Origin: a virus
Lineage: Duplodnaviria; Caudoviricetes
Direction: 5' to 3' (one strand)
DNA: 64,000 nucleotides
Virus record (IMG/VR): IMGVR_UViG_3300031134_000004
Location: 32,001-96,000 of that record
Shown: positions 1-64,000 of the stretch, piece after piece
Position numbering within the stretch: the first letter of the stretch is position 1
Layout of the letters: every line of letters starts with the position of its first letter
The notes under the pieces: model-generated
Databases searched by the model: none
Seen by the model: only the letters and a program-made list of their open reading frames with translations
What the model was told of the DNA's origin: nothing
Program-made: the position numbers and the translations under genes

Positions 1-15
1 AATGGAGATTATCAA

Positions 16-855
16 ATGACGCTTAACAGCATGATTGCAGAACGGGCTGTGGGGAAGTTTCCCATTTCCGTTGCAACATCGCTGGCGTTGGAAGCGGCGT
101 GCGGTATCCACGATGATTATCCCGTGAACCGCGCGCCCATTCTCGACTACCCAGCTTTCTGGGTTAATGTGCGAACCCTGATTCGGAACTTTATCGGATC
201 ACTTGACCGTCATTCTGTTAATAGCCTCGTGCCGGAAGATATTGCCGAGACCATTGCAGAAGAGATGCAGCACATCAGTGGTATCATTGCGGAGTATTCA
301 GAACACCGTAGTAACGTGACGTATTACTACAGCGACTACCATGACATGGAAAGTAAGTACAAACATGCCACGGTGCGCCGGGATAATACGGACAACCAAA
401 AAGAATACACCGCCATGCATGAAGTGGCTATGAAAGCGCTTCTTGAAATCACTGGCAACCAGATTCACCTCTTTACCTTAAAGCTCGAACCTGAGGCTTT
501 CCCTACGGCGATGATATTGACGAACTATGCGTACGACCTTGTGTCTTACAAGAAGTTCAACAAGCTCGTGTTACTTGAATCGCACACCGGAAGAATTAAG
601 GAACGGGCCCAATGGTACACGAAGTACTATCAAGGTGAGGGATTGTCAATGATCCCTTTCCGCGAAGACTTCCTACAAGTCTTTGGTGACAGTACCACTT
701 TTCGACCGATGGATCACCGCTTGCGCAAAGACATCATCGAAATTGCTACCAAGTACAACTGGAGCGCGGTCACAACCAAGGACAAGATTTTGTACGGGAT
801 CAATGCCATGAAGAACGACTATTACAAGACGATTCTGAAGGACATTCTCGTATAG
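16..855 (+). CDS. Conserved phiKZ-like core protein (gp66-like by synteny), function unknown
   Basis: 279-aa ORF with upstream GGAG; ISVATSLALE and FWVNVRTLIRNF motifs recalled from Chimalliviridae core proteins; lies immediately upstream of the ChmC/gp68/PicA block. Confidence 0.6.
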   Translation: MTLNSMIAERAVGKFPISVATSLALEAACGIHDDYPVNRAPILDYPAFWVNVRTLIRNFIGSLDRHSVNSLVPEDIAETIAEEMQHISGIIAEYSEHRSNVTYYYSDYHDMESKYKHATVRRDNTDNQKEYTAMHEVAMKALLEITGNQIHLFTLKLEPEAFPTAMILTNYAYDLVSYKKFNKLVLLESHTGRIKERAQWYTKYYQGEGLSMIPFREDFLQVFGDSTTFRPMDHRLRKDIIEIATKYNWSAVTTKDKILYGINAMKNDYYKTILKDILV

Positions 856-949
856 AACGGCCTTGCCTAAATAGCATTAGGTAAGATTTAACTACACTCG
901 CTCATCATCTGAGAGGCGCTACGGCGTCAAATAACAAAGGAAAACGAAC

Positions 950-1654
950 ATGGCTGGTCCATTCCCACAACGCGTGAAGAACGCACTCGACCATCGCAAG
1001 CTGAACCTGTCGGCACCAACGCCCGGCCAACAAGGCAAATGGTCGAGCCTTATCTGGGGCTTCCACGCGAACAACCCACGCATCACCGTCTGGACCAACG
1101 TGCCGGAAGATCAGACGGAAAAGAACGGCAACGGTAAGATCGCTGCCAACATGGACATGCCGACGATGTTCGCCATGGTCAACCTGCTGAACATGGCAGT
1201 CGATGCTGAAGGCGAAAAGCGCTGGAAGATCGAAAACAAGAACTTCATCTTCCCAGGCGGCAAGCGTTCGGAAAAACCGGTCGTGGTTTCCGAGACCTGG
1301 ATCGGCAAAGACGCCGAAGGTTGCGTGTTCATCAGCGTCACCGCGCGCGATCGGCCGAAGATCAAATTCGTGTTCGGTTCGTCGGACTTCCACCAGTTCT
1401 TCCACCAGAGCGGTGAACCGATGACCAAGGGCGAAACGTCCGTGCTGTTTGCACGCGGCTACGCACGCATCCTCGAAGGCATCCTGCCGGGTCTGGCAAT
1501 TGCCAACTACGAAGAACCGAAACCGAAAGAAGATCGCGGTGGCGGTGGCGGCAACCGTGGCAACTACGGTAGCGGCGGTGGCGGTGGCAATCGTTCGGGT
1601 GGTGGCGGCGGTGGTTCGTCGTTCGACGCTGGCGGGGACGACATGCCGTTTTAA
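950..1654 (+). CDS. chmC: ChmC-like (phiKZ gp67-like) nucleus-associated single-stranded nucleic-acid-binding protein with Gly-rich tail
   Basis: ~195-aa beta-rich globular part (RITVWT, SETWIGKDAEGCVFISVT, IKFVF) followed by a Gly/Asn/Arg-rich disordered tail ending DDMPF; directly upstream of the gp68-like gene; AAGGA RBS; strongly biased codons. Confidence 0.7.
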   Translation: MAGPFPQRVKNALDHRKLNLSAPTPGQQGKWSSLIWGFHANNPRITVWTNVPEDQTEKNGNGKIAANMDMPTMFAMVNLLNMAVDAEGEKRWKIENKNFIFPGGKRSEKPVVVSETWIGKDAEGCVFISVTARDRPKIKFVFGSSDFHQFFHQSGEPMTKGETSVLFARGYARILEGILPGLAIANYEEPKPKEDRGGGGGNRGNYGSGGGGGNRSGGGGGGSSFDAGGDDMPF

Positions 1655-1672
1655 GTAACACGGTAATACTCT

Positions 1673-1725
1673 AGCTTGAGAACCTAATCCTGCTCGGAAG
1701 GCGGGGTTAGGTTCTCAAGCTTTTT
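1673..1725 (+). terminator. Long hairpin with T-tract after chmC
   Basis: agcttgagaacctaatcctgc-tcggaag-gcggggttaggttctcaagct then tttt; about 21-bp stem including G-U pairs. Confidence 0.8.
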
Positions 1726-1819
1726 CTTCCCTTACTCTGGCACGAGAGTAATCTAGGAAACTTCAGGCATATATCACGTACTTGAGCAGTATCGTTCTGT
1801 TCTATAAAAGGGGATTGAT

Positions 1820-3361
1820 TTGAAACTAGAAATTAACCGATTCGGTCTTCAAGGGGCACCGTCGCAAGTGAACCTGGAGCATCGTGGTGTAGTGCTCGAA
1901 TGGAACATCGCTTTGTTTGACAAGGCAAGTTTCAATGGTGAGTTCGATATCTTCGAACAAATCAACGGGTACTGGGGGCACCTGGCGATGGAAGTACAAG
2001 ACAAGATCTTCAATGTGTATCAACGCATTAAAGATGTGTTCGATTCCGTCTGGGAAAACAGTGAACTGACCAAGCAGTTGTACCAGCTCATCAAAGAGCT
2101 GTACGTGCACCATCAGTTAAGCGACATCAAGTTCTGGATCTCGTTTCGCAGTAACGTCGTGGTGCCGGCTGGCCTGCGTGAAGAATTCAAAGAGTCGCAC
2201 GAAACACCAGGCACGCGTGAACGCACGTACCTGAAGGCAGACTACGAGTGGCTCGTGGCACTGTCTGTTGCACTGCGTCCCATGGTTCCAATCTGGGGCG
2301 AGTTCATCAACCGCACGCGTCGCGATGCCGGTACGGTGTTTAAAGAGTACTACGCATTCCAGTTGCTGGCGTACTCGAGCTTGTACAACTCTGAACCAAT
2401 GGAGCGCCTGCGTGTCTACGTGGAGCATTCCTTGCCAGCGGAGAAGTCCAAAGCAGCAGCCATCTTCGGCGGCATTTCGTCAGAAGACTTTCCGATGTGG
2501 GTGTTGGGTCTGGTCGTTGTTCGGCGTTTGTCTATCGGCGACGTACGCGGCACTGATCCAGGCACCACGCTTGTGAGCTTTATCTACAAGTACATCGGGC
2601 AAAAGGTGAAGGGGCATGACAACAACTTCATCGGCATGGTCAAAGACAAGCAAGTCGAAGGTCAGGGGCAAGAAGGGGAAAACAACCTGTCCAAACTCGA
2701 AGGGTACAAGATCAAGCAGGAAATTCCTGCGGGCGATATCGCCATCATCGAGTACCGTGCACGTCAACCGCTGCATCTGGCCAAGAAGCTGTGTCCTGAC
2801 ATCAGTGAAGAACTGGTGAAGGAATCGATCGCTACGGTGACGGCGGCGCTGCAAAACAGCACGATCTTCAATCCGCAAATGACCATGGTGCAATGGGTCA
2901 TGGCTGGCGTCTTGCCACCACGCGGCTTGTTGCATCTGAAGAAGACCACGGTCTTGATGGTCATGGGTGTCGTGCAAGCGATCCTGTGGCACAAAGGTCA
3001 CCGTGAGTTGGCAGGACTCATGACGGCGCTCGAACAAGACAGCGACGATGAGATGCTGCTCGGTGGTACGGATTCCCGTGCCCGCATTCCCAAAGACATG
3101 CTCGAGCAACTCGATGCGCTGTTCCCATACTCGCGTCGTCCAACGGGCAAGATGCGTCAAGTCAAGCGTACCAACGCTGCGATCGAGACCATCGAAGAAC
3201 TCAACAAAGGGTTCGGTAGTAACGTGTGGCGTCTCACCCTCCCAGCAGCTTGGGTCGAGCAAGTCACCGGTAATAAAAACAATCGGCGGTATAGCACCCC
3301 GCACGATATCAAAGTCAAGTTGGCAGCCCTTGCCATTCAATTAGCACAACGTACGTTTTAA
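1820..3361 (+). CDS. Non-virion RNA polymerase specificity subunit (phiKZ gp68-like)
   Basis: 513 aa, TTG start after AAGGGG; size and position between chmC and picA match gp68; ALRPMVPIWGEF and KLEGYKIKQ segments. Confidence 0.7.
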   Translation: MKLEINRFGLQGAPSQVNLEHRGVVLEWNIALFDKASFNGEFDIFEQINGYWGHLAMEVQDKIFNVYQRIKDVFDSVWENSELTKQLYQLIKELYVHHQLSDIKFWISFRSNVVVPAGLREEFKESHETPGTRERTYLKADYEWLVALSVALRPMVPIWGEFINRTRRDAGTVFKEYYAFQLLAYSSLYNSEPMERLRVYVEHSLPAEKSKAAAIFGGISSEDFPMWVLGLVVVRRLSIGDVRGTDPGTTLVSFIYKYIGQKVKGHDNNFIGMVKDKQVEGQGQEGENNLSKLEGYKIKQEIPAGDIAIIEYRARQPLHLAKKLCPDISEELVKESIATVTAALQNSTIFNPQMTMVQWVMAGVLPPRGLLHLKKTTVLMVMGVVQAILWHKGHRELAGLMTALEQDSDDEMLLGGTDSRARIPKDMLEQLDALFPYSRRPTGKMRQVKRTNAAIETIEELNKGFGSNVWRLTLPAAWVEQVTGNKNNRRYSTPHDIKVKLAALAIQLAQRTF

Positions 3362-3378
3362 ACAAGGAGTCAATAATC

Positions 3379-4824
3379 ATGGAACATCTCAAGTCTTTCC
3401 GTATCAGCAAACTGCTCTTGCAAGAGAGTGGCACGTATAACGATCAGATGCGTCGTCGTTACGATACGGTATTGCAAAACAACACGATGAACATGATGGC
3501 CGAACGTTTGGCTGGCGTGTCCGAATACCAAGCACCGCTCTTTGCTGGTATTGCCAACCAATTCATCGCGCCGCAAGCAACGCCTGAAAAGCAGATCGAC
3601 ATCAGCAACGGCTGGTCCGAACGCCGCATGCGCTTCATGATGGAAATCGAGATCGACTTGTACATGGGCGGTCGTATCAAGGAAGTCATCCTGGGCTGGA
3701 CGAGCCACCTGGGTATTTCGACTGCCGGCCAGATCGATCCGCAAATGGAATTCTTCGTGAATTCCACGCTGCAAATTCGCGAGACCATCGCCAATACGCC
3801 TGTCGGTCGTCAGACCTACTCGTCGGTCGTGGACAACTCGCACATCCTGGTTGACCCAAGCTGGAGCAGTATCTACACCGCGCAAGCCGATACGCGCCTG
3901 CGTCCAGAAGACGTCTTTACCACGATGAGCCGTACGCACCTGTCCGGTCTGGGCAAAGTCGCTGACGGTCGCACGATGTCGATGAACACGGCTGTCAAGT
4001 CGCGTCGCAGCAATGGTTCGGCAGCGAACTACATGGCTGACATCCTGCGCAGCCACAAGCAAGCATCGGTGCTCGAAGAAGCCGGTGCGGGTGAACAGGA
4101 AATCCTGATGAAAGCCCGTGGGTTCGCTCAGGAAAACATCGCTGCTGCCGACTACTTCCTCGCCGCTATCTCGCAACTGCGGGGCATGGGTGTGTCGAAC
4201 GTGTTCCAGTACAGCGACCTGATCTCGCTCGATGAAGGCGTCACGCATAACACCGTGGCGTCGTTCCTGGGCCAGACCCAAAAGTCGAGCGTACACCAAC
4301 AAGGTCAGACGCAGCACTGGGCAGGCGCCGATGCAGAAACCGTAGCAGCTACGGTACTGAGCCAATCGGTGCCAGCAGCCATGATGGAAGTGGGCCTGAC
4401 GAACGTCATGTTCAAGTCCACCAACCAAGACATCGGTAGCCAGATGCATACGGTCTTCATGGACATTCGTGGTTTCGTCCACGGCGACCTGTCGACCCAA
4501 GCGCAATACCTGCGTAACCAACTCGAGCAGACCATCCTGCGCGATTTGACCTACAACAACTCGATCTCGTATTCGGTCGAGATGAGCGTGGACTTGCTGG
4601 GGGAAACCTGGATCAAGATCTCGCTCAATGGTGGTCCGTTCATCGACTACGTCACGCCAAGCTTCTGCGATGCGCTGACGGTGCCGGTCCTGACCAACAA
4701 CAGCAATGCGGCAACGCAACTGGCGAGTGACTTCGAACTCCTGGCCAGTGCTTTGAGCGAAGCGTCCAAAGACGCACATCCAACGATCCAGTCGGCCGGC
4801 GGCACGGCGTGGGGTAACATTTAA
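3379..4824 (+). CDS. picA: Phage-nucleus protein importer PicA/Imp1 (phiKZ gp69-like)
   Basis: 481 aa; SGTYNDQMRRRY, GWSERRMRFMMEI, RLRPEDVF and PSFCDAL motifs; position directly after the gp68-like gene; AAGGAG RBS. Confidence 0.7.
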   Translation: MEHLKSFRISKLLLQESGTYNDQMRRRYDTVLQNNTMNMMAERLAGVSEYQAPLFAGIANQFIAPQATPEKQIDISNGWSERRMRFMMEIEIDLYMGGRIKEVILGWTSHLGISTAGQIDPQMEFFVNSTLQIRETIANTPVGRQTYSSVVDNSHILVDPSWSSIYTAQADTRLRPEDVFTTMSRTHLSGLGKVADGRTMSMNTAVKSRRSNGSAANYMADILRSHKQASVLEEAGAGEQEILMKARGFAQENIAAADYFLAAISQLRGMGVSNVFQYSDLISLDEGVTHNTVASFLGQTQKSSVHQQGQTQHWAGADAETVAATVLSQSVPAAMMEVGLTNVMFKSTNQDIGSQMHTVFMDIRGFVHGDLSTQAQYLRNQLEQTILRDLTYNNSISYSVEMSVDLLGETWIKISLNGGPFIDYVTPSFCDALTVPVLTNNSNAATQLASDFELLASALSEASKDAHPTIQSAGGTAWGNI

Positions 4825-4867
4825 TCACATCCCCCTTCTAAGATAGAGGGGGTTACGGGAGTACTAC

Positions 4868-6196
4868 ATGAAAATCCTCGAACTCTACAGCGCAGTACTG
4901 AAGATGGCCAAGCGCCACGTCAATGAAGATGGCACCGTCTCGCAAGTCTTCGGCGGCAAGAACGAGCCATCGCTCATCAAAGGCAAACGCATCGTCGTGC
5001 CAACGCGTGAACACCTGTCCAATCCCGACTGGTCCAATCGCGTCGTGTTCCATCCGCTGTCGGAAAACATCCTGCGCGGTGAATCGGCTGTGCTGGAAGA
5101 CTTCCGTCACGCACTGAACCTGCGCATCAACTGGACGATCGGCCTGGTCGGCTTCCAACTCCTGATGATCGCAGCGTCGAACGAAGAGCACGCCAAGCTC
5201 AGTCCGTACCAATCGGAATACCTGCGCTTTGTCAAGAACGCAAACAAGACCACGCTCGAAGCGTTCAAGAAACTGATGAAGGCCATGCCACTGGACCAAA
5301 CCCAGAAGGCGTTCGTCTCGATCTATCTGAAACGTGCTGGCACCATCGGCGAGCGTCGCTATTCGCGCGTCGGCGTCGTCAACTTCCCACTCTACCAAGA
5401 GCTGTGCAAGCCTGACGTCAAGGAAATCTGGGGCGTGAAGTTCGCCAACAAGAAAGATCCGGAAACCATCAAGAAGCTGCTCGAGCAGATGATTCCGGGC
5501 ATTGACGTTGACCACAGCCACAGCCGTGGTTCCGATTCGGGCGTGGCGCCGTATCTGGACGCCTTGATGAAATCGGTGATGGCAGTCTCGGCTGACCTGA
5601 ACGCACAGATCGACCTGTTCCAAAACGTTCTCGACGCCAATAGCCCTGACGAAGATGACGATGCGAACTCGAAGAACCTGCGGTTCAACGACGAATGGGT
5701 GGAAGTCTTCGACAACCTGGACGTCATGATCCCAGAAGTGCGCATGATCCCGATGCAAGCCGGTAACGACGGCGGCAAACCAGCAGCGCCTGCCCAACAA
5801 CCGACGGCCGCTACGGCGCCGGCAGCAGCACCGGCAGGTCCACTGCCAGCAGCATTGAGTGGTAACGGCTGGAACCAGCAAGCACAACCGCAAGCGCAAT
5901 CGGTCTTTGCGCAAGCAGCTGCTGCACCTGGCCCTGTTCACACCGGTCGTGGTCTGGACTTCGAATCGCTGCTGCGCTCGAACGGCGCTCTGGCCCAAGC
6001 AGTCGGTGGTGTCTCGGCACCGCAAAGCAATGGCTGGAATGGCAACCAGAGCCAAGGCAACAATGCACCATCGTGGGCACGTCCTTCCGGTAACTCCGGT
6101 AACAACTGGAACGGCGGCGGCAATGGTCCAAGCTGGGCACAAGGCGGCAACAATGGCGGCGGTAACTGGGGTGGCGGTTACAGCCCGTCGATCTAA
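4868..6196 (+). CDS. Conserved core protein (phiKZ gp70-like) with low-complexity C-terminal tail
   Basis: 442 aa; VVFHPLSENILRGES motif; last ~150 aa are Ala/Pro then Gly/Asn/Trp-rich; synteny between picA and the beta subunit. Confidence 0.7.
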   Translation: MKILELYSAVLKMAKRHVNEDGTVSQVFGGKNEPSLIKGKRIVVPTREHLSNPDWSNRVVFHPLSENILRGESAVLEDFRHALNLRINWTIGLVGFQLLMIAASNEEHAKLSPYQSEYLRFVKNANKTTLEAFKKLMKAMPLDQTQKAFVSIYLKRAGTIGERRYSRVGVVNFPLYQELCKPDVKEIWGVKFANKKDPETIKKLLEQMIPGIDVDHSHSRGSDSGVAPYLDALMKSVMAVSADLNAQIDLFQNVLDANSPDEDDDANSKNLRFNDEWVEVFDNLDVMIPEVRMIPMQAGNDGGKPAAPAQQPTAATAPAAAPAGPLPAALSGNGWNQQAQPQAQSVFAQAAAAPGPVHTGRGLDFESLLRSNGALAQAVGGVSAPQSNGWNGNQSQGNNAPSWARPSGNSGNNWNGGGNGPSWAQGGNNGGGNWGGGYSPSI

Positions 6197-6207
6197 GTAA
6201 TTAGGTC

Positions 6208-6247
6208 GCGGCATAAAGAGAGAGGGGGTCACCCTCTCTCTTTTTTT
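6208..6247. terminator. Hairpin terminator preceded by GCGGCATAA
   Basis: gcggcataaa-gagagaggg-ggtca-ccctctctc-ttttttt. Confidence 0.75.
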
Positions 6248-6287
6248 CTTTCAAGGAGCACAAAATGTCTTTCAAGGAATACAAAAA

Positions 6288-6449
6288 ATGGCTCTCGATC
6301 GTCGTAAAATGCAATTCGTTAAAGGGGTTGTCCTTACCCGAGCACAAGAAGAAGAACGACAACGAAACGCTCGCAAGTACAAAGGCGATCCCCGTCTTGC
6401 CGCTGCCCTTATTTTTGGGCTGACTGCACTAGGTTCGCCGTATCGTTAA
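6288..6449 (+). CDS. Small hypothetical protein, 53 aa (MALDRRKMQF...GSPYR), not in ORF track
   Basis: Translated by hand; AAGGA RBS before the ATG at 6288; TAA at 6447-6449 overlaps the stop of the convergent gene. Confidence 0.5.
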   Translation: MALDRRKMQFVKGVVLTRAQEEERQRNARKYKGDPRLAAALIFGLTALGSPYR

Positions 6450-6778
6450 ATTGTACGTTTGGTTTTATGAGCGCTTGCAATGCGGGCAACTAACTGCGTG
6501 TCAGGCAACAGCAAGTTACTGATAGTGCGGTCATTGTCCGTGGGTGATGTGAAGTTATTCATCCGCATTACGATCCAATGCATGTTGTCAGGCACCTTGT
6601 GAAACGAGAGCAGACTAAAAAAATCGAACTCGTACTTATATGCTGCCGCAGGATCAATCGCAACAATTTCTCGTACATTTTGACGCAGCACCGTCATGTG
6701 CGCTTCCAACACATTCCGGAAGTCCGGGTCGTAGTAGATGGAGGCGCCTGGGTCCCGCATGAGGTTATCCACAAGCAT
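6446..6778 (-). CDS. Conserved small protein, possibly baseplate-wedge/LysM-like (T4 gp53-like)
   Basis: AAAGGA RBS before the ATG at 6778; YKYEFDFFSLL...HWIVMRMNNFTSP pattern resembles LysM-like tail/baseplate proteins. Confidence 0.55.
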   Translation of the reverse strand: MLVDNLMRDPGASIYYDPDFRNVLEAHMTVLRQNVREIVAIDPAAAYKYEFDFFSLLSFHKVPDNMHWIVMRMNNFTSPTDNDRTISNLLLPDTQLVARIASAHKTKRTI

Positions 6779-6800
6779 TTTTATTCCTTTTGGTTTCAAT

Positions 6801-6820
6801 TACATATTACTAAAGTGTAC
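6801..6820 (+). promoter_or_regulatory. Putative early (virion RNAP) promoter
   Basis: tacatattactaaagtgtac resembles the phiKZ early consensus TATATTAC and the three other copies in this window. Confidence 0.5.
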
Positions 6821-6868
6821 CGTAGTTAGGTATTCAAATAATTAGTTCTTAAAAACAAGGAAAGCCCA

Positions 6869-7117
6869 ATGAAGAAACTGAAACTGAAAGAAGGGTACGA
6901 GGTCTTTGACGAACCGATCTGCGATCCAGATGAACTCAGAGACGTGAACATTCTGATCGAGACTTGTAAGCAACAGGGCTACGAGATCGATCAGGCAACC
7001 GTGCGTGATGCATGGACTGCGCATAGTGAAGAGTACTGTGCGAGTTGGTTGAACATCAATGGTCATGGCGACCGGTTGGTGGAGATCATTCTCCACTATA
7101 CTAAAGTCGTTGAGTAG
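6869..7117 (+). CDS. Hypothetical protein, 82 aa
   Basis: AAACAAGGA RBS; ORF track. Confidence 0.7.
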   Translation: MKKLKLKEGYEVFDEPICDPDELRDVNILIETCKQQGYEIDQATVRDAWTAHSEEYCASWLNINGHGDRLVEIILHYTKVVE

Positions 7118-7146
7118 TAAAGTGTGGTACAAACAAGGAGAGCATC

Positions 7147-7314
7147 ATGAAGTCGATACCCAAGATCAAGATGGAGCCAAACAAGCTCTGCGATCCTAAA
7201 CAAATGCCAGCACTGGGCCTGAATCCTTGGGAACAGCATTGCTGCATCGGCCCACGTAAGCTGATGTTTAGTAGCTTTCATCAGCAACAAGCGCAACAGG
7301 GGAAAAGCAAATGA
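7147..7314 (+). CDS. 55-aa microprotein homologous to the N-terminus of the downstream RNAP beta subunit, not in ORF track
   Basis: AAGGAG RBS; translates MKSIPKIKMEPNKLCDPKQMPALGLNPWEQHCCIGPRKLMFSSFHQQQAQQGKSK; TGA overlaps the next ATG (ATGA). Confidence 0.75.
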   Translation: MKSIPKIKMEPNKLCDPKQMPALGLNPWEQHCCIGPRKLMFSSFHQQQAQQGKSK

Positions 7315-9446
7315 AACAACAACCCAACGAATTGCGTCGCGATTTGATGGGCGTGAACGGTCTCAATCCTTGGGACGGGCACGATTCCAGTAGCCGCAAA
7401 CAAATGTTCTCGAGCCACATCGGCCAGACTCTCGTCATCAAGGGAGCAACGGAACGTTACGTGCAAACCGGCATGGAGCGCGAATACGGCAAGTACACCT
7501 TCTCGATGAAGATGCCTGTCGATGCGGAAATCATCCGCGTCATTGATCGCTATCCACAAAAGCTCGGCCTGGATACCATCCGGATGAATCCACAAAGCGT
7601 GGTGATCTTCGAAGACTTCAATACCAAAGAAGTCGGCATGATCGACTTGCGCAAGTACTGTTCTTACCACCAGTACTTCGGTTTCGAATACCAGCAACGT
7701 GAAGCGTTATCGCGCGTGCGTGCTGGTGCTCATTTGCAAGCCGGTGAAATCCTGATGGACTCGCCTTCGGTGAAAGCCAACGGCGGCTACGCATACGGTC
7801 GTCAACTGAACATGGCGTTCATGTCGATCCCAGGCGTATCTGAAGACGGTATTGCGATCTGTGACGACGTACTGCCGCACTACCGCTTCAACACTTACGA
7901 GCACCGCGTGGGTGAATGGGGTAGCAAACGCTTTGCGCTCAATCTGTACGGGGACGATGAGAACTATAAACCGTTCCCAGACATTGGCGACAAGATCCGT
8001 CCTGACGGGCTCTTGATGTGTCTGCGCAGTTACGACCGTGATCTGTCGGTGGTCGAGCAAAACATCAACAGCATGCGCGAGCCGGACTTCACGTTCGACA
8101 AGCTGATCTACGCAGCAGGCGCCGGCGGCACCATCGTGGACATCCGTGTTCACCATGATCCAACGCAAGGCTACCTGGGCGGCATGGATGCGCAGCCGGA
8201 GAAGTACGACAAAGCCCGTCGTGAATTCTACCAGCAGATCGCCAACGAGTACTTCCGCTTGAAGCGTGAGCGGGGTGACCGTTTGCAGTTGACGCCAGAG
8301 TTTCACCGCATGGTCGTGGAAGCCTTGTCCGTTATCGACAACGATCCACAGCGCGTCATCAAGCTGTACCGTCAAGCACCGCTGGATGAATGGCGTGTCG
8401 AATTTACGATCCAGTACGAGATCACGCCAACCATTGGCTTTAAGCTGACGGACTGCCACGGCGGTAAGGGCGTTATCTGTAAGATCATGAAGCGCAGCGA
8501 GATGCCGGTTGACGAAGCAGGTAACTCTGCCGACATCATCATGGACCCGAACTCGACGATCAGCCGGATGAACATCGGCCGTTTGTACGAGCAATACATC
8601 AACGCAGCTTCGCGTGACGTGGCCAAGCAGATTCGCTTTGAACTGGGGATCGAACAAGGCGACAAGCACGCTGGACGTAAGATCGAAGAGATCGAAAAGG
8701 TCAATCCAGCTCTGGTGGACAAGGTGTGGAACTACTTGATGGGCTACTACGCCATCGTCTCGCCCAAGCAGTACGGCTGGTTCGCCAACAAGCAATATAC
8801 AAAACCCCGTGCGGAACACTTGGGTAAGATCGTCGAGACCCACATCTACCTGTACATGCCACCGGACAATGAGCCCGAGTCGGTGGACATCATCAACGAA
8901 CTGCAAAAGCACTACCGGCCAACGTATGGTCCTGTGTCGTACGTGGGCAATTCGGGCAAGCGCGTCACAACGAAGAACCCAGTGCGTGTCGGCAGTATGT
9001 ACATCATCTTGCTCGAGAAGATCGGCGATGATTGGACAGCAGTCTCGTCCGGCAAGCTGCAACACTTCGGTGTTCTCTCGCAAGTGACAAATACCGACAA
9101 GTACGCAACGCCAACGCGTAACCAAGCAATTCGTGCATGGGGCGAATCCGAAGTGCGTATCGGTGTGTCGTACGTGGGACCAGAGTTCGTGGCGGACATG
9201 ATGGACCGTAATAACAATCCAGCCACGCACCGCATGATCCTCGAATCGATCCTGGAAGCTGACAAGCCAACGGCGATTCGCATGGCGGTGGACCGTAACG
9301 TCATTCCGCTCGGTGGTGCTAAGCCACTGCAACTGGTCAAGCACATTGCTGAGACTGGTGGTTGGCGGTTTGTGTACAGGGATTACCTGCCGAACTGGCC
9401 GGACTACAATCCACAGCGTTACCAATTCAAACCAGCCTTTGTTTAA
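7311..9446 (+). CDS. rpoB: Non-virion RNA polymerase beta subunit, C-terminal part (phiKZ gp71-73-like), uninterrupted
   Basis: GLNPW...RKQMFSS, SEDGIAI, GFKLTDCHGGKGVICKI, DIIMDPNSTISRMNIGRLYE and GESE motifs of beta-family subunits. Confidence 0.95.
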   Translation: MKQQPNELRRDLMGVNGLNPWDGHDSSSRKQMFSSHIGQTLVIKGATERYVQTGMEREYGKYTFSMKMPVDAEIIRVIDRYPQKLGLDTIRMNPQSVVIFEDFNTKEVGMIDLRKYCSYHQYFGFEYQQREALSRVRAGAHLQAGEILMDSPSVKANGGYAYGRQLNMAFMSIPGVSEDGIAICDDVLPHYRFNTYEHRVGEWGSKRFALNLYGDDENYKPFPDIGDKIRPDGLLMCLRSYDRDLSVVEQNINSMREPDFTFDKLIYAAGAGGTIVDIRVHHDPTQGYLGGMDAQPEKYDKARREFYQQIANEYFRLKRERGDRLQLTPEFHRMVVEALSVIDNDPQRVIKLYRQAPLDEWRVEFTIQYEITPTIGFKLTDCHGGKGVICKIMKRSEMPVDEAGNSADIIMDPNSTISRMNIGRLYEQYINAASRDVAKQIRFELGIEQGDKHAGRKIEEIEKVNPALVDKVWNYLMGYYAIVSPKQYGWFANKQYTKPRAEHLGKIVETHIYLYMPPDNEPESVDIINELQKHYRPTYGPVSYVGNSGKRVTTKNPVRVGSMYIILLEKIGDDWTAVSSGKLQHFGVLSQVTNTDKYATPTRNQAIRAWGESEVRIGVSYVGPEFVADMMDRNNNPATHRMILESILEADKPTAIRMAVDRNVIPLGGAKPLQLVKHIAETGGWRFVYRDYLPNWPDYNPQRYQFKPAFV

Positions 9447-9491
9447 CATTGATGTCTCCCCCTTAAATTGGGGGAGATGGGGAAATCAATA

Positions 9492-11537
9492 ATGCGACGT
9501 TATTTAGCACGCCGACTACTCGACTTTAGTATCGAGGACTTGTGGTCGGTCTTGGATGGTGAATTCATCCTGATCTTTGATGATGGCGAAGTCCAGACCA
9601 ACTGGAAAGAAACCGTCTACAGCGTCTACGCTTGGGACTTCCACCGGAACTTCCCAGCTACGCCGTTGCTTACACAACACCACGTCACGACGGTCCTGGG
9701 GGGCGATCGTCTGGGTTCGGATACCCATTTGCAGTTGTTGGGCAATGCCATGTGGTCGGTCTACGATGAGTACGTGCCGTCGGGCCGGTTCCACAACACG
9801 AACTTGAGCGAAGTGCAGTTCCGTGACAAGCTGGCAGAGAAAGTGTACCAAGTCACGAACCTGATGTACAACGAACTGAGCTACAAGCTTGAAGACATGG
9901 TGGTCTCGCTCGACATCGTGGACTTCCTGGACGTTGTCAATCACCCAGCCATCAAGAAAGCGAACGACACGGTTGTCGGTACACAGCGTTCGATCGATGA
10001 ATCTTACGCAATCGGTAAAGCCACACTGCTCGATGGTGTGTCGTTGCCAGACAACCCAATCTCGCTGGCTGCGCGTTCCAAGCTCGTGAACATGAACCAA
10101 GTGCTGCAATGCATCATGTCGCGTGGTTTCTTGACCGACACCGATTCGCACCTGTTCTATAAGCCGGTGCTGCGCGGTTACGTGCATGGCATGCGCTCGT
10201 TCCACGATTCGCTCATCGAGTCGCGTTCGGCTGCGAAGTCCTTGATCTTCTCGAAGACGCCGCTGCAACAGGCCGAGTACTTCTCGCGGCGTTTGCAGTT
10301 GATGTCGCAAGTGGTCAAGAACCTACACTACGGCGATTGCGGTACGGATCGCTACACGCTCTGGCATGTGCGTGGTCCACGAAGCGAGAACGGCGAACTC
10401 AAGCGTCCGGGCGATTTGAAGATGCTGGTCGGTAAGAAATACATCGACGAGAACGGCAACCTGCGTTCGATCAAGGGTAGCGACAAACACCTGATCGGCA
10501 CCACGATTAAGATGCGTAACACGATCCACTGCGCGCATCCTGATCCGTACGGTGTGTGCTCGACCTGCTTCGGCGAACTGGCTCTGTCGATTCCGGAAGG
10601 TACGAACATCGGCCAGATGTGCTGCACGAGCTTGGCACAGAAGTCTTCGCAGAACGTGCTGTCCGTGAAACACTTGGATGGTTCGTCCGTGGTTGACGGT
10701 ATCGTGCTGGAACGGGAAGATCGTCGCTTCGTGAAGGTTGCGGCTGACGAAAACTCGTACATGCTTGCCGATGAACTGAAAGGTTCCCAAGTACGCCTGG
10801 TGCTGCGCGCAGAAAACGCAGCGAACATCACGGACATCAAAGACGCCAAGGACGTCAGCGAACTGAACATTACGCGTGTGTCGGAATTGGCAGAGATTGG
10901 TCTGCAAGTGACGAACCAAAAAGGCGTGGTGTTCGAGCCTGTGCAAATTAACGTCAGCCTCGGTCGCCGCTTGGCCAGCATGACGTACGAAATGCTCGAG
11001 CACATCCGTAAGCACGGCTGGACGATTGATGATCGTTCGGGTAACTACATAGTGGACATGACGCAGTGGGATTGGAGCAAACCGTTCCTGACCCTGCCGC
11101 TGAAACACTTTAACATGAGCGACCACTCGCGTGACATCGCTTCCATGCTCGAATCGTCGGTCGATAAGCTGCAAGAGCGCGACCAAAACAAAGCATCGCC
11201 TGACGCTGCCCTGATCGAGTTGTTTGACCTGGTCAACGACAAGCTGACGGTGAACGTGGCGGTACTGGATGTTGTGCTGTACGGCAGCATGGTGGTGTCG
11301 ATCGAGAAAGGCGACTACAGCTTGCCAAAACCGTGGACGAGTTCAAACTTGGGTGTCATGAAGTTGTCGATGGCGTATCGCAGTGGTGCATCTGCCATGG
11401 CGTACGAAGGTCACCGCGACTTCATCACCGATCCGTTGAGCTACGTGAATACCAACCGCATTGATCACCCAATGGATGGCGTCTTGATGCCAGCCGAAGT
11501 GATCATGCCTAAGCGCGTGGAGTATAACTTCACATGA
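9492..11537 (+). CDS. rpoC: Non-virion RNA polymerase beta-prime middle subunit (phiKZ gp74-like)
   Basis: Bridge-helix SRSAAKSL...AEYFSRRLQL, DCGT, Zn site CAHPDPYGVCSTCFG, trigger-loop NIG...QKSSQNVLSVKH; ORF track starts at 9468 but the ATG at 9492 is more likely. Confidence 0.93.
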   Translation: MRRYLARRLLDFSIEDLWSVLDGEFILIFDDGEVQTNWKETVYSVYAWDFHRNFPATPLLTQHHVTTVLGGDRLGSDTHLQLLGNAMWSVYDEYVPSGRFHNTNLSEVQFRDKLAEKVYQVTNLMYNELSYKLEDMVVSLDIVDFLDVVNHPAIKKANDTVVGTQRSIDESYAIGKATLLDGVSLPDNPISLAARSKLVNMNQVLQCIMSRGFLTDTDSHLFYKPVLRGYVHGMRSFHDSLIESRSAAKSLIFSKTPLQQAEYFSRRLQLMSQVVKNLHYGDCGTDRYTLWHVRGPRSENGELKRPGDLKMLVGKKYIDENGNLRSIKGSDKHLIGTTIKMRNTIHCAHPDPYGVCSTCFGELALSIPEGTNIGQMCCTSLAQKSSQNVLSVKHLDGSSVVDGIVLEREDRRFVKVAADENSYMLADELKGSQVRLVLRAENAANITDIKDAKDVSELNITRVSELAEIGLQVTNQKGVVFEPVQINVSLGRRLASMTYEMLEHIRKHGWTIDDRSGNYIVDMTQWDWSKPFLTLPLKHFNMSDHSRDIASMLESSVDKLQERDQNKASPDAALIELFDLVNDKLTVNVAVLDVVLYGSMVVSIEKGDYSLPKPWTSSNLGVMKLSMAYRSGASAMAYEGHRDFITDPLSYVNTNRIDHPMDGVLMPAEVIMPKRVEYNFT

Positions 11538-11542
11538 AATAA

Positions 11543-13075
11543 ATGGCCGAATTAACCGTCATCATTGCGTCGGATCATTTCGTTGTCACGCGTATCAGTG
11601 CGCGTGGCAGAGAGGCGGTATCGTCGTTTGCAAAGAAGTTCGTGCAATTCGGTTTGCAGCGTAAGCCCGGTGGGCGCTACGTTCAAGAACCAATGAAAGT
11701 CTTTGCAGCGGCAACCGCCGATCGTACGGAGTTCCGGTTCCACATCAACACGCTGACAGATTTCCATCAGCATCTTAAGCTCCACTTACTCCAGCCACAT
11801 CAGGTTGAGTTTATCGACCGTCCGAAGTTCGTGGCAAGGAAGGTGGAGCTAAAGGTATTCCCGCACTGGCAAGACCGGGATCACCAAATACCGTTCATTG
11901 ATTACTTGCTTGCGCCTACGCCACGGCGCAAACTCGGGGCGATCCAAACTGGTAAAGGCAAGTCGTACTCTTCAATGCGTGCGCTGGCTAAAATCGGTGA
12001 AGTGGTCATCACGATTGTCAAACCGAAGTACATCGAGAAGTGGATCGAGGACTACCGCCGTACGTACGACCTCGAACTCGATGACATCATGCTCGTGCAA
12101 GGTTCTAAGCACTTGCAAGCCCTCCTTGAATTGGCGATGAACGATGAAATCACAGCCAAGATCATCATGGTTAGTAACAAGACCATGCAGAACTGGATCA
12201 AGCTGTACGAAAAGTTCAAGGAAGGCACGCTTGACATGGGTTACGCGGTGTTGCCGGATCAGTTCTTTGAAGCATTAAAGGCTGGCTCGAAACTCGTGGA
12301 TGAAGTACACGAAGACTTCCACCTCAACTGGAAGATCGACATGTACACCCATGTGGAGCATTCGATCTCATTGTCGGCAACGCTCTTGCCAGATGATCCG
12401 TTCTTAAAGAACATGTGTGAGATAGCGTATCCGAGTATGGAGCGCTACAATGGCGAAGCGTACCACAAGTACATCTCGGCGCGCGCCGTCATTTATAAGA
12501 CGAGAAAACCCGAACAGATTCGTTCACGCGAACCGGGTGCCTCGAATTACTCACACTACGCTTTCGAGAAGTACGTCATGAAGCATCCCGACGTGCTCAA
12601 GAACTATCTTGCTTTAATTAGTGAGATCGTTGAGAAGGGGTACGTGGCAAAGCGTAGTGAAGGTCACCGCTGTTTGGTGTTTGCCTCGCTCATCGAGATG
12701 TGCACCTTAATTACGGAGCACCTCAAGAAGAAGTTCCCGCACTTGGATGTCCGCCGTTACATGGAGGACGATCCGTACGAGGACTTGGTCGAGCCAGACA
12801 TCATTGTCTCATCGTTGCAAAACGCTGGTACTGCGGTGGACGTGCCGGGCTTACTGACCGTTGTCATGACGACTGCTATTACGAGTAGTCAAGGTAACGT
12901 GCAAGGCTTTGGCCGACTGCGTGAACTCTTTGGGGATTTGGCAGCCACGCCATGGTTCTACTACCTTGTGTGCGAAGATGTGCAAAAGCACCTCGACTAT
13001 CATGAGAAGAAGAAGGACCTCCTTAAAGACCGGGCATTGACGTACAACGTCGTGTACATGCCCAATCAGATTTAA
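11543..13075 (+). CDS. Superfamily 2 (UvsW-like) DNA helicase (phiKZ gp75-like)
   Basis: Walker A QTGKGKS, DEVH box, SAT motif III, QGFGRLR motif VI. Confidence 0.92.
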   Translation: MAELTVIIASDHFVVTRISARGREAVSSFAKKFVQFGLQRKPGGRYVQEPMKVFAAATADRTEFRFHINTLTDFHQHLKLHLLQPHQVEFIDRPKFVARKVELKVFPHWQDRDHQIPFIDYLLAPTPRRKLGAIQTGKGKSYSSMRALAKIGEVVITIVKPKYIEKWIEDYRRTYDLELDDIMLVQGSKHLQALLELAMNDEITAKIIMVSNKTMQNWIKLYEKFKEGTLDMGYAVLPDQFFEALKAGSKLVDEVHEDFHLNWKIDMYTHVEHSISLSATLLPDDPFLKNMCEIAYPSMERYNGEAYHKYISARAVIYKTRKPEQIRSREPGASNYSHYAFEKYVMKHPDVLKNYLALISEIVEKGYVAKRSEGHRCLVFASLIEMCTLITEHLKKKFPHLDVRRYMEDDPYEDLVEPDIIVSSLQNAGTAVDVPGLLTVVMTTAITSSQGNVQGFGRLRELFGDLAATPWFYYLVCEDVQKHLDYHEKKKDLLKDRALTYNVVYMPNQI

Positions 13076-13116
13076 GCGTCATAAAGGCTGGGGTTTCGCG
13101 CCCCAGCCGATATGCC
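13076..13116 (+). terminator. CATA/TATG-flanked hairpin
   Basis: gcgtcataaa-ggctgggg-tttcgcg-ccccagcc-gatatgcc. Confidence 0.7.
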
Positions 13117-13136
13117 ATAATGAAAGAGAATTCAGC

Positions 13137-13156
13137 CATATATTCCCTAAGTGAGA
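13137..13156 (+). promoter_or_regulatory. Putative early promoter
   Basis: catatattccctaagtgaga; near-identical to 51919-51938; heads an accessory gene cluster. Confidence 0.65.
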
Positions 13157-13201
13157 AGGAAACATATCCTTCCGCCTATTAATTAAACAAGGAAATAAAT
13201 C

Positions 13202-13636
13202 ATGCGACTTTATGGCAGCAGTGCAAAAGAAGTAGGTACGACATTCGAGCAAGACGTTCGCGCGAAACTTGCGCGGCTTTGCATGCCCGAAGAACGGATC
13301 GAAGAATTCATGGCGTTTCACAAGAAGCAGTATGTGCACCCTACGGGTTTCGATGGTATCGAATGGGATCACGATATCGGACTGTATCACGTAGGTCGAC
13401 AAGAAGCTGTGTTTTCACCCGTTCAGTCGTATGCAGCAGCATGGGTCGGTAAGAATTACAACTCGGACTGGTATCTGCCTGTTCTTAATGCGCCGTATCT
13501 GGCAAACTACCGTGAATCGGACGATCCGGAACAAAACGTTCTGTTCATGAAAGAAGTGGTGGATGAGTGGGAACGTAAGCGTCGTGTTCCGCTTTATCCT
13601 GACGACATCAAAGAGTACATGCGCAACCGTAAGTAA
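13202..13636 (+). CDS. Hypothetical protein, 144 aa
   Basis: AAACAAGGA RBS; ORF track. Confidence 0.75.
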   Translation: MRLYGSSAKEVGTTFEQDVRAKLARLCMPEERIEEFMAFHKKQYVHPTGFDGIEWDHDIGLYHVGRQEAVFSPVQSYAAAWVGKNYNSDWYLPVLNAPYLANYRESDDPEQNVLFMKEVVDEWERKRRVPLYPDDIKEYMRNRK

Positions 13637-13655
13637 CTATAATAAGGAAACCGTG

Positions 13656-14129
13656 ATGAGCACGTTCAAATCTGTAATGATGGAAAAGCTGCAGGAGAAT
13701 GGTCTGTTTGAAGAACAGGCTGCAACCGTTATCGTCGTGGCGATGCAACATGATTCGCTCGACAACATGATGGGTCGCTGGAACAATGATCCAAGCGGCT
13801 ACCCAGCAGGGCTCGTGAACATCGTCTGGTCGTTGGTGCGCAAGGTTGCGTACGAATGGATCTGCATCAACGCGCCACAAGCGTGGTTCCGTCCAGCATT
13901 TGCACCGGGTGCTGACACGGCAGAAGATCCAGAAGCATTCGTGGACAACTACCTCAAGCAACTCAACGCTGGCGTTCAAGCGATTGATCCCGTGATGCGT
14001 GAACACCTGAAAAGCGTCAAGCATCTCGACACCAACAGCACGCCGCTGTACAACCCACGCAGCCACGCCGAGCTTACCGAACAGTGCCGGGCACAATCAC
14101 CTTACCCTCAAAAACCAGACAATGGCTGA
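13656..14129 (+). CDS. Hypothetical protein
   Basis: TAAGGA RBS before the ATG at 13656 (ORF track extends to 13563). Confidence 0.75.
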   Translation: MSTFKSVMMEKLQENGLFEEQAATVIVVAMQHDSLDNMMGRWNNDPSGYPAGLVNIVWSLVRKVAYEWICINAPQAWFRPAFAPGADTAEDPEAFVDNYLKQLNAGVQAIDPVMREHLKSVKHLDTNSTPLYNPRSHAELTEQCRAQSPYPQKPDNG

Positions 14130-14550
14130 GATCCTCACTGGTCAGATCACCACCGCTCCAGGGCATGAACACACCGTGCCTTGGGGGACGGTGTGCGACA
14201 ACCATCCAGAAGACCGCGCGCATTACCGTGTGCAAGGTGAAACGGATGCATTGAGCGCAAAGCTTACCGACATGTGTGAGTTTTGTTACCAGCGTCACCA
14301 AATGCAAGAACCCGACAAGGAAGTCGAAGAATGCGAATGGTGCACTACTCCCTCAACCAACCTGGCTGACTACCGCGACCTGAAAGAAGGGTTGCTGGGC
14401 GACATTTACCGCGTCTGTCCGAAGTGCATCCATGAAGATCAGCACAACATCATCGACGAAGTACCATCGGAAAAGATGGGCTTTAACGTACGCAATGCTG
14501 ACGAAGACAACGACGACGACACGGTCTTTCTGAACGAAGACAACGGCTAA
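14122..14550 (+). CDS. Cys-rich, probable double zinc-ribbon protein
   Basis: CDNH, CEFC, CEWC and CPKC pairs; acidic tail; overlaps the previous stop. Confidence 0.7.
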   Translation: MAEILTGQITTAPGHEHTVPWGTVCDNHPEDRAHYRVQGETDALSAKLTDMCEFCYQRHQMQEPDKEVEECEWCTTPSTNLADYRDLKEGLLGDIYRVCPKCIHEDQHNIIDEVPSEKMGFNVRNADEDNDDDTVFLNEDNG

Positions 14551-14568
14551 TTAAACAAGGAACCAATC

Positions 14569-14973
14569 ATGAGCTTGAACAACCCAACCAATGCTACCCA
14601 GATCCACGCCATTCACGAAGATGACAATCCGCGTGGCATGATCGCAGCACTCATCGCACTGTACGGTCAGCAGCGCCTGATCAATGAAGCGAACATCGAA
14701 CTCGTCGCCGCCAATGTGTTGGCACATCCGAAGTTCGGTCCGCACGTCTCGATCACCTGCAAACACCTGACGGGCGAGAATGCCGGCGCGCTTAGCACCC
14801 GCTTCGTCGTCATTCCCAATACCCCGTACACGGTGCCGATGCAGTCGGTGCGCTTCATGGAGTTTAACAACGAGTACGATATTCGTACCTATACGCCAGG
14901 ACAAGTGGCCATCATCGCCATGGACGCTGTGCACTTCCTGATCAACGGCGACCTGCCGGATCTGGACGACTAA
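14569..14973 (+). CDS. Hypothetical protein, paralogue of the next gene
   Basis: AAACAAGGA RBS; shares GE-x-AGAL-x-TR-x-V with 15034..15453. Confidence 0.78.
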   Translation: MSLNNPTNATQIHAIHEDDNPRGMIAALIALYGQQRLINEANIELVAANVLAHPKFGPHVSITCKHLTGENAGALSTRFVVIPNTPYTVPMQSVRFMEFNNEYDIRTYTPGQVAIIAMDAVHFLINGDLPDLDD

Positions 14974-14987
14974 GCATTAACCATTTA

Positions 14988-15016
14988 GTGAAGAGGGAGC
15001 AATCCCTCTTCTATGC
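14988..15016 (+). terminator. Hairpin followed by TATGCC
   Basis: gaagaggga-gcaa-tccctcttc-tatgcc. Confidence 0.6.
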
Positions 15017-15033
15017 CAACAAGGAAAAAACAA

Positions 15034-15453
15034 ATGACTACCAATAACACCCATGAACCCGTTCGTCAAGAAACGGAGATCACCCCAAGCAACAATCCAC
15101 TGGGCCAAGCTGCTGCAATTTTTGTTGTGGCCTTTAACCAGCAGCTGAACAATCCTAAGCTGCCTGCTTCGTTTGACAACATGGAGTACAAAGCGGCGAT
15201 GGTGGAAAACGACCCGCAGTACGGAGACCATGTCCGGATTGACGCCATGGTAATTAAAGGCGAAGAGGCTGGTGCTTTGACCACGCGCAAAGTCATCATC
15301 CATAGCGCGCCGGGTGTGAAGACGCGCCACACGGTTCGTTACGTGAACTTTGGCCGGGACGAAGAAGTCGGCAACTACCACTACGGACAAATCTCCCAGC
15401 TCGTTCAATCCATCATCAGCTATATTCGTCGTGGCGACACGATCGCAGAATAA
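15034..15453 (+). CDS. Hypothetical protein, paralogue of the previous gene
   Basis: AAGGA RBS before the ATG at 15034; GEEAGALTTRKVII. Confidence 0.78.
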   Translation: MTTNNTHEPVRQETEITPSNNPLGQAAAIFVVAFNQQLNNPKLPASFDNMEYKAAMVENDPQYGDHVRIDAMVIKGEEAGALTTRKVIIHSAPGVKTRHTVRYVNFGRDEEVGNYHYGQISQLVQSIISYIRRGDTIAE

Positions 15454-15857
15454 TGACCATTTACCCTACCCTCGAACTGGCCGGCGCCATCATCCCTGGT
15501 GAACCGACTTTCACGGACATACAGCTGGCGTTTGCCAAAGAGTGCGGCTTTACTAACACCATCGATTTACTCGAGCACGAAAAGCACAAGTTCGCCACCG
15601 AGAAGATGATTCCCGAAGGCGTTGATTCGCGCTGCACGCTGCCGGTTATCGAAGGCGATGAAGTCAAAGGCTACCGCCGGATGACGGAAGTTGAAATCAA
15701 AGCCTACGTTCTGGGCGTAGCGTTTAACACTGAAGACGGTGGTGTTAAGATGGATAGCGTTCCAGAAGAAGTCCACGCTGCTTACCTGGAAATACGCGCT
15801 ACCCGGATCAAGTTCATGCAGATCCTCCAATACATGTTTGCTGGCTCTTTTCAATAA
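15453..15857 (+). CDS. Hypothetical protein, 134 aa
   Basis: TAATG stop/start overlap. Confidence 0.7.
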   Translation: MTIYPTLELAGAIIPGEPTFTDIQLAFAKECGFTNTIDLLEHEKHKFATEKMIPEGVDSRCTLPVIEGDEVKGYRRMTEVEIKAYVLGVAFNTEDGGVKMDSVPEEVHAAYLEIRATRIKFMQILQYMFAGSFQ

Positions 15858-15869
15858 AAAGGATTCATC

Positions 15870-16760
15870 ATGATTCGCACCAATATTCTGTTTGACAGTT
15901 TCGAAATCCCAAATCCAATTGGCACCGCCCTGGGTTTGTTGGTTGGCCAAGCGATCGCCAACATGTACTTCACTACCCACTACAAGATCGAGCACGTCAC
16001 TGTGCGGTTCGACGAAATGGGTAAGGGCCTGCGTTCTTATACGGAACTCTCGCTCGACGACGACAAGACGATCCAAGACAACCACATCGACGTTGAGCCA
16101 GGTCAAGGCATCACCCGTGTGCGCATCTACGAGCGTGAATTTGCTGGCTGGTGCGATGTTGAATTTCTCAACAACGACATGCAAGTTCTCTACAAGAAGG
16201 AAAGCGTCCTGCCGTACTACACTGGCGCTCTCGTTCCCATGATGGCTGAGTTCTTGTTCAGTGCCCAAGTACAACTCGACATGGAACCTAAGCCTCTGGA
16301 CGACGATCGCGCTGAAGGTACGGGTTCGGGTTGGTTCTTGCAAGAAGGCCGCCCAGAGCACGTCTACGACTCGCCACAAGAGGCGTTTGAGAAAGACACG
16401 CGTACGCCGAAGTTCTTCCTGCGTCTGGAGAAGGCAGCGGCGGACTTGGGCATGCTCGATGTTGCTGCTTACTTCAACAAAATCCACAAGCAACTCGAAA
16501 TCATGGGTTACCGGGACAACAAACCAACCCCGCATCCTGATGAGATGACAGTTAATATCGTCAGTGGAAAGCGTGACGGCAGCCGCAAGTGGAATGAGGA
16601 CGAGATCAAAGGCGTGGCAGTTTCGCAAGCTATCGAAGCTGGCCTTATCGACGCCGATTTCCTCACACCAGAACAGATGCATTTCTATTGCATCTATCTC
16701 AAGCAGCGCGCTTACTGGAAGGACGCAGTCAAGCGTGAGCAAAAGCTCGCCAGTAAATAA
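15870..16760 (+). CDS. Hypothetical protein, 296 aa
   Basis: AAAGGA RBS; ends at a convergent terminator. Confidence 0.75.
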   Translation: MIRTNILFDSFEIPNPIGTALGLLVGQAIANMYFTTHYKIEHVTVRFDEMGKGLRSYTELSLDDDKTIQDNHIDVEPGQGITRVRIYEREFAGWCDVEFLNNDMQVLYKKESVLPYYTGALVPMMAEFLFSAQVQLDMEPKPLDDDRAEGTGSGWFLQEGRPEHVYDSPQEAFEKDTRTPKFFLRLEKAAADLGMLDVAAYFNKIHKQLEIMGYRDNKPTPHPDEMTVNIVSGKRDGSRKWNEDEIKGVAVSQAIEAGLIDADFLTPEQMHFYCIYLKQRAYWKDAVKREQKLASK

Positions 16761-16810
16761 GCGGCATAAGGCCAGGGGAAGTTCCCCTGGCTCTATGACA
16801 TCTTTTTTTT
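16761..16810. terminator. Bidirectional hairpin between convergent genes
   Basis: gcggcataag-gccagggga-agt-tcccctggc-tctatgacatc-tttttttt. Confidence 0.8.
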
Positions 16811-16815
16811 GTCGA

Positions 16816-17259
16816 TTACGGCAAGTAGACCGTCACGGGAAGTTCGATCCTGTCACCCAACCAATGCTTGATTAAGTTATGGACGTCTTCCCATTCCAAA
16901 CCACCTTCACCACAACCGAAAGCAGGAATCGCCAGCGATGTAATGCCGAGCTTTTCGTAATCTTGGGATAAGCGAACCAATGCAGCGTCCACCCACTCAA
17001 TCTTCGATTTGTATTTCCAGTGCCGCTTTGTGGGAAAGCAAAGCACCTTCTTACCTGGCTCGACATCAACTGCCAAAACACCTTCACGTTTGAAGTGACT
17101 GATGTAACAGGCATCGCGGTACGGGTAGATAAGCTTTGGCCACTTTTCCTTGAAAGCCAACGCCAATCCTTTTCCCATTACACCGACTGTATTCACAGGG
17201 CAAACAAGCGTCTGCGCTGGATCAGTTAAGATGTTGCCTGTTGATTCTGCAATGATCAT
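16816..17259 (-). CDS. Macrodomain protein (DarG/Poa1p-like ADP-ribose glycohydrolase)
   Basis: TGNILTD...LVCPVNTVGVMGKGLALAFK...CFPTK.HW...SLAIPAFGCGEGGLEW are canonical macrodomain motifs. Confidence 0.9.
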   Translation of the reverse strand: MIIAESTGNILTDPAQTLVCPVNTVGVMGKGLALAFKEKWPKLIYPYRDACYISHFKREGVLAVDVEPGKKVLCFPTKRHWKYKSKIEWVDAALVRLSQDYEKLGITSLAIPAFGCGEGGLEWEDVHNLIKHWLGDRIELPVTVYLP

Positions 17260-17663
17260 GGCTTTCCTTTCCCCATTTCATCGAGCACCTCTTGGGCCAT
17301 TTTACCCGTGTCCTTCGCCATCTCGGCAGCAGTTTCAAAGATCATCTGGCAAACGTCTGGAGGAAACTCCATGAATTCTGTCAGACTCACTCCTGTGTGC
17401 TTAAACACTTCCCGCTTACCAAACTCACGAATTCTCTCGCGCAAAAGACTTGTGGTCGTGACATCTTCTTTAGGATGCATACCAACCAGTGCCAATTCCC
17501 GGCCAGCCATGGGGGCGTCGTGGTTATAGATGCCGTAGGTCGTTTCGTACCGATCCCGCATCAACAACGCAACGTCAGGAGAGACAAGGGAAGGTGAGAC
17601 ACGCATCAACTCCCGGATGGGGTTGTTAATGTCTACCTTCTCCCCGAATCCCATTTCACCCAC
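17256..17663 (-). CDS. Conserved phiKZ-like hypothetical protein
   Basis: 135 aa, 4-nt overlap with the macrodomain gene; part of the minus-strand core operon. Confidence 0.65.
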   Translation of the reverse strand: MGEMGFGEKVDINNPIRELMRVSPSLVSPDVALLMRDRYETTYGIYNHDAPMAGRELALVGMHPKEDVTTTSLLRERIREFGKREVFKHTGVSLTEFMEFPPDVCQMIFETAAEMAKDTGKMAQEVLDEMGKGKP

Positions 17664-17680
17664 ATGACTATTAGGGTCGT

Positions 17681-19246
17681 TTAGCGATCCCGGATTTGCG
17701 GGATCTTCTGCACGAGCAGGGTAAAAAAAACCGACAGCGTATCGAGAACCAAGAGGTTCGGGAAACGCGGCAGCGTAGCGGTGTCTTCCTTTTCAGTCGC
17801 TGGAATAGCGACGATGGAAATCACGCTGTCTTCGATGTAACCCTTGATCCCGTCGAAGTACTTCTTGCGGGTGTCCGGATCACTCGAGAGCGCATCGATG
17901 ATCGAGTCGATGGTGTCTTCGTCGACGATGATGTCGTCCGGCTGACCTTCACCGCCCGTGACCTTGATCGATTCAACGAAGTGCGCGTACTGCCGCATGT
18001 TCGTCGCTTTACCTTGGTCCCAGATGTACGAGTCACGCACCTGCTCGTTGGTAGGCTGCTCGAAGGTCTTGTCGACCATGTGGACGATGTTGTTGATCCA
18101 CTTTTGACCGGAGTTCAGGTACTGCGTCATCGTTGGCGAACGCAGCTGGATCGACATGTCCTCGTTGATGACGATCTCGCGACCATGACCACGCGTGAAC
18201 TCTTTGCGATAGCGCTCCAGATCGGTGACGGCGTGATGGTGACCGTGGATCTTGCTCATGTGCGTAATCTGCCAAGCAGTCAAGGCCGAGTTATCGACCC
18301 ACAACAGCTTGTTGATGTTGAGCTTTTCCTTGATGACCTTCTCGCCAGCTTTCGGATCGAGCACAGCGCGGGCGTACGGGAAGCCTTGTGGCCAGCACAC
18401 GCAAGCCAGACCCCAGGCGATCAGCGGGATGTCTTCAGCGCGAATGAGTTCACGCATGTTCGATTCCGCTTCTGGTGTCAGGGTGCTGTCGTAGACGTGC
18501 GACAAAGCAAAGTCCATGATCCAGCCAGCGAAGAAGACGGTCGTGTTAGCAAACGCCATACCGAAGGTCGAACGACCCAGGGTAATCTTCTCTTCGGTCA
18601 GCTTGCGGTTCAGTTCCAGGAGCGACGCTTCCGACGGTGCCTTGAGCGAAATCCAGAAGCCCGAATGCCACAGTGGAATACGGATGACGCTACCCAGACC
18701 GAGCAGACCACGCACACGCAGCACAGCACGTTCGCCAGTCAAGCGTGCATCGCCCGTATCACGGAAGCGCACGTTACCGGCGTTCAGGATGCCTTTTTCA
18801 GCCAGCACACCTTGACGGTACTGGGCGCCGGGACGCAGGGTCGCTTTGTTAAGCAGACCACCGTACGAGACAGCCACGCGCGAAGCGTTCAGGTTGTTCA
18901 CCCATTCCAGGCCGGATTGGGTATCGGTGATGTCGATGTTCGGGCGAGCATCGATGGCTTGTTGAATGGTTTTAGCATCGTCACCAGGCACTGCCAAAAG
19001 CAGTTGCGATGGGTCCCATGGTTTATCCAGCGGGGAAGTAACTTCGAAGTCTTGACGCACGGTCGTCGATTGGGCAGGCGTACGGTCCCAGCCATCGTGT
19101 TCGTCGTCATTGGCGCCAGCAGGCGCATCTTCGATAGGCGCTTTAGCGGCCGGTTCGACGTAATCGCTTTCGTGATCGATTTCCACGAGCACAGGCGTTG
19201 CCACCTGTGCTTCAAGAGGAGCGACCTTTTGGTTATCATTGTCCAT
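17681..19246 (-). CDS. Conserved core protein (phiKZ gp77-like by synteny)
   Basis: IRIPLWHSGFWISLKAPSE and WGLACVCWPQGF motifs; ATG at 19246 is the likely start (track uses a TTG at 19276). Confidence 0.7.
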   Translation of the reverse strand: MDNDNQKVAPLEAQVATPVLVEIDHESDYVEPAAKAPIEDAPAGANDDEHDGWDRTPAQSTTVRQDFEVTSPLDKPWDPSQLLLAVPGDDAKTIQQAIDARPNIDITDTQSGLEWVNNLNASRVAVSYGGLLNKATLRPGAQYRQGVLAEKGILNAGNVRFRDTGDARLTGERAVLRVRGLLGLGSVIRIPLWHSGFWISLKAPSEASLLELNRKLTEEKITLGRSTFGMAFANTTVFFAGWIMDFALSHVYDSTLTPEAESNMRELIRAEDIPLIAWGLACVCWPQGFPYARAVLDPKAGEKVIKEKLNINKLLWVDNSALTAWQITHMSKIHGHHHAVTDLERYRKEFTRGHGREIVINEDMSIQLRSPTMTQYLNSGQKWINNIVHMVDKTFEQPTNEQVRDSYIWDQGKATNMRQYAHFVESIKVTGGEGQPDDIIVDEDTIDSIIDALSSDPDTRKKYFDGIKGYIEDSVISIVAIPATEKEDTATLPRFPNLLVLDTLSVFFTLLVQKIPQIRDR

Positions 19247-19265
19247 GGGGGCTCGTGTTGTTGTG

Positions 19266-19847
19266 TTACGCGGCAACTGCTTCGTCGACTTCTTTGAACG
19301 CGACGTCGGTGATGACGTCTGGGTTCGTAGCCGATTCGGCGGCCAGTGCTTCGCGCTTTTTGGTCATCAGCTTGTTTTCTGCCAGCTGGATCTGTTCCAG
19401 GATGTGGTACGCGGTTGGCAGGATGCACGAATCGTGACGCTCGCGGAACAGGTTGTACTGTTCGAAGATCGCGTAGGTCTGCATCAGCAGGTCAGGGTCC
19501 GACACGCCGCCGGTCTTGCCAGCGTGTTGCGTGTAGATCTCTTTCAGCTCGCTGGTCAGTTGACGCAGGTCAGCGGCCAGGGAACGGATCTTCAGAACCA
19601 GCGAGGACGTGTCTTCGACGCACGCCAGCAGTTCTTTGTCGTTCAGTTCGCGGCCCAGGCTGATGTGCTTGAGCAGCAGAGCGTTGCAGTCGCCGTAGAT
19701 ACCGTTCAGGTCGTCCCAGCAGGTGTTGTTGCCGCTGGCGATTTCAGCGCGCATGTCTGCTTCACGTTGCTTAGCAGCTTGTGCTGCCAGCTTCTGGTTC
19801 TTCTCCGCGAGATCGCGTGCTTGACGGCCGGTGCTTTTCTTGGTCAT
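19266..19847 (-). CDS. Conserved coiled-coil-rich core protein
   Basis: GGAG RBS before the ATG at 19847 (MTKKSTGR); strongly biased codons. Confidence 0.72.
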   Translation of the reverse strand: MTKKSTGRQARDLAEKNQKLAAQAAKQREADMRAEIASGNNTCWDDLNGIYGDCNALLLKHISLGRELNDKELLACVEDTSSLVLKIRSLAADLRQLTSELKEIYTQHAGKTGGVSDPDLLMQTYAIFEQYNLFRERHDSCILPTAYHILEQIQLAENKLMTKKREALAAESATNPDVITDVAFKEVDEAVAA

Positions 19848-20052
19848 GGTAATACTCCGTGTATAAACAGTGAAATTGTAAAATTGAGTTTTGATAGCCA
19901 AATGATTTGACCATCCTAAAAGCAGAACGCCTCGTTTCATAATAAAACGCTGCGCAGTATTCTTTACGCTACCACGGCAGTCTAGTTGCGTGGTTCTCGC
20001 TAAACGATTGATGCTTTCGATTTAATTTTACTTACTTACAGGAATCATTTTC

Positions 20053-20883
20053 ATGTTGACGATTTTGAGCGACTACTTAAAAGAAGCAGCCACGCCTGAA
20101 TTGCGTGAAGCGCTTGAAGGTGCGCATGATGCGTTTGACCGGATTAACCTCGAGAATTACACGCTCGAGTTTGAAAAGCACTTGATGCAAGACGGTTCGG
20201 TTGACCGTGGCAATACCTTGGTGTTCGTCACAGAACTGACGCGCTTAATGCTCACGGACTTGCTGCGTCAACACGAAATCATCCCAGCGCACGACGCCAG
20301 CATCGAAACCTTGACGCTCTTCCTGAACGGCATTCTCGACATTCAAGAGTACGAGAACTACGCCGACATCATCAACATCGTGGCCATGGAAAGTAACGCA
20401 CAAGAAACTTTCGCTGAACTCATGACGCTTGTCTCGCCTCGCTCTGTGGAAGACTTGCTTGTGGATCTGGAAGAAGTACACTTTGCCGTCATCACCCGCA
20501 TTCGTGACATGGCAATCCAGATGGACATTCCACCACCGTCAGTGCAAGAGCAAGAACAAGAGCGCGCCTACATTGAAAAGCTCAATCGCTTCCTGGGTTA
20601 CATCCAGCAAAAGCCATTGCAGATCGTGGCGATGCTCAAGAACGGCCTGGACGTGGGCTTCCCATTCTTGACCTACGTGGGTTTGATCGGGGCTGAAATC
20701 GAACAGTGGCCGGTGGACAAGATTGCCAACGAACTCATGGCGATGGCGCTCGTGTCAAATGACGGGACGAACAATCCCTTGAGCATCATCAAAGAACATT
20801 TGGAGAACTACATCTCCGACATGAACAAACTCACCAAGGTTGACATTAAACTCGGTGAGATTTCCTTAGGACTGCAGCGATGA
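20053..20883 (+). CDS. Conserved protein (phiKZ gp79-like by synteny)
   Basis: 276 aa, CAGGA RBS, ATGA overlap with the vRNAP subunit gene. Confidence 0.65.
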   Translation: MLTILSDYLKEAATPELREALEGAHDAFDRINLENYTLEFEKHLMQDGSVDRGNTLVFVTELTRLMLTDLLRQHEIIPAHDASIETLTLFLNGILDIQEYENYADIINIVAMESNAQETFAELMTLVSPRSVEDLLVDLEEVHFAVITRIRDMAIQMDIPPPSVQEQEQERAYIEKLNRFLGYIQQKPLQIVAMLKNGLDVGFPFLTYVGLIGAEIEQWPVDKIANELMAMALVSNDGTNNPLSIIKEHLENYISDMNKLTKVDIKLGEISLGLQR

Positions 20884-22190
20884 ACAAGAAAGACTTTTTC
20901 CTAGCCGCGATGCATGCAGAAGAATTCCTACGCCGTGCGTGGGTCTTTTCTGCCTTTGCGCTTATTAATGAAGACGCGGACAAGTGGAAGGAAAACCCTT
21001 ACCCTTACCGGATTGTGCAAACGCCGTCTGGTCACTTTTTCGTTGACCCCAACAACGGCAACCAGCTCTCGCCCATTGAAGGCACCAAAGCGGGCGAACC
21101 ACCATTTGCTCCCAAGGAACGCCAGCAACTCAAAGCGAATGACTTGCCAAACCTTAAAGTCGATGTTGACACCACGTACGGTCGCATCCTCTTTAACTGT
21201 GTGGTGATTGTCTGGGCACTCAATAACAAGATCGACTATCTGAACGAACGCGTTAATCCTCGCGCTTTGGAAGACATGATCCTGCCGCGCTTGACTGACA
21301 CCCCAGCTGAAGGCGAACCACGCGAAGACCAACCGATTTACGTCGATGAGTATCTGGATTTTTGCGATGCAATGTTTTTCATGGCAGGCTTCACGCAGAT
21401 CTGCGCGCCGGCCGGATCACGGAAAGCCATGGTCCAAGCCCCAGGCATGCGGGAGCTGCGGGCGAAACTCATTGCTGAAAACAAAGACCGCCTGCATGAC
21501 CCGGCAGTCGTGGCGAAGATCGATGCTGAATTGGTGGCGTTCGATAAAGCGTACCTTAAAGGCGACCCAGCAGAAGGGTTCCTCATGGGTAAGAGTAAGA
21601 GTTACAACATCGTGCGTAAGAAGCTCTTTGGCATGCATGGTGCTGAAGTCGGTCTGTCTGAAGGCGTGGACGTGGACCTGATTCAAAACTCCCTGTCTGA
21701 AGGTTGGGACATCACCAAATTCCCAGCGATGAACAACTCGCTGCGTGCTGGTTCCTTTAACCGTGGTCACCAGACGATGATGGGTGGTGAGGAAGTCAAG
21801 TGGATGCTGCGCGCTTCGTCGAACATGGCAGTTACCGCGGATGACTGTGGCACCAAGCTTGGTCTTCCCATGCACGTTGACAACACCAATTACAAAAAGC
21901 TCGTGGGCTTTAGTGTCGTATCTGAGAAAGGCAGCATCAAAGTCAATACTGACGATGAAGCCAAATCCTATCTCGGCAAACACATCATGCGGCGCAGCCC
22001 GATGTTGTGTAAGTTACCCAAGACTGACTTTTGTAAAGTCTGTGTGGGCGATCGTCTGGCAGAAAACCCAACCTCTCTGTCGTCGGCTGTGTCAGCTTAC
22101 GGTAGTGCCTTCATGGACATTTACATGCAGGCAGGTCACGGTAAAGCTCTGACGGTTGCACACTTGGATTACAAGAGCGCGATCCGGTAA
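20880..22190 (+). CDS. rpoC: Virion RNA polymerase beta-prime C-terminal subunit (phiKZ gp80-like)
   Basis: RAGSFNRG, DCGT, RRSPMLCKLPKTDFCKVCVG Zn site. Confidence 0.88.
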   Translation: MNKKDFFLAAMHAEEFLRRAWVFSAFALINEDADKWKENPYPYRIVQTPSGHFFVDPNNGNQLSPIEGTKAGEPPFAPKERQQLKANDLPNLKVDVDTTYGRILFNCVVIVWALNNKIDYLNERVNPRALEDMILPRLTDTPAEGEPREDQPIYVDEYLDFCDAMFFMAGFTQICAPAGSRKAMVQAPGMRELRAKLIAENKDRLHDPAVVAKIDAELVAFDKAYLKGDPAEGFLMGKSKSYNIVRKKLFGMHGAEVGLSEGVDVDLIQNSLSEGWDITKFPAMNNSLRAGSFNRGHQTMMGGEEVKWMLRASSNMAVTADDCGTKLGLPMHVDNTNYKKLVGFSVVSEKGSIKVNTDDEAKSYLGKHIMRRSPMLCKLPKTDFCKVCVGDRLAENPTSLSSAVSAYGSAFMDIYMQAGHGKALTVAHLDYKSAIR

Positions 22191-22270
22191 GAATTTGCTG
22201 CGTTTCACCATTCTTTGACTACGAGGTTTGTAGAAGAGGAACTGTTTCATTTATCCCATAGGAGAGCCAC

Positions 22271-23032
22271 ATGGCTGAGCAACAAAACGATCAAACCCAA
22301 ACGAATCAAACCACCCAAGCTACCACCGGCGCCGAGCAAGTCACGCAGCAACCAGCTGCTTCGACCGAAACCGCACCTGCAACCCCAGCACCAACCGCAC
22401 CAACTGCAACGACCACCCCTGTCGCGCCAGCTCCGAAGCCGGCCGTCACCACCGTGACCAAGGTCACGCAGCAGCAGCCTGCCAAGCAAACCCTGGCCGA
22501 CGCCATCAAGAGCGGCGCCCCAGTTGTGACCAACACCAAAGCACCTGCTACCACCGTTACCCCGACCGAAACCGCCACGCAAGAACTGATCGCCAAAGCG
22601 CAAGCTGAAGCCTCGAGCGCCGGCCGCGTGATCCTGCAAAACGTGCTGGACTACATGCAAGCCATGGACCCGAAGAAGCCAGTGAACGCTGACATCGGCT
22701 CGCGTTACCAAGTATCGCTGTACCGCGCCATCACCCGCACCATCAACAACCTGGGCGACGACTTCGACCTGGTCTTCACCGCCATCCTGCGCCTGTTCGC
22801 CGACAACGGCAGCGACGTGTTCGCCGAACGTTTCGTGTTCCGCTTCATGGACAGCGTGAACCTGAGCAGCGACGAGATCAAAGGCTACCAGCGTCTGCTG
22901 AACCTGCTGATCAACACCGCTGATCCGAAAGGCCGCGCTTCGGGCCTGAAGATGACGGACTTCAACAAGACGCTCGAATTCGGTCTGACCGAAGAAGGCC
23001 GTGCTCGTGTCCTGACGTACTTCAACAAGTAA
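22271..23032 (+). CDS. Probable virion protein with Thr/Ala/Pro-rich N-terminus
   Basis: AGGAG RBS; highly biased codons like the structural genes; helical C-terminal domain. Confidence 0.65.
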   Translation: MAEQQNDQTQTNQTTQATTGAEQVTQQPAASTETAPATPAPTAPTATTTPVAPAPKPAVTTVTKVTQQQPAKQTLADAIKSGAPVVTNTKAPATTVTPTETATQELIAKAQAEASSAGRVILQNVLDYMQAMDPKKPVNADIGSRYQVSLYRAITRTINNLGDDFDLVFTAILRLFADNGSDVFAERFVFRFMDSVNLSSDEIKGYQRLLNLLINTADPKGRASGLKMTDFNKTLEFGLTEEGRARVLTYFNK

Positions 23033-23044
23033 TCCTTGTTGTCA

Positions 23045-23081
23045 AGCCAGAGGGGAGAAATCCCTTCTGGTTTTATGCCGC
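23045..23081 (+). terminator. Hairpin followed by TTATGCCGC
   Basis: gccagagggg-agaaa-tcccttctgg-ttttatgccgc. Confidence 0.7.
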
Positions 23082-23113
23082 CTTGAAAAAAAACGATCCT
23101 AATTTATCTCAGA

Positions 23114-23133
23114 CGTATATTCTACAAGTGAGA
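23114..23133 (+). promoter_or_regulatory. Putative early promoter
   Basis: cgtatattctacaagtgaga; same TATATT...AAGTGAGA frame as 13137 and 51919. Confidence 0.6.
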
Positions 23134-23179
23134 TACATTCGTTATCAAGACACCCATTTCACTTTTAAAGGAAAAAATC

Positions 23180-23548
23180 ATGACCATGTCCCTCGTCCAG
23201 ACTATCTTAGCTGCTGCGAAGAACAACCACTCAATTCTTAATTGGGATGGCCAGTCGTGCAAAGACGATATTCTGGAAAACATCCGGCATTATGTTTCGC
23301 GCTTTACTGGCTACAAGAAGTTGGCCGTAACGTTTGAAAACGGGAAACTGGAGATCCATGCGGAGACGACTTACACCCCGCATCAAGTGTGGGACTCCAT
23401 GCTTCCTGCACCAGAACCGCTGGTGGACTACGTGCACCTGCTTTCTTACAACGTCGTAAGTGGTCGCGAGACGTATGGTCGCCTTCATCACGTCGGCTTT
23501 TATTATCCGCACCTTGCTGAACTTGAAGTATTGGGAACAGCGCAGTAA
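23180..23548 (+). CDS. Hypothetical protein, 122 aa
   Basis: AAAGGA RBS. Confidence 0.7.
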   Translation: MTMSLVQTILAAAKNNHSILNWDGQSCKDDILENIRHYVSRFTGYKKLAVTFENGKLEIHAETTYTPHQVWDSMLPAPEPLVDYVHLLSYNVVSGRETYGRLHHVGFYYPHLAELEVLGTAQ

Positions 23549-23589
23549 TACCTTCCTTTTTGTCTACCTATCTACCTGAGGATTCCACC

Positions 23590-24117
23590 ATGGCCCAAGC
23601 CAAACCTGCCTTTGATTATCAAGCATTTCAACAGGCCCTCGCACAATTTACCGAAGACCTTCTCGAACACACTTGGTCGTTCCAGACGTCCAGTTACTTC
23701 CAACTGATGGAAGCGCAAAGCGCAGAGAGCGAACTCTTTAAGCGCGCCCTGCTTCTGGGTATCCAAGGCGTCGATGCGTTTAACTATCGCCGCATTGAAA
23801 CCTTGAAAGAAATTCGTGATGCCGAATACGAACGTGGTCGCAAAGCGCAAGAAGAGCGGATGCAGTCCAGCGTCGATTACTACAAGAACAAGCTCGAAGA
23901 AACGCGCACCATGTACATGAAGCCGATTGACTTCTATAACGAGAAGCTCGAAAAGCATGATTGGTACTACGATTTCAGTGACGACATCACGGTGTATCGC
24001 CGTGGTAAGAAAGTGCGAGAAGAACTGGAAAAAGAAGCCCAAGAAGGTGGTCCAGAATTCGCTGCTGCACTTGCTGCTGCAAAACAACGTCTTTACGACA
24101 ACATCCGCAAGCAATAA
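23590..24117 (+). CDS. Hypothetical helical protein with HDWYYDFSDD motif
   Basis: GAGGA RBS before the ATG at 23590. Confidence 0.72.
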   Translation: MAQAKPAFDYQAFQQALAQFTEDLLEHTWSFQTSSYFQLMEAQSAESELFKRALLLGIQGVDAFNYRRIETLKEIRDAEYERGRKAQEERMQSSVDYYKNKLEETRTMYMKPIDFYNEKLEKHDWYYDFSDDITVYRRGKKVREELEKEAQEGGPEFAAALAAAKQRLYDNIRKQ

Positions 24118-24179
24118 TTTAATCAGATGGCCGGGAAAGACCCGGCCTTTACTACTTACAAGTGTAAAAGGAAACTACC

Positions 24180-24707
24180 ATGAAGAACAATCTTCTGGGC
24201 GGCAATATCTTCATCCAACCATCCAAGAGCACAATCGAGCGTTTGAAGATGATCAAGGCAGTATTTGACACCATCATGCTCGGTCCTATTGCAAGGCGTC
24301 CTCTGACCATAGAAGTCGGTGTGTCAGCTTCGACGATCACGAAGATCATGAAGCTCTTTTACGAAGCTGGCATTGCAAACCAAGCGCCCGTAACTGGTTT
24401 TGCCCAACCCGTGTCGTATTCGTTTATTCCTGACCATGAGTTGCTGGTGGAATTTAATACGCAGCTTACCAACCACATTCTTTATTCCGAACAGTGTGTC
24501 GCTGGTGTTGTTGAGTGGCAGCCACCTACCGGGGAAGCACCGGTGCCAAGGAAAGAAAAGTTCGGCAGGACCAATCTCTTTACCGTATTTGAGTACGCAC
24601 CAGGACGTCGTATCTATTCGTCCGATGCACACTCAGCGCACTCGATGCGTCAACTCAGTAAAGAGCAAATGCAAATCGATCCCCTGCGCAAAGCAGGTCT
24701 TCTGTAA
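24180..24707 (+). CDS. Hypothetical protein with possible winged-HTH N-terminus
   Basis: IARRPLTIEVGVSASTITKIMKLFYEAGI resembles an HTH/wHTH; AAAAGGA RBS. Confidence 0.6.
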   Translation: MKNNLLGGNIFIQPSKSTIERLKMIKAVFDTIMLGPIARRPLTIEVGVSASTITKIMKLFYEAGIANQAPVTGFAQPVSYSFIPDHELLVEFNTQLTNHILYSEQCVAGVVEWQPPTGEAPVPRKEKFGRTNLFTVFEYAPGRRIYSSDAHSAHSMRQLSKEQMQIDPLRKAGLL

Positions 24708-24751
24708 CATCAAGTGCCGGGGTAAGTCCCGGCTATAACTGGAGAAACAAA

Positions 24752-25540
24752 ATGAGCGAACGCAAAATCAACAAAGCCATTGAGCTGCTTAAAGAAAACA
24801 ACTTCATCGTCGTGCCGCGTCCTGAAGACCATTACGATGAATTCAAATACAAGGAAATCTTCGACACTCCACTCAAGGACTTCTTGCAGCCACATCTGCC
24901 AAAAGCGACCGCCACGCGGATTTACAATTCGCTCAATTATCCAACTGACCCAGACACTCGTTATGTCGGTCAGCTCGTTGCGCGTCCGGATTTCATGGTG
25001 CAGGCTTATCCTAACCTGGGTAAGAAGTCGTTTGAAGACCTGCAGCGGGTTCTTTACAAGCACGTACTTACCTTCAGCATGAACACGCAAGGTTGGATGC
25101 CACCGACGCCACGACCGGCGAAAGAGAAGTCCAATGTACAAGACTATGTCGCCCCAGAAAGCTATCGTCGTGGTTTTATCGAGCGCTACCAACCTGGTGC
25201 CCGCTTTCCTATCGGCGCTACTGCCAGCCTGTTGTTAAACCAGATCGAAAAATGGCCCATCATGAATGACCGTGATGTTCATGCCATGGTGGTCATGAAA
25301 AACGAACGTGGACATTTCCAGACAGTTCATGCCATTAGTCTGGGTGAAGACAGGCGTTACTATTCGCGCGGTTTGGCGGTTGCTGAATTCCGTTACCTCA
25401 TGGAAGAGTGGAAAGATAAAAATGGCGAAGTACGTGCCGGCTTGGGACGCAATGAGTTTCGTATCAAGGAACTTACCTCCGTTAAACCCCTTGTCATGGA
25501 AGGTGGCTGGGAAGCAAATGAGCTGGCTCTCTTGACTTAA
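24752..25540 (+). CDS. Protein containing an RNA polymerase alpha-CTD-like domain
   Basis: TRIYNSL...YVGQLVAR...YPNLGKKSFEDLQRVL...TFSM..QGWMPP parallels the bacterial RpoA CTD (RSANCL..YIGDLVQR..TPNLGKKSLTEIKDVL..LSLGM..WPP). Confidence 0.8.
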   Translation: MSERKINKAIELLKENNFIVVPRPEDHYDEFKYKEIFDTPLKDFLQPHLPKATATRIYNSLNYPTDPDTRYVGQLVARPDFMVQAYPNLGKKSFEDLQRVLYKHVLTFSMNTQGWMPPTPRPAKEKSNVQDYVAPESYRRGFIERYQPGARFPIGATASLLLNQIEKWPIMNDRDVHAMVVMKNERGHFQTVHAISLGEDRRYYSRGLAVAEFRYLMEEWKDKNGEVRAGLGRNEFRIKELTSVKPLVMEGGWEANELALLT

Positions 25541-25551
25541 CTAAAGAAATA

Positions 25552-25968
25552 ATGATGAAGAAAAATACCTACGAAAAGATTGGTGGTGGCATTCAGCCAA
25601 TCCCGCGCAAGCAACTCGTGCCCGTGCGTTTCCCGATGGGCGCAACAGCCGAAGCGTTGTGGAAAGTGTTGCACGACTGGCCTGAACTGGATCGTGATGA
25701 CGACTTGCAAATGGTGTGCATTGATAAGGGTGGCTTGTCCAGCACCGTCAAGTGCATTTACTTCGGTGATGAGCGTCACACGTACACTGGCGGCCTGTCG
25801 ATCCGGGCCATCAAGATCTTGCTTGCTACCCGTCGTCGTATGAAGGGTGAAGTCAAGGTCGATACGGTCGATGGTGAAGTGGTCAGTATCCGGAACTTCT
25901 GGCCACTTGACCGGCGTGAACTCGATGATGGCAGCCAAACGGCTGAAATCATTATCAACGCTGACTAA
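25552..25968 (+). CDS. Hypothetical protein, 138 aa
   Basis: ORF track; ends at a convergent terminator. Confidence 0.7.
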   Translation: MMKKNTYEKIGGGIQPIPRKQLVPVRFPMGATAEALWKVLHDWPELDRDDDLQMVCIDKGGLSSTVKCIYFGDERHTYTGGLSIRAIKILLATRRRMKGEVKVDTVDGEVVSIRNFWPLDRRELDDGSQTAEIIINAD

Positions 25969-26020
25969 GCGGCATAAGGCTGGGGAGAAATCCCCAGCCT
26001 CGTATGACCTCTTTTTTTTT
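25969..26020. terminator. Bidirectional hairpin between convergent genes
   Basis: gcggcataa-ggctgggga-gaaa-tccccagcc-tcgtatgacc-tctttttttt; near copy of 16761-16810. Confidence 0.8.
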
Positions 26021-26026
26021 GCCTGT

Positions 26027-27754
26027 TTAGATGCTTGGCTCGTAGACTTTGTCACCAGTGTGAATCAAGAACGCTTCCAGCAACTTTTCTTGGGTAGGCA
26101 TCGAGTACATGTCCACGCAAAACTCGGTAGCGTTGACGTGACCAGCACTCAGGTTCACACCTTGTGTCCGCTGAATGCTCTCTGGTACACCCAGAATACG
26201 AACGAGTTCCTTGTGCGTGGTTTCCTTGGAGATGTTAAAGACCGCACCGCCATTTGGATACGATGCCGATACGTCCAAGTCACCAACGTGCGCACGGATG
26301 TTCGTCATCTGGAATTCGTTCTCCATGATCACGTTCAATCCGTTGTCGTCCACAAGGTGAGCAGGTAAGGTAACGATCCACCCATCCAGGCCCACAGTAA
26401 ATTCATCCAACTCCGTACTCATCTCGTCCGAGGTCGAACCGAACACCTTCTCGTTTTCCAAGCAGAAGTAATGAAGCTTATCTGCCAGACGACGTGGTTG
26501 CGACTTGAAGTTCTCGAAGTCCGAGTGCGCCGAATACAGCGGCAGCGTCACGCACAAGTCCAGCGTCTTCTCATCGAGCATTTGCATGCAGACCGAATCG
26601 AACACGTTATAGATCACGTATTCCAGCGGGTGCTTTGCTTGCATGAATTGGTGCCACTCCAGTCCACTGTAGCTGTCGGCTTCCTTGAACTTGAGCTTGC
26701 CCCCCAGGTCGTGCTTTTTCAAGATCGAGTCCAGCGAGTACGACGGCTCTTCTTGGTTACCAGTACGAATGTGGCGGTAAGCACACATGGCGTCCATGAA
26801 GTAGAACGAGGCTGGCGCGTAAGCGGTGTGCCATTGCGCTGACGGTTTAATGGGTGTGACTTTACCAGAAGCGGTTACTTTCTGGTTGGGCCCCTTCTTG
26901 AACTTGAAGAACTGGAAACCAGCTTCAATGACTTTCGGGTCAGAAAACACCATGGCAGGATCGATGCCGTCTTTCTCGAGCGCCTTGAGCATCTTGTCCA
27001 TGTCGAACGTGATGTTCCAGATCGAGACGAAGTCAGGTTGCCATTCATGCGCTTTCTTAAAGCACTCGATGACGATGTCCGATTCCTTCTCAACGATCTT
27101 GATCTCCCACTCAAGACCACGCTTTTCCACTTGCTCACCCATGTAGGCACGCAAGAGCTTTTGCAGACGCTCTTCCACTTCAGCATGGCCTTCAACGAAC
27201 CACGCACGAATGGCAGTAAAGACTTTGTTACCATGGGAGATCGTTCCCATGATGATTTCATCCGTACCACGATTAACGTCCGTTTCCGTATCGAACGGTG
27301 CTGCCGTGTAGCGGGTGACTAAGTCAGGCCACTTTTCTTGGTAGCTGCGTTTGAGCACAGCAGTGGAGAGAATATCCGTACCGTAGAGATACGGGTTGCG
27401 GTTCAAGCGACGCATGTCGCCTTTAAACCATGGCTCACCCACGGCGCGCGCTGCGCTGTCGATCAGGTTAATTTGCGTCGATTCAAAACGCGAGACCCGG
27501 TCTTCGTGTTCCCATTCTTTTTTGTCGTTGTGGTCACGGAAACCCTTCTTCGTAACCCAGAAAGGACGCTTATAGTTGGTGATCAAGCGCAGGTTTGGCA
27601 CTTGGATGATTTGGTCACCTTGCTTAACGTGCAAGATCTCTTTAACGACGTGCAAGTCATTGCGTGAATTGTCGTTAGGCATGCAGTGCGTAGCGAAGCG
27701 ACACTCGATACCAACGACATCTTCACGAGCGTATTTGGGCATAGGGGTATTCAT
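26027..27754 (-). CDS. Family B DNA polymerase, exonuclease-containing subunit of a split enzyme (phiKZ gp82-like)
   Basis: Exo I FDTET, Exo II WNITFDM, YFMDAMCAY, Exo III YNVFDS, polymerase motif A DLDVSASYP near the C-terminus; motifs B and C absent. Confidence 0.88.
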   Translation of the reverse strand: MNTPMPKYAREDVVGIECRFATHCMPNDNSRNDLHVVKEILHVKQGDQIIQVPNLRLITNYKRPFWVTKKGFRDHNDKKEWEHEDRVSRFESTQINLIDSAARAVGEPWFKGDMRRLNRNPYLYGTDILSTAVLKRSYQEKWPDLVTRYTAAPFDTETDVNRGTDEIIMGTISHGNKVFTAIRAWFVEGHAEVEERLQKLLRAYMGEQVEKRGLEWEIKIVEKESDIVIECFKKAHEWQPDFVSIWNITFDMDKMLKALEKDGIDPAMVFSDPKVIEAGFQFFKFKKGPNQKVTASGKVTPIKPSAQWHTAYAPASFYFMDAMCAYRHIRTGNQEEPSYSLDSILKKHDLGGKLKFKEADSYSGLEWHQFMQAKHPLEYVIYNVFDSVCMQMLDEKTLDLCVTLPLYSAHSDFENFKSQPRRLADKLHYFCLENEKVFGSTSDEMSTELDEFTVGLDGWIVTLPAHLVDDNGLNVIMENEFQMTNIRAHVGDLDVSASYPNGGAVFNISKETTHKELVRILGVPESIQRTQGVNLSAGHVNATEFCVDMYSMPTQEKLLEAFLIHTGDKVYEPSI

Positions 27755-27906
27755 GGGCTAATGGCTTCCTAGAAACTGTTGGTAATCAGTATGAACTGTA
27801 CGGTCCAATTATGCTCTATCTTATTTGACCGACTCTCTCAAACAATCAGTCGGGTATGTTAAATCTGACCCGAAAAGTCTTTCCCATCTATCAACGAGGA
27901 ATCCCC

Positions 27907-29139
27907 ATGCGTTTTCTGAAAACCCAACCCAGCTTGGAAAGTGTGGATTTTCAATCGACTACCTTCTTTAAAGAACTCACCAACGCTTTCGCAGAGCTGC
28001 AGTCGGAGAAGAAGGATGCGTCGGAAAGTCCTGTTGTCCAGCAAGTGTCCAAGATCATTGCCAACCACACCGGCATGAACATCGACATCCTGATCGACGA
28101 CTACGATCCATGTATCGAAGTCCCCCACGTCGACAAGAACCATCCGCTTGTCAATGAATTCTGGCGCAACGCCGTCAATAGCAACGACGGCTTGGCCTTG
28201 ATCAACAAAGCCGAAGGCGCCGTGCGCGGCACCGTCAATACCCGCACGGGTAAAGTTACCGGGATCTTCACCGAACTCAAGGGTAAGATCCATCTGAACA
28301 AAACGCTCTTTTCTGGCAAGAAGTTCGAAGCCGATGAGATTGCTGCGATCACGCTGCATGAAGTGGGTCATCTGTTCACCTACTTCGAGTACATCACTCG
28401 TTCAGTTACCACCAACCAAGTGCTCGCCGGTGTGGCAAAAGCACTGGATCAGTCCGGTACTATCGAAGAGCGCGAAGCCGTGCTCATCAGCGCTAAACAA
28501 GCGCTCAAGCTGTCGGACCTCGATACCAAGGAATTGGCCAAGTCGACCAACAAGAAAGTCGTTGAAATCGTCATCATCACCAACGCTGCCCGTAAAGCCG
28601 AATCGGAACTGGGAAGCAACGTGTACGACTTCTCGAGCTGGGAAATGCTGGCAGACCAATACGCTTCCCGCTACGGCGCTTACCGCCCACTCGTGACGGC
28701 ACTGGCTAAGTACTACAAAGGCGTGTACAACATCGCTTTCCGTGGCACCGTCGGTTACATCGTGATGGAAGTGGTCAAGCTCATCACTATCCTTAGCCCT
28801 GTTTTGTTCATCGTTCTCGTGGCGATGGATGGTTCGGGTGACGGCACGTACGACGTACCAGGAGCGCGCTTTAAGCGTGTACGTAATCAGATCGTGGAAA
28901 ACCTCAAGGACAAGAAACTGTCCAAGGACGACCATGAACGCCTGATGGCCGATATCGCTGCGATCGATGAAATCCTTTCGCAAATGAACAGTCGTCGTCA
29001 AGTGTTTGGCTTGCTGTACGATTCGCTCGTACCGTCGGGACGTAAAGCGTACCGTCAGGAAAAGCAACAACAAGAACTGGAAAAGCTGGCAATGAATGAC
29101 CTGTTCGTCAAAGCAGCTGAACTGCGTCAGATGACCTAA
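27907..29139 (+). CDS. Virion head/ejection protein with HEXXH zincin motif
   Basis: GAGGA RBS; PSLES protease site near the N-terminus; ITLHEVGHLF and EMLADQYA. Confidence 0.72.
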   Translation: MRFLKTQPSLESVDFQSTTFFKELTNAFAELQSEKKDASESPVVQQVSKIIANHTGMNIDILIDDYDPCIEVPHVDKNHPLVNEFWRNAVNSNDGLALINKAEGAVRGTVNTRTGKVTGIFTELKGKIHLNKTLFSGKKFEADEIAAITLHEVGHLFTYFEYITRSVTTNQVLAGVAKALDQSGTIEEREAVLISAKQALKLSDLDTKELAKSTNKKVVEIVIITNAARKAESELGSNVYDFSSWEMLADQYASRYGAYRPLVTALAKYYKGVYNIAFRGTVGYIVMEVVKLITILSPVLFIVLVAMDGSGDGTYDVPGARFKRVRNQIVENLKDKKLSKDDHERLMADIAAIDEILSQMNSRRQVFGLLYDSLVPSGRKAYRQEKQQQELEKLAMNDLFVKAAELRQMT

Positions 29140-29154
29140 CCTAGAAAGAAGACC

Positions 29155-30576
29155 GTGGAAGATTTCAACCAAGAAGTTGAAGAACTGGTGGCGCTTGAAA
29201 GCGTCCTTACCCGGATTGGTCAAATCCAAGATCGCGTAGCAGCTGAAGGCATGTCCAAGCAGGTGGCGATGGAAGCACAGTCGCTCATCAATGGTTTTAA
29301 CAAGAACCGTCCTTTGGCATTCTACAGCCAAAGCCCGTCGTTTGTTGCCGAGTATAACACAGCGCTCGAAGCACTCTCGACTGGCAGTGCGCCTGCCTTG
29401 ACGTTGGTTTTGATCGCCTTGGCTGCCCTCATCGGTCGCTTCCTTGCTTACTTCTTTAGTAAGCAGGGAAAATCAAGCGGCGGTGGCGGCAGTAGTGGTG
29501 GTGGTGGCTTTAAAGTCATTTGGACTTACAAGGGCAAGAAGTACGATAACTACGCCGACGTCTCGAAAGCGCAGCAAGAAGACTTGAGGCGCTATAACGA
29601 ACAGTTTTGCAAAGACTTCGAGCAATGGGTTGACCGGGGAGAGAAAGACGCTCGCCACAACCGTAAAGATTCGTCCGACAGCAAAGCACCGCCGTTTAAA
29701 GCAAAGCCTGCTGGCAAGAGCATGCCGAGTAACCCACATCAAGCGTTTGATCAACTCTTTGAAGAAGAGATCAAAAACAATGGCGAGAAAAGCCAGATCG
29801 TGGGACTTCTCGAAACGCAAGACGGTTTGATGCATGACTTGCTAAACGATGGCGCCTACACACGTTTCATGCACGATGCTGTGAACCTGGCACCGGAACT
29901 GAAGAAATCCCTGTCCGCCATGCAAGGCCACATCAACGGCATGCTGCGCGATACCAAGCACTTCTTGGACAACCGTGACAAACTCACGGCTGAGAGCAAG
30001 AAGGAACTCGTCGATCGCCTGCAAGATGCGTTCTACACCAAGCTTAGTGTTTCGGTCCAAGGTAAGCCATACGACATCCATGAGGTCGTGGAAATCATGG
30101 TTGCGCAAAAGCACGACATGCAGGCTGGTCAAGGCACGAAGAAATTCAAGTACAGCCAGTTGGTTAGCACCTTCACCGCTGCCACCCAGAAGTTCCCAGT
30201 TAAGACAATGGTCGATGCGTTTTACGACGCCCAAGAAACGTTACCAGAAATTCAGAGTAAAACTGAAGAGTACGCTAACGTCATCAAAGGCGTAGAGAAC
30301 TTGAAGAACTTCGACGACTGGGACCAAGCGTACGTCAAAGGCTTGCGTGACACAGCAGCGAAGTTTAGCAAGACCATCAAAGACATCGTCATGTACCTGG
30401 CCCATCTCGATAGCTACAGCAAAGCACTGCGCCGCGCTGAAAGTCAAGTCACGAAGCTTAATCGCGAAGGCGTTAAGCTCTTGACGGAAGCTGCTAAGAA
30501 AGACGGCTTTGAACCAAGCGCTGCCACGAAAAAGATGACCAAGGAAATCTTGGACGACATGACTGTCGAAATGTAA
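29155..30576 (+). CDS. Proteolytically processed virion head protein
   Basis: ALES, AMEA and ALEA S/A/G-x-E sites, then a hydrophobic helix and a Gly-rich linker; GTG start. Confidence 0.7.
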   Translation: MEDFNQEVEELVALESVLTRIGQIQDRVAAEGMSKQVAMEAQSLINGFNKNRPLAFYSQSPSFVAEYNTALEALSTGSAPALTLVLIALAALIGRFLAYFFSKQGKSSGGGGSSGGGGFKVIWTYKGKKYDNYADVSKAQQEDLRRYNEQFCKDFEQWVDRGEKDARHNRKDSSDSKAPPFKAKPAGKSMPSNPHQAFDQLFEEEIKNNGEKSQIVGLLETQDGLMHDLLNDGAYTRFMHDAVNLAPELKKSLSAMQGHINGMLRDTKHFLDNRDKLTAESKKELVDRLQDAFYTKLSVSVQGKPYDIHEVVEIMVAQKHDMQAGQGTKKFKYSQLVSTFTAATQKFPVKTMVDAFYDAQETLPEIQSKTEEYANVIKGVENLKNFDDWDQAYVKGLRDTAAKFSKTIKDIVMYLAHLDSYSKALRRAESQVTKLNREGVKLLTEAAKKDGFEPSAATKKMTKEILDDMTVEM

Positions 30577-30600
30577 CGAACCCATTTATTAGGATTTACC

Positions 30601-31062
30601 ATGCAAACGAAATTTATCTCCTTTCACGATCAGGCCAACCGCTTGATTACCGACGTCCTGGCGCGTTCGAACATCTTGGCTGCAGCCATTGGTCGCGCCG
30701 TCGCAAACGTTCAGCCACTGCCCTCCTCGCCCGTTGAAAGTGCATCCGGTTACTTTAACACCCATGCGCTGCCACAACTGCGCACGATCGTGTCGGAGTG
30801 GAACGAAAACATGACGGTCAACACCGCCATCTGCACCGAGTACGCTCGCATCTTCTGGCTGCTGCGCTACAATGCGGCGCACCCGAACTCGCGTCCACTG
30901 TACGACAGCCCGTACGACTTCTTCTGCACCACGATGGGTGTGAAAAGCTACGTAAGCGATGAGCAGTACGCGTTCCTTAACACCCACAAGGAAACCATCC
31001 TGGCCCTGTCCTCGAGCGTCTCGCGCATGCTGTGCGCAGAGCAGGAGCAGCGCAATGGCTAA
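30601..31062 (+). CDS. Conserved phiKZ-like protein, 153 aa
   Basis: TAGGA RBS; lies in the structural block. Confidence 0.7.
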   Translation: MQTKFISFHDQANRLITDVLARSNILAAAIGRAVANVQPLPSSPVESASGYFNTHALPQLRTIVSEWNENMTVNTAICTEYARIFWLLRYNAAHPNSRPLYDSPYDFFCTTMGVKSYVSDEQYAFLNTHKETILALSSSVSRMLCAEQEQRNG

Positions 31063-32656
31063 AGCACCTCGCCGTGGTCTCATGGCGATGGAAGCGATAG
31101 ACGGTGTTACGGATCTGGGGTACTCGGTCAACAAGCTTGGCCAGATTGCCCCACTCGTACCAATGGAAAACGCCGCCTATGTGCAGCCGTTGTATCCTGA
31201 GCATTTCGATCCTGGTGTTAAGCCAGGCATGAAGCTGTTTGCTAACGGCACCGACAATGAAGGGACAGACTTCTTCGCTGTGCCGATCATGGAAGACGAA
31301 GAGCTTGATGTGGCTGAGAACCTCGACGGCATTGCCGCACTCGAGTCGCAGTTGCAAGACTTGCTGTACCTTGAAAACGATTTGCTCCAAGCTGGCGGGA
31401 TGAACAAGCACTTTGCCATGGAAGCGCAGAAAGTCATTCCCAACTTCGGTGGTGTCCCGATGGGCTACTACACTGAAGCGACGACCGCTACCCGTTACAA
31501 GGTTTCGCTGGAAGAACTCTCCCGTGGTGTCTGGGCGGCTATTGCTGCTGGTGTGGCAGTTGTGATTGCGGCCATTGGCAAATTCATCTTCTGGATGATG
31601 GGTCGTCGTAACAAAGGTGACTCCACGCCAAGTAGCGGTGAGGTGACCAATGCTGATGTGAAAGCGGCTGTGCAATCGGCCAAAGAAATGCCAGCAGAAG
31701 TCAAAGCCATGGCCAAGTCGATGGATGTCGGGCAAAAGGCGGTTGTCAAAGCAGAAGGCATGCTCTCGAACAACCCCTTGACGCTTAAGAATGAACACGG
31801 CAAGGAATACACCGTGCATTCGTTCCAAGACATCATCAACAATGTCTTTACGGACCAAGAGCGCTATGGTCGGGCTAAGCAGTTCTTCGACAACCGTGAC
31901 GCTTACACCCACGACATCATCAATGGGGGCGAGTTCTCCAAAAAGATGGCGGCGCTCTCGCAGAGCATGGGGGCGGTCTCGTCGGCACTGTCGATTAAGG
32001 CAGAGACGGTTGAAGGCGTGATTCGTCGCGACTTGGGTTCGCACAGCGTGTCGGATGAAATGAAAAACAATTCGACATTAACGACAGTGGGTAAAGTCAT
32101 TGAAGTTACGCTCATGGGTCGCACCATGACGCTGCGCGAATTGGCTGACCATCTCTCTGACGAGCGTAAAGAGTTGCGTGAGAAAACCATCACCAACCCG
32201 ATCATGTTCGACAAGCTCTTCTCGACCATGCACAAGACGTACGAATCGCACACGATTGACACCATCATGCGTGAAGCTGGTTCGCTCATCGAGTGCCTGG
32301 ATGCGGTGCGTACCCGTCTGGAAAAGATGAAGGGTGCTTCGCGTAATCTGTCAACCGATGGCGTGCCTGGCGCGCTGACGCAAGACGTGGGTGAGAAGAT
32401 CCGTCAAACGCTGTCGAGCTTGCAAGAAGAAGTCATTGCTCTTAGCATGATTGCAGCAGAGATCACGCTCTTCTTCCGTACCTTGGAAACCTTGGCGAAC
32501 CACGCCTTGGGCTTTGGTGTGGAAGTGGTGCGTAAATGCTCGCAACTCATGAAAGCGCAAAAGCAAGACATCCCTGATGGTTGGAAAGAAGTGCTGGAGG
32601 AATTGAACGAACAGCACAAAGCCATCACTGCGGGTTACTTTAGCCTGAAACGTTAA
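31055..32656 (+). CDS. Proteolytically processed virion head protein
   Basis: CAGGAG RBS before the ATG at 31055; AMEA, ALES and SLEE sites; N-terminal region paralogous to 29155..30576. Confidence 0.72.
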   Translation: MAKAPRRGLMAMEAIDGVTDLGYSVNKLGQIAPLVPMENAAYVQPLYPEHFDPGVKPGMKLFANGTDNEGTDFFAVPIMEDEELDVAENLDGIAALESQLQDLLYLENDLLQAGGMNKHFAMEAQKVIPNFGGVPMGYYTEATTATRYKVSLEELSRGVWAAIAAGVAVVIAAIGKFIFWMMGRRNKGDSTPSSGEVTNADVKAAVQSAKEMPAEVKAMAKSMDVGQKAVVKAEGMLSNNPLTLKNEHGKEYTVHSFQDIINNVFTDQERYGRAKQFFDNRDAYTHDIINGGEFSKKMAALSQSMGAVSSALSIKAETVEGVIRRDLGSHSVSDEMKNNSTLTTVGKVIEVTLMGRTMTLRELADHLSDERKELREKTITNPIMFDKLFSTMHKTYESHTIDTIMREAGSLIECLDAVRTRLEKMKGASRNLSTDGVPGALTQDVGEKIRQTLSSLQEEVIALSMIAAEITLFFRTLETLANHALGFGVEVVRKCSQLMKAQKQDIPDGWKEVLEELNEQHKAITAGYFSLKR

Positions 32657-32661
32657 ATCGA

Positions 32662-32703
32662 CGTCATAGACCCCCGGCTCAAGTGGCCGGGGGCTTATGC
32701 CGC
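32662..32703. terminator. Bidirectional CATA/TATG-flanked hairpin
   Basis: cgtcataga-cccccggc-tcaagtg-gccggggg-cttatgccgc between convergent genes. Confidence 0.75.
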
Positions 32704-32705
32704 TA

Positions 32706-35609
32706 TTAGGCGGTCATCGAATGGCGAATGATGTTGACAGTAACGTCTTCCTCGACAATCAAGCTATCGTCCGCTTGTGCTACGAGTCGCTTACGAATGC
32801 TGCAGCGGTCCGATTCGTCAAGGACAGTTAAGGCAGGAATGAATTCATCCTCACCCATCGTCAAACGCATCGCCACCACATCGCTTCCGTACTGTGCACG
32901 CAAACTAGCTTGGATCGAATCCAATGCCACCGTCGTGTTGTTCAACCCAGCGCTAATGCCAGCCACCGTTGTTTTACGCAGTTGCTCCACGAGTTCGAGG
33001 TTGTTGTACACAGCTGCTGGTACGTACAAGTCCACCCGGAACGATTGGGCAGCCTTGATCGTTTTGACCAGACCATCTTGCACCATGACGCGAATTGAAC
33101 CCAAGGTTGTCTTTGGATAGAAGTAGATGTTGGTCAGTTCGAGCAGTTCTTTCTCGATCCCAGCCAAATCGTTCGTCAACCAATTTACCACCGTGGCCGT
33201 CATCTCTGCGCGGTACTTCAGGGCTGTTGCATCCGTTGCAAATGCGTAAGCGCCTTCAATGAGCATGATGTCGATCTGACGAATCATCCCGCGTTCGTCT
33301 TCTACAACAGGTTGACCGTCACGCAAGACAACGTCGCCTTTACGGAACTTGTAGACGACTTCACCATCGGCGTAGTAGACAGGATCACCCTTAGCATGCA
33401 AGAGTTTTTGCACGAGCTTACCGTCGACGATCTTAATCGTTGCACCGTTGACGTCAGCTTCGTACACATCCTTTTCATACACGGCAGGCACATTGATTTC
33501 ATGGCGCTTGTAACCAACAGAGGAAATCACACTACGCGAACGTGCCCAGAGCGTCTCGAGTGCATAACCGAAACGAATGCGCAGCTTCTCATGCGAGATG
33601 CCAGCCACACGCAGCGGTAGCAAGAAGCGACCCAGTACCGTGTCGATAACGTTCGATTGCCACTGCACGTCCATGTACTTGCTACTCGAGTAGAGAATAT
33701 CGAATTCCGTCGTCAAGTCAGCACCCGTCAAACGCGGCTCCAGTGTGTAGAGGAAGAACTTCTCCAACTGCAGCTTGTGTTCTTTGGTGACGTTAAAGTT
33801 TGTCGACAAGTCAAACGTGTAGATACGTTCGTCATCTTCCGTACGTCCCACGAGCACGCCGTTCAGATATGCCCGCTCCTTTTCCCCTGCTGGGATGAAT
33901 GCCAACTGCACATGCACTTCGCTATCGTCGAGCATTTTGTACTCGTCGCCCGATTGCGTAATGACCGTGATACGGTAACCCCGTGCAACACGCTCGATCA
34001 TGTACGAACCAGTATTAACTTGCAAGAGCGTTGTGTCGTTTTCAGCCACGAACAGTTTCGTCTCAGCGATTGGATCATCCAGATAGTAAGGCCGCACAGC
34101 AAACTCTGCCCCACTGGCATCGAGTACGTAATGAAATGGCGTGAACAGATAGTTCCCGTTCGTCACTGCCGTGGCCCGCTTGTCAACCGACAAGTTCTTA
34201 AGGTAAGTAATGTCTTGGCTCGAGACCATTGACGTTACCCCATCGATCGTCCGGTACATCGTCTCTGGCGTGATCGTAACACTCGCACCATTGTTAATGA
34301 CCGTGTCGTGTTCGACTGCAGACTTCAAAGACACTGAAATCGTTTCAATCGATGCCGCTGCTGCCGTGATCAAGCGGGTGTCGCTTGGCGTTGGCATGGC
34401 GCGGGTGGCTTGGAATTCACGCCGGGTAATGTTGTCGATGTTCTTGACAACCGTGTAGCCATTACGTTCGAGCGTGGTTTCGATCTGGGTTGGGGTAATT
34501 GGCAGAGACGGCGAACCAATTGCATTTTTAATGACGCGTTCACGCAACTGTTCAAACGTCAGCGAGTTCGCACCACCTGTGATCGGGTTTTCTGCATACA
34601 CAGCAATCGAACGGAACGTTTTGATCGGTGCGTTGTACACATCCTTGTCGGTATTGTCGTACGACACCCACGTCGCTCCAAAAGCGGTAAATGGGTAATC
34701 CATTGGGATCAAGTTAATTGGTCCTTTGGTTTGGTAGACGTCAACCCGCACGGAACTACTGAGCAGATTGCTGCTCGTGTAGATTTGTGGGATCGTGACC
34801 GAGACGCTCTTACCCACTACTTTCAACACTGCCGTTGGCGTGGTGATGTCGTAGACTTGGTCAGTGTGTGTGGTGCGGATTTCTTTCCACGAACCGTCAG
34901 GGTTCTCCACATAGACACGGGTGTAGTAATACTGGTCTTCCAGTGTCAAGTCGATCTTGAAGTCTTGCGCTGCGGTGGTCGAACCGTACTGGCTTTCGAT
35001 ATCGAACTGCTGCACATCGACTTGGAAGTAAATCCAGTCACCATCCCCATTGCGACGAATCTCGTGGGCAATGACGTTACTGGCCAACGTTTGCAGAGGC
35101 GACGGTTGGTCCACATCGTACACCACTTGAATACCACCGTGCAGGAGCTGGCGAATTTCAATTGGGTACTGCATGCTGAAATTGATGTCAGCGATGGTAA
35201 AGAAGCTGTTGCGTGGCAGGGTCAGCTTACGAATACCGGTAGCAGGATCGAGTACCATCTTTTCGATTGTCTCGTCGTAAGGCAAAGCCAGCGAAAACTT
35301 CGTGCTCGATGGCGTAGCGAACCGGTTCACGAAGTCTTTGTCGGACATGTGGATGTACAAGTCCTCTGGCGTTTGCGCAGCGTACGGATACTGACGCCGG
35401 GTATTGGTTTCGTCCTTGATCATCGCCGCTGCCGTCAAGACGGCTGCAGACTCCAGACAAAAGACGAAGGGGTTCGTTGGGTCAACAATGTCCATGTCAC
35501 CCCCCAAGGCATTGCGCAGCGTTTGCAAGACAGCGCGCTGAATGGCCGTGGGATTGGTTTGGAAAGCAAGTACATTGTCAATGAGGTTGCTCACTGGGGT
35601 GTCGCTCAT
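32706..35609 (-). CDS. Large virion structural protein, probable baseplate wedge (phiKZ gp87-like by synteny)
   Basis: 967 aa; DIVDPTNPFVFCLES, NPITGGANSLTFEQLRERVI (baseplate-J/T4 gp6-like GG...D..R segment). Confidence 0.7.
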   Translation of the reverse strand: MSDTPVSNLIDNVLAFQTNPTAIQRAVLQTLRNALGGDMDIVDPTNPFVFCLESAAVLTAAAMIKDETNTRRQYPYAAQTPEDLYIHMSDKDFVNRFATPSSTKFSLALPYDETIEKMVLDPATGIRKLTLPRNSFFTIADINFSMQYPIEIRQLLHGGIQVVYDVDQPSPLQTLASNVIAHEIRRNGDGDWIYFQVDVQQFDIESQYGSTTAAQDFKIDLTLEDQYYYTRVYVENPDGSWKEIRTTHTDQVYDITTPTAVLKVVGKSVSVTIPQIYTSSNLLSSSVRVDVYQTKGPINLIPMDYPFTAFGATWVSYDNTDKDVYNAPIKTFRSIAVYAENPITGGANSLTFEQLRERVIKNAIGSPSLPITPTQIETTLERNGYTVVKNIDNITRREFQATRAMPTPSDTRLITAAAASIETISVSLKSAVEHDTVINNGASVTITPETMYRTIDGVTSMVSSQDITYLKNLSVDKRATAVTNGNYLFTPFHYVLDASGAEFAVRPYYLDDPIAETKLFVAENDTTLLQVNTGSYMIERVARGYRITVITQSGDEYKMLDDSEVHVQLAFIPAGEKERAYLNGVLVGRTEDDERIYTFDLSTNFNVTKEHKLQLEKFFLYTLEPRLTGADLTTEFDILYSSSKYMDVQWQSNVIDTVLGRFLLPLRVAGISHEKLRIRFGYALETLWARSRSVISSVGYKRHEINVPAVYEKDVYEADVNGATIKIVDGKLVQKLLHAKGDPVYYADGEVVYKFRKGDVVLRDGQPVVEDERGMIRQIDIMLIEGAYAFATDATALKYRAEMTATVVNWLTNDLAGIEKELLELTNIYFYPKTTLGSIRVMVQDGLVKTIKAAQSFRVDLYVPAAVYNNLELVEQLRKTTVAGISAGLNNTTVALDSIQASLRAQYGSDVVAMRLTMGEDEFIPALTVLDESDRCSIRKRLVAQADDSLIVEEDVTVNIIRHSMTA

Positions 35610-35624
35610 GATGGTTCCGTGTAG

Positions 35625-36695
35625 TTATCGTTTCAAGGCAGGCAGGCGGTAGTTGTACTCTTCTTTACTGACCCACCACTCCAACTCATACGTCAGTGGA
35701 TTGATCCGTGGGTAGCCGCGCCCGTTAAAGAGTTCCAGTGCTTGGGCAGGCACCTTCTTGTAAAATTGTTGACGCTTGCCTTCAGCCAACGACGAATTGA
35801 ACATCTCACCGACGAAGTTAAATTCGTGAATCAAGATGTCGTCGTCGTACTCTACGCCAATGACGCGCAAGGGAATACTGATCTGGTCCGACATGGCGTT
35901 GTTGACAGGACGGTCCGATTCAAAGTTGTACTGCGCACCCTTAGGGATCGACAAACAAAACGCAGCAGCGCCTTTAGCAATGCCTTTGACAAACGTTTTG
36001 GTCGAATCCATCACCAAGCGATAAATGCCCGTTTGGTAATCGATTTCGTTTTGCACAATGAATTCTGGATACGGCACCATCAAACCTTGGGTGACGTAAG
36101 TCGAGTACAAACCCCAGACATAAAACAAGCCCATGATTGGGTTACCTGGGATGTTGCGGAAGTTGGCAGTTATATCGTATGTTCCCCAATTGTCCGCATT
36201 GCCGTCGACATGACTGTAAGCTTCCTTATACACACCTTCGGGTGACGTGAACGTTGGAATGTTCACATCAGGCCATCCACTCATCGAGAGTAGGTGGTTT
36301 GATAGGATAGGTATGAAGGCTTGCTGGTTGTCAACAAACGGACTTGCAATACCGACTGCTGCCAAATTAGGGTCAAGCGTACAGCGGATAATCCGTTGCA
36401 CACTGGCTGGTTCTAACGTAAGCAGCGAGGCGAACTTGCGAATCATGCGCACGTTTTCCGTGGTCATGTTGCAAAGCGGGCGCGTGAAAAACGTGTAACC
36501 GAAGTAATCTTTGTTAATCTGGATTGCATTGGGCGTTTGTCGATGGTTGATACCATAGAAGCTGTCGCCAATCGCGGTGCTCAAAGCACCCACAGGCGTT
36601 GCTTGAAAGATGTTATCGACAACCTGCGCTGCCGGCCCTAATTGGCTTTCTTGTAAAAGTTGGGCCACATTTTTTTGTTTAAACTCATCAGCCAT
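35625..36695 (-). CDS. Virion structural protein, tail-tube/baseplate-like (phiKZ gp88-like)
   Basis: GYTFFTRPLCNM and LLSMSGWPD motifs; likely start is the ATG at 36695 (MADEFKQK). Confidence 0.7.
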   Translation of the reverse strand: MADEFKQKNVAQLLQESQLGPAAQVVDNIFQATPVGALSTAIGDSFYGINHRQTPNAIQINKDYFGYTFFTRPLCNMTTENVRMIRKFASLLTLEPASVQRIIRCTLDPNLAAVGIASPFVDNQQAFIPILSNHLLSMSGWPDVNIPTFTSPEGVYKEAYSHVDGNADNWGTYDITANFRNIPGNPIMGLFYVWGLYSTYVTQGLMVPYPEFIVQNEIDYQTGIYRLVMDSTKTFVKGIAKGAAAFCLSIPKGAQYNFESDRPVNNAMSDQISIPLRVIGVEYDDDILIHEFNFVGEMFNSSLAEGKRQQFYKKVPAQALELFNGRGYPRINPLTYELEWWVSKEEYNYRLPALKR

Positions 36696-36729
36696 CTGAA
36701 AAACCCTCTGTGATGAAAAAGGAATAGTA

Positions 36730-38154
36730 ATGTACAGCGAATTGAGCAATCTCGGGATTTCCGCGATCCGTCGAATCACCGATCTGTGGCGAGGTGCCAA
36801 GTCGGATTCCCTCATCGATTATACCCAAGTGGCACGCGTCGAACCGATCGTTCTGATCGACTCGGACTGCCTGTATCTCGACCTGCTGCCGGAAGTCCAG
36901 CAGTCACTCCTGTCGATCTTTGCTGGTTATTACCTGCAAGCGATCGCCATTTCCACGACCGTCGGTAAGATCGATGTGCGTCGCCATCTGGACCGCTTGA
37001 ATCCCAAGCGCAATCCAGTAGACTCGGCTGCCGACACTGCCGGCTACCTGCTGGCCCAAGAGTCCTACAAGTTCCGTCTGCCAAAGCCGATGAGCAACCT
37101 GGCCATGGAAGCGCTGCCGGAAGATGAACGCGACGACATGGAGCGCGAACGTCACGACTGGGCAGGTCAGCAAAACGACGCTCGCTGGGCAGACATTGCT
37201 TTAAAGCGTGCCCAGAACGAATCGGACCGCGAATACAAGTCCCGTCAAGAAGCGTTCCAGCGCGAGAAGTTCACGTTCGATCGTGAAAACATCGAAGCGA
37301 AGAACAAGGCTGACGGTGCCAAGGTTGAAGCCCAGGCGAAAGAAGTCCAGCGCACTTACAACCTGAACCGTGAAAAGTTCGGTCACGACAAAGCCATGCA
37401 AATGGCAATGCAGGATCTGCAAAAGCGCAACCTGCAACTGAGTACTGACAAGTTCGAGTACGAGAAGTCAACGTCGTCGATGGGCTTTGGCAAGGACACG
37501 ATGTCCACGCTCAAAGACCTGGCAAACCTGTCGGTCGGTAAGCAGTTTAGCGTTGAGATCACCGATGGCAATCATAGCGCGTCGATCCCTGTGTCGATCC
37601 GCCTGATGGCGTCTTCGCTGCCAACGGCGAACCTGGTTCATATCTTATCGCTCAACAGCGCCGATAACTCGGTCAAGGGCCGTTACCACAAGTACCGCGC
37701 CGGCCGTATCGAATTCATCAAGGACTTGGTGCTGTGCCAAGACCTGATCGATGCGCATCGCAAGAACCTGATGGCTGACAAGGACGGCATCTACTCGAAC
37801 CTCGTAAAGCGTTCGCGTAACAACGGCCTGGCCACCATCGTTTCGGGCAACCCATCGATCGCCACGGCGTCGAACCTCGTCATCATGTCGAGCGACACCG
37901 CAGCACGACTCGAACTGGAAATCAACGGCAAACTCGACGACTTCAAAACCCGCGAGAAGATCTTCAAGGAAACCTACCTGATGATCGTTGCCGTGATCGA
38001 CAAGCAGTGGGAACGCGTGACGTTCTACCACCGCGGCATCCACAGCCGTACTGAAGTTGGCATGCGCGATATCAAAGCGGCCAACAAAGGCAACGGTCCG
38101 GACGTGTCGGAAATCCTCAAAGCCTACCAAGTGGGCAATTCCCCATCGCTGTGA
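36730..38154 (+). CDS. Virion head protein (phiKZ gp89-like)
   Basis: SLIDYTQVARVEPIVLID, FAGYYLQAI, RIEFIKDLVLCQDLID; LAMEA site. Confidence 0.75.
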   Translation: MYSELSNLGISAIRRITDLWRGAKSDSLIDYTQVARVEPIVLIDSDCLYLDLLPEVQQSLLSIFAGYYLQAIAISTTVGKIDVRRHLDRLNPKRNPVDSAADTAGYLLAQESYKFRLPKPMSNLAMEALPEDERDDMERERHDWAGQQNDARWADIALKRAQNESDREYKSRQEAFQREKFTFDRENIEAKNKADGAKVEAQAKEVQRTYNLNREKFGHDKAMQMAMQDLQKRNLQLSTDKFEYEKSTSSMGFGKDTMSTLKDLANLSVGKQFSVEITDGNHSASIPVSIRLMASSLPTANLVHILSLNSADNSVKGRYHKYRAGRIEFIKDLVLCQDLIDAHRKNLMADKDGIYSNLVKRSRNNGLATIVSGNPSIATASNLVIMSSDTAARLELEINGKLDDFKTREKIFKETYLMIVAVIDKQWERVTFYHRGIHSRTEVGMRDIKAANKGNGPDVSEILKAYQVGNSPSL

Positions 38155-38209
38155 TCCACCGGCGCCTCCCTTCTTAATTAGAAGGGGGGTTCCCTACGAA
38201 GGCATTAAC

Positions 38210-39106
38210 ATGAAACTCCAACAATTTGTCGCATCCGTCCTGCCCTCGTTCGGTAAGGATCGCGTGATGGAAGACATCCGTCTGACGCGTACCGAGCTGA
38301 AAGACATCACCCTGCCAGCGTTCCATCAGGCAGCCGTGGCATTTAAAGGCCACAAGTTCAAGTCCAAAGCGCTTGCAGACCAGATCGCTACTTTTGGCCG
38401 TATGGTCAAGGGTGGTTCGGGCAACGTCATCGAGACCATCGAGAAGCAACTGCCGATCGCACTGAAGAACCTGGACGAAGTGGAAGACCTCATCGAGCGC
38501 GGCTTTAACGAAGAAGTCGCCGGTGCTGGCCTGACCTACATGAAGGCAAACCTCCTGCAATTCTCGGAATGCCTGCACTTCGTTTCGCGTTTCTCGCGCA
38601 AGTTCCTGCTCTACATCTTCGTGTGCGAAACCGCAGAATACGAAGAATCGGGCACGACCATCGCTGAGAGCATGACGCCAGCGGAGATTGAGTACATTCG
38701 CGTGAACTTCGTGAACTACTGCACCGCGTTTAACGCTGTGGTGAACCAACCACAAACCGTGCGTAAGCTGCTCGAAGATGTGCCAGACATTCTCATCACG
38801 AGCGAAAACGTGGCAAGCCTGTCCTCGACCCTGGGTGAGAAGAAACTGGACCCGCTCCAGATGAAGCTCATCCCGATCTGGCTCAATCCAATCTACCACG
38901 TCGGCATGTTCGTCGCCGAATGGCAAGCGGATCGCTACAAGGTCGCTAAGGAAGAGCTGCGTCTCATCCAACTGCGCAAACTCAATCTGGAAAAGATCAG
39001 CGCCGGCAAGCCCGATGCGCACGTCCAGAAAGAAATCACGTACCTGGAAAGCCGCGTGCAGACCATGAACTTCAAGATCGCTAAGATGGAGGCGAAGAAT
39101 GTCTAA
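38210..39106 (+). CDS. Abundant inner-head protein (phiKZ gp90-like)
   Basis: LPSFGKDRVMEDI N-terminus, NPIYHVG..AEWQADRY, IQLRKLNLE; ATG at 38210. Confidence 0.72.
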   Translation: MKLQQFVASVLPSFGKDRVMEDIRLTRTELKDITLPAFHQAAVAFKGHKFKSKALADQIATFGRMVKGGSGNVIETIEKQLPIALKNLDEVEDLIERGFNEEVAGAGLTYMKANLLQFSECLHFVSRFSRKFLLYIFVCETAEYEESGTTIAESMTPAEIEYIRVNFVNYCTAFNAVVNQPQTVRKLLEDVPDILITSENVASLSSTLGEKKLDPLQMKLIPIWLNPIYHVGMFVAEWQADRYKVAKEELRLIQLRKLNLEKISAGKPDAHVQKEITYLESRVQTMNFKIAKMEAKNV

Positions 39107-39707
39107 AGAAGCCACCACGCTTCGGCTGTATCCGCGTGGCTTCTTAGGCGCTGACATCAAGCCACAAGTTCAAAAGACGCCCAAGCCGTTCTCGGACAAT
39201 GTCCAGCGGCAGACGTACCACGTCGAGGACTTCAAGTCGGTCAACAAAGATCTGTTTGCTAACGCAACAGTGGAAGCATTGTATGCGAGCTACATCAAGC
39301 GTAGCGCCACCACGGGTGACTTCCTTTTCCGGGAAGCCATTCTGAGCGCTGTGTTTGCGGCCCTGGGCACCAAGAACTTTGAGTTCTGGTTCATGGCACA
39401 GTTCAAGTCGCCTGCTTGCGGCGATCTGCACAACCGCTTCCTGACTGACACCTTGCGCTTCATCGCTGAAGGCAACCGTGAGATGTCGCTGGAGACCTGG
39501 GCGAGCTTGCTGGTCATTACTGGCGAGAGCGATCCTGTTGGTCACATGAACGAATACGCCAAGAATTTCTTTGGTATGAATTCGAACATGTACGGTCAAG
39601 GTCGTCAAAACACGCAGCTGACTGACGTGGTCCAAAAGTGGTGCGAGCATCCAAACGGCATGGAAGACATGCTCGGTACGCTTCACCTGTTGTTCGGTAA
39701 TCCATAA
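39099..39707 (+). CDS. Conserved virion protein (gp91/gp92 region)
   Basis: RLYPRGFL N-terminal motif; overlaps the previous stop. Confidence 0.65.
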   Translation: MSKEATTLRLYPRGFLGADIKPQVQKTPKPFSDNVQRQTYHVEDFKSVNKDLFANATVEALYASYIKRSATTGDFLFREAILSAVFAALGTKNFEFWFMAQFKSPACGDLHNRFLTDTLRFIAEGNREMSLETWASLLVITGESDPVGHMNEYAKNFFGMNSNMYGQGRQNTQLTDVVQKWCEHPNGMEDMLGTLHLLFGNP

Positions 39708-39820
39708 GCCCCGCGTAAAAATACGAATAGTATAGTGGCTAGTTCTCACAAGTCAATAGAATCTAGTACCCCGCGGAAGTAGTACTCTTTTAAATCACCT
39801 ATTGCAATAGGAGCATCAAC

Positions 39821-41170
39821 ATGCGTCGCATGAACACCCAACGCCAGGGCCTCCTGGTCTCGCTGGAAAACGAAAACACCAACACCGACTCCGGTACTGC
39901 ATCGGAAAACGACGTCGAAGTCGCTGAAGCTGGTGCTGAACTGTCGGACGACGTCGCCGAGATCGTCGACTCCGTCGCTGAAGGCGATGCGGACACCGCA
40001 GAAGTCGAAGAAGCCACCGAAGTTGCTGAAGCCCTGGAATCGATCGCCGAAGCTGTCGGCGTCTGCGCCCAAAACGGCGGCCTGGATCGCCACGCTGCCC
40101 ACGCTATCGGCCTGGCCGTTGGCCACATGTACAACCGCGTCGGCCTGGAAGCCCAAGCGATGCCTGCTCTGGAATCGTTCGGTTCGTCGAGCCAGCGCAT
40201 TCCTTCGACCAGCCTGGCGATGGAAGACATCAAAGAACAAGCCGGCAAGATCTGGAACCACATCGTCGAAGCTGTCAAGCGCGCGATCAAGTGGGCCCAG
40301 GACTTCTACAACAAGCTGTTCGGCGCCGCTGAAAAGCTGAGCAAGCGTGCAAGCGCACTGCAAACCAAAGCCGAAGGCATCACCGGCGGCAAGGCCAAAG
40401 AAGCCTCGTTCGAAAACGAGAAGCTGGTCAAAGCCCTGCACGTGAACGGCAAAGTCCCAACCGCTCTGGGCGCTGCCCTGGGTAAAGTCGGCGCCATCGG
40501 CCGCGACTGCTTCGGCGAAGCCAGCGACTGGGCACTGAAAGTCGGTTCGGAAATCACCGCCGACATGGAAAAAGAAGGCGCTGAAAAGACGTTCCTGGAA
40601 TCGTTCGAACTGCCAGCTGGCGGCCTGATCGGTGCAGAAGTGTCGAACGCTGAAGGCGCGGGCTTCGCAGCTCCAGCTGACGGCCTGGTCATCTACCGTT
40701 CGGAAGAAATGCCAGGCGGCATGGCTGTGGCCGGCGCCGGCACCAAGAACGGCATGAAGGGCGAAGCAGCTGTCGACGCATTCCGCGGCGTGGGCCAGAA
40801 GGTCCAGCCGTTCGATCCGAAAGCCAAAGCACCGGCCGACAAGAAAGTCACCACCCTGACAACGCGCGACATGGTCGAGACCTGCAAGGCAGTCGCTACG
40901 CTGGCTGAAGAAATCAAGAAGTTCCGCGACGGCCAAGCCAAGCTGAACGAAATGAAGAAGAAGTTCCAGTCGGCTTCGGAAAAGCTGGCCAAGAAAGCCT
41001 CGAGCGGCGATGAAGGCCGCGACGGCCTGCGCGCCATGGCCAAGGTCGCTGGCAAACTGCCAAGCCTGGTGGACAATCCTGCAGCGTCGTTCTCGGCCTA
41101 CGCGATCAACACCTGCAAAGCAGCCCTGGACTACGTCGATGCATCGACCAAGCAATACGCGTCGGCCTAA
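39821..41170 (+). CDS. Inner-body/ejection protein of the phiKZ gp93-like paralogous family
   Basis: Acidic propeptide with SLE, ALES and AMED sites, then an amphipathic IWNHIVEAVKRAIKWAQDFYNKLF helix; extreme codon bias. Confidence 0.8.
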   Translation: MRRMNTQRQGLLVSLENENTNTDSGTASENDVEVAEAGAELSDDVAEIVDSVAEGDADTAEVEEATEVAEALESIAEAVGVCAQNGGLDRHAAHAIGLAVGHMYNRVGLEAQAMPALESFGSSSQRIPSTSLAMEDIKEQAGKIWNHIVEAVKRAIKWAQDFYNKLFGAAEKLSKRASALQTKAEGITGGKAKEASFENEKLVKALHVNGKVPTALGAALGKVGAIGRDCFGEASDWALKVGSEITADMEKEGAEKTFLESFELPAGGLIGAEVSNAEGAGFAAPADGLVIYRSEEMPGGMAVAGAGTKNGMKGEAAVDAFRGVGQKVQPFDPKAKAPADKKVTTLTTRDMVETCKAVATLAEEIKKFRDGQAKLNEMKKKFQSASEKLAKKASSGDEGRDGLRAMAKVAGKLPSLVDNPAASFSAYAINTCKAALDYVDASTKQYASA

Positions 41171-41193
41171 TCGGTCAGCCGGGTAGTTACAAA

Positions 41194-41225
41194 GGGAGAG
41201 TCCGCTAAGGCGGGCTCTTCTTTTT
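41194..41225 (+). terminator. Intrinsic terminator
   Basis: gggagagtccgc-taag-gcgggctcttc-ttttt. Confidence 0.75.
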
Positions 41226-41265
41226 GAACGCCTACAACACAATCGAACAGAAAGCAAACAACATC

Positions 41266-42594
41266 ATGCGTCGTCATTTCATCAACACCGTGGCCCTGGA
41301 AGGCTACCAAAACCAAGTCGCCCTGGAAAGCATTTCCATGGAAGAAGAGCAGGTCATGATCGACGAGGCCGCTGGCGCCGCTGTCGAAGCAGACCAAGAG
41401 CTGGCTGAAGCCGAGCGCATCATCGAAGTGTCGGACGCGCTGGAAGATCTGGCCATCATCGCCGACGGCATCGAAGAAGCATCGCCTGCTGAAACCCAAC
41501 TGGTCGAAATCGCTGGTGACATGGCTGTGGCCGGCACCGACGTCTCGCCAGAAGAAATCGTGCCTGCCATGGAATCGTTCCGCGGCGGCAAGATCGCTAC
41601 CGAAGGCATCCGCGAGACCGCCAAGAACATCTGGGAATCGATCCAGCGCTACCTGAAGCAAGTCTGGGAGAAGATCGAGAAGTTCTTCTACAACATCCTG
41701 GGCACCGTGCCACGCCTGCGCAAGTCGCTCGAAGCACTGGAACAGAAAGTGGAAGACACCGTCGGCAAGAAGGCCGAAGGCAACGTCACCATCAGCGCCG
41801 GCATCAGCAACATCTCGATCGCCTACTCGCCAGCCAAGAACGAAGGCGACCTGTCGAACTGCATCAGCGCCCTGACCGACGCTGCCAAGTGGACCTACGG
41901 CTCGCACGTCGACTCCGTCACCAAGCGCGGCGAATCGATCGCCAAGATCATCGGCGAATTCGACCCAGCCAAGTCGGCTGAAGCCGTCACCGCCATGCGC
42001 GACGCCCTGAAAGCCCACAAGGCTGACAAGGTTCCAGGTTCGGGCTCGGCTGACAACGGTCGCTTCCCAGGCTTCGGCACCTTCGTCGGTGCTCCGCTGC
42101 CAGGCAACAAGTCGATCGCGTACAAGTGGTTCGCTGACAACGGCGACGACACTTCGGACCTGGGTTCGCTGGATCGTTACCGCAACAGCCGCGTCGAACT
42201 GATCGACACCTCGGACAAAGCTCCAACCGGCGCCAAGAACGAAGTCGAGATCACCCCGGTGACCACCAACGGCGCCAAGAAGCTGATCAAGGAAATGCAA
42301 GCGCTGCTGACCGTGCTGGAAGACTACAAGCGTGGTCCAAAGTCGAAGGCCATCACCAAGACCCAGAAATCGATCGAAGACGCATCGTCCAAGGCCAACA
42401 AAGCCATGGGCACCGCAAAATCGGACGACGAAGGCTCGAAGGCTGCCGTGGCACCGTTCCGCGCCCTGCTGAACTTCAACGCGGCCTACGCACGCTGGGC
42501 ACAATCGCCAGCAGTGCCGCTGATGTCGCACAGCATCACCACGATCAAGACCGTCATGGTCGTGATCCAGAAGTCGATGGCTGCTCACAAGTAA
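41266..42594 (+). CDS. Second gp93-family inner-body/ejection protein
   Basis: ALEG, ALES, AMES and ATEG sites, then an IWESIQRYLKQVWEKIEKFFYNIL helix; ATG at 41266. Confidence 0.8.
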   Translation: MRRHFINTVALEGYQNQVALESISMEEEQVMIDEAAGAAVEADQELAEAERIIEVSDALEDLAIIADGIEEASPAETQLVEIAGDMAVAGTDVSPEEIVPAMESFRGGKIATEGIRETAKNIWESIQRYLKQVWEKIEKFFYNILGTVPRLRKSLEALEQKVEDTVGKKAEGNVTISAGISNISIAYSPAKNEGDLSNCISALTDAAKWTYGSHVDSVTKRGESIAKIIGEFDPAKSAEAVTAMRDALKAHKADKVPGSGSADNGRFPGFGTFVGAPLPGNKSIAYKWFADNGDDTSDLGSLDRYRNSRVELIDTSDKAPTGAKNEVEITPVTTNGAKKLIKEMQALLTVLEDYKRGPKSKAITKTQKSIEDASSKANKAMGTAKSDDEGSKAAVAPFRALLNFNAAYARWAQSPAVPLMSHSITTIKTVMVVIQKSMAAHK

Positions 42595-42654
42595 TTGGGC
42601 GCCGCCGGCTTACCTTAGGCTACTGGGGGTTCCCGGTGGCCTAATTGCAGAAAG

Positions 42655-42698
42655 CATCTAAGAGCCGGCTGGGGGTTCCCGGCTGGCTCTTATGCCGC
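42655..42698 (+). terminator. Hairpin followed by TTATGCCGC
   Basis: agagccggctggg-ggtt-cccggctggctct-tatgccgc; a second hairpin lies just upstream at ~42615-42645. Confidence 0.7.
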
Positions 42699-42750
42699 GA
42701 TTGTTGTGTTATGGATGGATTTTATGATCATCCATTTTAAAGGATTTACC

Positions 42751-44283
42751 ATGCCCAAGATTTTACTGACGGTGCCTGAGACTGAACTTAGCGTTACCCG
42801 TCCTGTGGTGTTTGACATTACGCGTCAATTGATGAAAGACACCGGCATCTCAGATAAGACCACGATTTCGTATCCTGGCTTTCAAGAACAAAATGCCCAA
42901 CCCAATTCCTTGATTAGTGATTCAAGTGAATCGGACATGTTCCCATTTAACGACCGCATTACGGTTGAGGTGCAAGAGAGCTATACTGCCGACCGCATCC
43001 TTTCGGAAGCAGCGTTTGAACCAGAACACTTGTTTGTCTTCCGGGACGACAAGATCATGACGACTATCAAGCCTGTCTACAGCATGGCTGACATCGTCAT
43101 CAATATCAAATTCCGCGCTGCAGATAGTACGTCGGCTAAACGTTGGCGTGACGACATGCGTGCTCGTATCGGCATGATGAAGGATGAGCGCTACCACACG
43201 GTATCGTACCACTACCTCATTCCGCCAGAGTTCATTTACATCTTGAATGAACTGCACCGCATGCGCGAGGCTGTTGAAGGTTATGGCGACACCATCGACC
43301 AATACCTTAAAAACCACCTGACAACCAATGCGTCGATTCTGACCAATCTGGCTGGTAAGCAAGGTCAATGGGGCGTGGCTGAAACTCAGCAGCGTATTGT
43401 GGGGTACTTCGACTTTGATCCGACACCAGACGAAGGCTCCAAAGAAGACGAAGGCGACACCTCTACCACGACGGTAGCCTACAAGTTCAGTTACGAAAAG
43501 CCCATTGCTTGCGCGATGTCGTATCCACTGGTTATCCACAACCAATTGCTCAGTGAGCGTTTCCGCCCGAGCGAACAGTTGCCTGACCCTGCCTTTGCCA
43601 TTACCTCGCGTACGGCCAGCATGATGGCGTGGGAGCCGTTTGAAGTGGCTATGTCTAAAGGGTTGATCGAAGGGATTGCTGTACCGTACTTCGATGAATT
43701 CATTCCGTCGTCAGTGCCTGCTAAGACCAAGCGTTTGGTGACCATGATGACTACGCTGGACCCAGTGCGACCGAACATGCTTCTCACCCCAGAAGAGTGG
43801 GCAAGCATTGGATTGAATCCCGTCATCCTTGCCTTCATGAAAAAGGAAGCACCATTCATGACGCGCCGGTATCAATCGGTTCTTCAACTGGACCTGTACC
43901 GTAACGGCAACATCGTGCCACAAGACATGATGGAGATGAATGGAGCGTTGCAATTGATGGCAACAGAAGCGTTGTCACTGCGGGACAATTTCCATGTACG
44001 CTTTAGTGTCGTGGAAGACTTGCGGCTCTTGCCACCTGCTGCAATCGATCGGATTCGTCAGAATGGCGCTGCAGCGCAGATCATCTTGGACTACCTCGCA
44101 CCTTGGTTAAGTGGCGTGGGTTTGATTCCAGAAATCATCATCCGCGACATCATCGGTCGACAAGACCTGGAAGCTGCCATTGACACGATCAATAGCGGCA
44201 TCATTTCAAACGGCAATGGACAAGGTTACCAGATCAATACGGTCAACTCCATTTTCGTCCAAGCGTTTAAAGGACAACCATAA
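42751..44283 (+). CDS. Conserved virion structural protein (gp98-like by synteny)
   Basis: SVTRPVVFDI, YEKPIACAMSYPLVIHNQLL; AAAGGA RBS. Confidence 0.7.
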   Translation: MPKILLTVPETELSVTRPVVFDITRQLMKDTGISDKTTISYPGFQEQNAQPNSLISDSSESDMFPFNDRITVEVQESYTADRILSEAAFEPEHLFVFRDDKIMTTIKPVYSMADIVINIKFRAADSTSAKRWRDDMRARIGMMKDERYHTVSYHYLIPPEFIYILNELHRMREAVEGYGDTIDQYLKNHLTTNASILTNLAGKQGQWGVAETQQRIVGYFDFDPTPDEGSKEDEGDTSTTTVAYKFSYEKPIACAMSYPLVIHNQLLSERFRPSEQLPDPAFAITSRTASMMAWEPFEVAMSKGLIEGIAVPYFDEFIPSSVPAKTKRLVTMMTTLDPVRPNMLLTPEEWASIGLNPVILAFMKKEAPFMTRRYQSVLQLDLYRNGNIVPQDMMEMNGALQLMATEALSLRDNFHVRFSVVEDLRLLPPAAIDRIRQNGAAAQIILDYLAPWLSGVGLIPEIIIRDIIGRQDLEAAIDTINSGIISNGNGQGYQINTVNSIFVQAFKGQP

Positions 44284-45641
44284 TGCCATTACCTATTATC
44301 ACCCCAAGCGTCACGCAACCTGCCCCCAAACCCCCAGAACCGATCATTGCGAAACCAGAACATCAAAGCACGATTGTCGACACCCGCTACGAATCGACGT
44401 CTTCGCTCATGGTCAATGTGGAAGGCAGTCCTTGGACGGTTGACTGGGTCAGTCAGGTACTCGACAAGGATTCGCCACTGTCGGGTCAGCAAGTGAACCA
44501 AGCGGCGCTCTACCAGCAATACAGCTTGATCAAAGAGTTTGAGCTGCGCGTGACGCAACCGCTGTCCACGTCGCAAGATGCGGCCACCAAACAGATGGTA
44601 GTCACGGGCGCTGCCAACGTGTTCTTGATCATTCCTAATAACGGCGATATGTTCTTCGCAGACATTGGCGATGGTCGGGAAGGTATCTTCAAGATCACCC
44701 ATTCTGAACGCAAGTCGTATTTGAAGGGTGCTGTGTACGCTGTTGAGTATCAGCTCATCGATTACGCTTCGCCAGTGCGCAAAGCAGACATCAATAGCAA
44801 GATTATCAAGACGCGCTACTTCGTTAAGAACTTCATGCAGTACGGTCAAGACCCACTGCTTGAAGAAGAAGATTACCACATCATCCAAGAACTCGAAGGA
44901 CGCTTGCACGAAATGACGCAGCGTTACTTTAAGCTCTTTACGAGTAGCGAGTTTCGTACCCTGATCGTTCCAGGTCAGCAGCACTACGTGTACGATGCGT
45001 TCTTAACCAACGCCATCATGTCGTTCTTCACTACGTACGACGCGCCTGAGATTCGGTACATCCGCAAACTCAATGTGCAAGAAGACCACTTGATGAAGTC
45101 GCCAACCATCTGGGACGTAGTGCGTGATCGGGATTTGAGTTTGCTCAAGTTCTGTAACCGTAAGGTCGGACTGATGTCAACGCGTTCGTTCCACAAGAAC
45201 CCAATGATGGATGGAATTTATCATTCCGGCATTCACTATGTAGTCTACCCGAAAGACCCTGAGTACGGGGTGGATTACGAAATGCACGGGAAAGAAAAAG
45301 CGCTCTCTGGTGAAGTCTTGCAACCTACGTCATCGCGCGTGCGTCGTCTGGCTGACTTGGTCGGTGACAAAGAGTTCGACGGCTTAACGTTGCCGGACTG
45401 CCCGCCGATCTACAAGGTTGCGTTTGACGACCATTACGTGTTGTCAAGCCACTTCTATAACGACACGACCAAGCAATCGATTCTCGAACGCTGCGTACGT
45501 GACTACCTCGAAAACAAAGCACCGAACCTGCGCGCACTGCGTGCACTGTGTGCAACTTACCATGGCTGGGGCGGGTTGGAACGGTTCTACTACATTCCGC
45601 TTTTGCTCATGCTTATTAAGGCTACGATTAGGAGTTTCTAA
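44283..45641 (+). CDS. Conserved virion structural protein (gp99-like)
   Basis: VEGSPWTVDW..QVL, PNNGDMFFADIGDGR, YDAFLT; TAATG overlap. Confidence 0.7.
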   Translation: MPLPIITPSVTQPAPKPPEPIIAKPEHQSTIVDTRYESTSSLMVNVEGSPWTVDWVSQVLDKDSPLSGQQVNQAALYQQYSLIKEFELRVTQPLSTSQDAATKQMVVTGAANVFLIIPNNGDMFFADIGDGREGIFKITHSERKSYLKGAVYAVEYQLIDYASPVRKADINSKIIKTRYFVKNFMQYGQDPLLEEEDYHIIQELEGRLHEMTQRYFKLFTSSEFRTLIVPGQQHYVYDAFLTNAIMSFFTTYDAPEIRYIRKLNVQEDHLMKSPTIWDVVRDRDLSLLKFCNRKVGLMSTRSFHKNPMMDGIYHSGIHYVVYPKDPEYGVDYEMHGKEKALSGEVLQPTSSRVRRLADLVGDKEFDGLTLPDCPPIYKVAFDDHYVLSSHFYNDTTKQSILERCVRDYLENKAPNLRALRALCATYHGWGGLERFYYIPLLLMLIKATIRSF

Positions 45642-46264
45642 TGTCCTGCTCATGGATTCCACCCGAAGAACGTGACACACGTTGGCCGATCTGGCACAAG
45701 AAGTTCTTGTGTCGGGTCAACGCGTTTAAGAGTCGCTCACTGGAACACGTCGAGCACTTCGGCGTACCAGTCTCTGGTGATCCACTGTACGACCAAGCCA
45801 TGATGCAGGAAGACATTCAGCGCATGCTCAGTATTGATGAGATGGTTGAATTCTTCCGGCAAGGTCTGGTTGTCGGTGTGCTCAAAGAAAAAGAAACGAA
45901 AGCGATTTACGAACACATCACGGACCATTTGGAAGCGTGGAAGAAGAAGATCGAGAACGGTTGGCATGTACGGGAAGCACCGATTGAAGACTTGATCCTC
46001 ATGGACAAGTTTGCACACGCTGTTCACAAGCATGCCCGCCACCACTTCACGACGGAAATCGTGGAATCGATCCTTGCCCGCCGCATGTCCGGTACGCTGC
46101 GTATTTCGCGTGACAAGATCTTGGGTGCTGGTCCAAAGACACAAGTGGTCAACAAGCTCGAAGAAGGTGAGGAAGAAGAAGACAAGTTCCCACAACGCCA
46201 GAGCATGGCTGATCTCTTCGCTGCCAAATCCGACATCGCGCGAGGAGCACCGAAGTGGAGATAG
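45641..46264 (+). CDS. Conserved protein (gp100-like)
   Basis: SLEHVEHFGVPVSGDP; TAATG overlap. Confidence 0.68.
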   Translation: MSCSWIPPEERDTRWPIWHKKFLCRVNAFKSRSLEHVEHFGVPVSGDPLYDQAMMQEDIQRMLSIDEMVEFFRQGLVVGVLKEKETKAIYEHITDHLEAWKKKIENGWHVREAPIEDLILMDKFAHAVHKHARHHFTTEIVESILARRMSGTLRISRDKILGAGPKTQVVNKLEEGEEEEDKFPQRQSMADLFAAKSDIARGAPKWR

Positions 46265-47607
46265 AACACACAGCACTTTATCGTGAAGTCGAAGCGATCG
46301 TGGGTGATGTGGTCAAACCTGTCCACTTCAGTTGGCGTGCTGACATCCACGTCAATGGCGTAACCTACACTCCACTGAAATTGTTGTCGATCGATACGGT
46401 GCAAGACTTTGAAAGCAATTACGCTGACGAAGTTTTGGTCACGCTTGCCGTCTCTGGTGGTACGTACGCCAAACGCATCTATCCGTTCCAAGACAAGATC
46501 GACATCACGCTCTACCGCACACCACTGCGGGAAGTGGCCGATACGACGGATGAAGAACAAAGTCCCTCGTACGAACGCTATAGCGCAACGCTACTTGAAA
46601 ATGGCAATCCACTCATTGAGGCCAATAGTCACAATAGTCCCAGTGAAGAAGCGATGAACTTGACCAACATCTTTGAAGTAACGTTCCAATTGGTAGGGAA
46701 AGGATTGGAGCAGCTTCGGATGAAGTCAGTCGGTCGCATCTTCCGAAACACGGATGTGGAAAGCGTGATTAAGACTTTGATGACGAATGATTCCAAAGCC
46801 ATCAAGGTTGACGGCGTGAATCTCCCACAAGGCGTGACGATGGTGGAAGCATCAAACAAAGCCATCCGTCCATTCGTGGAAATCCGTCATGGCACCAAGC
46901 TCGTTGACGTGCCGCAGTACGTACATCACAAGTGTGGCGGTGTCTATAGTGCTGGCATGGGGTATTACCTCTACCGCAACTTTTGGCACATCTATCCGTG
47001 TTACGATACGACGCGCTTTAATAAGGCGCTCAAAACCATGACGCTCATTAATTTGCCCAGCAATAAAATGCCAGGCATTGAGCGTACGTATCGTAGCAAT
47101 GGTCGCAACTTGGTGGTCTTGGCAACTGGTGAAGTCAGGCTGAAAGACGATTCAGAAGGCATGCAGTTAAATGCAGGCAATGGCGTTCGTTTCGCTACGA
47201 CCAAGGGCATGATGGAAGGCACGTTCGTTAAGACCAAAGGCAACAAGACTTCCGGTCAGCGCGGCGTGAGTACAAGCGAGTATGTGGCGAGTGAGCGACG
47301 TAATGGACAGAACAATGTCCACATTAGCCAAGATGCGATTACGGCCAACCCGTACATCGAACACAGTAAGCTTGCTCGTCGTCAAGGCGCGCTCATGACG
47401 TTTGTGTGGGAAAACTCCCAGCCAGATTTGATTGCCCCTGGCATGATGATCAAGGTCTTGTATGTGGAAGAAGGCGACGTCAAAGAAGTCTACGGCACCC
47501 TTCTTAAAGCGCACCACTACACCCAGCTGCGTGGTCAAGGTATGCAAGCGAGCCGCTACATTTCACAATCTGCACTTGCAGTATTCATTAAACTCATTAG
47601 GGAGTAA
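46255..47607 (+). CDS. Virion structural protein, probable baseplate hub/tail protein (gp101-like)
   Basis: GGVYSAGMGYYLY, WHIYPCYDTTRF, WENSQPDLIAPGM; GTG start after GAGGAG. Confidence 0.72.
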   Translation: MEIEHTALYREVEAIVGDVVKPVHFSWRADIHVNGVTYTPLKLLSIDTVQDFESNYADEVLVTLAVSGGTYAKRIYPFQDKIDITLYRTPLREVADTTDEEQSPSYERYSATLLENGNPLIEANSHNSPSEEAMNLTNIFEVTFQLVGKGLEQLRMKSVGRIFRNTDVESVIKTLMTNDSKAIKVDGVNLPQGVTMVEASNKAIRPFVEIRHGTKLVDVPQYVHHKCGGVYSAGMGYYLYRNFWHIYPCYDTTRFNKALKTMTLINLPSNKMPGIERTYRSNGRNLVVLATGEVRLKDDSEGMQLNAGNGVRFATTKGMMEGTFVKTKGNKTSGQRGVSTSEYVASERRNGQNNVHISQDAITANPYIEHSKLARRQGALMTFVWENSQPDLIAPGMMIKVLYVEEGDVKEVYGTLLKAHHYTQLRGQGMQASRYISQSALAVFIKLIRE

Positions 47608-47609
47608 TT

Positions 47610-47885
47610 ATGGTTGAACGCTATCGCGATCTGGGTATTTCGTTTGAGCCGACTGTCAAGCTTGAGCAATTACCGGTCGCTGGCGCGGTTGCACCTGGCG
47701 CGTACATGGCCCGTAGCGCTTTCCTTCTTGTGGACGTTATTGCACAAGACACCAAGACTGGCCGCGTCACTATTGAGTTCAACCAACTCGATAGTGAGAA
47801 CAAAGCAGTTGATACGATCAGTGCTGAACTGTTCAATCAACTCTTTGCACAATTGCCACCGATGACCCTCGGTAAGCAGGCGTAA
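47610..47885 (+). CDS. Hypothetical protein, 91 aa
   Basis: GGGAG RBS. Confidence 0.65.
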   Translation: MVERYRDLGISFEPTVKLEQLPVAGAVAPGAYMARSAFLLVDVIAQDTKTGRVTIEFNQLDSENKAVDTISAELFNQLFAQLPPMTLGKQA

Positions 47886-47919
47886 TAAGAGAGGGCTACC
47901 AGCCCTCTTTTTATGCCGC
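47886..47919 (+). terminator. Hairpin followed by TTATGCCGC
   Basis: aagagagggct-acc-agccctcttt-ttatgccgc. Confidence 0.7.
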
Positions 47920-48005
47920 AAAATGTAAAAGTAAAAAGATATCTTATGCTTAGGACGCAGTATTCATTTAACCATTTACCTTGATATTCGATTAAAGGAG
48001 TAATC

Positions 48006-48719
48006 ATGGCTGTTGAACCCAAGCCGTTACTTCTCTATTTGGACTTCACGAAGCCTCCAGCTGAAATTATTGTTGAATTAATCAACTACTGTAACGGCAC
48101 GTCGCTCACTTCGGACATGCTCACTTATGGCTTACCGGCAGTCATTACCGGCAACCATAACACAGTGGTGATTGCAAGCTCGACTTCTACGTCCCCTTAC
48201 GAGGGTGATTTGGAAGTGACGTACAACCGTATTGATTTGGGCGAGTATTTTGCTGACCTTGACAAGTTCTTGGTCGCTGAAGATGGTGCACGGTATGTCT
48301 CCGATATCATCCCCCAGATTAATGCCACGTACAAGCTGAACTTAACGCGTGACGATTACCTCGATGCACCTTTACCGGACTCCAGTCAAACGGACAGTTC
48401 GCAAGGCGCTTCGTTCGTCCTAAAAGCCAATCCGCGCTCGTTGATCTTTATCGGTCAAGTAGCCTTGCGTGTGACCAATAACGACACCACGCCAGCGCTC
48501 GAGCAAAATGTTGTGATTCGGACTTACATCTTCCAAGATGAAATGCCGCTTCGCATCAAACACAACATGAATTCCGTTGACTTCATTGAATCCATTCGTG
48601 GAGTTGACAATCGAAGAATTTACGCCAACGTTGTCGCGGTCGATGAAATGGAGATTCTGGTTGAGTTCACTGAACCAGAGTCCGGTCGCATCACGATTGC
48701 GTTTGGCATAAATCCATGA
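48006..48719 (+). CDS. phiKZ-type virion structural protein (VTYNRIDL module) with C-terminal HN-M/L module
   Basis: AAAGGAG RBS; IVELINYCN, VTYNRIDLGEYF, INATYKLNL and LIFIG pattern typical of phiKZ virion paralogues. Confidence 0.7.
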   Translation: MAVEPKPLLLYLDFTKPPAEIIVELINYCNGTSLTSDMLTYGLPAVITGNHNTVVIASSTSTSPYEGDLEVTYNRIDLGEYFADLDKFLVAEDGARYVSDIIPQINATYKLNLTRDDYLDAPLPDSSQTDSSQGASFVLKANPRSLIFIGQVALRVTNNDTTPALEQNVVIRTYIFQDEMPLRIKHNMNSVDFIESIRGVDNRRIYANVVAVDEMEILVEFTEPESGRITIAFGINP

Positions 48720-48764
48720 GTCGTGAAGGCTCTGTAATTTTCTGTTATTTTTTAAGGTATAGAC

Positions 48765-50468
48765 ATGGCATTCCCAAAACACCACGGTATTGAACTGGCC
48801 AAGAATAGCTGGATCAAGAACCTGCACCTCGAGCCACTGGTTGCCGATCCGGTTGCCCCGCTGACCGCTGGCCGTGCATGGCACAACACCACCGACGGCG
48901 TGTTCCGCTACACCGTCGACATCGATGGCGTTACCGTTGTTCGCACCATCGCTGACCTGGAAGGCGTGCAAGCTGCGATCGCTTCGCTGCAAGCCGCACT
49001 GTCCAAGGAAGTCACCGATCGCACCGCTGCCGATACCGCTGAAGCAACTGCGCGTACCGAAGCGATCGCCTCGCTGACCGAAGCCCTGGCAACGGAAACC
49101 GCATCGCGCATCACCGGCGACCAAGCCGAAGCACAAGCACGTCTGGACGGTATCGCTGCTGAAGCTGCTGCTCGCTCGGCCGCTATCGCTACTGCTGCCC
49201 AAAACGCTGCTGATGCACAAGCTACCGAAACCGCCGCCCGTCTGGCTGGCGATGCTGCCGGTAACACCCGCGCTGACGCAATCCAAGCCGAACTCGATGC
49301 TTCGCAAGCTGCCGCCGGCCTGAACGTCGACGGTACGTACACCGCACCAGAAAACACCACCTACCTGGGCGAAGCTGTTTCGCTCAAGGCAGCTGACGTT
49401 GCGCTGGATAAAGCGCTGGTCGACGAAGTCACCCGTGCCACCAACACCGAAGCCGCCCTGGCATCGGCGCTGGCCAACGAACGCCAACTGCGTGAAGATG
49501 GCGATGCGAACCTGCAAGCCCAGCTCCAGGAATGGGTCAACACCCAGCTGGAAGGCAACGAAGCATCGGACGCGGCTGAAGTTGCTGCCCGTATCGCTGG
49601 CGATGCTGCCCTGCAAGCTGAACTCGACCAAACCCAAGCCTCGATCGGTCTGAACACCGACGGCACCATGGGCGGTCTGGAACAGACCAACTTCATGGGC
49701 GAAGCTACCACCGTCTTCGGTGCTGCTTTCGCGCTGGACAACCAACTGAAAGTTGTCACCGACGGCCTGGTTGCTGAAGCACTGGCACGCACTACCGCCG
49801 ACGAAAACTTCCACACCCAGCTGCAAGGTGAAGCCACCCTGCGCGAGACGGCTGACCTGGCACAACAGGCTGAAATCGACAAGATCGAAGCCGGTGCTGG
49901 TCTGGAAACGGATGGTTCGTACGCCGCTCCTACGGCCTCGAACTACCTGGGTTCGGCCACCAACCTGAAAGACGCTGACACCAAGCTCGACAGCGCCCTG
50001 AAGGTTGTGTCGGATCGCGTGGACGTCATCGAGACGACCGCCATTCCACAACTGGCTGCGCAGATCAGCGCTGAAGTCGAACGCGCTACTGCTGCTGAGA
50101 GCGCTAACTCGACCGCAATCGCTGGCGAGACCAACCGTGCACAAGGCGCTGAAGCTGCCCTGCAAGCGAAGATCGATGCACTGGTGGTTGCTTCGGGCGA
50201 CGGCGCTGCTGCGCTCAAGACCAGCCTGAACGGTCGCATCTTCACCTACAAGGCTGCTGAAGCAAAGCTCACGCACACCATCGAACACAACCTGAACACC
50301 GAGTTCTACGTTGTCGACGTGATGGTCAAGGGCGCCGACGGCGTGTTCCGCAAGGACATCATGCCAATCGAAGAAGACGAAACCAAACCACTGGACGCCT
50401 TCGTCATCACCCTGAGCGAAGCGGCGATCATCAAGGTCGTCGTGGAGAACAAGTCGCCGATCGCTTAA
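48765..50468 (+). CDS. Long Ala-rich coiled-coil fibre protein
   Basis: Repeated E..AR.AGDAALQA heptads and three GL-x-x-DG...Y/F-L/M-G.A..L..A...LD units; C-terminal HTIEHNLNT module; extreme codon bias. Confidence 0.75.
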   Translation: MAFPKHHGIELAKNSWIKNLHLEPLVADPVAPLTAGRAWHNTTDGVFRYTVDIDGVTVVRTIADLEGVQAAIASLQAALSKEVTDRTAADTAEATARTEAIASLTEALATETASRITGDQAEAQARLDGIAAEAAARSAAIATAAQNAADAQATETAARLAGDAAGNTRADAIQAELDASQAAAGLNVDGTYTAPENTTYLGEAVSLKAADVALDKALVDEVTRATNTEAALASALANERQLREDGDANLQAQLQEWVNTQLEGNEASDAAEVAARIAGDAALQAELDQTQASIGLNTDGTMGGLEQTNFMGEATTVFGAAFALDNQLKVVTDGLVAEALARTTADENFHTQLQGEATLRETADLAQQAEIDKIEAGAGLETDGSYAAPTASNYLGSATNLKDADTKLDSALKVVSDRVDVIETTAIPQLAAQISAEVERATAAESANSTAIAGETNRAQGAEAALQAKIDALVVASGDGAAALKTSLNGRIFTYKAAEAKLTHTIEHNLNTEFYVVDVMVKGADGVFRKDIMPIEEDETKPLDAFVITLSEAAIIKVVVENKSPIA

Positions 50469-50486
50469 GCATCGGGAACTTCGTCT

Positions 50487-50516
50487 AAAAAGGAGGGGCT
50501 TCGGCTCCTCCTTTTT
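50487..50516. terminator. Bidirectional intrinsic terminator
   Basis: aaaaaggagggg-cttcgg-ctcctccttttt with a cUUCGg loop. Confidence 0.85.
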
Positions 50517-50548
50517 ATTTTGTCTACCCAGTCAGTTAGAGAAAGAAC

Positions 50549-51229
50549 ATGACACATAACACTAAAATGACATTTCACGGCAGTGTACGTGTGGCGGGGA
50601 AGGCATCGCGAGTCAGTAATCTTCAGCTGGAAATGGCAACAACTGATCCACCCAATTTGGAAACTAGCCGTGTCTGGTTAAACACCACAGATAAGGCAGT
50701 GAAGGTTGTTGTAGGAATCAAAGCTGACGGCGCACCAGAAGTCTTGTCGCTATTAAGTAATCTCAACCTGAGTTCTGTTATTCGCTACATCTATTCAGGT
50801 GTTGTAAATCAGATGACAGGTTCGTCAATCATTTCGATTGATTCTGTTGTACCAAGCGCTGTTGCCGGTACACTTGTGTGGACGCAACTCATTACACCTA
50901 AGTCAAGTAAGTCAAAGTTCTTGATTGACTTTACTGCGATGGTCGATTGCGGTGTCATTCTCCTTGGCTCGCGTCTTGCTGTTGCAACGCTGTGGCGAGA
51001 CAGTACCCTCATCGCGTTTGATGTTGTTTCATTAGGTAATGGTAATTCACCACAAAAAGTCTCGTTTCATGTTACTGATCAATTTCCCACTGGTCTTGCC
51101 AGTGCGCGCTATACAGTGCGTTTTGGTCTGAACACCAATGGTACGTGGTATCTAGGGCGCCCAGCGCTGGCGAACTTAGGTGGTGCAAACCGAACAAGCT
51201 GGACGATTACCGAGTACGAGACTTCGTAA
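50549..51229 (+). CDS. Putative fibre-tip/receptor-binding protein
   Basis: N-terminus shares NL.LE...DP......R.W.NTTD with 48765; beta-rich C-terminal domain; visibly more AT-rich than the upstream gene. Confidence 0.6.
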   Translation: MTHNTKMTFHGSVRVAGKASRVSNLQLEMATTDPPNLETSRVWLNTTDKAVKVVVGIKADGAPEVLSLLSNLNLSSVIRYIYSGVVNQMTGSSIISIDSVVPSAVAGTLVWTQLITPKSSKSKFLIDFTAMVDCGVILLGSRLAVATLWRDSTLIAFDVVSLGNGNSPQKVSFHVTDQFPTGLASARYTVRFGLNTNGTWYLGRPALANLGGANRTSWTITEYETS

Positions 51230-51349
51230 TCGACAAAGAATCTTAACCGCAGCTATCTACAACTTGGATGGCTGTGATAAACGAATAAAGACAACCCTTG
51301 TCTTTAAGTGTGCGGGAGCGTTCCCGCTTTTTAATGAAGGAGTGAAATC

Positions 51350-51820
51350 ATGGATCGCGTGACCGTGGTTTTCACAAAGAGCAACTTCAGCTTCATCTCG
51401 TGGCTGATTCGTTGGGCTTTGCCGCGTAGTCGCTTTGCGCTTGCCTTGTCGTCGCACTGCTTGGTTAAACTCGGTAATGAAGTAGATGGTTACCGTACGT
51501 TTGACATGGGTTTCGGTATGGAACTCAAAGAAGTCGATTGGCAAGACGCAATGAAAGACCGTGTTGCCGTGGCCACTCGTATTTATCTTGTCCCAGATTT
51601 GGCAGCAGGCATTGCCTTTGCCAAGATGCAGTTGGGTAAGAAGTACGACACCAAAGGCGCGTTTGGCTTAGCAATTGCTCCTAGCCGGGATTGGTCCAAT
51701 GAAGAGGACTGGTTTTGCTATGAGTTCGCTGCAGCCTTTCTCAAAGCGTCAGGACTGGATATCTTTCACAGTCTTGCTCATATCACGGAAACAGCACTAC
51801 TCTCTTTGCGAAGTCATTAA
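51350..51820 (+). CDS. Permuted papain-like (NlpC/P60, YiiX-type) amidase
   Basis: SSHC (His) early, FAKMQLGKKYD, WFCYEF (Cys) late, the permuted catalytic order. Confidence 0.75.
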   Translation: MDRVTVVFTKSNFSFISWLIRWALPRSRFALALSSHCLVKLGNEVDGYRTFDMGFGMELKEVDWQDAMKDRVAVATRIYLVPDLAAGIAFAKMQLGKKYDTKGAFGLAIAPSRDWSNEEDWFCYEFAAAFLKASGLDIFHSLAHITETALLSLRSH

Positions 51821-51860
51821 GGCAGCATACGGGCTGGGGGCAACCCCAGCCTTTATGCCG
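51821..51860 (+). terminator. CATA/TATG-flanked hairpin
   Basis: ggcagcatac-gggctgggg-gcaa-ccccagcc-tttatgccg. Confidence 0.72.
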
Positions 51861-51918
51861 TCTAAAAATACTACTTAGGCAAATCTTTTAGGTGGAGCCT
51901 ATTGAAGATAGTTTCAAC

Positions 51919-51938
51919 CATATATTCCTTAAGTGAGA
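51919..51938 (+). promoter_or_regulatory. Putative early promoter
   Basis: catatattccttaagtgaga, 19/20 identical to 13137-13156. Confidence 0.65.
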
Positions 51939-51977
51939 TGATTATCGTCTCTTGAATCTTTTCACTTAGGAGAAAGC

Positions 51978-52103
51978 ATGTATAAGCGTTTTCTGAAAGA
52001 TAGCTTGGCAACAGCTATCGGTTTTGTGGTGCTTTTATCCCCCATGATTATGGCTGGGTACGAAGCGCCTTCGGACGAGCCTATCGTCATCACAGTCCCA
52101 TAA
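51978..52103 (+). CDS. 41-aa membrane microprotein, not in ORF track
   Basis: TAGGAG RBS; MYKRFLKDSLATAIGFVVLLSPMIMAGYEAPSDEPIVITVP. Confidence 0.55.
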   Translation: MYKRFLKDSLATAIGFVVLLSPMIMAGYEAPSDEPIVITVP

Positions 52104-52121
52104 AGCAAAGGAAGCCTCACC

Positions 52122-52586
52122 ATGAAGTACGGTCGCACCAATCCCAAAGTCCGTTACCAGCCTAACCGCTTTCAGAAGTTCTTGAACCGCGTTGGCACGG
52201 TGTGTCTCTTTCCTTTCGCTTTCCTCTGGTTCTTTTTGATGGAATGGATGCCTGGCCTTAAGAAGCTGTGGAATCCTGAAGTCGTCAAGGTCTACATCGT
52301 TGGTAGCAACCTCAGTAACCAACACCATGGCGTAGCGCGCTGCACCGGTGCTGTCAAGATCAAACAGCATGCCTCCCAACGCGACATGCGTCAACGTGCC
52401 ATGCATTTGTCTGTTGTTCCCGGTCCTGAATACGAACTGGCGTTTCGTGTGGATCGTCCAGAAGAACTGAAAGACCCGAGCCAAAGTACCATGCGGGCCA
52501 TTCAAAAGAAGTTCGAGGAAATCGGTTACGAGATTCGTAGCGTGATCCTTAAGGTGGATGGGCAAGAATTCATCCACATGTTTTAA
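52122..52586 (+). CDS. Hypothetical membrane-anchored protein
   Basis: AAAGGA RBS; hydrophobic VCLFPFAFLWFFLM. Confidence 0.7.
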   Translation: MKYGRTNPKVRYQPNRFQKFLNRVGTVCLFPFAFLWFFLMEWMPGLKKLWNPEVVKVYIVGSNLSNQHHGVARCTGAVKIKQHASQRDMRQRAMHLSVVPGPEYELAFRVDRPEELKDPSQSTMRAIQKKFEEIGYEIRSVILKVDGQEFIHMF

Positions 52587-52640
52587 ACGAGTAGCGCTCT
52601 TTGCTACCACTCACTAACTTAAACTAGAAAGACCATCATC

Positions 52641-53003
52641 ATGAACATCTTCGAAAAATTCTTCGGCAACAAAACCAAATACGACAAGCTCGAACTGCGT
52701 GTCTACAAGCAAGCCAATGCCCACGGTGAACACGGCCGCGTGAACGTCACCCACGTCAAGCATGGCCTGGTGGAAGCATCGGTCGCTATCGTCTTCGTTG
52801 GCGTGACTACCCCGCCCAAGATGGACCGCAACACGATGAACTACCTGTGGGAAGAACTGATGCACCAAGGTTACATCCCACACTACGTCGAAGCGTACGG
52901 CAACAACAACGAGATCGTCAACCCAGTCTCGGCACCTGCCGCAGAAGTAACTGGTCTGCCCAAAGCCAAAGTCGAACACATCAAAGAACCGCAACTGCAA
53001 TAA
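52641..53003 (+). CDS. Hypothetical protein, 120 aa
   Basis: ORF track; biased codons. Confidence 0.7.
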   Translation: MNIFEKFFGNKTKYDKLELRVYKQANAHGEHGRVNVTHVKHGLVEASVAIVFVGVTTPPKMDRNTMNYLWEELMHQGYIPHYVEAYGNNNEIVNPVSAPAAEVTGLPKAKVEHIKEPQLQ

Positions 53004-53015
53004 AGGAAGCGTGTC

Positions 53016-53393
53016 ATGAAAGAATTCGCACTCATCTTCATCCAAGCCCCCATCGTCCAAGTCATCATGGCGGCGGGTTTTCTGCTGATCGCAACGTGCC
53101 ACTATCTGGACAACATGAACCGGCAAGTTGCCGTTGGTGTCTCGGAAATGCTGGACGCTGGAAAACGTCACGGTAACGCATGGGTGGAACTGAACGGCGT
53201 GGTTGTTCAGCGTCGCTTCATGGTGGATAAGCCACACCTTCTGGAAGACCCTAACCGGTTCCAGATCAAAGATATCTTCAACCAACTCCATGCCATGGGG
53301 TTTAAATTGACGTCCCTTGAAATCCTTGTTGGCGACAAAGTCCGGGTGTATCATCCGGGCCAGACTCGTCCCGTTCTTGTCGATGCGCGTTAA
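53016..53393 (+). CDS. Hypothetical protein with N-terminal TM helix
   Basis: AAAGGA RBS; FALIFIQAPIVQVIMAAGFLLIA. Confidence 0.7.
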   Translation: MKEFALIFIQAPIVQVIMAAGFLLIATCHYLDNMNRQVAVGVSEMLDAGKRHGNAWVELNGVVVQRRFMVDKPHLLEDPNRFQIKDIFNQLHAMGFKLTSLEILVGDKVRVYHPGQTRPVLVDAR

Positions 53394-53416
53394 GCGCCTT
53401 TAAGTTACGGCTTTTG

Positions 53417-53450
53417 GCCACCCGGTTTCGATCGGGTGGTTTTTTTTTTT
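53417..53450 (+). terminator. Intrinsic terminator
   Basis: gccacccgg-tttcga-tcgggtggt followed by a long T run. Confidence 0.8.
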
Positions 53451-53474
53451 GTGACACACTAGGAGAAAATAACA

Positions 53475-54296
53475 ATGACTAAATTCGAACAACTTGTCCA
53501 AGCCAATCTCATTCCACTTGCGTTTGTCGCAGCTGGGATTTACTTTAGCTACCTTGGGTGGCTGATGTATCGCAAACGTCAACGAGAAAAGAACAAGACG
53601 TGGCGGGAAGTGCCCCAGATCAAGTGGAACAACCAAGGCATGGCGCTCATTACCGATAGTGCAGTAACGACTACGCCATTTACACCTCATCACACCGAAT
53701 TGATCGGTCGCTATTTCCCTGACTATCTGGCAGGCTTTATCGCCAACCTGTCTCCAGGAGAAATCTCCACGATCTTACTCGAAGTACAAACGCACACCAA
53801 CAAACTCGCTGACGAAAAACAGAAAGACATTCTGCGGGCCTGTACGATAGCTGCAGCGCGTTACGGTTTCTTGCTGCCCATTCCCTTGGTTTGCCTTGAT
53901 GCACGCACCCACGCCCTCTACAGCATGCTTAGCAAGGATCTGGAGATGCAAAAGGTATCGACCGACATGCTGGTCAATTCAGGCGGACCTGAACCTGCAC
54001 AAAACTATCTGCTCGTCTTCGCCATTGTCGGCCATATCCTCATGCACTACGCGTCCAAGGGTCCGTATCCGTCGGTGCAGAACTTCCTGAAAACGGTCAA
54101 CCGCAATCTCAAAGGTGCAGCACCTTTGTCTGACGAGAGCACATTGTCCGTAGCGACAGCCTGGGCGGGTTTATCCAGAATGCCACTGCCGCATCGCTAC
54201 CATCGTTACAACGAAATTACCGACGCTGTGTATAACAGCAACCATGTTCACAAAGTCGTCGAGGAAAGCAAACCTCGCTTGACCCTCGTTAAATAA
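53475..54296 (+). CDS. Hypothetical protein with N-terminal TM helix
   Basis: TAGGAG RBS; LIPLAFVAAGIYFSYLGWLMY then a basic stop-transfer segment. Confidence 0.72.
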   Translation: MTKFEQLVQANLIPLAFVAAGIYFSYLGWLMYRKRQREKNKTWREVPQIKWNNQGMALITDSAVTTTPFTPHHTELIGRYFPDYLAGFIANLSPGEISTILLEVQTHTNKLADEKQKDILRACTIAAARYGFLLPIPLVCLDARTHALYSMLSKDLEMQKVSTDMLVNSGGPEPAQNYLLVFAIVGHILMHYASKGPYPSVQNFLKTVNRNLKGAAPLSDESTLSVATAWAGLSRMPLPHRYHRYNEITDAVYNSNHVHKVVEESKPRLTLVK

Positions 54297-54305
54297 AGGA
54301 TCATC

Positions 54306-55001
54306 ATGAAACTCATTATGTTTGCAGGTGCAGGTGCAGTCGGTAAGACCAAACTACTCGAAGCGTGCGTAAAGTTGGCTGAGACTCGGCGTATGCGTGT
54401 GGCTGAACACAAGTCCACTACCCGTAAGACGTACGAGCGTCACGGTTATACGCAAGAGAGCGATGCGCTTAGTAACCCAGAGACGAATCGCTTGTTCCAA
54501 CACGAAGTCATGTCGGACAATATCCGTGCACTGGAAGAGACGGTTTGCACAGCAGTCGGTCGTCGTCTGGATGTGGTCTTTGCTGATCGCACACCGCACG
54601 ACTACGCTGCGTACTACTTCACCGTCTTTGCTGACATCCTGGATATTCACACCATCCAGCGCAAGCGCGACATAGCTGATACGGCATTGGCGCGCATGCA
54701 CAATGAATTTGACAAGCGTGTTGAAGTTGTCATCTACATGTTGCCGTTCCCTTGCTACTGGTCGGTTGACACTGATTCGTCCGATGGCTGGCGACGCGAT
54801 ACCACGGGCAAGAACCTGCTCTGGTCAAACTCGGTGGAAGCAGAAGTTGCTAACATCAAGCGTCGTCTTGAACTTGAAGGCTTCGAGCAAAACCACATCA
54901 CGGTTAAGCGTCTGCCACCGTTCTTTGAAAACGGTACGCCAGAAGAACGCGCGATCGGTATTCTCTCGGAAGAATTCCCACTTAAATCTCGTTTTGGATA
55001 A
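54306..55001 (+). CDS. P-loop nucleotide kinase (dNMP kinase/AAA_28-like)
   Basis: Walker A GAGAVGKT; VFADRTPHDYAAY (DR-x-x-x-D motif of NMP-kinase-like proteins). Confidence 0.78.
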   Translation: MKLIMFAGAGAVGKTKLLEACVKLAETRRMRVAEHKSTTRKTYERHGYTQESDALSNPETNRLFQHEVMSDNIRALEETVCTAVGRRLDVVFADRTPHDYAAYYFTVFADILDIHTIQRKRDIADTALARMHNEFDKRVEVVIYMLPFPCYWSVDTDSSDGWRRDTTGKNLLWSNSVEAEVANIKRRLELEGFEQNHITVKRLPPFFENGTPEERAIGILSEEFPLKSRFG

Positions 55002-55004
55002 AAC

Positions 55005-55454
55005 ATGAGTAACTTAGTCAAAGAAGCCATGGCGTTTGAATCGGACATGACGGTCAGTCATTTCCTTGTAGAGAACCAAGCCATGGTCTTAACGGTCAAT
55101 GCTCCTTACATGACCAAAGCGCAAGTTGAAGAAGCTGGCTACGAAGAAGGTAACGTCGTCTATCCTGAATGGGTGGTTGACGAATTGCGTTCTGAAGTCG
55201 AGCGCCTGCAAGCCATGATCGAGCCTCACCCGCCGAGTCGCGATTGCGAGTGCCAGCGTTGCCAAGACGATTTCGCTGAGAAAGACAAGACGCCTTCGGA
55301 TGGCGAAATCTACAGCATCGTCAAACCGCCTCCAGCGTGGGACGAGACGAACGCCCAAAAAGCAATCGTCATGGCAATGCACGGTACGCCTGAACAACGT
55401 AAAGAAGCCACGGCGTTTTTCCGTCACCATCTCAACACGAACAAAAAGGACTGA
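55005..55454 (+). CDS. Hypothetical protein, 149 aa
   Basis: ORF track; CECQRC. Confidence 0.68.
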   Translation: MSNLVKEAMAFESDMTVSHFLVENQAMVLTVNAPYMTKAQVEEAGYEEGNVVYPEWVVDELRSEVERLQAMIEPHPPSRDCECQRCQDDFAEKDKTPSDGEIYSIVKPPPAWDETNAQKAIVMAMHGTPEQRKEATAFFRHHLNTNKKD

Positions 55455-55457
55455 CCA

Positions 55458-55991
55458 ATGTTTGACGCAACCGGCTGGCTTCTTTTTCTCGGCGTTGTGG
55501 GATGGATTTTGTTGTTCTGGTTAATGCGCACTCTTAACGCGCGTGATAAGAAGGAATTGCTAAAACAGAACACAGCTTTTAGCGTTGCCAAAGAACTCGG
55601 TTACGACGGCTCAGAAAAAGACTGGCTCAACGAATTTGTCAATGAGGAAAGAGCGCCTTCTTTCCCCTGCCATGATCCGTTTCATGAGTACTGGTTTGGT
55701 TACCAAGACAACGTGCCTTCGTACGAGAGCGCGGACGGTTTGGATGTGCGGTTGGGAATCCCTTACGCCAATCCTTACGTCCCCATGAGTTACGAATACA
55801 CGTACTACAGTGGTGACGATCGGGTCTCGGGAACTGACAACATGCTTCCTTACGAGAAGATGATGGTGGAAATTAGAGCGGTGCTCAATCCACGTTTTGG
55901 CGACATGAGCGCGTACCGAAAAGCTGTGGCTAAAGAGCGGGTGAATAAACACATGCGTACTCACCGCATGCGTCCTGCTCGCGTTAATTAG
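55458..55991 (+). CDS. Hypothetical protein with N-terminal TM helix
   Basis: AAAAGGA RBS; GWLLFLGVVGWILLFWLM. Confidence 0.7.
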   Translation: MFDATGWLLFLGVVGWILLFWLMRTLNARDKKELLKQNTAFSVAKELGYDGSEKDWLNEFVNEERAPSFPCHDPFHEYWFGYQDNVPSYESADGLDVRLGIPYANPYVPMSYEYTYYSGDDRVSGTDNMLPYEKMMVEIRAVLNPRFGDMSAYRKAVAKERVNKHMRTHRMRPARVN

Positions 55992-55999
55992 GAGCACGT

Positions 56000-56428
56000 A
56001 TGGAAAACATACCTTGGCTGGTAGGTTTTGTGGTGGCTGCTTTGATCTTGGCCAAAATCTTCAGCGTCTTTCCGTTTCGTCCTAAGCGTTCGAACTTGAC
56101 GTATCGTGAAGTCATGCAAGACGGTTCGGTTAGGGAGATTCCCAATCCACACCCGTACGGTAGCCGAGAAGCGTTCCACGAGCTTCAGCTACAGCGCAAT
56201 ATCGCCATGTATCGACAACAAACGGGGAAGGAACCAAGCGAAGAAGAGCGCTACATCGCGATGATGCATGCAACAGGTTACGTGCAAACAGGATTGACTT
56301 ACCGTGATTACTTACGGGACTTCGGGCCAGCTACTCATACGAGAAGAACCGCTATCGAGCGTGCGCAAAAGCGTAAGCTCAAACCACTGCAACCGACGCG
56401 TCCTCGTCGCTCTGTTGCTCGACCTTAA
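56000..56428 (+). CDS. Hypothetical protein with N-terminal TM helix
   Basis: TAGGAG RBS; WLVGFVVAALILAKIFSVF. Confidence 0.7.
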   Translation: MENIPWLVGFVVAALILAKIFSVFPFRPKRSNLTYREVMQDGSVREIPNPHPYGSREAFHELQLQRNIAMYRQQTGKEPSEEERYIAMMHATGYVQTGLTYRDYLRDFGPATHTRRTAIERAQKRKLKPLQPTRPRRSVARP

Positions 56429-56439
56429 AGGAGAACAGC

Positions 56440-56547
56440 ATGCGTAAGCGTTATCGTAGTTCGGAGGATGAGTGGCTTGCGGGCTTTATCATCACCGTCG
56501 TGTTCGGTGTCGTTTGCTGGCTCATCTATAAGTTCGTGATCCAATGA
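56440..56547 (+). CDS. 35-aa membrane microprotein, not in ORF track
   Basis: AAAGGAG RBS; MRKRYRSSEDEWLAGFIITVVFGVVCWLIYKFVIQ; ATGA overlap with the NADAR gene. Confidence 0.6.
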   Translation: MRKRYRSSEDEWLAGFIITVVFGVVCWLIYKFVIQ

Positions 56548-57050
56548 CAGTCGGTGTTGTAGACGACTTCTTCTTGTTCTTCGGTAAGGAAGATCTTTTC
56601 TCTCAATGGAATTGGCGGGGCATTACAGTTAAGGGAGTGTTCTTTAAGACGTGCGAACACTTCATGATGTATTGCAAGGCCAAGCTCTTTAAAGACGATG
56701 AGATTGCCGAAGAAATACTGATAGCATCCAGTCCTAGGGAAGCCAAACGTCTTGGTCGGCTCGTTAAAGGGTTCGACGAAGACGTTTGGGTACAACACCG
56801 CTTAAAGTACGTCACGGCAGCTTGCCTTGCCAAAGCACGCCAATACCCAGAAGTCATGGCGCTGCTTAAATCGACTGGCGCAAAGATCATTGTCGAGGCA
56901 AGTCCTTACGATGGTATTTGGGGTGTGAAACTGGGAGCGAATGATTCACGTATCTTAGACCCAGATGCGTGGCGGGGATTGAATTTGTTGGGTCAAGCGT
57001 GGATGATTGCAAGAACAACACTCTGGTTAGAAGAAAGGAAAGCTGCATGA
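56544..57050 (+). CDS. NADAR-family (YbiA/DUF1768) hydrolase
   Basis: FSQW, F.TCEHFMMYCKAKLFKD, SPREAKRLGR.VKGF, IVEASPYDGIWG, WRGLNLLG. Confidence 0.92.
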   Translation: MTVGVVDDFFLFFGKEDLFSQWNWRGITVKGVFFKTCEHFMMYCKAKLFKDDEIAEEILIASSPREAKRLGRLVKGFDEDVWVQHRLKYVTAACLAKARQYPEVMALLKSTGAKIIVEASPYDGIWGVKLGANDSRILDPDAWRGLNLLGQAWMIARTTLWLEERKAA

Positions 57051-57187
57051 TTGATAGAATTTTCAATGCGGTTACTAACATGACTGTAGATAATGCGATA
57101 GCCTTTATTCTTGGCATGGGGATTGGTTTCGTATTGATCTACGTTATTCCAGCATTGTGGAAACGTAGGGGGGAAGATGTGGTTTGA
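57047..57187 (+). CDS. 46-aa membrane microprotein
   Basis: ATGA overlap with the NADAR stop; AIAFILGMGIGFVLIYVIPALW. Confidence 0.6.
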   Translation: MIDRIFNAVTNMTVDNAIAFILGMGIGFVLIYVIPALWKRRGEDVV

Positions 57188-57635
57188 TAGTGCAGTGCAA
57201 GGAAAACCCATGCGTGCTTTCGGGTATCGCTGGGAAAGCTGGTGGTATCCGTACTTAACCAAACAGCTACTCGAAGATGGTGATAGTTGGATGGCGCGTG
57301 AGTTGTACGTGTGTGATGACACCACAAGCTGGGAGTCGCCACACATTCAAGGCATGCGTTTGTATCTCATCCACTTTGACATCAAGAACCCTTTGGTGAT
57401 CCTTAATTCTCGCAAGTGTTACGAGTGGGAGTTCGGACACAAAGAAGTCGATGCAGTGCGTGCAAAAGGATACGACGCTATTATCTACACGCCCCATGCA
57501 AAGGTAAAGCCGTCAACGAATCGGCAAACGTTATTGCTCTACCCTGCTCAGCAAGTGCTGGAGATTGAACTACTGCAAGGGGATCACCATTGTGGTTTGC
57601 CACCGGGTGTGGACGTTTGGTCGTGGGGCGACTGA
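57177..57635 (+). CDS. Possible ADP-ribosyltransferase-fold (ART-PolyVal-like) protein
   Basis: LYLIHFDIKNPLVI, RAKGYDAIIY and QTLLLYPAQQV match the recalled VYL.IKNPL / GYDGII / YVVF.P.QI pattern; overlaps the previous stop. Confidence 0.5.
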   Translation: MWFDSAVQGKPMRAFGYRWESWWYPYLTKQLLEDGDSWMARELYVCDDTTSWESPHIQGMRLYLIHFDIKNPLVILNSRKCYEWEFGHKEVDAVRAKGYDAIIYTPHAKVKPSTNRQTLLLYPAQQVLEIELLQGDHHCGLPPGVDVWSWGD

Positions 57636-57666
57636 TTGTCAAAAATAACTGACTAGGGGAAATAGC

Positions 57667-57960
57667 ATGAGTGAAACGAATGCAGTAGCAGTACCTGAAG
57701 TTGTCAAGCTTGAGCCGATTGACTTTAATGACTTGCCAGAACAATGTAAGCCCAGTTTAGCGAGATGGATCGTAACGCAAGAAAAATCCTACTATCCAGT
57801 GGTGATGTTTTTCCGTGAAGAAGTCGAAGCTTACCAGTGGGCGGGGTATTTGTCTTCACAGGTTAATCCGGAAGACAACCACGAACGGGTGCGTGCTATT
57901 ACTGTTGCAGAAATCAAACAACAAGTCGTCATGCCTGGATACGACATTGCCGATGAATAA
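57667..57960 (+). CDS. Hypothetical protein, 97 aa
   Basis: AGGGGA RBS. Confidence 0.65.
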   Translation: MSETNAVAVPEVVKLEPIDFNDLPEQCKPSLARWIVTQEKSYYPVVMFFREEVEAYQWAGYLSSQVNPEDNHERVRAITVAEIKQQVVMPGYDIADE

Positions 57961-57991
57961 GTAAGCCAACCAGAAAACAAGGAAGAAACAA

Positions 57992-59041
57992 ATGAGTGCA
58001 ACACAAAGCTACCACGATCTTATCAACCGTGTCCGCGCTATGGGTGACGTCATGCCCAACCGCACCGGTGTCGACACTATCAAGACCGTGGGTGAGATGT
58101 TTAAGATCGACCTACGCCAAGGCTTTCCTCTCTTGACCAGCAAGAAGATGGCAGGCAATGGTGCTGTGGCAATTAACGAGACCTTCGGGTTCTTCCGTGG
58201 TTACACGAGCGCTGCAGACTTTCGTCGTCTGGGCGTGAACGTCTGGAACAAGAATGCCAATTCCCATGGCGTCAAACCCAATGCCTGGCTCGACAACCCA
58301 TTCCGTGAAGGTGTGGACCATCTGGGTGCGGTGTACGGTGACCAGTGGCGTAACTGGCCTGGCTACAAGGTGATCAAAGCCTTGCCGAAGGATGCGTCGA
58401 AAGAAGAAGGCGAGCGCTACATGGTAACGGTCGCCATGCTGGAAAAACAAGGCTGGCAGTTTATCGGCACGACATTCGAAGACGAGCGGATCTATTACAA
58501 GTCGCTCGACCAACTCGGCGAATGCGTACGCAAGATCATCGAAACGCCAGAAGACCGCCGCATCATCTTCCACGCATGGAACGTTGCGATGCTCGACCAG
58601 ATGGCGCTGCCACCATGCCACCTGCTGTACCAGTTCTTCCCGAACACGACCCACAAGCGTTTGGACATGGTGATCTACGTGCGCAGCAACGACCTGTGCC
58701 TGGGTACGCCATTTAACATGGTCGGCGCCGCTACTGTGCTTGCTGCCATGGCGCGGGTGACTGGTTACGAAGCCGGTATCGTCTCGTACATGATCGGCGA
58801 TGCGCACGTCTACGCCAACCAACACGAATACCTCGACGAACAAATGTCGAAGGTGCCGTACAAACAACCGTCGTGGAAGTGGCGTGATGTGGTGCCTGGT
58901 GAAGAAACCTTTGGTCCATCCAATCCGAACTGGATCAAGGATGCGATTCGTGCGCTGACGGAATTCGAGGCGCAAGACATCATCATCGAAAACTACGAGT
59001 ACCACGAACTGGTCACGCCCGTTCCACCAATGGTTGTTTGA
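57992..59041 (+). CDS. thyA: Thymidylate synthase
   Basis: NRTGVDT, FPLLTSKK, RRIIFHAWN, MALPPCHLLYQF, RSNDLCLGTPFN, GDAHVYANQ. Confidence 0.97.
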   Translation: MSATQSYHDLINRVRAMGDVMPNRTGVDTIKTVGEMFKIDLRQGFPLLTSKKMAGNGAVAINETFGFFRGYTSAADFRRLGVNVWNKNANSHGVKPNAWLDNPFREGVDHLGAVYGDQWRNWPGYKVIKALPKDASKEEGERYMVTVAMLEKQGWQFIGTTFEDERIYYKSLDQLGECVRKIIETPEDRRIIFHAWNVAMLDQMALPPCHLLYQFFPNTTHKRLDMVIYVRSNDLCLGTPFNMVGAATVLAAMARVTGYEAGIVSYMIGDAHVYANQHEYLDEQMSKVPYKQPSWKWRDVVPGEETFGPSNPNWIKDAIRALTEFEAQDIIIENYEYHELVTPVPPMVV

Positions 59042-59058
59042 TAGCAAGGGGGAAAGAA

Positions 59059-59781
59059 ATGAAGTATTTGAAGTTGGATGAGATCGCCACGCATCAACAA
59101 GTCGGTATCATCAGTGAGCTTGCTGCTGACGATGTGAATGAACTCGATCAATTGCGTTCACTCATTATCAAGAACGTCCAGTTGCTGGACCATCCTGGTG
59201 TGCGGGTTCTCAATACGTTACTCAGTAGCGTGGTCGACCTTCAGCATGCCAAGTTCGACAAGGACTTGCCTGTCACGCAGGATTGGGTACACAGCCTGAC
59301 GCTCATGCAGCAGTCAGTGCTCTTGACCGCGATCCGTGGACCAGACGGCCGCGCTAAATACGAAGCGCCTAAGATGCTGGTTCGCTGGTATCGCCGGTGC
59401 GTTCTCATCTCCGCGTTCGACCGCGAGACGATCGACAATCCATGGGACGCGCGTGGTGGTAGCTTTACTGGCCCATCAATTCAAGTTGGGATGAACGAGC
59501 AGTACTCTTCGCTCAGTCGTCTCTTAAAGCCGGAAGTCGATGCGTACCTGAAACAACTCGACGCCGTCCCTGTGCACTTCCAGCGACACTTCATGCATGC
59601 GGCTGAAATCCTCGGCTACAAGCATCCGGTGCCAGAGATTCGTGCGTTCTGGCTCGACTTCTACGTGCAACTCGTTGAAGAGATCCACTTGACGCCGGAG
59701 ACGGAAGAAGAGATGGACAAGCGCCTGGGTGACAACCGGGAAGGTTGGCTCGAACGCAGCAGTGATGCTACCAGGAATTAA
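59059..59781 (+). CDS. Conserved phage hypothetical protein (QQSVLLTAIRGPDG family)
   Basis: AAGGGGG RBS; QDWV..L.LMQQSVLLTAIRGPDG, GGSFTG, HFMHAAEILGYKHP. Confidence 0.75.
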   Translation: MKYLKLDEIATHQQVGIISELAADDVNELDQLRSLIIKNVQLLDHPGVRVLNTLLSSVVDLQHAKFDKDLPVTQDWVHSLTLMQQSVLLTAIRGPDGRAKYEAPKMLVRWYRRCVLISAFDRETIDNPWDARGGSFTGPSIQVGMNEQYSSLSRLLKPEVDAYLKQLDAVPVHFQRHFMHAAEILGYKHPVPEIRAFWLDFYVQLVEEIHLTPETEEEMDKRLGDNREGWLERSSDATRN

Positions 59782-59783
59782 CG

Positions 59784-60116
59784 GTGGCTACTGTCAAGGA
59801 ACGCCTTCTTACCAAGGCGGAGCTAAGTCCAATGAGTAACGAAGCACTCTCGTCGACCCATCAAGCAGGTGACACGGTGTGGCTTTGGCACTCAAAGGAC
59901 AAGCATGTGGAAGGTCACGTACAAGGCGTGACGTTTAGCAACGGTTGGATCGTGTCTTACGATGTGGCCGTTGAAATCCAAGACTCAGGACTGTACGTTG
60001 TGACGTATGGTCTTCGAGGGGGGATTACGAAACCGGGTGGTGATTATCCGGGGGACGATGGCGGGTTGACAAAAACAAGCGACACGCCTTATACCAGCAA
60101 ACGACTGCATCACTAA
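59784..60116 (+). CDS. Hypothetical protein, 110 aa
   Basis: GTG start 2 nt after the previous stop. Confidence 0.6.
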   Translation: MATVKERLLTKAELSPMSNEALSSTHQAGDTVWLWHSKDKHVEGHVQGVTFSNGWIVSYDVAVEIQDSGLYVVTYGLRGGITKPGGDYPGDDGGLTKTSDTPYTSKRLHH

Positions 60117-60132
60117 CAAACAAGGGGAAACA

Positions 60133-60831
60133 ATGCAAACCAAGCCTTACCTCCAAAAGAAACTCATTCCGATCGTCTTGGTCGGTCTGGGTTCGAGCAA
60201 CGAGCAACTGAACGAAGCTGTCAAGCGGATGTTCGAAGAAGACCTCGTCGATATCTCGGAACTGAATACCTCGATGTCAGTGAACCTCACTGACAAGAAA
60301 ATCGAATACGCCAGCGCCGATGGCTTTACGATTCGCCTGAACGAAACCAAGGAAAAGCAGTTCCAGCGTATTTTCGAAGCCTGGGCGTTTGAAGCCATCA
60401 GCTGTAAAGAATTCACACCGGACATGGAAGTGCTGTTTGTCGAACCTGACGAACAAGGCGACATGGTCGATGCGTGGATCGTGCGTGTTGTCGGTCCAAC
60501 CTACTTCGACGGCAATGCTGCGCAAATGGTGCCGCCTACCGAAGCCATGGTCGAGAACAACTCGCATTATCGTCCAAGCGCCATCGCCATGAGCTTTGCC
60601 GGGCGCATCACGACGGGTTACCCAATCATGGAACGCGTCATGCCGGTCTACCAGCAGTACCGGAACAACCAGCAAGAAGCCAGCGAACCAGTGCCGATCA
60701 AACGCACCCCCCGCGCTAAAGGCCCGTCGGCCAAGGTCCGCGCTGGTCTCGAAGAAACGGCCAAGCTGGTCGACGCTGCAGCCGAAACCAAACCAAAGCG
60801 CAACCGCGCCGTTAAAGTTAAAGCTGCGTAA
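60133..60831 (+). CDS. Hypothetical protein with basic C-terminal tail
   Basis: AAACAAGGGG RBS; tail KRTPRAK...KPKRNRAVKVKAA; biased codons. Confidence 0.75.
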   Translation: MQTKPYLQKKLIPIVLVGLGSSNEQLNEAVKRMFEEDLVDISELNTSMSVNLTDKKIEYASADGFTIRLNETKEKQFQRIFEAWAFEAISCKEFTPDMEVLFVEPDEQGDMVDAWIVRVVGPTYFDGNAAQMVPPTEAMVENNSHYRPSAIAMSFAGRITTGYPIMERVMPVYQQYRNNQQEASEPVPIKRTPRAKGPSAKVRAGLEETAKLVDAAAETKPKRNRAVKVKAA

Positions 60832-60844
60832 CTTCGATTGAAGA

Positions 60845-60877
60845 CATGCGTGAGGGGTGACGCCCTCGCGCTCTATG
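60845..60877 (+). terminator. Hairpin followed by TATG
   Basis: catgcgtgaggg-gtgacg-ccctcgcg-ctctatg. Confidence 0.5.
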
Positions 60878-61432
60878 AATGGCTACCTAAGAAAAATGCC
60901 TGCACACAAAAAAGAAACTCGCAAACACGACCATCCTCAATACAAACGTTGGTTAAGTATGAACCAGCGCTGTAACAATCCGTCTATCCGGGGTTGTAAT
61001 GAGCGTCGTGCTCTTGGAGTGAAAGTCGACCCTGTTTGGGAACAAGACAATCCTGAAGGACTCAACAACTTCACAATGTGGGTTGAGGAGAAGTTGAAAG
61101 AAACACCCGAACTACGTTCTGTAGAGTATCGCATCATTCGGACTGACCTTAGCAAAAACTATGGTCCTAACAACTGTATTCTGGGAACACCCCAAGAGGC
61201 CACGCAGCATCGTGTCACAAGTGTATTGACGGAAGAACTCGTCATTGCCATGCGTCGACATAAGCGCGCTAATCCGGATACCAGTTTAGCCCAAATGGAG
61301 AAACTCTTTGGACAACATCAAGTCAATATTTCACGCTGTCTTCGCGGTATTACGTGGGACAGTGTCAACCATATCGAAGCACCCATCCCGAAACACGGGA
61401 GCATTAAAGAGGACAAACAAGATGAACACTAA
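60875..61432 (+). CDS. HNH-like endonuclease homologue with C-terminal HTH, probably degenerate
   Basis: YKRWLSMNQRCNNP...VKVDPVW...IIRTD...NYGPNNC..GT..E and LTEELVIAMRR...FG.HQVNISRCLRG.TW. Confidence 0.7.
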   Translation: MNGYLRKMPAHKKETRKHDHPQYKRWLSMNQRCNNPSIRGCNERRALGVKVDPVWEQDNPEGLNNFTMWVEEKLKETPELRSVEYRIIRTDLSKNYGPNNCILGTPQEATQHRVTSVLTEELVIAMRRHKRANPDTSLAQMEKLFGQHQVNISRCLRGITWDSVNHIEAPIPKHGSIKEDKQDEH

Positions 61433-62024
61433 ACAAATTCGCTCGAATGACGAAGTCGTGGCAATGGCCATGATCACCAAACGGCTCATTCACCGCAATG
61501 GTTGCAACTCCCACGAATACGTCGTGAGCGATCCTGCGGGCAATGAACTGTTCGTCATCGGCGTTGGTGGTGTGTTCGTCGGTAAAGAGATGTACGCAAC
61601 CGATGCGCCCATGCATCGCTTGATCGAACAGTCGGCAAAGGAGCAAGACCTTAACACTACTGCCGGCACTATCTCGTTCCTGTCCGAGCAAGCAGCCCTT
61701 AATAATCCGCCTCGCGCTGAAGAACTCACGCGCGATGAAGCAGAAATCCCAGGGTACGTTCGCATTCATTCGAAGAAGACGGACTGGTTCGTGGGCTTGT
61801 CAACGCAAAAGCTGATCCCTAACAAGTTCGCTGAAGTTGTCAAGTACCTGAACGAAAAAGCACCACAGCCTTACACCGAGCAGCAACTTGCGACCATCGC
61901 TATCCACGAAGATCGCCGGCGCCTGAGTGCCGGTTACACCATCACGCTTAACATTTCGGGTGATGGTCCAATGGAAGTGGCGTTCCTGTCCGGCCCGATC
62001 GAGGACTACCCAGTAACACCTTAA
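61422..62024 (+). CDS. Hypothetical protein
   Basis: GAGGA RBS before the ATG at 61422. Confidence 0.7.
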   Translation: MNTKQIRSNDEVVAMAMITKRLIHRNGCNSHEYVVSDPAGNELFVIGVGGVFVGKEMYATDAPMHRLIEQSAKEQDLNTTAGTISFLSEQAALNNPPRAEELTRDEAEIPGYVRIHSKKTDWFVGLSTQKLIPNKFAEVVKYLNEKAPQPYTEQQLATIAIHEDRRRLSAGYTITLNISGDGPMEVAFLSGPIEDYPVTP

Positions 62025-62111
62025 CCATTTATTACTGCAATCGTGCTTGTATGAATCTAGCCCATAGGTTCATACAGCCGATTGCCCTTTATGATCAAAC
62101 AAGGAAAATAA

Positions 62112-62579
62112 ATGAGTAGCGAGAACGAATCAAGCAATGGTCTGCGCGACTACGAGATGTACGATGGTCCTGACCGTGAGCACAATCTGGGCGTTATTCG
62201 TGATGTCAATGCAGCGATTAGCCCGCTGGTTATTCAGTCTGTAGAAAAGCACAACCTGGGTGGTTTCTTGACGCGTCACCATCCTAAGCAGCTAGACTAC
62301 GGTCAGCTCGTACACCGTGGCTGGCTCAAAGACGGCTCGCCCTTTAACATCTACGAACGGGGCTTTATTCTCGTACGACGCAAGAAGGGTGACGAACCGC
62401 AGGAAGTTGGCGAACACTTCACACGTCAAAATGTGCTCAATAGCGGCTCGTACTTTTGCGAGGCCGAACTGACACCATACCAGATCAAAGTTTTGACGGA
62501 ACGCATCCGTCACAATGACTACGCCAGTTACGATTTTACGCAACGCGATTTGCAATATCTGAAACTGATTCGAGAATAA
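62112..62579 (+). CDS. Hypothetical protein, 155 aa
   Basis: AAACAAGGA RBS. Confidence 0.72.
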   Translation: MSSENESSNGLRDYEMYDGPDREHNLGVIRDVNAAISPLVIQSVEKHNLGGFLTRHHPKQLDYGQLVHRGWLKDGSPFNIYERGFILVRRKKGDEPQEVGEHFTRQNVLNSGSYFCEAELTPYQIKVLTERIRHNDYASYDFTQRDLQYLKLIRE

Positions 62580-62591
62580 GGACAACGATTC

Positions 62592-63899
62592 ATGGGTGGT
62601 TTGTCTGTACAGTGTGAGACCCCAGGTTGTTCAGAAAGGTACGATGGCGGTAATGGCACCACAAAGCCAGGACCCTATCGTCCTCAGGGGTATCATTTTA
62701 GTGAGAAAGCACGTATTCTTAAAGACGTCGCCACACTAGGATGGATTCACTTGAAAGAAAAGAATATCGACTACTGCCCCCAATGCGCAAATACCATGTA
62801 TGAGAGAATGAGAACAGCTCTCATGAAAGAACAAAACAGATCCATCGAGGAAGATAACATGACCGAACAAGTTACCGCACACATTCTGAACGATTCGCCA
62901 ATGGGCGTCATCAAAATCGAAGCCCTGGGTGAAGGACCATTTGGTGGCCACAACCACTACCTCATCACAGGCTTTGACAAGACCAAGAACCCCCACTACA
63001 GCGACCGCGATGCAGACATGGCGCATCACCGCGCTCAGACTGACATCTACTTCCAGCATGGCAATCCTGTACCCGATGGTCCGAACGGCATTACGATCGA
63101 AGTACTGCTCGCCATCGCCGCCCATCGCCTGGAAGGCTTCCAGAAAGGCAAGTTCGCTAACGAGCACAACGTGGTTGCCCTGGACAAGATCTACGGCGCC
63201 CTCGACGCTCTCAAAACGCGGGAGCTGAGTTACCTCAAACCTGACTCGGCACCCGACACGTCCAAGACTACGCACTTCCCGAATAAGGAACTGCAGTACT
63301 CGGTCAACACCTTGCGTGAATTCATGCATCTGTTTTCCAAAGACACGCTCGACAAAATGGAGCTGTGCCATTTCTCGGAAGAGTTGGTCGATCAGATGGA
63401 AGCAGAAGTTGGCGCGATGGATGTTTCGGAAATCATCAAGACAGAACTCATGGCTGCCATCCAGCGCTGCGCTGGCAAGTCCCTGATTTCGATCACCAAT
63501 ACGTCCGAGCAAGAACTGCCTGAACGCGTTGTCATGACCGATCCCGAAGAACTGTGCGACACTGCTTACTGGAGCGAATATCCACATCGCCCCATCAAAG
63601 CGCACGATGCTACGATTGAAGTGACCATTGTGACCGACGCCCGGCAAAGCGGCACCGACGTACTGGCTGAACACATTCGACGCACGCTCATCGACGGTGG
63701 TTACAAGCGGGTTGCGCAGTACGCCCGTATCGAAGAAGACGGTTCAGTCGATCCACGTCCAACCCATGGTTCGGACGCAAAACGGCTGGTGGAACTGTAT
63801 GGTCAGGAAACTGCTGACAAGATCATCGACAATCTGAAGAACGTCAACATCAAGATCGTCACTGACATCGTCGCAAGCAAGCAACGCACCCGGCAATGA
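62592..63899 (+). CDS. Multidomain protein: Cys-rich N-terminus, Tad1-like domain, and unknown C-terminal region
   Basis: GEGPFGGHNHYLI...IYFQHG...NGITIEVLLAIAAHRLEGFQKGKFANEHNVVAL...AL..L..R matches the recalled Tad1 pattern; TAAGGA RBS. Confidence 0.75.
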   Translation: MGGLSVQCETPGCSERYDGGNGTTKPGPYRPQGYHFSEKARILKDVATLGWIHLKEKNIDYCPQCANTMYERMRTALMKEQNRSIEEDNMTEQVTAHILNDSPMGVIKIEALGEGPFGGHNHYLITGFDKTKNPHYSDRDADMAHHRAQTDIYFQHGNPVPDGPNGITIEVLLAIAAHRLEGFQKGKFANEHNVVALDKIYGALDALKTRELSYLKPDSAPDTSKTTHFPNKELQYSVNTLREFMHLFSKDTLDKMELCHFSEELVDQMEAEVGAMDVSEIIKTELMAAIQRCAGKSLISITNTSEQELPERVVMTDPEELCDTAYWSEYPHRPIKAHDATIEVTIVTDARQSGTDVLAEHIRRTLIDGGYKRVAQYARIEEDGSVDPRPTHGSDAKRLVELYGQETADKIIDNLKNVNIKIVTDIVASKQRTRQ

Positions 63900-64000
63900 A
63901 ACGCCACCAGCAGTTGCTCTTAATACTGCTGTACGGCGTCATGTCCTGCGCGATCGTATTGCCCGTCATGCGTTTTCTTGAAGCAACGCGTGTTTGGCAT
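63896..64000 (+). CDS. Start of a hydrophobic hypothetical protein (truncated by window end)
   Basis: ATGA overlap; MKRHQQLLLILLYGVMSCAIVLPVMRF... Confidence 0.5.
   Translation, partial: MKRHQQLLLILLYGVMSCAIVLPVMRFLEATRVWH

Follow-up and report, generated by a model that had tools for sequence, protein, structure and literature searches.

A candidate small-protein gene derived from the start of a split RNA polymerase beta subunit in two lineages of phages with phiKZ-type polymerases

Introduction

Phages of the phiKZ type encode two multisubunit RNA polymerases (RNAPs) that are built from the products of split beta and beta-prime genes, without the alpha or omega assembly platforms. Several kinds of small proteins are relevant for comparison with the gene described here. 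Eukaryotic microProteins, such as LITTLE ZIPPER and the Id-type proteins, are small paralogs of a single interaction module that titrate the partners of the full-length protein. The small phage RNAP binders T7 Gp2 and T4 AsiA act on the host enzyme and are not known to be homologous to any polymerase segment. Leader ORFs are not normally paralogs of the genes they precede. We analyzed a 64,000-nt stretch of DNA (hereafter, the window) from an uncultured phage known from metagenomes only, in which a 55-codon gene (hereafter, the micro gene) adjoins the gene for the C-terminal half of the beta subunit (beta-C) and copies its beginning. We searched the literature and encountered no account of a protein of this kind.

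The micro protein shares about 37 homologous residues with the N-terminus of phiKZ gp71-73 (PDB 7OGP chain C), with P-N, G-L-N-P-W, H, R-K-x-M-F and H..Q kept, but it is a free-standing product of 55 amino acids in which the remainder of the hybrid-binding domain and all catalytic elements are missing. It also has three insertions of one residue each and a CIGPR motif specific to its family. Like the eukaryotic microProteins, it is a short, separately encoded, retained paralog of a fragment of a larger complex-forming protein; unlike them, it is encoded by a phage, its parent is a subunit of a multisubunit RNAP, the copied element is a strand at the junction and active center rather than a dimerization domain, and a dominant-negative or chaperone action would be hypothetical. 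The stand-alone RNAP modules of phages and bacteria, such as the free alpha-CTD proteins, are likewise separately encoded pieces of RNAP that presumably compete for the partners of the respective piece or sense them; however, these are folded domains of the host polymerase, whereas the micro gene copies some 40 residues of the phage's own split polymerase and lies next to its parent. With T7 Gp2 and T4 AsiA, the micro protein has in common the small size, apparent early expression and a presumed target in the transcription machinery, but it differs from both in being homologous to a polymerase segment. Finally, the micro gene resembles the coupled upstream or leader ORFs of phage and bacterial operons in its short length, strong Shine-Dalgarno sequence and, in the window lineage, an ATGA junction with an essential gene, but its amino acid sequence is conserved while the coupling is not.

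The polymerase operon and its surroundings

The 711-aa product of the gene at positions 7311–9446 (plus strand) matches PF00562 (E = 7.6e-18) and, over residues 7–689, phiKZ gp71-73 (7ogp_C; E = 6e-157). The homology extends along the full length and includes the Rpb2 domain 6/DPBB region, which identifies the protein as the C-terminal half of beta in a phiKZ-type non-virion RNAP (nvRNAP). Homologs of this protein were found in 313 phage records. The next gene of the operon, on the same strand (9468–11537), encodes the gp74-like N-terminal half of nvRNAP beta-prime (phrog_3015, E = 1.5e-192). Among PDB sequences, phiKZ and AR9 were the only ones recovered with a profile of the beta-C N-terminus; in a direct search against the single sequence of E. 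coli RpoB, a profile of 15 such N-termini aligned with residues 665–708 (E = 0.0018), which supports the previously proposed mapping of the copied segment onto bacterial beta. Based on established knowledge of bacterial RNAP, we take this region of E. coli beta to hold R678 and the Rif cluster III position. An AlphaFold2 model of beta-C built from an 8-sequence alignment had a mean pLDDT of 49, too poor for reading the structure of the N-terminus or for use in fold searches.

Upstream of the micro gene, the window lineage carries ORF82 (6869–7117, plus strand), a lineage-specific insert located between a promoter-like motif and the micro gene. It is a fast-varying ORFan that yielded zero matches in Pfam and PHROGs and has zero detected homologs; it differs from its counterpart in a 98.7%-identical variant by four nonsynonymous and two synonymous changes, and in metagenome run X5, its body is swapped for unrelated sequence. 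We considered the N-terminus of ORF82 as a third copy of the same segment (EPICDPDEL vs EPNKLCDP, with a 10-nt exact repeat), but the similarity is marginal (shuffle p 0.03–0.06), and this candidate was dropped. A module consisting of the ribosome-binding site and ATGAAG is repeated at the micro locus. Other fragment copies of large genes are present in the genome of the window phage.

The preliminary description of the locus had included among its options the remains of an intron or homing event. In a more specific form of this reading, an exon end would have been duplicated by aberrant homing of a group I intron or homing endonuclease. Conserved active-center segments are typical targets of homing, and beta-C genes of the phiKZ group do carry an intron (seen as two tblastn pieces and in the PA7 annotation). 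That intron, however, follows approximately residue 394 in PA7 and phiKZ, in the middle of the gene and far from the N-terminus. Rfam detects zero introns in the region 6100–9600, ORF82 and the micro ORF contain no HNH, GIY-YIG or LAGLIDADG domains, and no endonuclease domain is present in the neighboring genes. An intron relic would also leave the purifying selection described below unexplained. This origin is very improbable and largely refuted already.

A diverged copy of the start of beta-C

The micro gene occupies positions 7147–7314 on the plus strand and encodes a diverged paralog of the first 35–40 or so residues of beta-C. In a BLASTP comparison with the beta-C N-terminus, 17 of 37 positions are identical, with 2 gaps (E = 5e-7), and the Smith-Waterman score of 65 was reached by none of 2000 shuffled sequences (20.4 ± 3.9; z ~11). 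At the split junction, the hybrid-binding domain begins with the copied part of beta-C, residues 5–39 (7323–7427, plus strand). The micro protein retains P-N, G-L-N, H, R-K-x-M-F and H..Q, which are invariant across 14 beta-C orthologs. Its core, H-C-C-I-G-P-R-K-L-M-F (residues 31–41; 7237–7269, plus strand), corresponds to H-D-S-S-S-R-K-Q-M-F in beta-C and has a counterpart in E. coli beta as well. Compared to beta-C, the micro gene contains three single-codon insertions, all in frame, and one invariant Ser is changed. The ORF ends 8 codons past the end of the homology, and the similarity continues in no other frame. Codon-position identity between the micro gene and beta-C of the window is 0.60/0.63/0.29 (Fisher p = 0.002), with third positions at the random level.

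The Shine-Dalgarno sequence of the micro gene, AAGGAG (7135–7140, plus strand), was read from the sequence 6 nt before the ATG, and the TGA of the micro gene overlaps the ATG of beta-C in an ATGA (7311–7314, plus strand). Thus, the elements from which the preliminary description had started, namely, a 55-aa copy of the beginning of beta-C with diverged synonymous positions, its own ribosome-binding site and a stop/start overlap, are all present. The micro ORF was called as a gene by gene callers on independent contigs, and searches of Pfam and PHROGs returned zero matches. Because the catalytic hybrid-binding domain that follows the first 40 or so residues in beta-C is missing, the micro ORF is a fragment paralog, not a polymerase subunit.

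An ortholog in a second phage lineage

An exhaustive protein search identified a 58-aa homolog (P0006) in another phage lineage (L025, L026 and L027), where it occupies the equivalent position, preceding a beta-C with 70% identity to that of the window. In L025, ORF82 is missing, and the micro ortholog is preceded by AAGGAAG in the place equivalent to the Shine-Dalgarno sequence of the window gene. Both micro proteins contain CIGPRKLMF and an extra aromatic residue before the His, features that are absent from every beta-C N-terminus examined. The score between the two micro proteins (109) exceeds any score between a micro protein and beta-C (at most 83 and 69). Because of these scores and the derived insertions common to both, the micro proteins form a single family that is older than the split between the window and L025 phages. 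The micro gene goes back to a duplication of the 5' portion of the beta-C gene that took place before these phages diverged. The charge and both termini are poorly kept between the two orthologs.

No further members of this family were detected by tblastn against 50,697 phage records, and none beyond the two lineages were found by a word-index search with a single sequence and a profile, by a scan of IMG/VR with a degenerate IGPRKLMF pattern and a profile, or in the ESM Atlas. Among the beta-C relatives from IMG/VR and metagenomes, none has a second copy of the beta-C start. A 39-aa ORF upstream of beta-C in PA7 was considered as a relative and rejected, having no similarity to the beta-C N-terminus. 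Some 18 more distantly related phages share this split polymerase but lack the micro gene, which is therefore not needed for basic assembly of the enzyme.

The arrangement of the two genes differs between the lineages. In L025, the micro gene ends in TAATAA, which is followed by a 41-nt spacer and by beta-C with a separate Shine-Dalgarno site. For this reason, we rejected the possibility that a frameshift or bypass fuses the micro ORF to beta-C. The translational coupling proposed in the preliminary description is thus present in the window, in the form of ATGA, but is not conserved, and neither the conserved overlap nor the close spacing expected of a coupled leader is found across the two lineages. 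Coupling, therefore, cannot account for the conservation of the micro gene. The added cysteines fared similarly: of C15, C32 and C33, only C33 is kept in L025, where C32 is replaced by Ser and C15 has no cysteine counterpart. The suggestion that the three residues serve in redox or metal sensing is accordingly weakened because only one of them is conserved.

Coding constraint and the possibility of a scar

Comparison of the two micro genes yields the pattern of a protein-coding sequence under selection. Codon-position identity is 0.72/0.83/0.33 when the nucleotides alone are aligned; with the alignment guided by the proteins, it is 0.58/0.69/0.29 (Fisher p = 8e-5). Only frame 0 aligns with frame 0 (score 109, compared with at most 33 for other forward frames). 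In the 11-codon core, there are 6 synonymous changes and 1 replacement between the lineages. For the pair as a whole, pN is 0.37 and pS is 0.95; dN is 0.51, compared to 0.50 for the neighboring gene of phrog_3455, a divergent gene of 117 aa (6446–6799, minus strand; E = 9e-30). The micro dN is also about 25 times that of the real beta-C N-terminus (0.51 vs 0.02). Since the duplication, the tempo of micro gene evolution has been about that of an ordinary accessory phage protein. Given that only two lineages are known, the selection signal consists of one deep pairwise comparison. An attempt at a population dN/dS estimate with contigs from four runs and the 98.7%-identical contig L023 provided 2 micro substitutions in all; with respect to L023, the micro gene has 1 synonymous and 1 nonsynonymous change, which is uninformative.

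The micro ORF might instead be a scar without function, left behind when the 5' end was partially duplicated or recombined, for example, in connection with an accessory insertion such as ORF82, with the frame staying open by chance or only for ribosomes that reach the ATGA to start beta-C. Such an origin would be compatible with the absence of the gene from most relatives, with the lack of information in the near-identical variant, with the additional fragment copies in the same genome, and with the recombination-prone character of the site, where ORF82 was inserted, its body was replaced in one variant and the module mentioned above is repeated. A scar, however, would not be expected to persist as an intact ORF with a strong Shine-Dalgarno sequence in L025, where the flanking non-coding DNA no longer aligns with that of the window. 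Neither would it show 3-periodic substitutions, the 6:1 ratio in the core and three codon-level indels that all preserve the frame, and neutral decay from the phage's own beta-C is rejected by the codon-position pattern between the micro gene and that beta-C (0.60/0.63/0.29). We consider a scar improbable. The derived features common to both lineages, together with the codon-position pattern and the changes in the core, indicate that the micro ORF is a real conserved protein-coding gene rather than a decaying scar, and it probably encodes a working small protein. The preliminary description had proposed a retained duplicate, to be checked by conservation in relatives and dN/dS; with an ortholog next to a 70%-identical beta-C and a pattern of purifying selection in this one pair, the gene is therefore conserved and constrained in a relative, and its retention is supported.

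Possible function

The most likely role of the micro protein, as suggested by sequence comparison, is mimicry of the segment at the split junction and active center. We favor, at a probability of roughly 0.4, the reading that the micro gene is a conserved duplicate of the beta-C start, the free product of which mimics this segment as an assembly placeholder, holdase or modulator. Given its location where beta is split and what is known of RNAP structure, the copied segment appears to be an inter-subunit contact, and the micro protein, being homologous to and derived from an interaction segment of a subunit of a larger complex, has the kind of origin expected of a microProtein-type interface mimic. 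The free peptide would fill the docking surface on the N-terminal half of beta and/or beta-prime that is normally taken by the first 40 or so residues of beta-C, namely, the split-beta junction adjoining the active center, equivalent to E. coli beta 665–690. There, it could serve as a placeholder or holdase, or as a modulator of the microProtein type acting on the assembly or stoichiometry of the polymerase. The stop codon of the micro gene would additionally, in the window lineage, pass ribosomes to the beta-C start via ATGA. Complex prediction for the micro protein with the N-terminal half of beta (P0007) gave a score of 0.00 with a partner pLDDT of 25 and is not evidence either way.

A functional small protein could also have a job other than junction mimicry in the phage polymerase, a possibility that we regard as rather unlikely. 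Such a protein might serve as a decoy that draws off a host or rival factor recognizing this polymerase segment, interact with the nucleus-import machinery, which is encoded nearby, or act in cis as a leader peptide that tunes beta-C translation. Conservation and purifying selection show that there is a function, not which one, and the CIGPRKLMF motif and the extra aromatic residue, being unlike every beta-C examined, hint at a changed binding partner. As a point against junction mimicry, the three insertions and the changed Ser could mean that the micro protein has ceased to fit the original docking site. Subunit interactions as well as dedicated factors are needed for nvRNAP import (preprint 10.64898/2026.09.21.753271), and the location of the micro gene directly upstream of beta-C in both lineages is also compatible with such alternatives. 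However, the retained residues are exactly the beta-C invariants, for which the simplest explanation is that the same contacts are made. A cis-acting leader fits L025 poorly, where beta-C has a Shine-Dalgarno sequence of its own 41 nt past a double stop, and for a decoy, there is no evidence of any target.

Returning to junction mimicry, a more specific form of it is that a subgroup of jumbo phages of the nucleus-forming type possesses a dedicated microProtein that copies the beta strand at the junction and active center and controls how, when or where the split enzyme assembles. This proposal, which we consider doubtful, could involve capping of the N-terminal half of beta until beta-C arrives, blocking of mis-pairing with the paralogous subunits of the virion polymerase, or import gating. 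If assembly control of this kind turned out to be true, the micro protein would be the first fragment paralog of any virus to regulate how a multisubunit RNAP is assembled. If the peptide blocks or chaperones assembly, the principle could guide the design of peptides that inhibit or probe RNAP assembly in phages and bacteria. The micro protein provides a testable handle on how the split pieces meet, a question that is tied to polymerase import into the phage nucleus. More generally, unannotated fragment paralogs next to essential genes, which are usually written off as duplication debris, can be real genes.

The upstream border and the putative promoter

In all relatives, the locus is bounded on the left by the phrog_3455 gene, with homologs in the same place in FLC9, RP31 and L025. 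Next to it, the window contains a promoter-like motif, ACATATTACTA (6802–6812, plus strand), seen in the sequence. The same motif is conserved in relatives, where it precedes beta-C or the micro gene by 60–120 nt: it lies ahead of beta-C in FLC9, L005, L006-8, L015, L017 and L019, and ahead of the micro ortholog in L025. We presume that it serves as the early promoter of the polymerase operon. The micro protein would be made early, alongside the polymerase subunits.

The polymerase gene and its upstream short paralogue

The window spans bases 32001-96000 of an IMG/VR viral contig of 224,654 bp. The contig belongs to an uncultured phiKZ-type jumbo phage, and DNA near-identical to it is present in phyllosphere, plant and biofilm metagenomes. 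The nearest named phage is Burkholderia phage FLC9, and the closest relative found is a second lineage represented by three ENA contigs, L025-L027 (60% and 70% identity in beta-C, respectively). Beta-C, the 711-aa gene at 7311..9446 (+), encodes, by homology, the C-terminal beta half of the phage's non-virion RNA polymerase (nvRNAP): it matches Pfam PF00562 (E 7.6e-18), its residues 7-689 match phiKZ gp71-73 (PDB 7ogp_C; E 6e-157), and the next gene (9468..11537; phrog_3015) encodes the beta-prime N-half. Built into a profile, 15 beta-C N-termini align to E. coli RpoB 665-708 (...TGMER; E 0.0018, single-sequence search), so the earlier placement of this segment near the active centre of bacterial beta holds. 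We take this stretch in bacterial RNAP to line the active centre and the RNA-DNA hybrid, and to include R678 and the Rif cluster III position.

Directly upstream lies the micro gene (7147..7314, +; 55 residues), with, as the preliminary description had it, an AAGGAG Shine-Dalgarno site (7135-7140, six bases 5' of the ATG) and a TGA stop overlapping the beta-C start at 7311 in an ATGA. The micro protein matches the first 70 residues of beta-C with 17/37 identities (BLASTP, E 5e-7; local alignment score 65 vs 20.4 +/- 3.9 for 2000 shuffles). It keeps 11 of the 12 positions with at least 85% conservation across beta-C N-termini; at the twelfth, Ser is replaced by Cys. Identity by codon position is 0.60/0.63/0.29, so that the amino-acid-determining positions carry the similarity and the third positions are random, in agreement with the divergence at synonymous positions noticed initially. 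This pattern rejects (Fisher p = 0.002) a recent copy of the phage's own beta-C that then decayed neutrally.

A homologue in a second phage lineage

With the 55-aa protein as query, HMMER was run exhaustively against 1.84 billion representatives and yielded two matches, a near-identical variant and P0006, a 58-aa protein (E 4.5e-5) encoded directly 5' of beta-C on L025-L027. The two micro proteins share the motif C-I-G-P-R-K-L-M-F, with a one-residue insertion, and one more aromatic residue ahead of the conserved His (SSFH and GNYH, vs SSH in beta-C); both features are missing from 14/14 aligned beta-C N-termini. Their mutual score is 109, vs maxima of 83 and 69 with beta-C N-termini; the two therefore form a single micro protein family that originated before the divergence of the two phages. 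The L025 protein keeps 8 or 9 of the 12 conserved beta-C positions. Among the added cysteines (C15, C32, C33), for which redox or metal sensing had been proposed, C33 is conserved in the L025 protein and the other two are not; net charge and both termini also differ between the orthologues.

Only the ORF frame aligns between the lineages (109; the other eight forward pairs of frames reach <=33), and the flanking non-coding DNA gives no blastn alignment. Identity by codon position is 0.72/0.83/0.33 in a nucleotide-only alignment and 0.58/0.69/0.29 in a protein-guided one (Fisher p = 8e-5). The 11-codon core H-x-C-I-G-P-R-K-L-M-F shows six synonymous changes against one replacement; over the whole gene, pS is 0.95 (saturated) and pN 0.37. 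The micro gene dN of 0.51 equals that of the neighbouring phrog_3455 gene (0.50), compared with 0.02 for the first 40 beta-C codons. This pattern is the mark of a gene that is translated and under purifying selection, as judged from one deep lineage pair, variation within lineages being too small to inform. The frame-restricted alignment, codon periodicity and synonymous excess in the core, all from that pair, contradict the notion of the ORF as a scar. We put the probability that the micro gene is a real conserved gene at about 0.85.

The phrog_3455-like gene beside the micro gene (L025:1372-1710, -) differs from its L026/L027 counterparts by 8 nonsynonymous and 0 synonymous substitutions in codons 20-91, in contigs otherwise ~99% identical. 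The explanation is either hypervariability of this patch or an assembly error at low coverage (~2x).

Organization of the locus

In FLC9, RP31, PA7 and ~15 other relatives from IMG/VR and metagenomes (beta-C 43-63% identical), beta-C is preceded by a conserved minus-strand phrog_3455 gene, the promoter-like motif (c)ACATATTACTAA lies 60-120 nt 5' of beta-C, and a second copy of the beta-C N-terminus is absent. In the window, the same motif at 6802 is followed by ~440 extra bases containing ORF82 (6869..7117, +) and the micro gene. On L025, the order is a phrog_3455-like gene (-), the same motif, an AAGGAAG Shine-Dalgarno site, the 58-aa ORF, TAATAA, a 41-nt spacer carrying a second AAGGAAG, and beta-C; both ORF82 and the ATGA overlap are absent. 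Thus, the translational coupling to beta-C proposed initially fits the overlap in the window and is not conserved in L025, which makes it unlikely that the ORF is purely a coupling device. Nor is there support for a relic of an intron or homing event: Rfam detects no intron in 6100-9600, ORF82 and the neighbouring genes include no endonuclease, and the phiKZ-group intron sits mid-gene.

ORF82 is a lineage-specific ORFan. A 98.7%-identical contig differs from it by 4 nonsynonymous and 2 synonymous changes, vs 1 and 22, respectively, in the flanking core genes, and a variant from a plant metagenome (run X5) has 211 unrelated bases in place of positions 6896-7103. ORF82 is a fast-turnover accessory insert, and its site resembles an exchange hot spot for accessory genes. 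An RBS-plus-start module, AAACAAGGA(A/G)AGC...ATGAAG, occurs before ORF82 (6850-6874) and before the micro gene (7128-7152; 20/25 identical), with a weaker version 5' of beta-C (7292-7316), and TACTAAAGTGT at 6808 recurs as TAGTAAAGTGT at 7115; these repeats suggest that the leader was duplicated upon ORF82 insertion. The strict motif [AT]CA[TC]AT[TC]AC[TA]A has only three copies in the contig (G000:C1:25334, 38802 and 137095, +), one at the micro locus and one 30 nt past the end of the beta N-half gene, and may be an early-promoter element common to polymerase operons. In PA7, an annotated 39-aa ORF (L022:1368-1487, FDI90_gp311) overlaps the beta-C start by 8 nt but bears no resemblance to the beta-C N-terminus; the group may often carry small ORFs at this position for other reasons.

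Possible role of the micro protein

Comparison of the sequences establishes the micro gene as a conserved paralogue under coding constraint, located in the polymerase operon, 3' of a conserved promoter-like motif and with a strong ribosome-binding site; we infer that it is translated. The beta-C N-terminal strand, the first element past the beta split, has to lie next to the beta-prime active-site module and to dock onto the beta N-half. In this phage, the beta N-half gene is at G000:C1:135458..137065, and its product shares 34% identity (E 1e-93) with the PA7 gp123 homologue. Because the micro protein keeps the invariant residues of this strand, the simplest reading is that it would occupy the same docking site, acting there as a chaperone or placeholder, or else modulating by titration. 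We advance such mimicry tentatively, at somewhat less than even odds; a functional peptide with another role, as a decoy, in import or in cis-regulation, is conceivable as well.

We found no such micro protein described in papers on how phiKZ nvRNAP is structured, assembled or imported. In concept, it is akin to eukaryotic microProteins; what is new is a fragment paralogue of the phage's own split polymerase that adjoins the parent gene.

Outside the window, this phage has a further fragment paralogue of an essential gene, an 88-aa ORF (G000:C1:105563..105829, +; locus L032:764-1030) related to the 722-aa major head protein (phrog_3231; G000:C1:131123..133291). Residues 42-85 of the ORF share 51% identity (E 9e-11) with a stretch close to the head protein C-terminus (residues 654-698), and the ORF N-terminus, MSRRLFLKGLAGLFVAPAIVKA, resembles a twin-arginine (Tat) signal peptide. 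A 63-aa ORF (G000:C1:16198..16389, +) resembles residues 2-34 (46% over 39 aa, E 4.5e-5) of a 565-aa phrog_29544 protein that is encoded 46 kb away (window 30959..32656) and has an adjacent 473-aa paralogue.

Follow-up and report, generated by a model that had tools for sequence, protein, structure and literature searches.

The gene at 24752–25540 of the window, the whole 64,000-nucleotide stretch of phage DNA that was analysed, encodes a protein (P0001) in which residues ~30–120 are a real but strongly diverged RNAP alpha-CTD. We read this protein as a free-standing alpha-CTD homologue which might compete for the DNA upstream of host promoters, and we give this overall reading a rough probability of 0.35. 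The phage is phiKZ-like and comes from a phyllosphere metagenome; a chimallin gene and genes for virion and non-virion RNAP subunits were found, which bears out the phage type named in a preliminary description of the sequence. The RNAPs of phiKZ-type phages are alpha-less (PMC7598289), as was also said there. The gene and its parts are the following.

24752..25540, + strand: gene for the alpha-CTD-like protein (P0001), 262 aa, from the ORF list and translation
24752..24838, + strand: N-terminal segment, residues 1–29, a predicted helix (3–15) and then a loop
24839..25111, + strand: alpha-CTD-like double helix-hairpin-helix domain, residues ~30–120, from sequence, models and charge
25112..25195, + strand: linker rich in proline and charge, residues 121–148, AF2 pLDDT <50
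25196..25537, + strand: C-terminal alpha/beta domain, residues 149–262, from AF2

A GGAG ribosome-binding site stands ahead of the gene at 24741–24744, and our own gene caller gave 24752–25540 a codon-usage score of 65.6. The N-terminal segment showed an AF2 pLDDT of about 65 and no family match in Pfam or PHROGs; across residues 1–38 it shared 39% identity with the orthologue on contig L003, a related phage. A likeness of the first ~20 residues to the beginning of HicA-type proteins was dropped, as Pfam gives no support for it. The linker is the least conserved part of the protein (21% identity to the L003 orthologue). Together with the folded domain 149–262 it makes up the ‘~140-aa domain’ that had been described behind the alpha-CTD, and which is real. 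The domain order is therefore CTD-like, linker, and then a domain without known fold. The Pfam scan found no alpha N-terminal dimerisation/assembly domain (PF01000/PF01193) in the protein, which, without such a domain to be tethered to, is not a subunit of a polymerase.

The alpha-CTD-like domain, placed by the preliminary description at 24860–25110 (residues 37–120), was confirmed by sequence matches and by fold. Exhaustive phmmer searching of 1.84 billion (1.84e9) protein representatives with P0001 gave 16 matches, two of them orthologues. The other 14 were all of the alpha-CTD type (PF03118 in 10 of the 10 scanned, the remaining four judged by eye from the motif), with a best E value of 1.6e-9. 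All 23 PDB sequence matches of the protein were RNAP alpha, and a profile made from the orthologues only gave 26 of 26 PDB sequence matches to RNAP alpha with a best E value of 1.4e-5. HMMER aligned residues 68–118 with E. coli alpha 274–324 (E 8.5e-5). Scores on Pfam PF03118 (RNA_pol_A_CTD) were 18.6 bits for the whole protein, 21.5 bits for residues 30–115, and 20.7 bits in the six-frame search, all under the gathering cut-off of 23.8 bits, which is an operational threshold and not a structural feature. MAFFT, the Pfam model, and the alpha-CTD segment profile agreed on a 3-residue insertion (63–65) after helix 1. Identity to any alpha-CTD was only ~30%, so a recent capture of host rpoA is unlikely.

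The AF2 model of the domain had pLDDT values of 80–93. Foldseek, suggested earlier as the check for an alpha-CTD, returned RNAP alpha for all of the best 50 matches, with target-normalised TM values of 0.82–0.87. The VIA overlay on the E. coli alpha-CTD (3n4m_B) resulted in a Z of 11.5 and an rmsd of 1.4 Å over 74 of 74 residues, and the structural superposition showed 31–32% sequence identity. An independent ESM Atlas model, made by a single-sequence language model, matched alpha-CTD clusters with TM 0.74. These models indicate a compact helical fold with two helix-hairpin-helix units, the same double helix-hairpin-helix fold as in E. coli RpoA 249–329 (PF03118; PDB 1LB2, 3N4M, 3N97, 3K4G). 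The AF2 input alignment held alpha-CTD homologues, which could bias the model toward the alpha-CTD fold; this bias and the Pfam scores of 18.6 and 21.5 bits under the cut-off would be the case for chance or simple convergence, with no relation to the alpha-CTD. That explanation is extremely improbable against two exhaustive searches which matched alpha-CTD proteins only, the same fold in the single-sequence model, and the identity over the superposition.

The double helix-hairpin-helix fold is widely used for sequence-independent DNA binding. As the alpha-CTD is such a domain, P0001 might have a generic role in the replication, repair or compaction of the phage's DNA, and its descent from an alpha-CTD would then be incidental. 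The basic pI of the domain would fit such a role, as would the location of the gene next to the DNA polymerase gene. However, every structural and sequence match was an alpha-CTD, and RuvA domain II, ComEA, RAD51 N-terminal, and Pol-beta type (HhH)2 domains were not among the listed Foldseek, VIA, Pfam, and PDB-sequence matches. The equivalents of the base-reading R265 and N268 are also conserved, and the polymerase gene belongs to another transcription unit, so we consider a generic role quite unlikely. The alpha-CTD is itself an (HhH)2 fold, and the absence of other (HhH)2 matches is compatible with distant kinship.

The residue pattern separates the faces of the domain. TRIYNSL occupies residues 55–61 (nt 24914–24934), PDFMVQ residues 79–84 (nt 24986–25003), and PNLGKKS residues 87–93 (nt 25010–25030), the last being a hairpin identical to that of E. 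coli alpha. In MAFFT, the Pfam model, and the alpha-CTD profile, R56, N59, S60, and L61 pair with E. coli alpha R265, N268, C269, and L270, respectively; N88, G90, K91, K92, and S93 pair with N294, G296, K297, K298, and S299. The 265 determinant (R265, N268, C269, G296, K298, S299) is matched by R56, N59, S60 (Cys to Ser), G90, K92, and S93, so the alignments agree with the equivalents of R265, N268, G296, K298, and S299 noted before in the two motifs. With the DNA-contact roles taken from the 265 determinant (PMC1874639), the predicted minor-groove and backbone DNA-contact residues of the alpha-CTD are retained. P0004, the orthologue with 45% identity, has the same residues at R56, N59, N88, G90, K91, and S93, and it keeps the 265 determinant except for a change of K298 to Ser. 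Conservation at G296, K297, and S299 is weaker evidence than that at R265 and N268, because the helix-hairpin-helix fold itself partly fixes those positions.

The partner-contact patches were replaced. The 261 determinant (acidic D259/E261, in contact with sigma region 4) reads L-P-K-A-T-A-T in P0001 and L-P-K-G-K-V-T in P0004, and neither stretch contains an acidic residue. The HMMER alignment sets PNLGKKS against PNLGKKS and PDFMVQ against TEVELL, which upholds the reported exchange in the 287 determinant (T285–L290, contacted by CAP AR1 and other activators); P0004 has PREMYE there. Glu at position 286 is present in 10 of 11 aligned bacterial alpha-CTD segments, most of which show T/S-E-x-E/D. 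The domain has a net charge of +3/+4 and a pI of 9.4–9.6, with +3 and 9.4 for residues ~30–120 of P0001, compared with −3 and 5.3 in the canonical alpha-CTD. By its residue pattern this copy is a natural separation-of-function variant of the alpha-CTD, with the DNA face kept, the partner faces erased, and the charge reversed.

A decoy acting at the protein level, by sequestering alpha-CTD partners as the preliminary description had proposed, would soak up alpha-CTD dockers and modifiers such as activators, NusA, sigma region 4, and the ADP-ribosyl- or acetyl-transferases of competitors or defence systems. The overall alpha-CTD fold is very closely retained, and R265, the residue targeted by T4 Alt/ModA, is conserved. 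The alpha-CTD is a known target of phages, which modify it by ADP-ribosylation and acetylation (PMC7824862). However, the known partner-contact patches are exactly the non-conserved parts: both orthologues have other residues at the 261 and 287 surfaces, which such a decoy would need, and a reversed surface charge. This weakens the proposal to the point where we find it very unlikely. With the partner faces lost, partner sequestration is disfavoured and DNA binding is the best reading.

The alpha-CTD-like gene lies within a five-gene unit (23180–25968), with the gene for a virion-RNAP subunit on one side and that for the DNA polymerase on the other; the latter is on the opposite strand in a separate transcription unit. 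The features of this region are listed below.

23047..23080, + strand: GC-rich hairpin and then TTATGCCG, just upstream of the early-type motif
23114..23133, + strand: early-type promoter motif C(A/G)TATATTC N6 TGAGA, 47 nt upstream of the first gene of the unit
24180..24707, + strand: 175-aa gene of the five-gene unit, upstream of the alpha-CTD-like gene, with a weak winged-helix-like match at residues 21–68
24716..24733, no strand given: 6-bp GC hairpin within the operon, directly upstream of the alpha-CTD-like gene
25552..25968, + strand: P0002, 138 aa, free-standing paralogue of the C-terminal domain, next gene after the alpha-CTD-like gene
25978..26023, no strand given: bidirectional terminator-like hairpin between the convergent 138-aa gene and DNA polymerase gene

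The window contains three exact copies of the early-type motif, each intergenic and in + orientation, where 0.43 would be expected even with two mismatches allowed. Across the genome, 14 of 16 TATATT[CA] sites were intergenic. An extended form of the motif is conserved ahead of the syntenic unit in L003, and the motif fits the AT-rich early consensus of RNAP-encoding jumbo phages (PMC7598289). Judged from this motif, the alpha-CTD-like protein is probably made early, from a promoter of the virion-RNAP type. A search of sequencing runs listed no RNA data set containing this DNA. The hairpin element at 23047–23080 is of a genome-wide type and has the same place in L003 and L004, the other contig with the gene; it may serve to terminate transcription and/or as a late-type start of the TATG kind. 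A hairpin similar to the one at 24716–24733 is located at 24129–24147, and the L003 hairpin at 9966–9984 has the same position and stem, with a different loop. The hairpin at 25978–26023 ends the unit and is conserved in L003 (11216–11281) and L004. For the 175-aa protein, PDB phmmer gave 2hoe_A (ROK-family N-terminal domain, E 0.031) and Pfam gave HVO_A0261_N (E 0.081), both weak; its orthologue in L003 is 37% identical.

The C-terminal domain (149–262) was modelled by AF2 on alignment A3 with a pLDDT of 79.5 and a pTM of 0.75. It carries an RFPxGATA...WP motif and lacks conserved residues of a catalytic type. Foldseek against the PDB gave no convincing match (best E 0.27), and VIA against 48,161 PDB representatives gave a best Z of 3.4, with weak glutamine-synthetase N-domain and NTF2-like rows. 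In the ESM Atlas only unnamed viral clusters matched (TM 0.6–0.69), and the best BFVD match was an uncharacterised Rhodococcus phage protein (E 7e-3, TM 0.46). The profile search of proteins with this domain returned the same clade only. We make no claim of a new fold. P0002 matched the domain in BLASTP at 4e-13 (34% identity over 80 residues) and was colinear with it in alignment A3; in L003 a paralogue of the domain (9505–9957) is upstream of the alpha-CTD gene instead. The effector function first suggested for this domain found no support, as it has no known fold, no catalytic-type residues, and a separate paralogue next door. It is more likely a binding or oligomerisation module and not an enzyme.

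The gene was present on only two other contigs, L004 (97% identity) and L003 (42–45%, syntenic), and is known only from these three metagenomic contigs of uncultured phage. The L004 orthologue showed 16 synonymous and 8 non-synonymous codon differences, which means that the gene is under purifying selection. Identity to L003 was 42–45% for the alpha-CTD-like protein compared with ~80% for the flanking core genes; a divergence so much faster than that of the flanking core genes is typical of host-interaction accessory genes. No PF03118-like match was detected by six-frame search in phiKZ, RP12, or FLC9, and in Burkholderia phage FLC9 and Ralstonia phage RP12 the syntenic ORFs encoded neither an alpha-CTD nor a relative of the C-terminal domain. 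In phiKZ the place of the five-gene unit is taken by gp81 alone, flanked by gp80 and gp82. Neither the DNA of the locus nor P0001 (tblastn) had a match in 50,697 phage records, and pattern scans of IMG/VR, run with P0001 and the DNA polymerase, likewise returned no relatives. A word-indexed search of 5.8e9 proteins returned only the 97% orthologue, and PHROGs had nothing for P0001 or P0002. The gene is not in the core gene set of phiKZ-like phages. Whatever its role may be, that role is accessory, because the gene is found in three contigs only and is absent from phiKZ, RP12, and FLC9. Within the phage, no other alpha homologue was seen except one weak orphan alpha-CTD-like ORF, P0021, which had no relatives in either of two protein searches. 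In the papers searched we found nothing relevant on alpha-CTD-like proteins of phages or jumbo phages, nor any study of free-standing alpha-CTD genes in phages, and the jumbo-phage comparative review was silent on such proteins.

Returning to the competitor reading, we infer that the protein would be synthesised early, from the virion-RNAP-type promoter, and would most likely bind AT-rich, UP-element-like DNA as an untethered module. That it occupies AT-rich or UP-type DNA is plausible, and the reversal of the domain charge from −3 to +3/+4 lends it some support. As the phage does not use the host RNAP, the likeliest target is the DNA upstream of host promoters; there the protein would be in competition with the alpha-CTDs that belong to the host polymerase itself. 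This competition would damp strong host promoters, e.g., rrn, and the C-terminal domain, which also exists as a separate paralogue, might serve binding or oligomerisation. The DNA binding of an alpha-CTD on its own is weak, which would make a monomer a poor competitor of the holoenzyme. The Ser at the K298 position of P0004 is an observation against the competitor reading.

Keeping the DNA face while losing the host-partner faces would also suit a phage transcription factor, which would replace the missing alpha-CTD in trans on AT-rich DNA upstream of phage promoters in the phage nucleus; its C-terminal domain would provide the contact to the phage's alpha-less RNAP or to a different phage factor. 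Jumbo-phage RNAPs indeed have no alpha. The phiKZ middle promoters show only a weak AT-rich upstream motif, and the purified non-virion RNAP does not transcribe them in vitro (PMC7598289), so a factor is missing for them, and a protein of this kind could be that factor. The location of the gene between the virion-RNAP subunit and DNA polymerase genes, beside the winged-helix-like gene, is consistent with this, and an early product could act on middle or late promoters. However, none of the cultured phages searched, phiKZ, RP12, and FLC9 included, has the gene, which rules it out as a general component, and it diverges much faster than the RNAP subunits. A transcription factor is therefore possible, if on the unlikely side. 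Put more specifically, P0001 could be an early-made, detachable alpha-CTD for an alpha-less viral polymerase, which would read AT-rich DNA ahead of a class of phage promoters and, via its C-terminal domain, bring in or stabilise the multisubunit RNAP of the phage. The protein would then enter the phage nucleus, with the free-standing paralogue as competitor or partner; we hold this version to be unlikely. In general, service to the phage's own DNA or polymerase, which the preliminary description did not take up, may be the role of the protein just as a host decoy may.

Compared with the bacterial alpha-CTD, the phage protein is untethered, falls under the Pfam cut-off, has the 3-residue insertion after helix 1, carries replaced 261 (sigma region 4) and 287 (CAP AR1) patches, is basic and not acidic, and is followed by an unrelated domain. 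Its best non-orthologous matches are bacterial free-standing or tandem alpha-CTD proteins (P0005–P0018; E 1.6e-9 to 1e-3, 29–38% identity over ~60–70 residues), some of them fusions with sigma-70 region 4, FGE-sulfatase or RRM domains. In contrast to P0001, these proteins have the family's T-E-x-E-h-h motif in helix 3 and Pfam scores far over the cut-off, and none has the C-terminal domain of P0001. Bacillus phage vB_BmeM-Goe8 gp5 (QDP42789.1, annotated ‘RNA polymerase subunit alpha’) also combines an alpha-CTD with a phage-specific domain; like P0001, it is uncharacterised, and its gene has a position of the early or host-takeover type. Goe8 gp5 scores 78 bits on PF03118 and belongs to a host-RNAP-dependent phage, whereas P0001 has diverged much further in this domain and shows the opposite order, its alpha-CTD standing ahead of the other domain. 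Having an alpha-CTD joined to a phage-specific module and no alpha N-terminal domain, P0001 is a member of the phage free-standing alpha-CTD proteins, an unnamed class without experimental definition.

Free-standing alpha-CTD genes are recurrent in phages, and the usual guess is that they redirect the host RNAP. Redirecting it to phage promoters cannot be the purpose here, because this phage does not use the host RNAP and its own RNAPs lack alpha. The choice narrows to host-promoter shutdown via competition for upstream DNA, or an upstream-DNA reader for the phage polymerase. The DNA-binding and expression behaviour of this separation-of-function copy would be informative for the whole class. 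If the detachable alpha-CTD were true, it would be the first promoter-upstream reader for jumbo-phage RNAPs, a case of a virus re-inventing a lost module in trans.

The alpha-CTD-like protein P0001 is encoded by an ORF chosen by a codon-usage gene caller, with a GGAG ribosome-binding site 8 nt 5' of its ATG. The gene and the features around it are listed below.

Features of the window that bear on the alpha-CTD-like gene
7311-9446, 9468-11537 and 20880-22190: subunits of the split multisubunit RNAP
23114-23133, + strand: candidate early-promoter motif, C(A/G)TATATTC N6 TGAGA, upstream of the five-gene unit
23180-25968, + strand: five-gene unit, with the alpha-CTD-like gene as the fourth
24752-25540, + strand: alpha-CTD-like gene (P0001), ORF of 262 aa
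25552-25968: next gene (P0002), 138 aa, free-standing paralogue of the P0001 C-terminal domain (BLASTP 4e-13)
25978-26023: bidirectional terminator-like hairpin closing the five-gene unit
26027-27754, - strand: phiKZ-type DNA polymerase gene

A copy 97% identical was found in a 6-kb Logan contig, with 16 synonymous and 8 non-synonymous codon differences. L003, a 168-kb contig of a sister phage, carried a full-length orthologue (P0004, 42-45% identity) between the same core genes. The gene caller's pick, this copy and the syntenic orthologue establish that the gene is real. It was not found in phiKZ, Ralstonia phage RP12 or Burkholderia phage FLC9.

The Pfam model PF03118 matched residues 55-101 with 18.6 bits, or 21.5 bits when the segment was searched alone; both scores lie under its cut-off of 23.8 bits. 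A phmmer search of PDB sequences gave RNAP alpha for 21 of the 21 matches to E 0.2 and for 22 of 23 to E 10; the top match was E. coli alpha-CTD (E 8.5e-5, P0001 68-118 against alpha 274-324). Exhaustive phmmer over 1.84 billion representatives returned 16 proteins, two of them orthologues. The other 14 matched residues ~54-125 only (best E 1.6e-9), and PF03118 domains well over threshold were present in all ten of these that were scanned. A profile built solely from the three orthologues had 26 PDB matches, every one of them RNAP alpha (best 1.4e-5).

The AF2 model showed residues 30-120 at pLDDT 80-93; its input alignment included alpha-CTD homologues, so the model is not independent. The preliminary description had claimed an alpha-CTD fold, and structural comparison bore this out: the top 50 Foldseek PDB matches were all RNAP alpha (target-normalised TM 0.82-0.87), and VIA-align superposed model residues 30-116 on alpha 249-322, spanning all 74 residues of 3n4m_B (Z 11.5, rmsd 1.4 Å, 31% identity). 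The single-sequence ESM Atlas model also had alpha-CTD clusters among its structural neighbours (TM 0.74). As every test besides the Pfam cut-off points to alpha-CTD and to nothing else, the resemblance is real, and alpha-CTD is both the homologue and the predicted fold.

Residue equivalences, in E. coli alpha numbering, were anchored on the PDB phmmer alignment. MAFFT, the Pfam model and an alpha-CTD-segment profile concurred in a 3-residue insertion after helix 1; this profile was built from sequences chosen as P0001 matches, which biases its score, and only its register was used. Alpha-CTD has a DNA-binding '265 determinant' (PMC1874639). In P0001, R56, N59, S60 and N88 correspond to R265, N268, C269 and N294, and in the hairpin G90, K91, K92 and S93 correspond to G296, K297, K298 and S299. 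The DNA-binding face had been described as kept, and the equivalents of R265, N268, G296, K298 and S299 are indeed present. The eight paired residues all belong to the 265 determinant, and of their positions the 45%-identical P0004 keeps every one save K298, which is Ser.

The acidic 261 patch, which in alpha-CTD contacts sigma region 4, is replaced by L-P-K-A-T-A-T in P0001 and L-P-K-G-K-V-T in P0004. The 287 patch contacts CAP and other activators, and most aligned bacterial alpha-CTD segments show the T-E-x-E family pattern there; TEVELL becomes PDFMVQ in P0001 and PREMYE in P0004. The described change of the activator face is thereby upheld, and it extends to the sigma (261) face and to overall charge: the domain has a net charge of +3 to +4 and a pI of 9.4-9.6, compared with -3 and 5.3 for a canonical gamma-proteobacterial segment. 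It had also been suggested that P0001 sequesters alpha-CTD partners, which is improbable with the 261 and 287 contact patches lost.

A second, unrelated ORF of 222 aa (P0021) lies ~23 kb past the window end (L012:1141-1809, equal to G000:C1:119430-120098 of the phage record). It gave a sub-threshold PF03118 match (18 bits, E 0.0024, residues 121-173), and its PDB matches were RNAP alpha CTDs only, both weak. P0021 retains the Arg and the hairpin Gly; the K-K-S motif is not kept. No relatives were found in phage records or in a search of 5.8e9 proteins.

In the rest of P0001, residues 1-29 are predicted to form one helix followed by a loop, and the proline- and charge-rich linker (121-148) is poorly conserved (21% identity to the orthologue). 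Residues 149-262 are predicted to form a small alpha/beta domain (pLDDT 79.5, pTM 0.75); this confident fold was obtained with paralogues in the alignment. No convincing structural relative was seen (lowest Foldseek E against the PDB 0.27, top VIA Z 3.4). The ESM Atlas gave only unnamed viral clusters (TM 0.6-0.69), and the best BFVD match was an uncharacterised Rhodococcus phage protein. Across six sequences of this domain the invariant columns are mainly hydrophobic, Gly and Pro with one Glu, with no sign of an active site, and a binding or oligomerisation module is more likely than an enzyme. In L003 the paralogue gene stands upstream of the alpha-CTD gene, unlike in the window.

The source contig is a 224,654-bp IMG/VR virus contig, of which the window is bases 32001-96000; the sole sequencing run with the entire stretch was a phyllosphere metagenome. 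The window encodes homologues of the phiKZ nuclear shell protein gp54 (tblastn E 5e-16) and of gp55, gp68, gp69, gp70, gp80 and gp82. Together with the RNAP subunits and DNA polymerase, this predicted gene content assigns the phage to the phiKZ-like, nucleus-forming type. By DNA polymerase, its closest cultured relatives are FLC9 (57%) and RP12 (49%). RNAPs of phiKZ-type jumbo phages lack alpha and omega (PMC7598289).

In phiKZ (74181-79876), the genes for virion-RNAP subunit gp80 and DNA polymerase gp82 have gp81 alone between them. The same slot in the window (22271-27754) is occupied by the five-gene unit plus a gene of 253 aa, and the DNA polymerase gene is inverted relative to phiKZ. Since phiKZ has only gp81 there, the unit is, judged from gene order, an accessory insertion into the core block. 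L003 has three extra small genes within the syntenic unit. Between window and L003 the unit diverges much faster than its neighbours: its genes are 31-65% identical (alpha-CTD gene 42-45%), against ~80% for the RNAP subunit and DNA polymerase on either side.

Three exact copies of the early-promoter motif occur in the window (13137-13156, 23114-23133 and 51919-51938), all intergenic and on the + strand, where 0.43 would be expected even with 2 mismatches. Genome-wide, 14 of 16 TATATT[CA] sites are intergenic, and the motif recurs 5' of genes. An extended form, GATCCTA..TTAT....TATATTC......TGAGATACAT, is common to the window unit and L003 (6410-6470, before the syntenic unit). In every jumbo phage that encodes RNAPs, bioinformatic analysis can detect an AT-rich early-promoter consensus of ~10 nt (PMC7598289). 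From the recurrence of the motif, its conservation in L003 and its fit to this consensus, we infer that the alpha-CTD gene is expressed early, by the virion RNAP.

Other signals and genes were observed in and around the unit. A GC-rich hairpin with (T)TTATGCCG immediately after it recurs at 23047-23080 and 25969-26023, near 6216, 16769, 32695, 42690, 47911 and 51853, and elsewhere in the genome; it is placed at the ends of genes and in front of operons. Its opposite side often bears a mirror-image CATA, giving the same reading on both strands, and visual inspection showed the hairpin at about three dozen of the genome's 48 TTATGCC sites. By analogy with phiKZ, the element may serve both as a terminator and as a TATG late-type start. 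Two short GC hairpins lie inside the operon, at 24129-24147 (before a winged-helix-like gene) and 24716-24733 (before the alpha-CTD gene). Both are kept in L003 (7629-7647 and 9966-9984) with the same positions and stems and different loops, and might act in processing, stabilisation or attenuation. The upstream gene (24180-24707) encodes 175 aa, 37% identical to its L003 orthologue; residues 21-68 weakly match a winged-helix-like ROK-family N-terminal domain (E 0.031). The early-type unit would hold two putative DNA-binding proteins, this one and the alpha-CTD-like protein. Just behind its early-type promoter, L003 has a 51-aa ORF (6505-6660) with ~4 V-V-T-I-x-P-(D/E)-P-type repeats and no counterpart in the window.

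The conserved Arg and Asn, the lost partner faces and the gained positive charge point to DNA binding as the activity retained; these base-reading residues are unchanged across 55% sequence divergence. As for alpha-CTD, the target would most likely be the minor groove of AT-rich DNA. A helix-hairpin-helix role for P0001 unrelated to promoters is possible but rather unlikely. Phage alpha-CTD genes are usually guessed to redirect host RNAP towards phage promoters; as host RNAP is not used by this phage, that explanation is ruled out here.

Our tentative preference for the target is host upstream-promoter DNA (probability about 0.35), as the gene is optional, fast-evolving, apparently early and absent from phiKZ, RP12 and FLC9. 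P0001 would bind this DNA and compete there with the alpha-CTDs of the host polymerase, and strong host promoters would be reduced. Phage DNA is a possible and only slightly less favoured target, with P0001 as a trans-acting upstream reader for the alpha-less polymerase; the choice hinges on the cell compartment where P0001 acts.

P0001 shares the alpha-CTD fold with the RNAP alpha subunit but has no N-terminal assembly domain, and is therefore not an alpha subunit. It differs from a canonical alpha-CTD in scoring under the Pfam threshold and in lacking, of the three functional determinants, two (261 and 287). Its closest kind is the free-standing alpha-CTD proteins of phages, a clear cultured example being gp5 of Bacillus phage vB_BmeM-Goe8 (Herelleviridae; PF03118 at 78 bits). 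Goe8 gp5 has 210 aa (1959-2591 of segment L007), an unassigned N-terminal part and then a clear alpha-CTD. A second copy at 156544-156714 of the Goe8 record, one per terminal region, suggests a terminal repeat. The literature search returned no paper on such proteins, Goe8 gp5 included. The novelty of P0001 lies in its setting and form. It is an alpha-CTD protein of a nucleus-forming jumbo phage independent of host RNAP, and a basic, strongly diverged version in which the alpha-CTD precedes a clade-specific domain also encoded as a gene of its own.

Follow-up and report, generated by a model that had tools for sequence, protein, structure and literature searches.

The gene at positions 62592-63899 of the window (the whole 64,000-nt stretch of DNA analysed here) lies on the plus strand, encodes 435 aa plus stop with AAGGA 8 nt upstream of its ATG, and specifies a protein of four modules: a Cys4 segment (Z), a domain of the Tad1 family (T), a small four-helix bundle (H) and an alpha/beta domain (C). 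Tad1 is a phage protein that acts as a sponge for bacterial alarm nucleotides, and we regard it as slightly better than an even bet that the product serves a nucleus-forming jumbo phage in counter-defence, as a modular protein built around a divergent, lid-less Tad1-family core. The earlier note on this DNA described a three-part fusion; there are, however, two separable modules in the C-terminal ~220 residues, which brings the count to four. The same note assumed a phage that builds a nucleus, and this context is right, since the genome encodes a chimallin homologue (E 7e-22). The phage is uncultivated and comes from a phyllosphere metagenome.

The T module (62859-63242, plus strand, aa 90-217) was delimited from sequence, profile and predicted fold, and lies where a Tad1-like stretch had been proposed. 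It carries the motifs EGPFGGHNHY, IYFQHG, PNGITIEVLLAIAAHRLEGFQKGKF, NEHN..AL and ALDALKTR. The phmmer search of the PDB retrieved phiKZ gp184 with E 1.2e-6 and the solved Tad1 chains with E ~0.04, and the family profile matched gp184 (4.5e-28), CbTad1 (8.7e-23) and CmTad1 (1.9e-19) and no family other than Tad1. PHROG 2428 was matched with E 1e-12; among the PHROGs it is the Tad1 part alone that finds matches, via families of unknown function. An exhaustive search collected 814 relatives, 54 of them with E<=1e-10. Pfam PF24729 (Acb2_Tad1_hairpin) gave no match at the gathering score on the protein or across the genome, and Pfam searches with the whole protein and with three parts separately yielded nothing above noise; weak precomputed PF24729 matches exist on the 93% identical orthologue P0002 and on the metagenomic protein P0066. 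Comparison of an AlphaFold-type model with Tad1 structures, the check suggested by the earlier note, pointed in the same direction: AF2 modelled aa 90-215 with pLDDT 85-97, and the best 20 Foldseek matches in the PDB were all Tad1 (probability 1.00, target-normalised TM 0.65-0.80), a fold defined by an N-terminal antiparallel sheet and two long C-terminal helices. Judged by sequence and model, aa 90-217 are a genuine Tad1-family domain, homologous to Tad1 and with the same predicted fold. The gene is the only one found with Tad1 homology in the 224-kb record, and a single-sequence search found no paralogues of Z, T, H or C elsewhere in the genome.

The fusion reported in the earlier note is genuine, being in frame in three assemblies and with each part under purifying selection. 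Its orthologues are P0002 (93% identical) and P0003 (39-46% over the full length). The comparison with P0002 gives dN/dS of 0.15 for the whole gene and, by module, 0.017 for T, 0 for H (no non-synonymous and 6 synonymous changes), 0.22 for Z and 0.25 for C; purifying selection acts on all four modules and is strongest in T and H. An antisense ORF of 312 aa at 62736-63674 was rejected as a shadow of the real gene, the purifying selection being on the plus frame. Promoter and terminator scans gave signals at chance level only. The only RNA run is uninformative on expression and on an internal start, because its coverage is confined to 137 nt of the upstream gene, with none of 62592-63899. Across this phage and its sister phages one syntenic site exhibits the architectures Z-T-H-C, Z-T-H-H-C, T-C-H and T-H, with H and C in either order, C absent from P0005, and no N-terminal extension in P0004 and P0005; modules have been gained, lost, duplicated and reordered at this one orthologous locus.

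The Z module (62592-62858, plus strand, aa 1-89), delineated by conservation, is a zinc-ribbon-like Cys4 segment with a long helix at aa 63-88. Its Cys-rich character, already pointed out in the earlier note, holds up: P0003 and the 131-aa protein P0041, which stands alone, share the cysteines C8, C13, C62 and C65 and the motif GPYRPxGYHFS (in L014 the stand-alone Z gene has an upstream neighbour unrelated to that of 62592-63899). The AF2 confidence for Z is low to moderate, neither Pfam nor the PHROGs contain a family that matches it, and the ESM Atlas returned for it sub-threshold small phage proteins only. The end of Z also contains the possible internal ribosome-binding site noticed previously: the Shine-Dalgarno-like GAGGAAG at 62847-62853, placed 7 nt upstream of the Met90 ATG (62859-62861), forms with it a candidate second start read from the sequence (62847-62861, plus strand). 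Such a site precedes 20 of the genome's 1409 internal in-frame ATGs (1.4%) versus 69 of 188 gene starts. The gene of P0003 has AAGGAA ahead of the Met homologous to Met90, and in the alignment Met90 falls on the Met with which P0005, the Z-less forms and stand-alone Tad1 homologues begin. Because Met90 corresponds to the Z-less start Met and the Shine-Dalgarno-like site occurs in two diverged genes, a short Z-less T-H-C product made from Met90 beside the full Z-T-H-C protein is plausible, which lends indirect support to the suggestion of a recent fusion or two isoforms.

The Z/T boundary is also central to the best-surviving competitor of our interpretation, possible though on balance doubtful, according to which the protein would be a packaged and injected precursor like phiKZ gp184, a Tad1 of the Chimalliviridae, with the same sponge activity and another delivery. 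Z and its helix would target the prohead, the head protease would cut at [S/A]-I-E just before the Tad1 domain, and the freed T-H-C would leave the virion together with the DNA, neutralising signals prior to nucleus formation. The precedent gp184 is an inner capsid protein processed by gp175, with its injection validated (PMC11297242; PMC10449902; bioRxiv 10.1101/2025.11.23.690004), and the genome studied here has a homologue of the phiKZ gp175-type head protease (E 3e-35). Candidate sites, S84-I85-E86 here and A78-I79-E80 in P0003, both lie at the Z/T junction, and the related protease of SPN3US cleaves after A-X-E and removes N-terminal propeptides (PMC10052503); moreover, 43 of 152 close Tad1 relatives have an N-terminal extension and no other. 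However, the N-termini of gp184 and of the 62592-63899 protein are unrelated, only the Tad1 part aligns, and no gp184-related capsid-binding N-terminus was found in the latter. The cleavage motif is short and occurs at 4 sites versus about 7 expected by composition, and the sister forms P0004 and P0005 do without any N-terminal extension. Unlike a propeptide, Z resembles a folded Cys4 domain and occurs as a stand-alone gene, and the neighbours of the fusion gene are nucleotide-metabolism and fibre genes, not head genes.

Within T, the CbTad1 pocket residues F82, N92 and R109 correspond to F183, N193 and R210 (F, N and R are found at these positions in 131, 150 and 150 of 151 relatives, respectively), and the equivalent of R113 is Tyr214 (R in 117 of the 151), leaving three of the four residues of the gcADPR/cyclic-dinucleotide pocket. 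In CbTad1, F82, N92 and R109 are among the pocket residues that were mutated, the R109A/R113A double mutant lost binding, and residues 116-122 form a lid that covers the ligand (PMC10680739). This GVEGT-like C-terminal lid is missing here, and L-K-P and further domains stand in its place; the junction RELSY(L/I)KP, which closes T and leads to H, is invariant, being kept across proteins with only 46% identity. The earlier note was correct in stating that the usual C-terminal tail is gone: R-x-x-x-R...GVEGT is lost, with R210 retained, Tyr214 in the place of the second Arg and ~220 residues added. R90 and T97 of the cyclic-trinucleotide site are replaced by Glu191 and Asp198 (few near relatives have the original residues, R occurring in 10 of 151 and T in 12, and gp184 lacks them too), and the hexamer-interface residues M104 and W105 by Asp205 and Ala206. 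The pocket comparison proposed in the earlier note has a divided outcome, with F183, N193 and R210 kept, and R113, the lid, R90/T97 and M104/W105 lost. With Tyr at the R113 position and the lid gone, altered ligand specificity is plausible.

A homodimer of the T domain was predicted with an ipSAE of 0.86 (best control 0.00), with contact agreement of at least 93% across three runs and pLDDT of at least 85; among the proteins used for calibration, 20 of 30 true homodimers reached the score mark, as did 1 of 23 monomers, and the value obtained here may mirror resemblance to the solved Tad1 dimers. In the mechanism that we favour, T would form an intertwined homodimer of the Tad1 type, and the pocket at the dimer interface would sequester a signal made by TIR or CD-NTase enzymes (gcADPR-like or a cyclic dinucleotide) via F183, N193 and R210. 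Its specificity would probably be shifted by two changes, Tyr214 in place of the second Arg and the RELSY(L/I)KP junction into H in place of the lid, and cyclic trinucleotides would not be expected to bind, given Glu191 and Asp198 at the R90/T97 positions. Z, H and C would be orphan accessory modules exchanged among sister phages, with H as the constant partner of T, most likely adjusting delivery, assembly or ligand range rather than adding a recognisable enzyme, and both Z-T-H-C and the Z-less T-H-C from Met90 would likely be made.

Several points count against this mechanism, namely Tyr at the R113 position, the lost lid, the changed hexamer contacts and the missing PF24729 match; moreover, 19 of the 84 homologues tested in the Sorek-lab survey of Acb2, Tad1 and Tad2 inhibited 0 of 7 defence systems (PMC12393519). 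Or perhaps T binds no signal and is a re-purposed Tad1 fold, a dimerisation scaffold for H and C that would carry the real activity? We consider this rather unlikely. The lost lid, the Tyr in place of R113, the missing trinucleotide site and hexamer contacts, the confidently predicted dimer interface, and the fact that H is constrained at least as much as T and always found beside it, would all agree with such a role; yet F183, N193 and R210 are kept although a scaffold needs none of them, the dN/dS of T is very low, and the invariance of the RELSY(L/I)KP segment by the pocket suggests a functional site.

The H module (63285-63497, plus strand, aa 232-302), defined by locus comparison and AF2, has pLDDT 82-96 in the full-length model, adjoins T in every locus variant and is present in two copies in P0003. 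The C module (63516-63896, plus strand, aa 309-435), defined in the same way, is an alpha/beta domain of beta-alpha-beta repeats with a K/R-TRQ end (pLDDT 63-80 in the full-length AF2 model); it is found in P0003 and, at a different place in the order, in P0004, and a distant copy follows the Tad1 domain of P0066 (HMM E 3.9e-5). Conservation singles out the loop T-D-A-R-Q-S-G between the first strand and the first helix of C (63633-63653, plus strand, aa 348-354), in which R-Q-S-G is invariant in P0001, P0003, P0004 and P0066. A strand-to-helix junction is the usual position of phosphate-binding loops, and the position of this loop is P-loop-like, without the Walker lysine. The C profile found one weak match in the genome (E 0.002), a 105-aa protein in which the Walker A sequence GDQDSGKT aligns with T-D-A-R-Q-S-G; we treat it as a weak lead only. 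The model used for the fold searches with H and C, folded apart from the rest of the protein, was poor (mean pLDDT 58) and matched generic helical bundles at best in the PDB (VIA-align, Z<=5.3) and nothing below E 0.04 in the AlphaFold DB clusters and BFVD. The Foldseek comparison with the PDB gave KaiB/OmpA-like matches for C, discarded as too weak to count (E about 0.2-0.7). The ESM Atlas gave no usable match for C or H. No further family members were returned by a word-indexed search with aa 215-435 or by scans of IMG/VR and the JGI metagenomes with the C and T profiles, and the H+C profile search added a single fragment, P0154. In the databases searched, no known family or fold corresponds to Z, H or C, and public data contain very few examples of the three modules.

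Could the added modules be inhibitors in their own right? H, C and perhaps Z may be new ligand-binding or defence-inhibiting units, which together would block several signalling defences; the reshuffling of modules at one orthologous locus, the recurrence of C after the distant Tad1 domain of P0066, and the invariant loop at the strand-to-helix junction of C all argue for this possibility. We nevertheless judge it improbable, as the searches linked none of Z, H and C to a fold or family, AF2 models C with moderate confidence only, and the modules are so scarce. An equally tentative proposal is that the protein is a modular hub, in which at least one of Z, H and C would be a new immune-signal binder or defence inhibitor and the internal start would give forms with and without the zinc module; under this proposal the binder would most plausibly be C, with its R-Q-S-G loop, or the ever-present H. 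The sensor idea of the earlier note, in which ligand binding by the Tad1 domain would control a fused effector, is very improbable and unsupported, because neither Pfam nor the fold searches recognised an effector or enzyme domain in the added parts. Its one attraction is the architecture of a binding domain followed by ~220 residues; the variable order of H and C and the dispensability of C in P0005 do not fit a fixed sensor-effector coupling.

Returning to the preferred interpretation of a modular counter-defence protein with a divergent Tad1 core, its interest lies in the fact that Tad1 has been described as the sole anti-defence protein so far known in jumbo phages (PMC13282480). If signal binding persists, the locus would represent a natural experiment in which changes of the lid and the pocket retune the specificity of a sponge, and the orphan modules Z, H and C would be candidates for counter-defence functions of a new kind. 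If T binds nothing, it would be a case of a sponge fold reused as a scaffold.

Among proteins known from metagenomes, the nearest stand-alone relatives are P0007 and P0008 (129-134 aa), with 47-48% identity over T; P0008 shares with T the R-x-x-x-Y-L-x-P ending, but both consist of a single domain and stop a few residues past the second helix. P0066 (313 aa) likewise has a Tad1 domain followed by a distant C copy with the R-Q-S-G loop, but it is only 37% identical in T, lacks Z and H, and has a 1.4-kb contig as its only source. CbTad1, CmTad1 and SBSphiJ7 Tad1 (PDB 7UAV, 7UAW, 8SMD, 8KBB-8KBH) have the fold predicted for T, at ~22% identity to it. F82, N92 and R109 are common to both, and the intertwined dimer is predicted here as well. 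However, the canonical proteins are stand-alone and ~125 aa long, whereas T is embedded in 435 aa, with R113 changed to Tyr, the lid 116-122 to a junction to further domains, the cA3 site R90/T97 to Glu/Asp, and the hexamer contacts M104/W105 to Asp/Ala.

The closest parallel is phiKZ gp184 (PDB 8Y6V, chain I), the best solved-structure match to T (34% identity), which is published as Tad1 (bioRxiv 10.1101/2025.11.23.690004; PMC13282480, citing Li et al., Nature 2024). Both proteins come from nucleus-forming jumbo phages, combine a Tad1 domain with added sequence, and lack the R90/T97 residues; given the gp184 precedent, an extended Tad1 is less surprising. In contrast to the protein described here, gp184 is extended at the N-terminus only, by sequence unrelated to Z (the alignment is limited to aa 107-210 here), retains the canonical R-x-x-x-R...GTEGT tail and the lid, and has neither H nor C; for gp184, capsid binding, protease processing and injection are shown. 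To our knowledge, the published Tad1 proteins are sponges that stand alone, apart from gp184, which is packaged and has its N-terminal extension. The present protein differs from them in having a lid-less domain in mid-protein, with one pocket Arg changed and an invariant junction replacing the lid, and in its partner modules, whose set and order vary among sister phages at a single locus.

The gene at window 62592-63899 (+ strand) is a single uninterrupted ORF of 435 aa, preceded by AAGGA 8 nt upstream of its ATG. A Pfam search of its product found nothing, PHROG 2428 aligned to aa 144-211 (1e-12), and a phmmer search of all PDB chains identified gp184 of phage phiKZ (8Y6V chain I, 1.2e-6), with the solved Tad1 chains scoring about 0.04. 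Searching 1.8 billion representatives exhaustively brought up 814 relatives (E<=0.001); almost all of them align to aa ~90-215, and most are stand-alone proteins of 120-140 aa. The family profile built from 61 of these found only Tad1 in the PDB (gp184: 4.5e-28, CbTad1: 8.7e-23, CmTad1: 1.9e-19). This finding agrees with the AlphaFold2 model of aa 90-215 (pLDDT 85-97), which matches the Tad1 fold: the top 20 Foldseek matches are all Tad1 structures (probability 1.00, TM by target 0.65-0.80). Thus, the Tad1-like stretch suspected in the earlier note is borne out by profile and predicted fold alike. We class the domain as a Tad1 homologue but, as it lacks the lid and the second arginine of the pocket, not as a canonical sponge.

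In CbTad1, F82, N92, R109 and R113 form the pocket for gcADPR and cyclic dinucleotides together with a lid at the C-terminus (residues 116-122), R90 and T97 make up the cyclic-trinucleotide site, and the hexamer contacts include M104/W105 (Li et al. preprint, PMC10680739). Mapping from HMMER alignments places F183, N193 and R210 of the fusion protein at F82, N92 and R109, positions that are F in 131, N in 150 and R in 150 of 151 relatives. R113 (R in 117/151 relatives, Y in only 5) corresponds to Y214, R90 to E191, T97 to D198 and M104/W105 to D205/A206. R90 is retained in only 10 and T97 in only 12 of the 151 relatives, and gp184, like the fusion protein, lacks both; judged by the alignments, this branch of the Tad1 family normally does without the trinucleotide site, and Tyr214 and the lid loss are confined to a small subfamily. 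The Tad1 tail is indeed replaced, as had been proposed, with Y214 at the R113 position and an L-K-P junction instead of the lid. The R-E-L-S-Y-(L/I)-K-P segment after the second helix is invariant in the subfamily, even though its proteins are only ~46% identical, which points to a functional junction adjoining the pocket. Most likely the domain has kept the ability to sequester a signal made by a TIR or CD-NTase enzyme, but with a shift in specificity. For aa 90-218 a homodimer was predicted with ipSAE 0.86 (best control 0.00; the mark is passed by 20/30 true homodimers and 1/23 monomers), with at least 93% of contacts shared between runs and pLDDT of at least 85; part of this score may stem from likeness to Tad1 dimers already solved.

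The earlier note described a three-part protein; aligned with the few full-length relatives, it falls into four modules. Z (aa 1-89) combines a Cys4 set (C8, C13, C62 and C65) with a helix, T (aa 90-217) is the Tad1 domain, H (aa 232-302) forms a four-helix bundle, and C (aa 309-435) is an alpha/beta domain with a TRQ end. P0002 (93% identical) is likewise Z-T-H-C, P0003 (39-46% identical, on a 168-kb contig) is Z-T-H-H-C, and the sister-phage proteins P0004 and P0005 are T-C-H and T-H. All four architecture variants (4/4) occupy one syntenic position: thymidylate synthase comes first, followed by several small genes, a conserved gene of ~140-158 aa, the fusion gene itself and then genes for collagen-like and beta-propeller fibres. 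Comparison with P0002 yielded dN/dS of 0.017 for T, 0.22 for Z, 0.25 for C and 0 for H, whose 6 changes are all synonymous. Every part is therefore both translated and under constraint, which rules out an assembly artefact as the origin of the fusion. The 152 close Tad1 relatives comprise 87 stand-alone proteins, 43 (including gp184) extended only at the N-terminus, 14 only at the C-terminus and 5 at both ends; 3 of these 5 are members of the small family studied here. Z is found also within a stand-alone 131-aa protein, P0041, whose contig carries a separate 138-aa Tad1-like gene 6 kb away. The stretch of about 2 kb that follows the P0041 gene (L014:4670-6660) contains short ORFs but no called gene, and a non-coding element may lie there.

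In the alignment, Met90 coincides exactly with the start Met of P0005 and with that of many stand-alone homologues. GAGGAAG lies 7 nt 5' of its codon, and AAGGAA occupies the same place in the P0003 gene, despite a different encoded linker. Among internal in-frame ATGs of the phage genome only 1.4% (20 of 1409) have such a site, compared with 69 of 188 gene starts. Because the fusion gene and the P0003 gene are related by descent, their sites are not independent events. Even so, its retention despite such divergence is consistent with a second start that functions and yields a candidate Z-less isoform, with the same layout as the sister-phage proteins.

No convincing match to Z, H or C was found in Pfam, PHROG, PDB, AlphaFold DB, BFVD or ESM Atlas, and H+C folded separately gave a poor model. 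The earlier interpretation stands in part, for the Tad1-family domain, the real fusion and, probably, the internal start; these searches gave no evidence of the fused effector it had envisaged. Behind the Tad1 domain of P0066, an unrelated metagenomic protein, the C profile detected a distant copy that aligns over the whole module (E 3.9e-5); the pairing of T with C is therefore found more than once. Between the first strand and first helix of C lies an invariant R-Q-S-G loop, which has a weak alignment (E 0.002) to Walker A in a small protein of a tandem family in the same genome. This hints at a phosphate-binding loop, although the lysine is absent. The tandem set (G000:C1:140780-142923, outside the window; L017:1281-1727, 1826-2143 and 2741-3424) has no family match and is weakly linked to C by profile; its members have a strand, P-loop and helix in common, with Walker A intact in two (GTSNTGKT, GDQDSGKT) and degenerate in the third. 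Z, H and C probably tune delivery, assembly or range.

The window (bases 32001-96000) belongs to a viral record of 224,654 bp, which has no Tad1-like gene other than the fusion gene; a phyllosphere metagenome appears to be the source of the DNA. The phage is phiKZ-like, with split multisubunit RNA polymerase genes and a homologue of the nuclear-shell protein chimallin (E 6.8e-22), and the nucleus context assumed beforehand is therefore justified. A 155-aa gene (62112-62579) directly precedes the fusion gene and is its constant neighbour at 4/4 variant loci (19-41% identity across them); it has no family match, and a metatranscriptome contig spans 62200-62336 within it. On the 3' side, a 91-aa ORF (63896-64000, on to G000:C1:96172; L004:97-372) overlaps the fusion stop codon by ATGA and begins with a hydrophobic helix; it also follows the P0002 gene, is absent from the P0003 and P0005 loci, and may encode a translationally coupled small membrane protein. 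An HNH endonuclease gene (60857-61432; PHROG 8790/374/3377, E ~1e-12) between the thymidylate synthase block and the Tad1 locus is likely a mobile insertion. The 312-aa antisense ORF overlapping the fusion gene (62736-63674, minus strand) was rejected as a shadow ORF, because it lacks homologues and the substitutions are distributed as expected for the + frame.

Two reports (bioRxiv 10.1101/2025.11.23.690004; PMC13282480), both citing Li et al., Nature 2024, present phiKZ gp184 as Tad1. This inner minor capsid protein sits at the vertex complex and undergoes processing by gp175 (PMC11297242); its injection has been validated (PMC10449902). Perhaps the fusion protein could, by analogy, also be a packaged precursor? 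A gp175-like head protease is encoded by the phage (E 3e-35), and the Z/T junction has an S-I-E motif, with A-I-E at that of P0003; the related SPN3US protease cleaves after A-X-E (PMC10052503); however, motifs of this type are not commoner than chance, and two sister forms have no N-terminal extension at all. As an extended Tad1 in a jumbo-phage setting the fusion protein resembles gp184, which has a 100-aa N-terminal extension and the canonical tail, but it differs in its unrelated N-terminus, its replaced tail and its two further modules.
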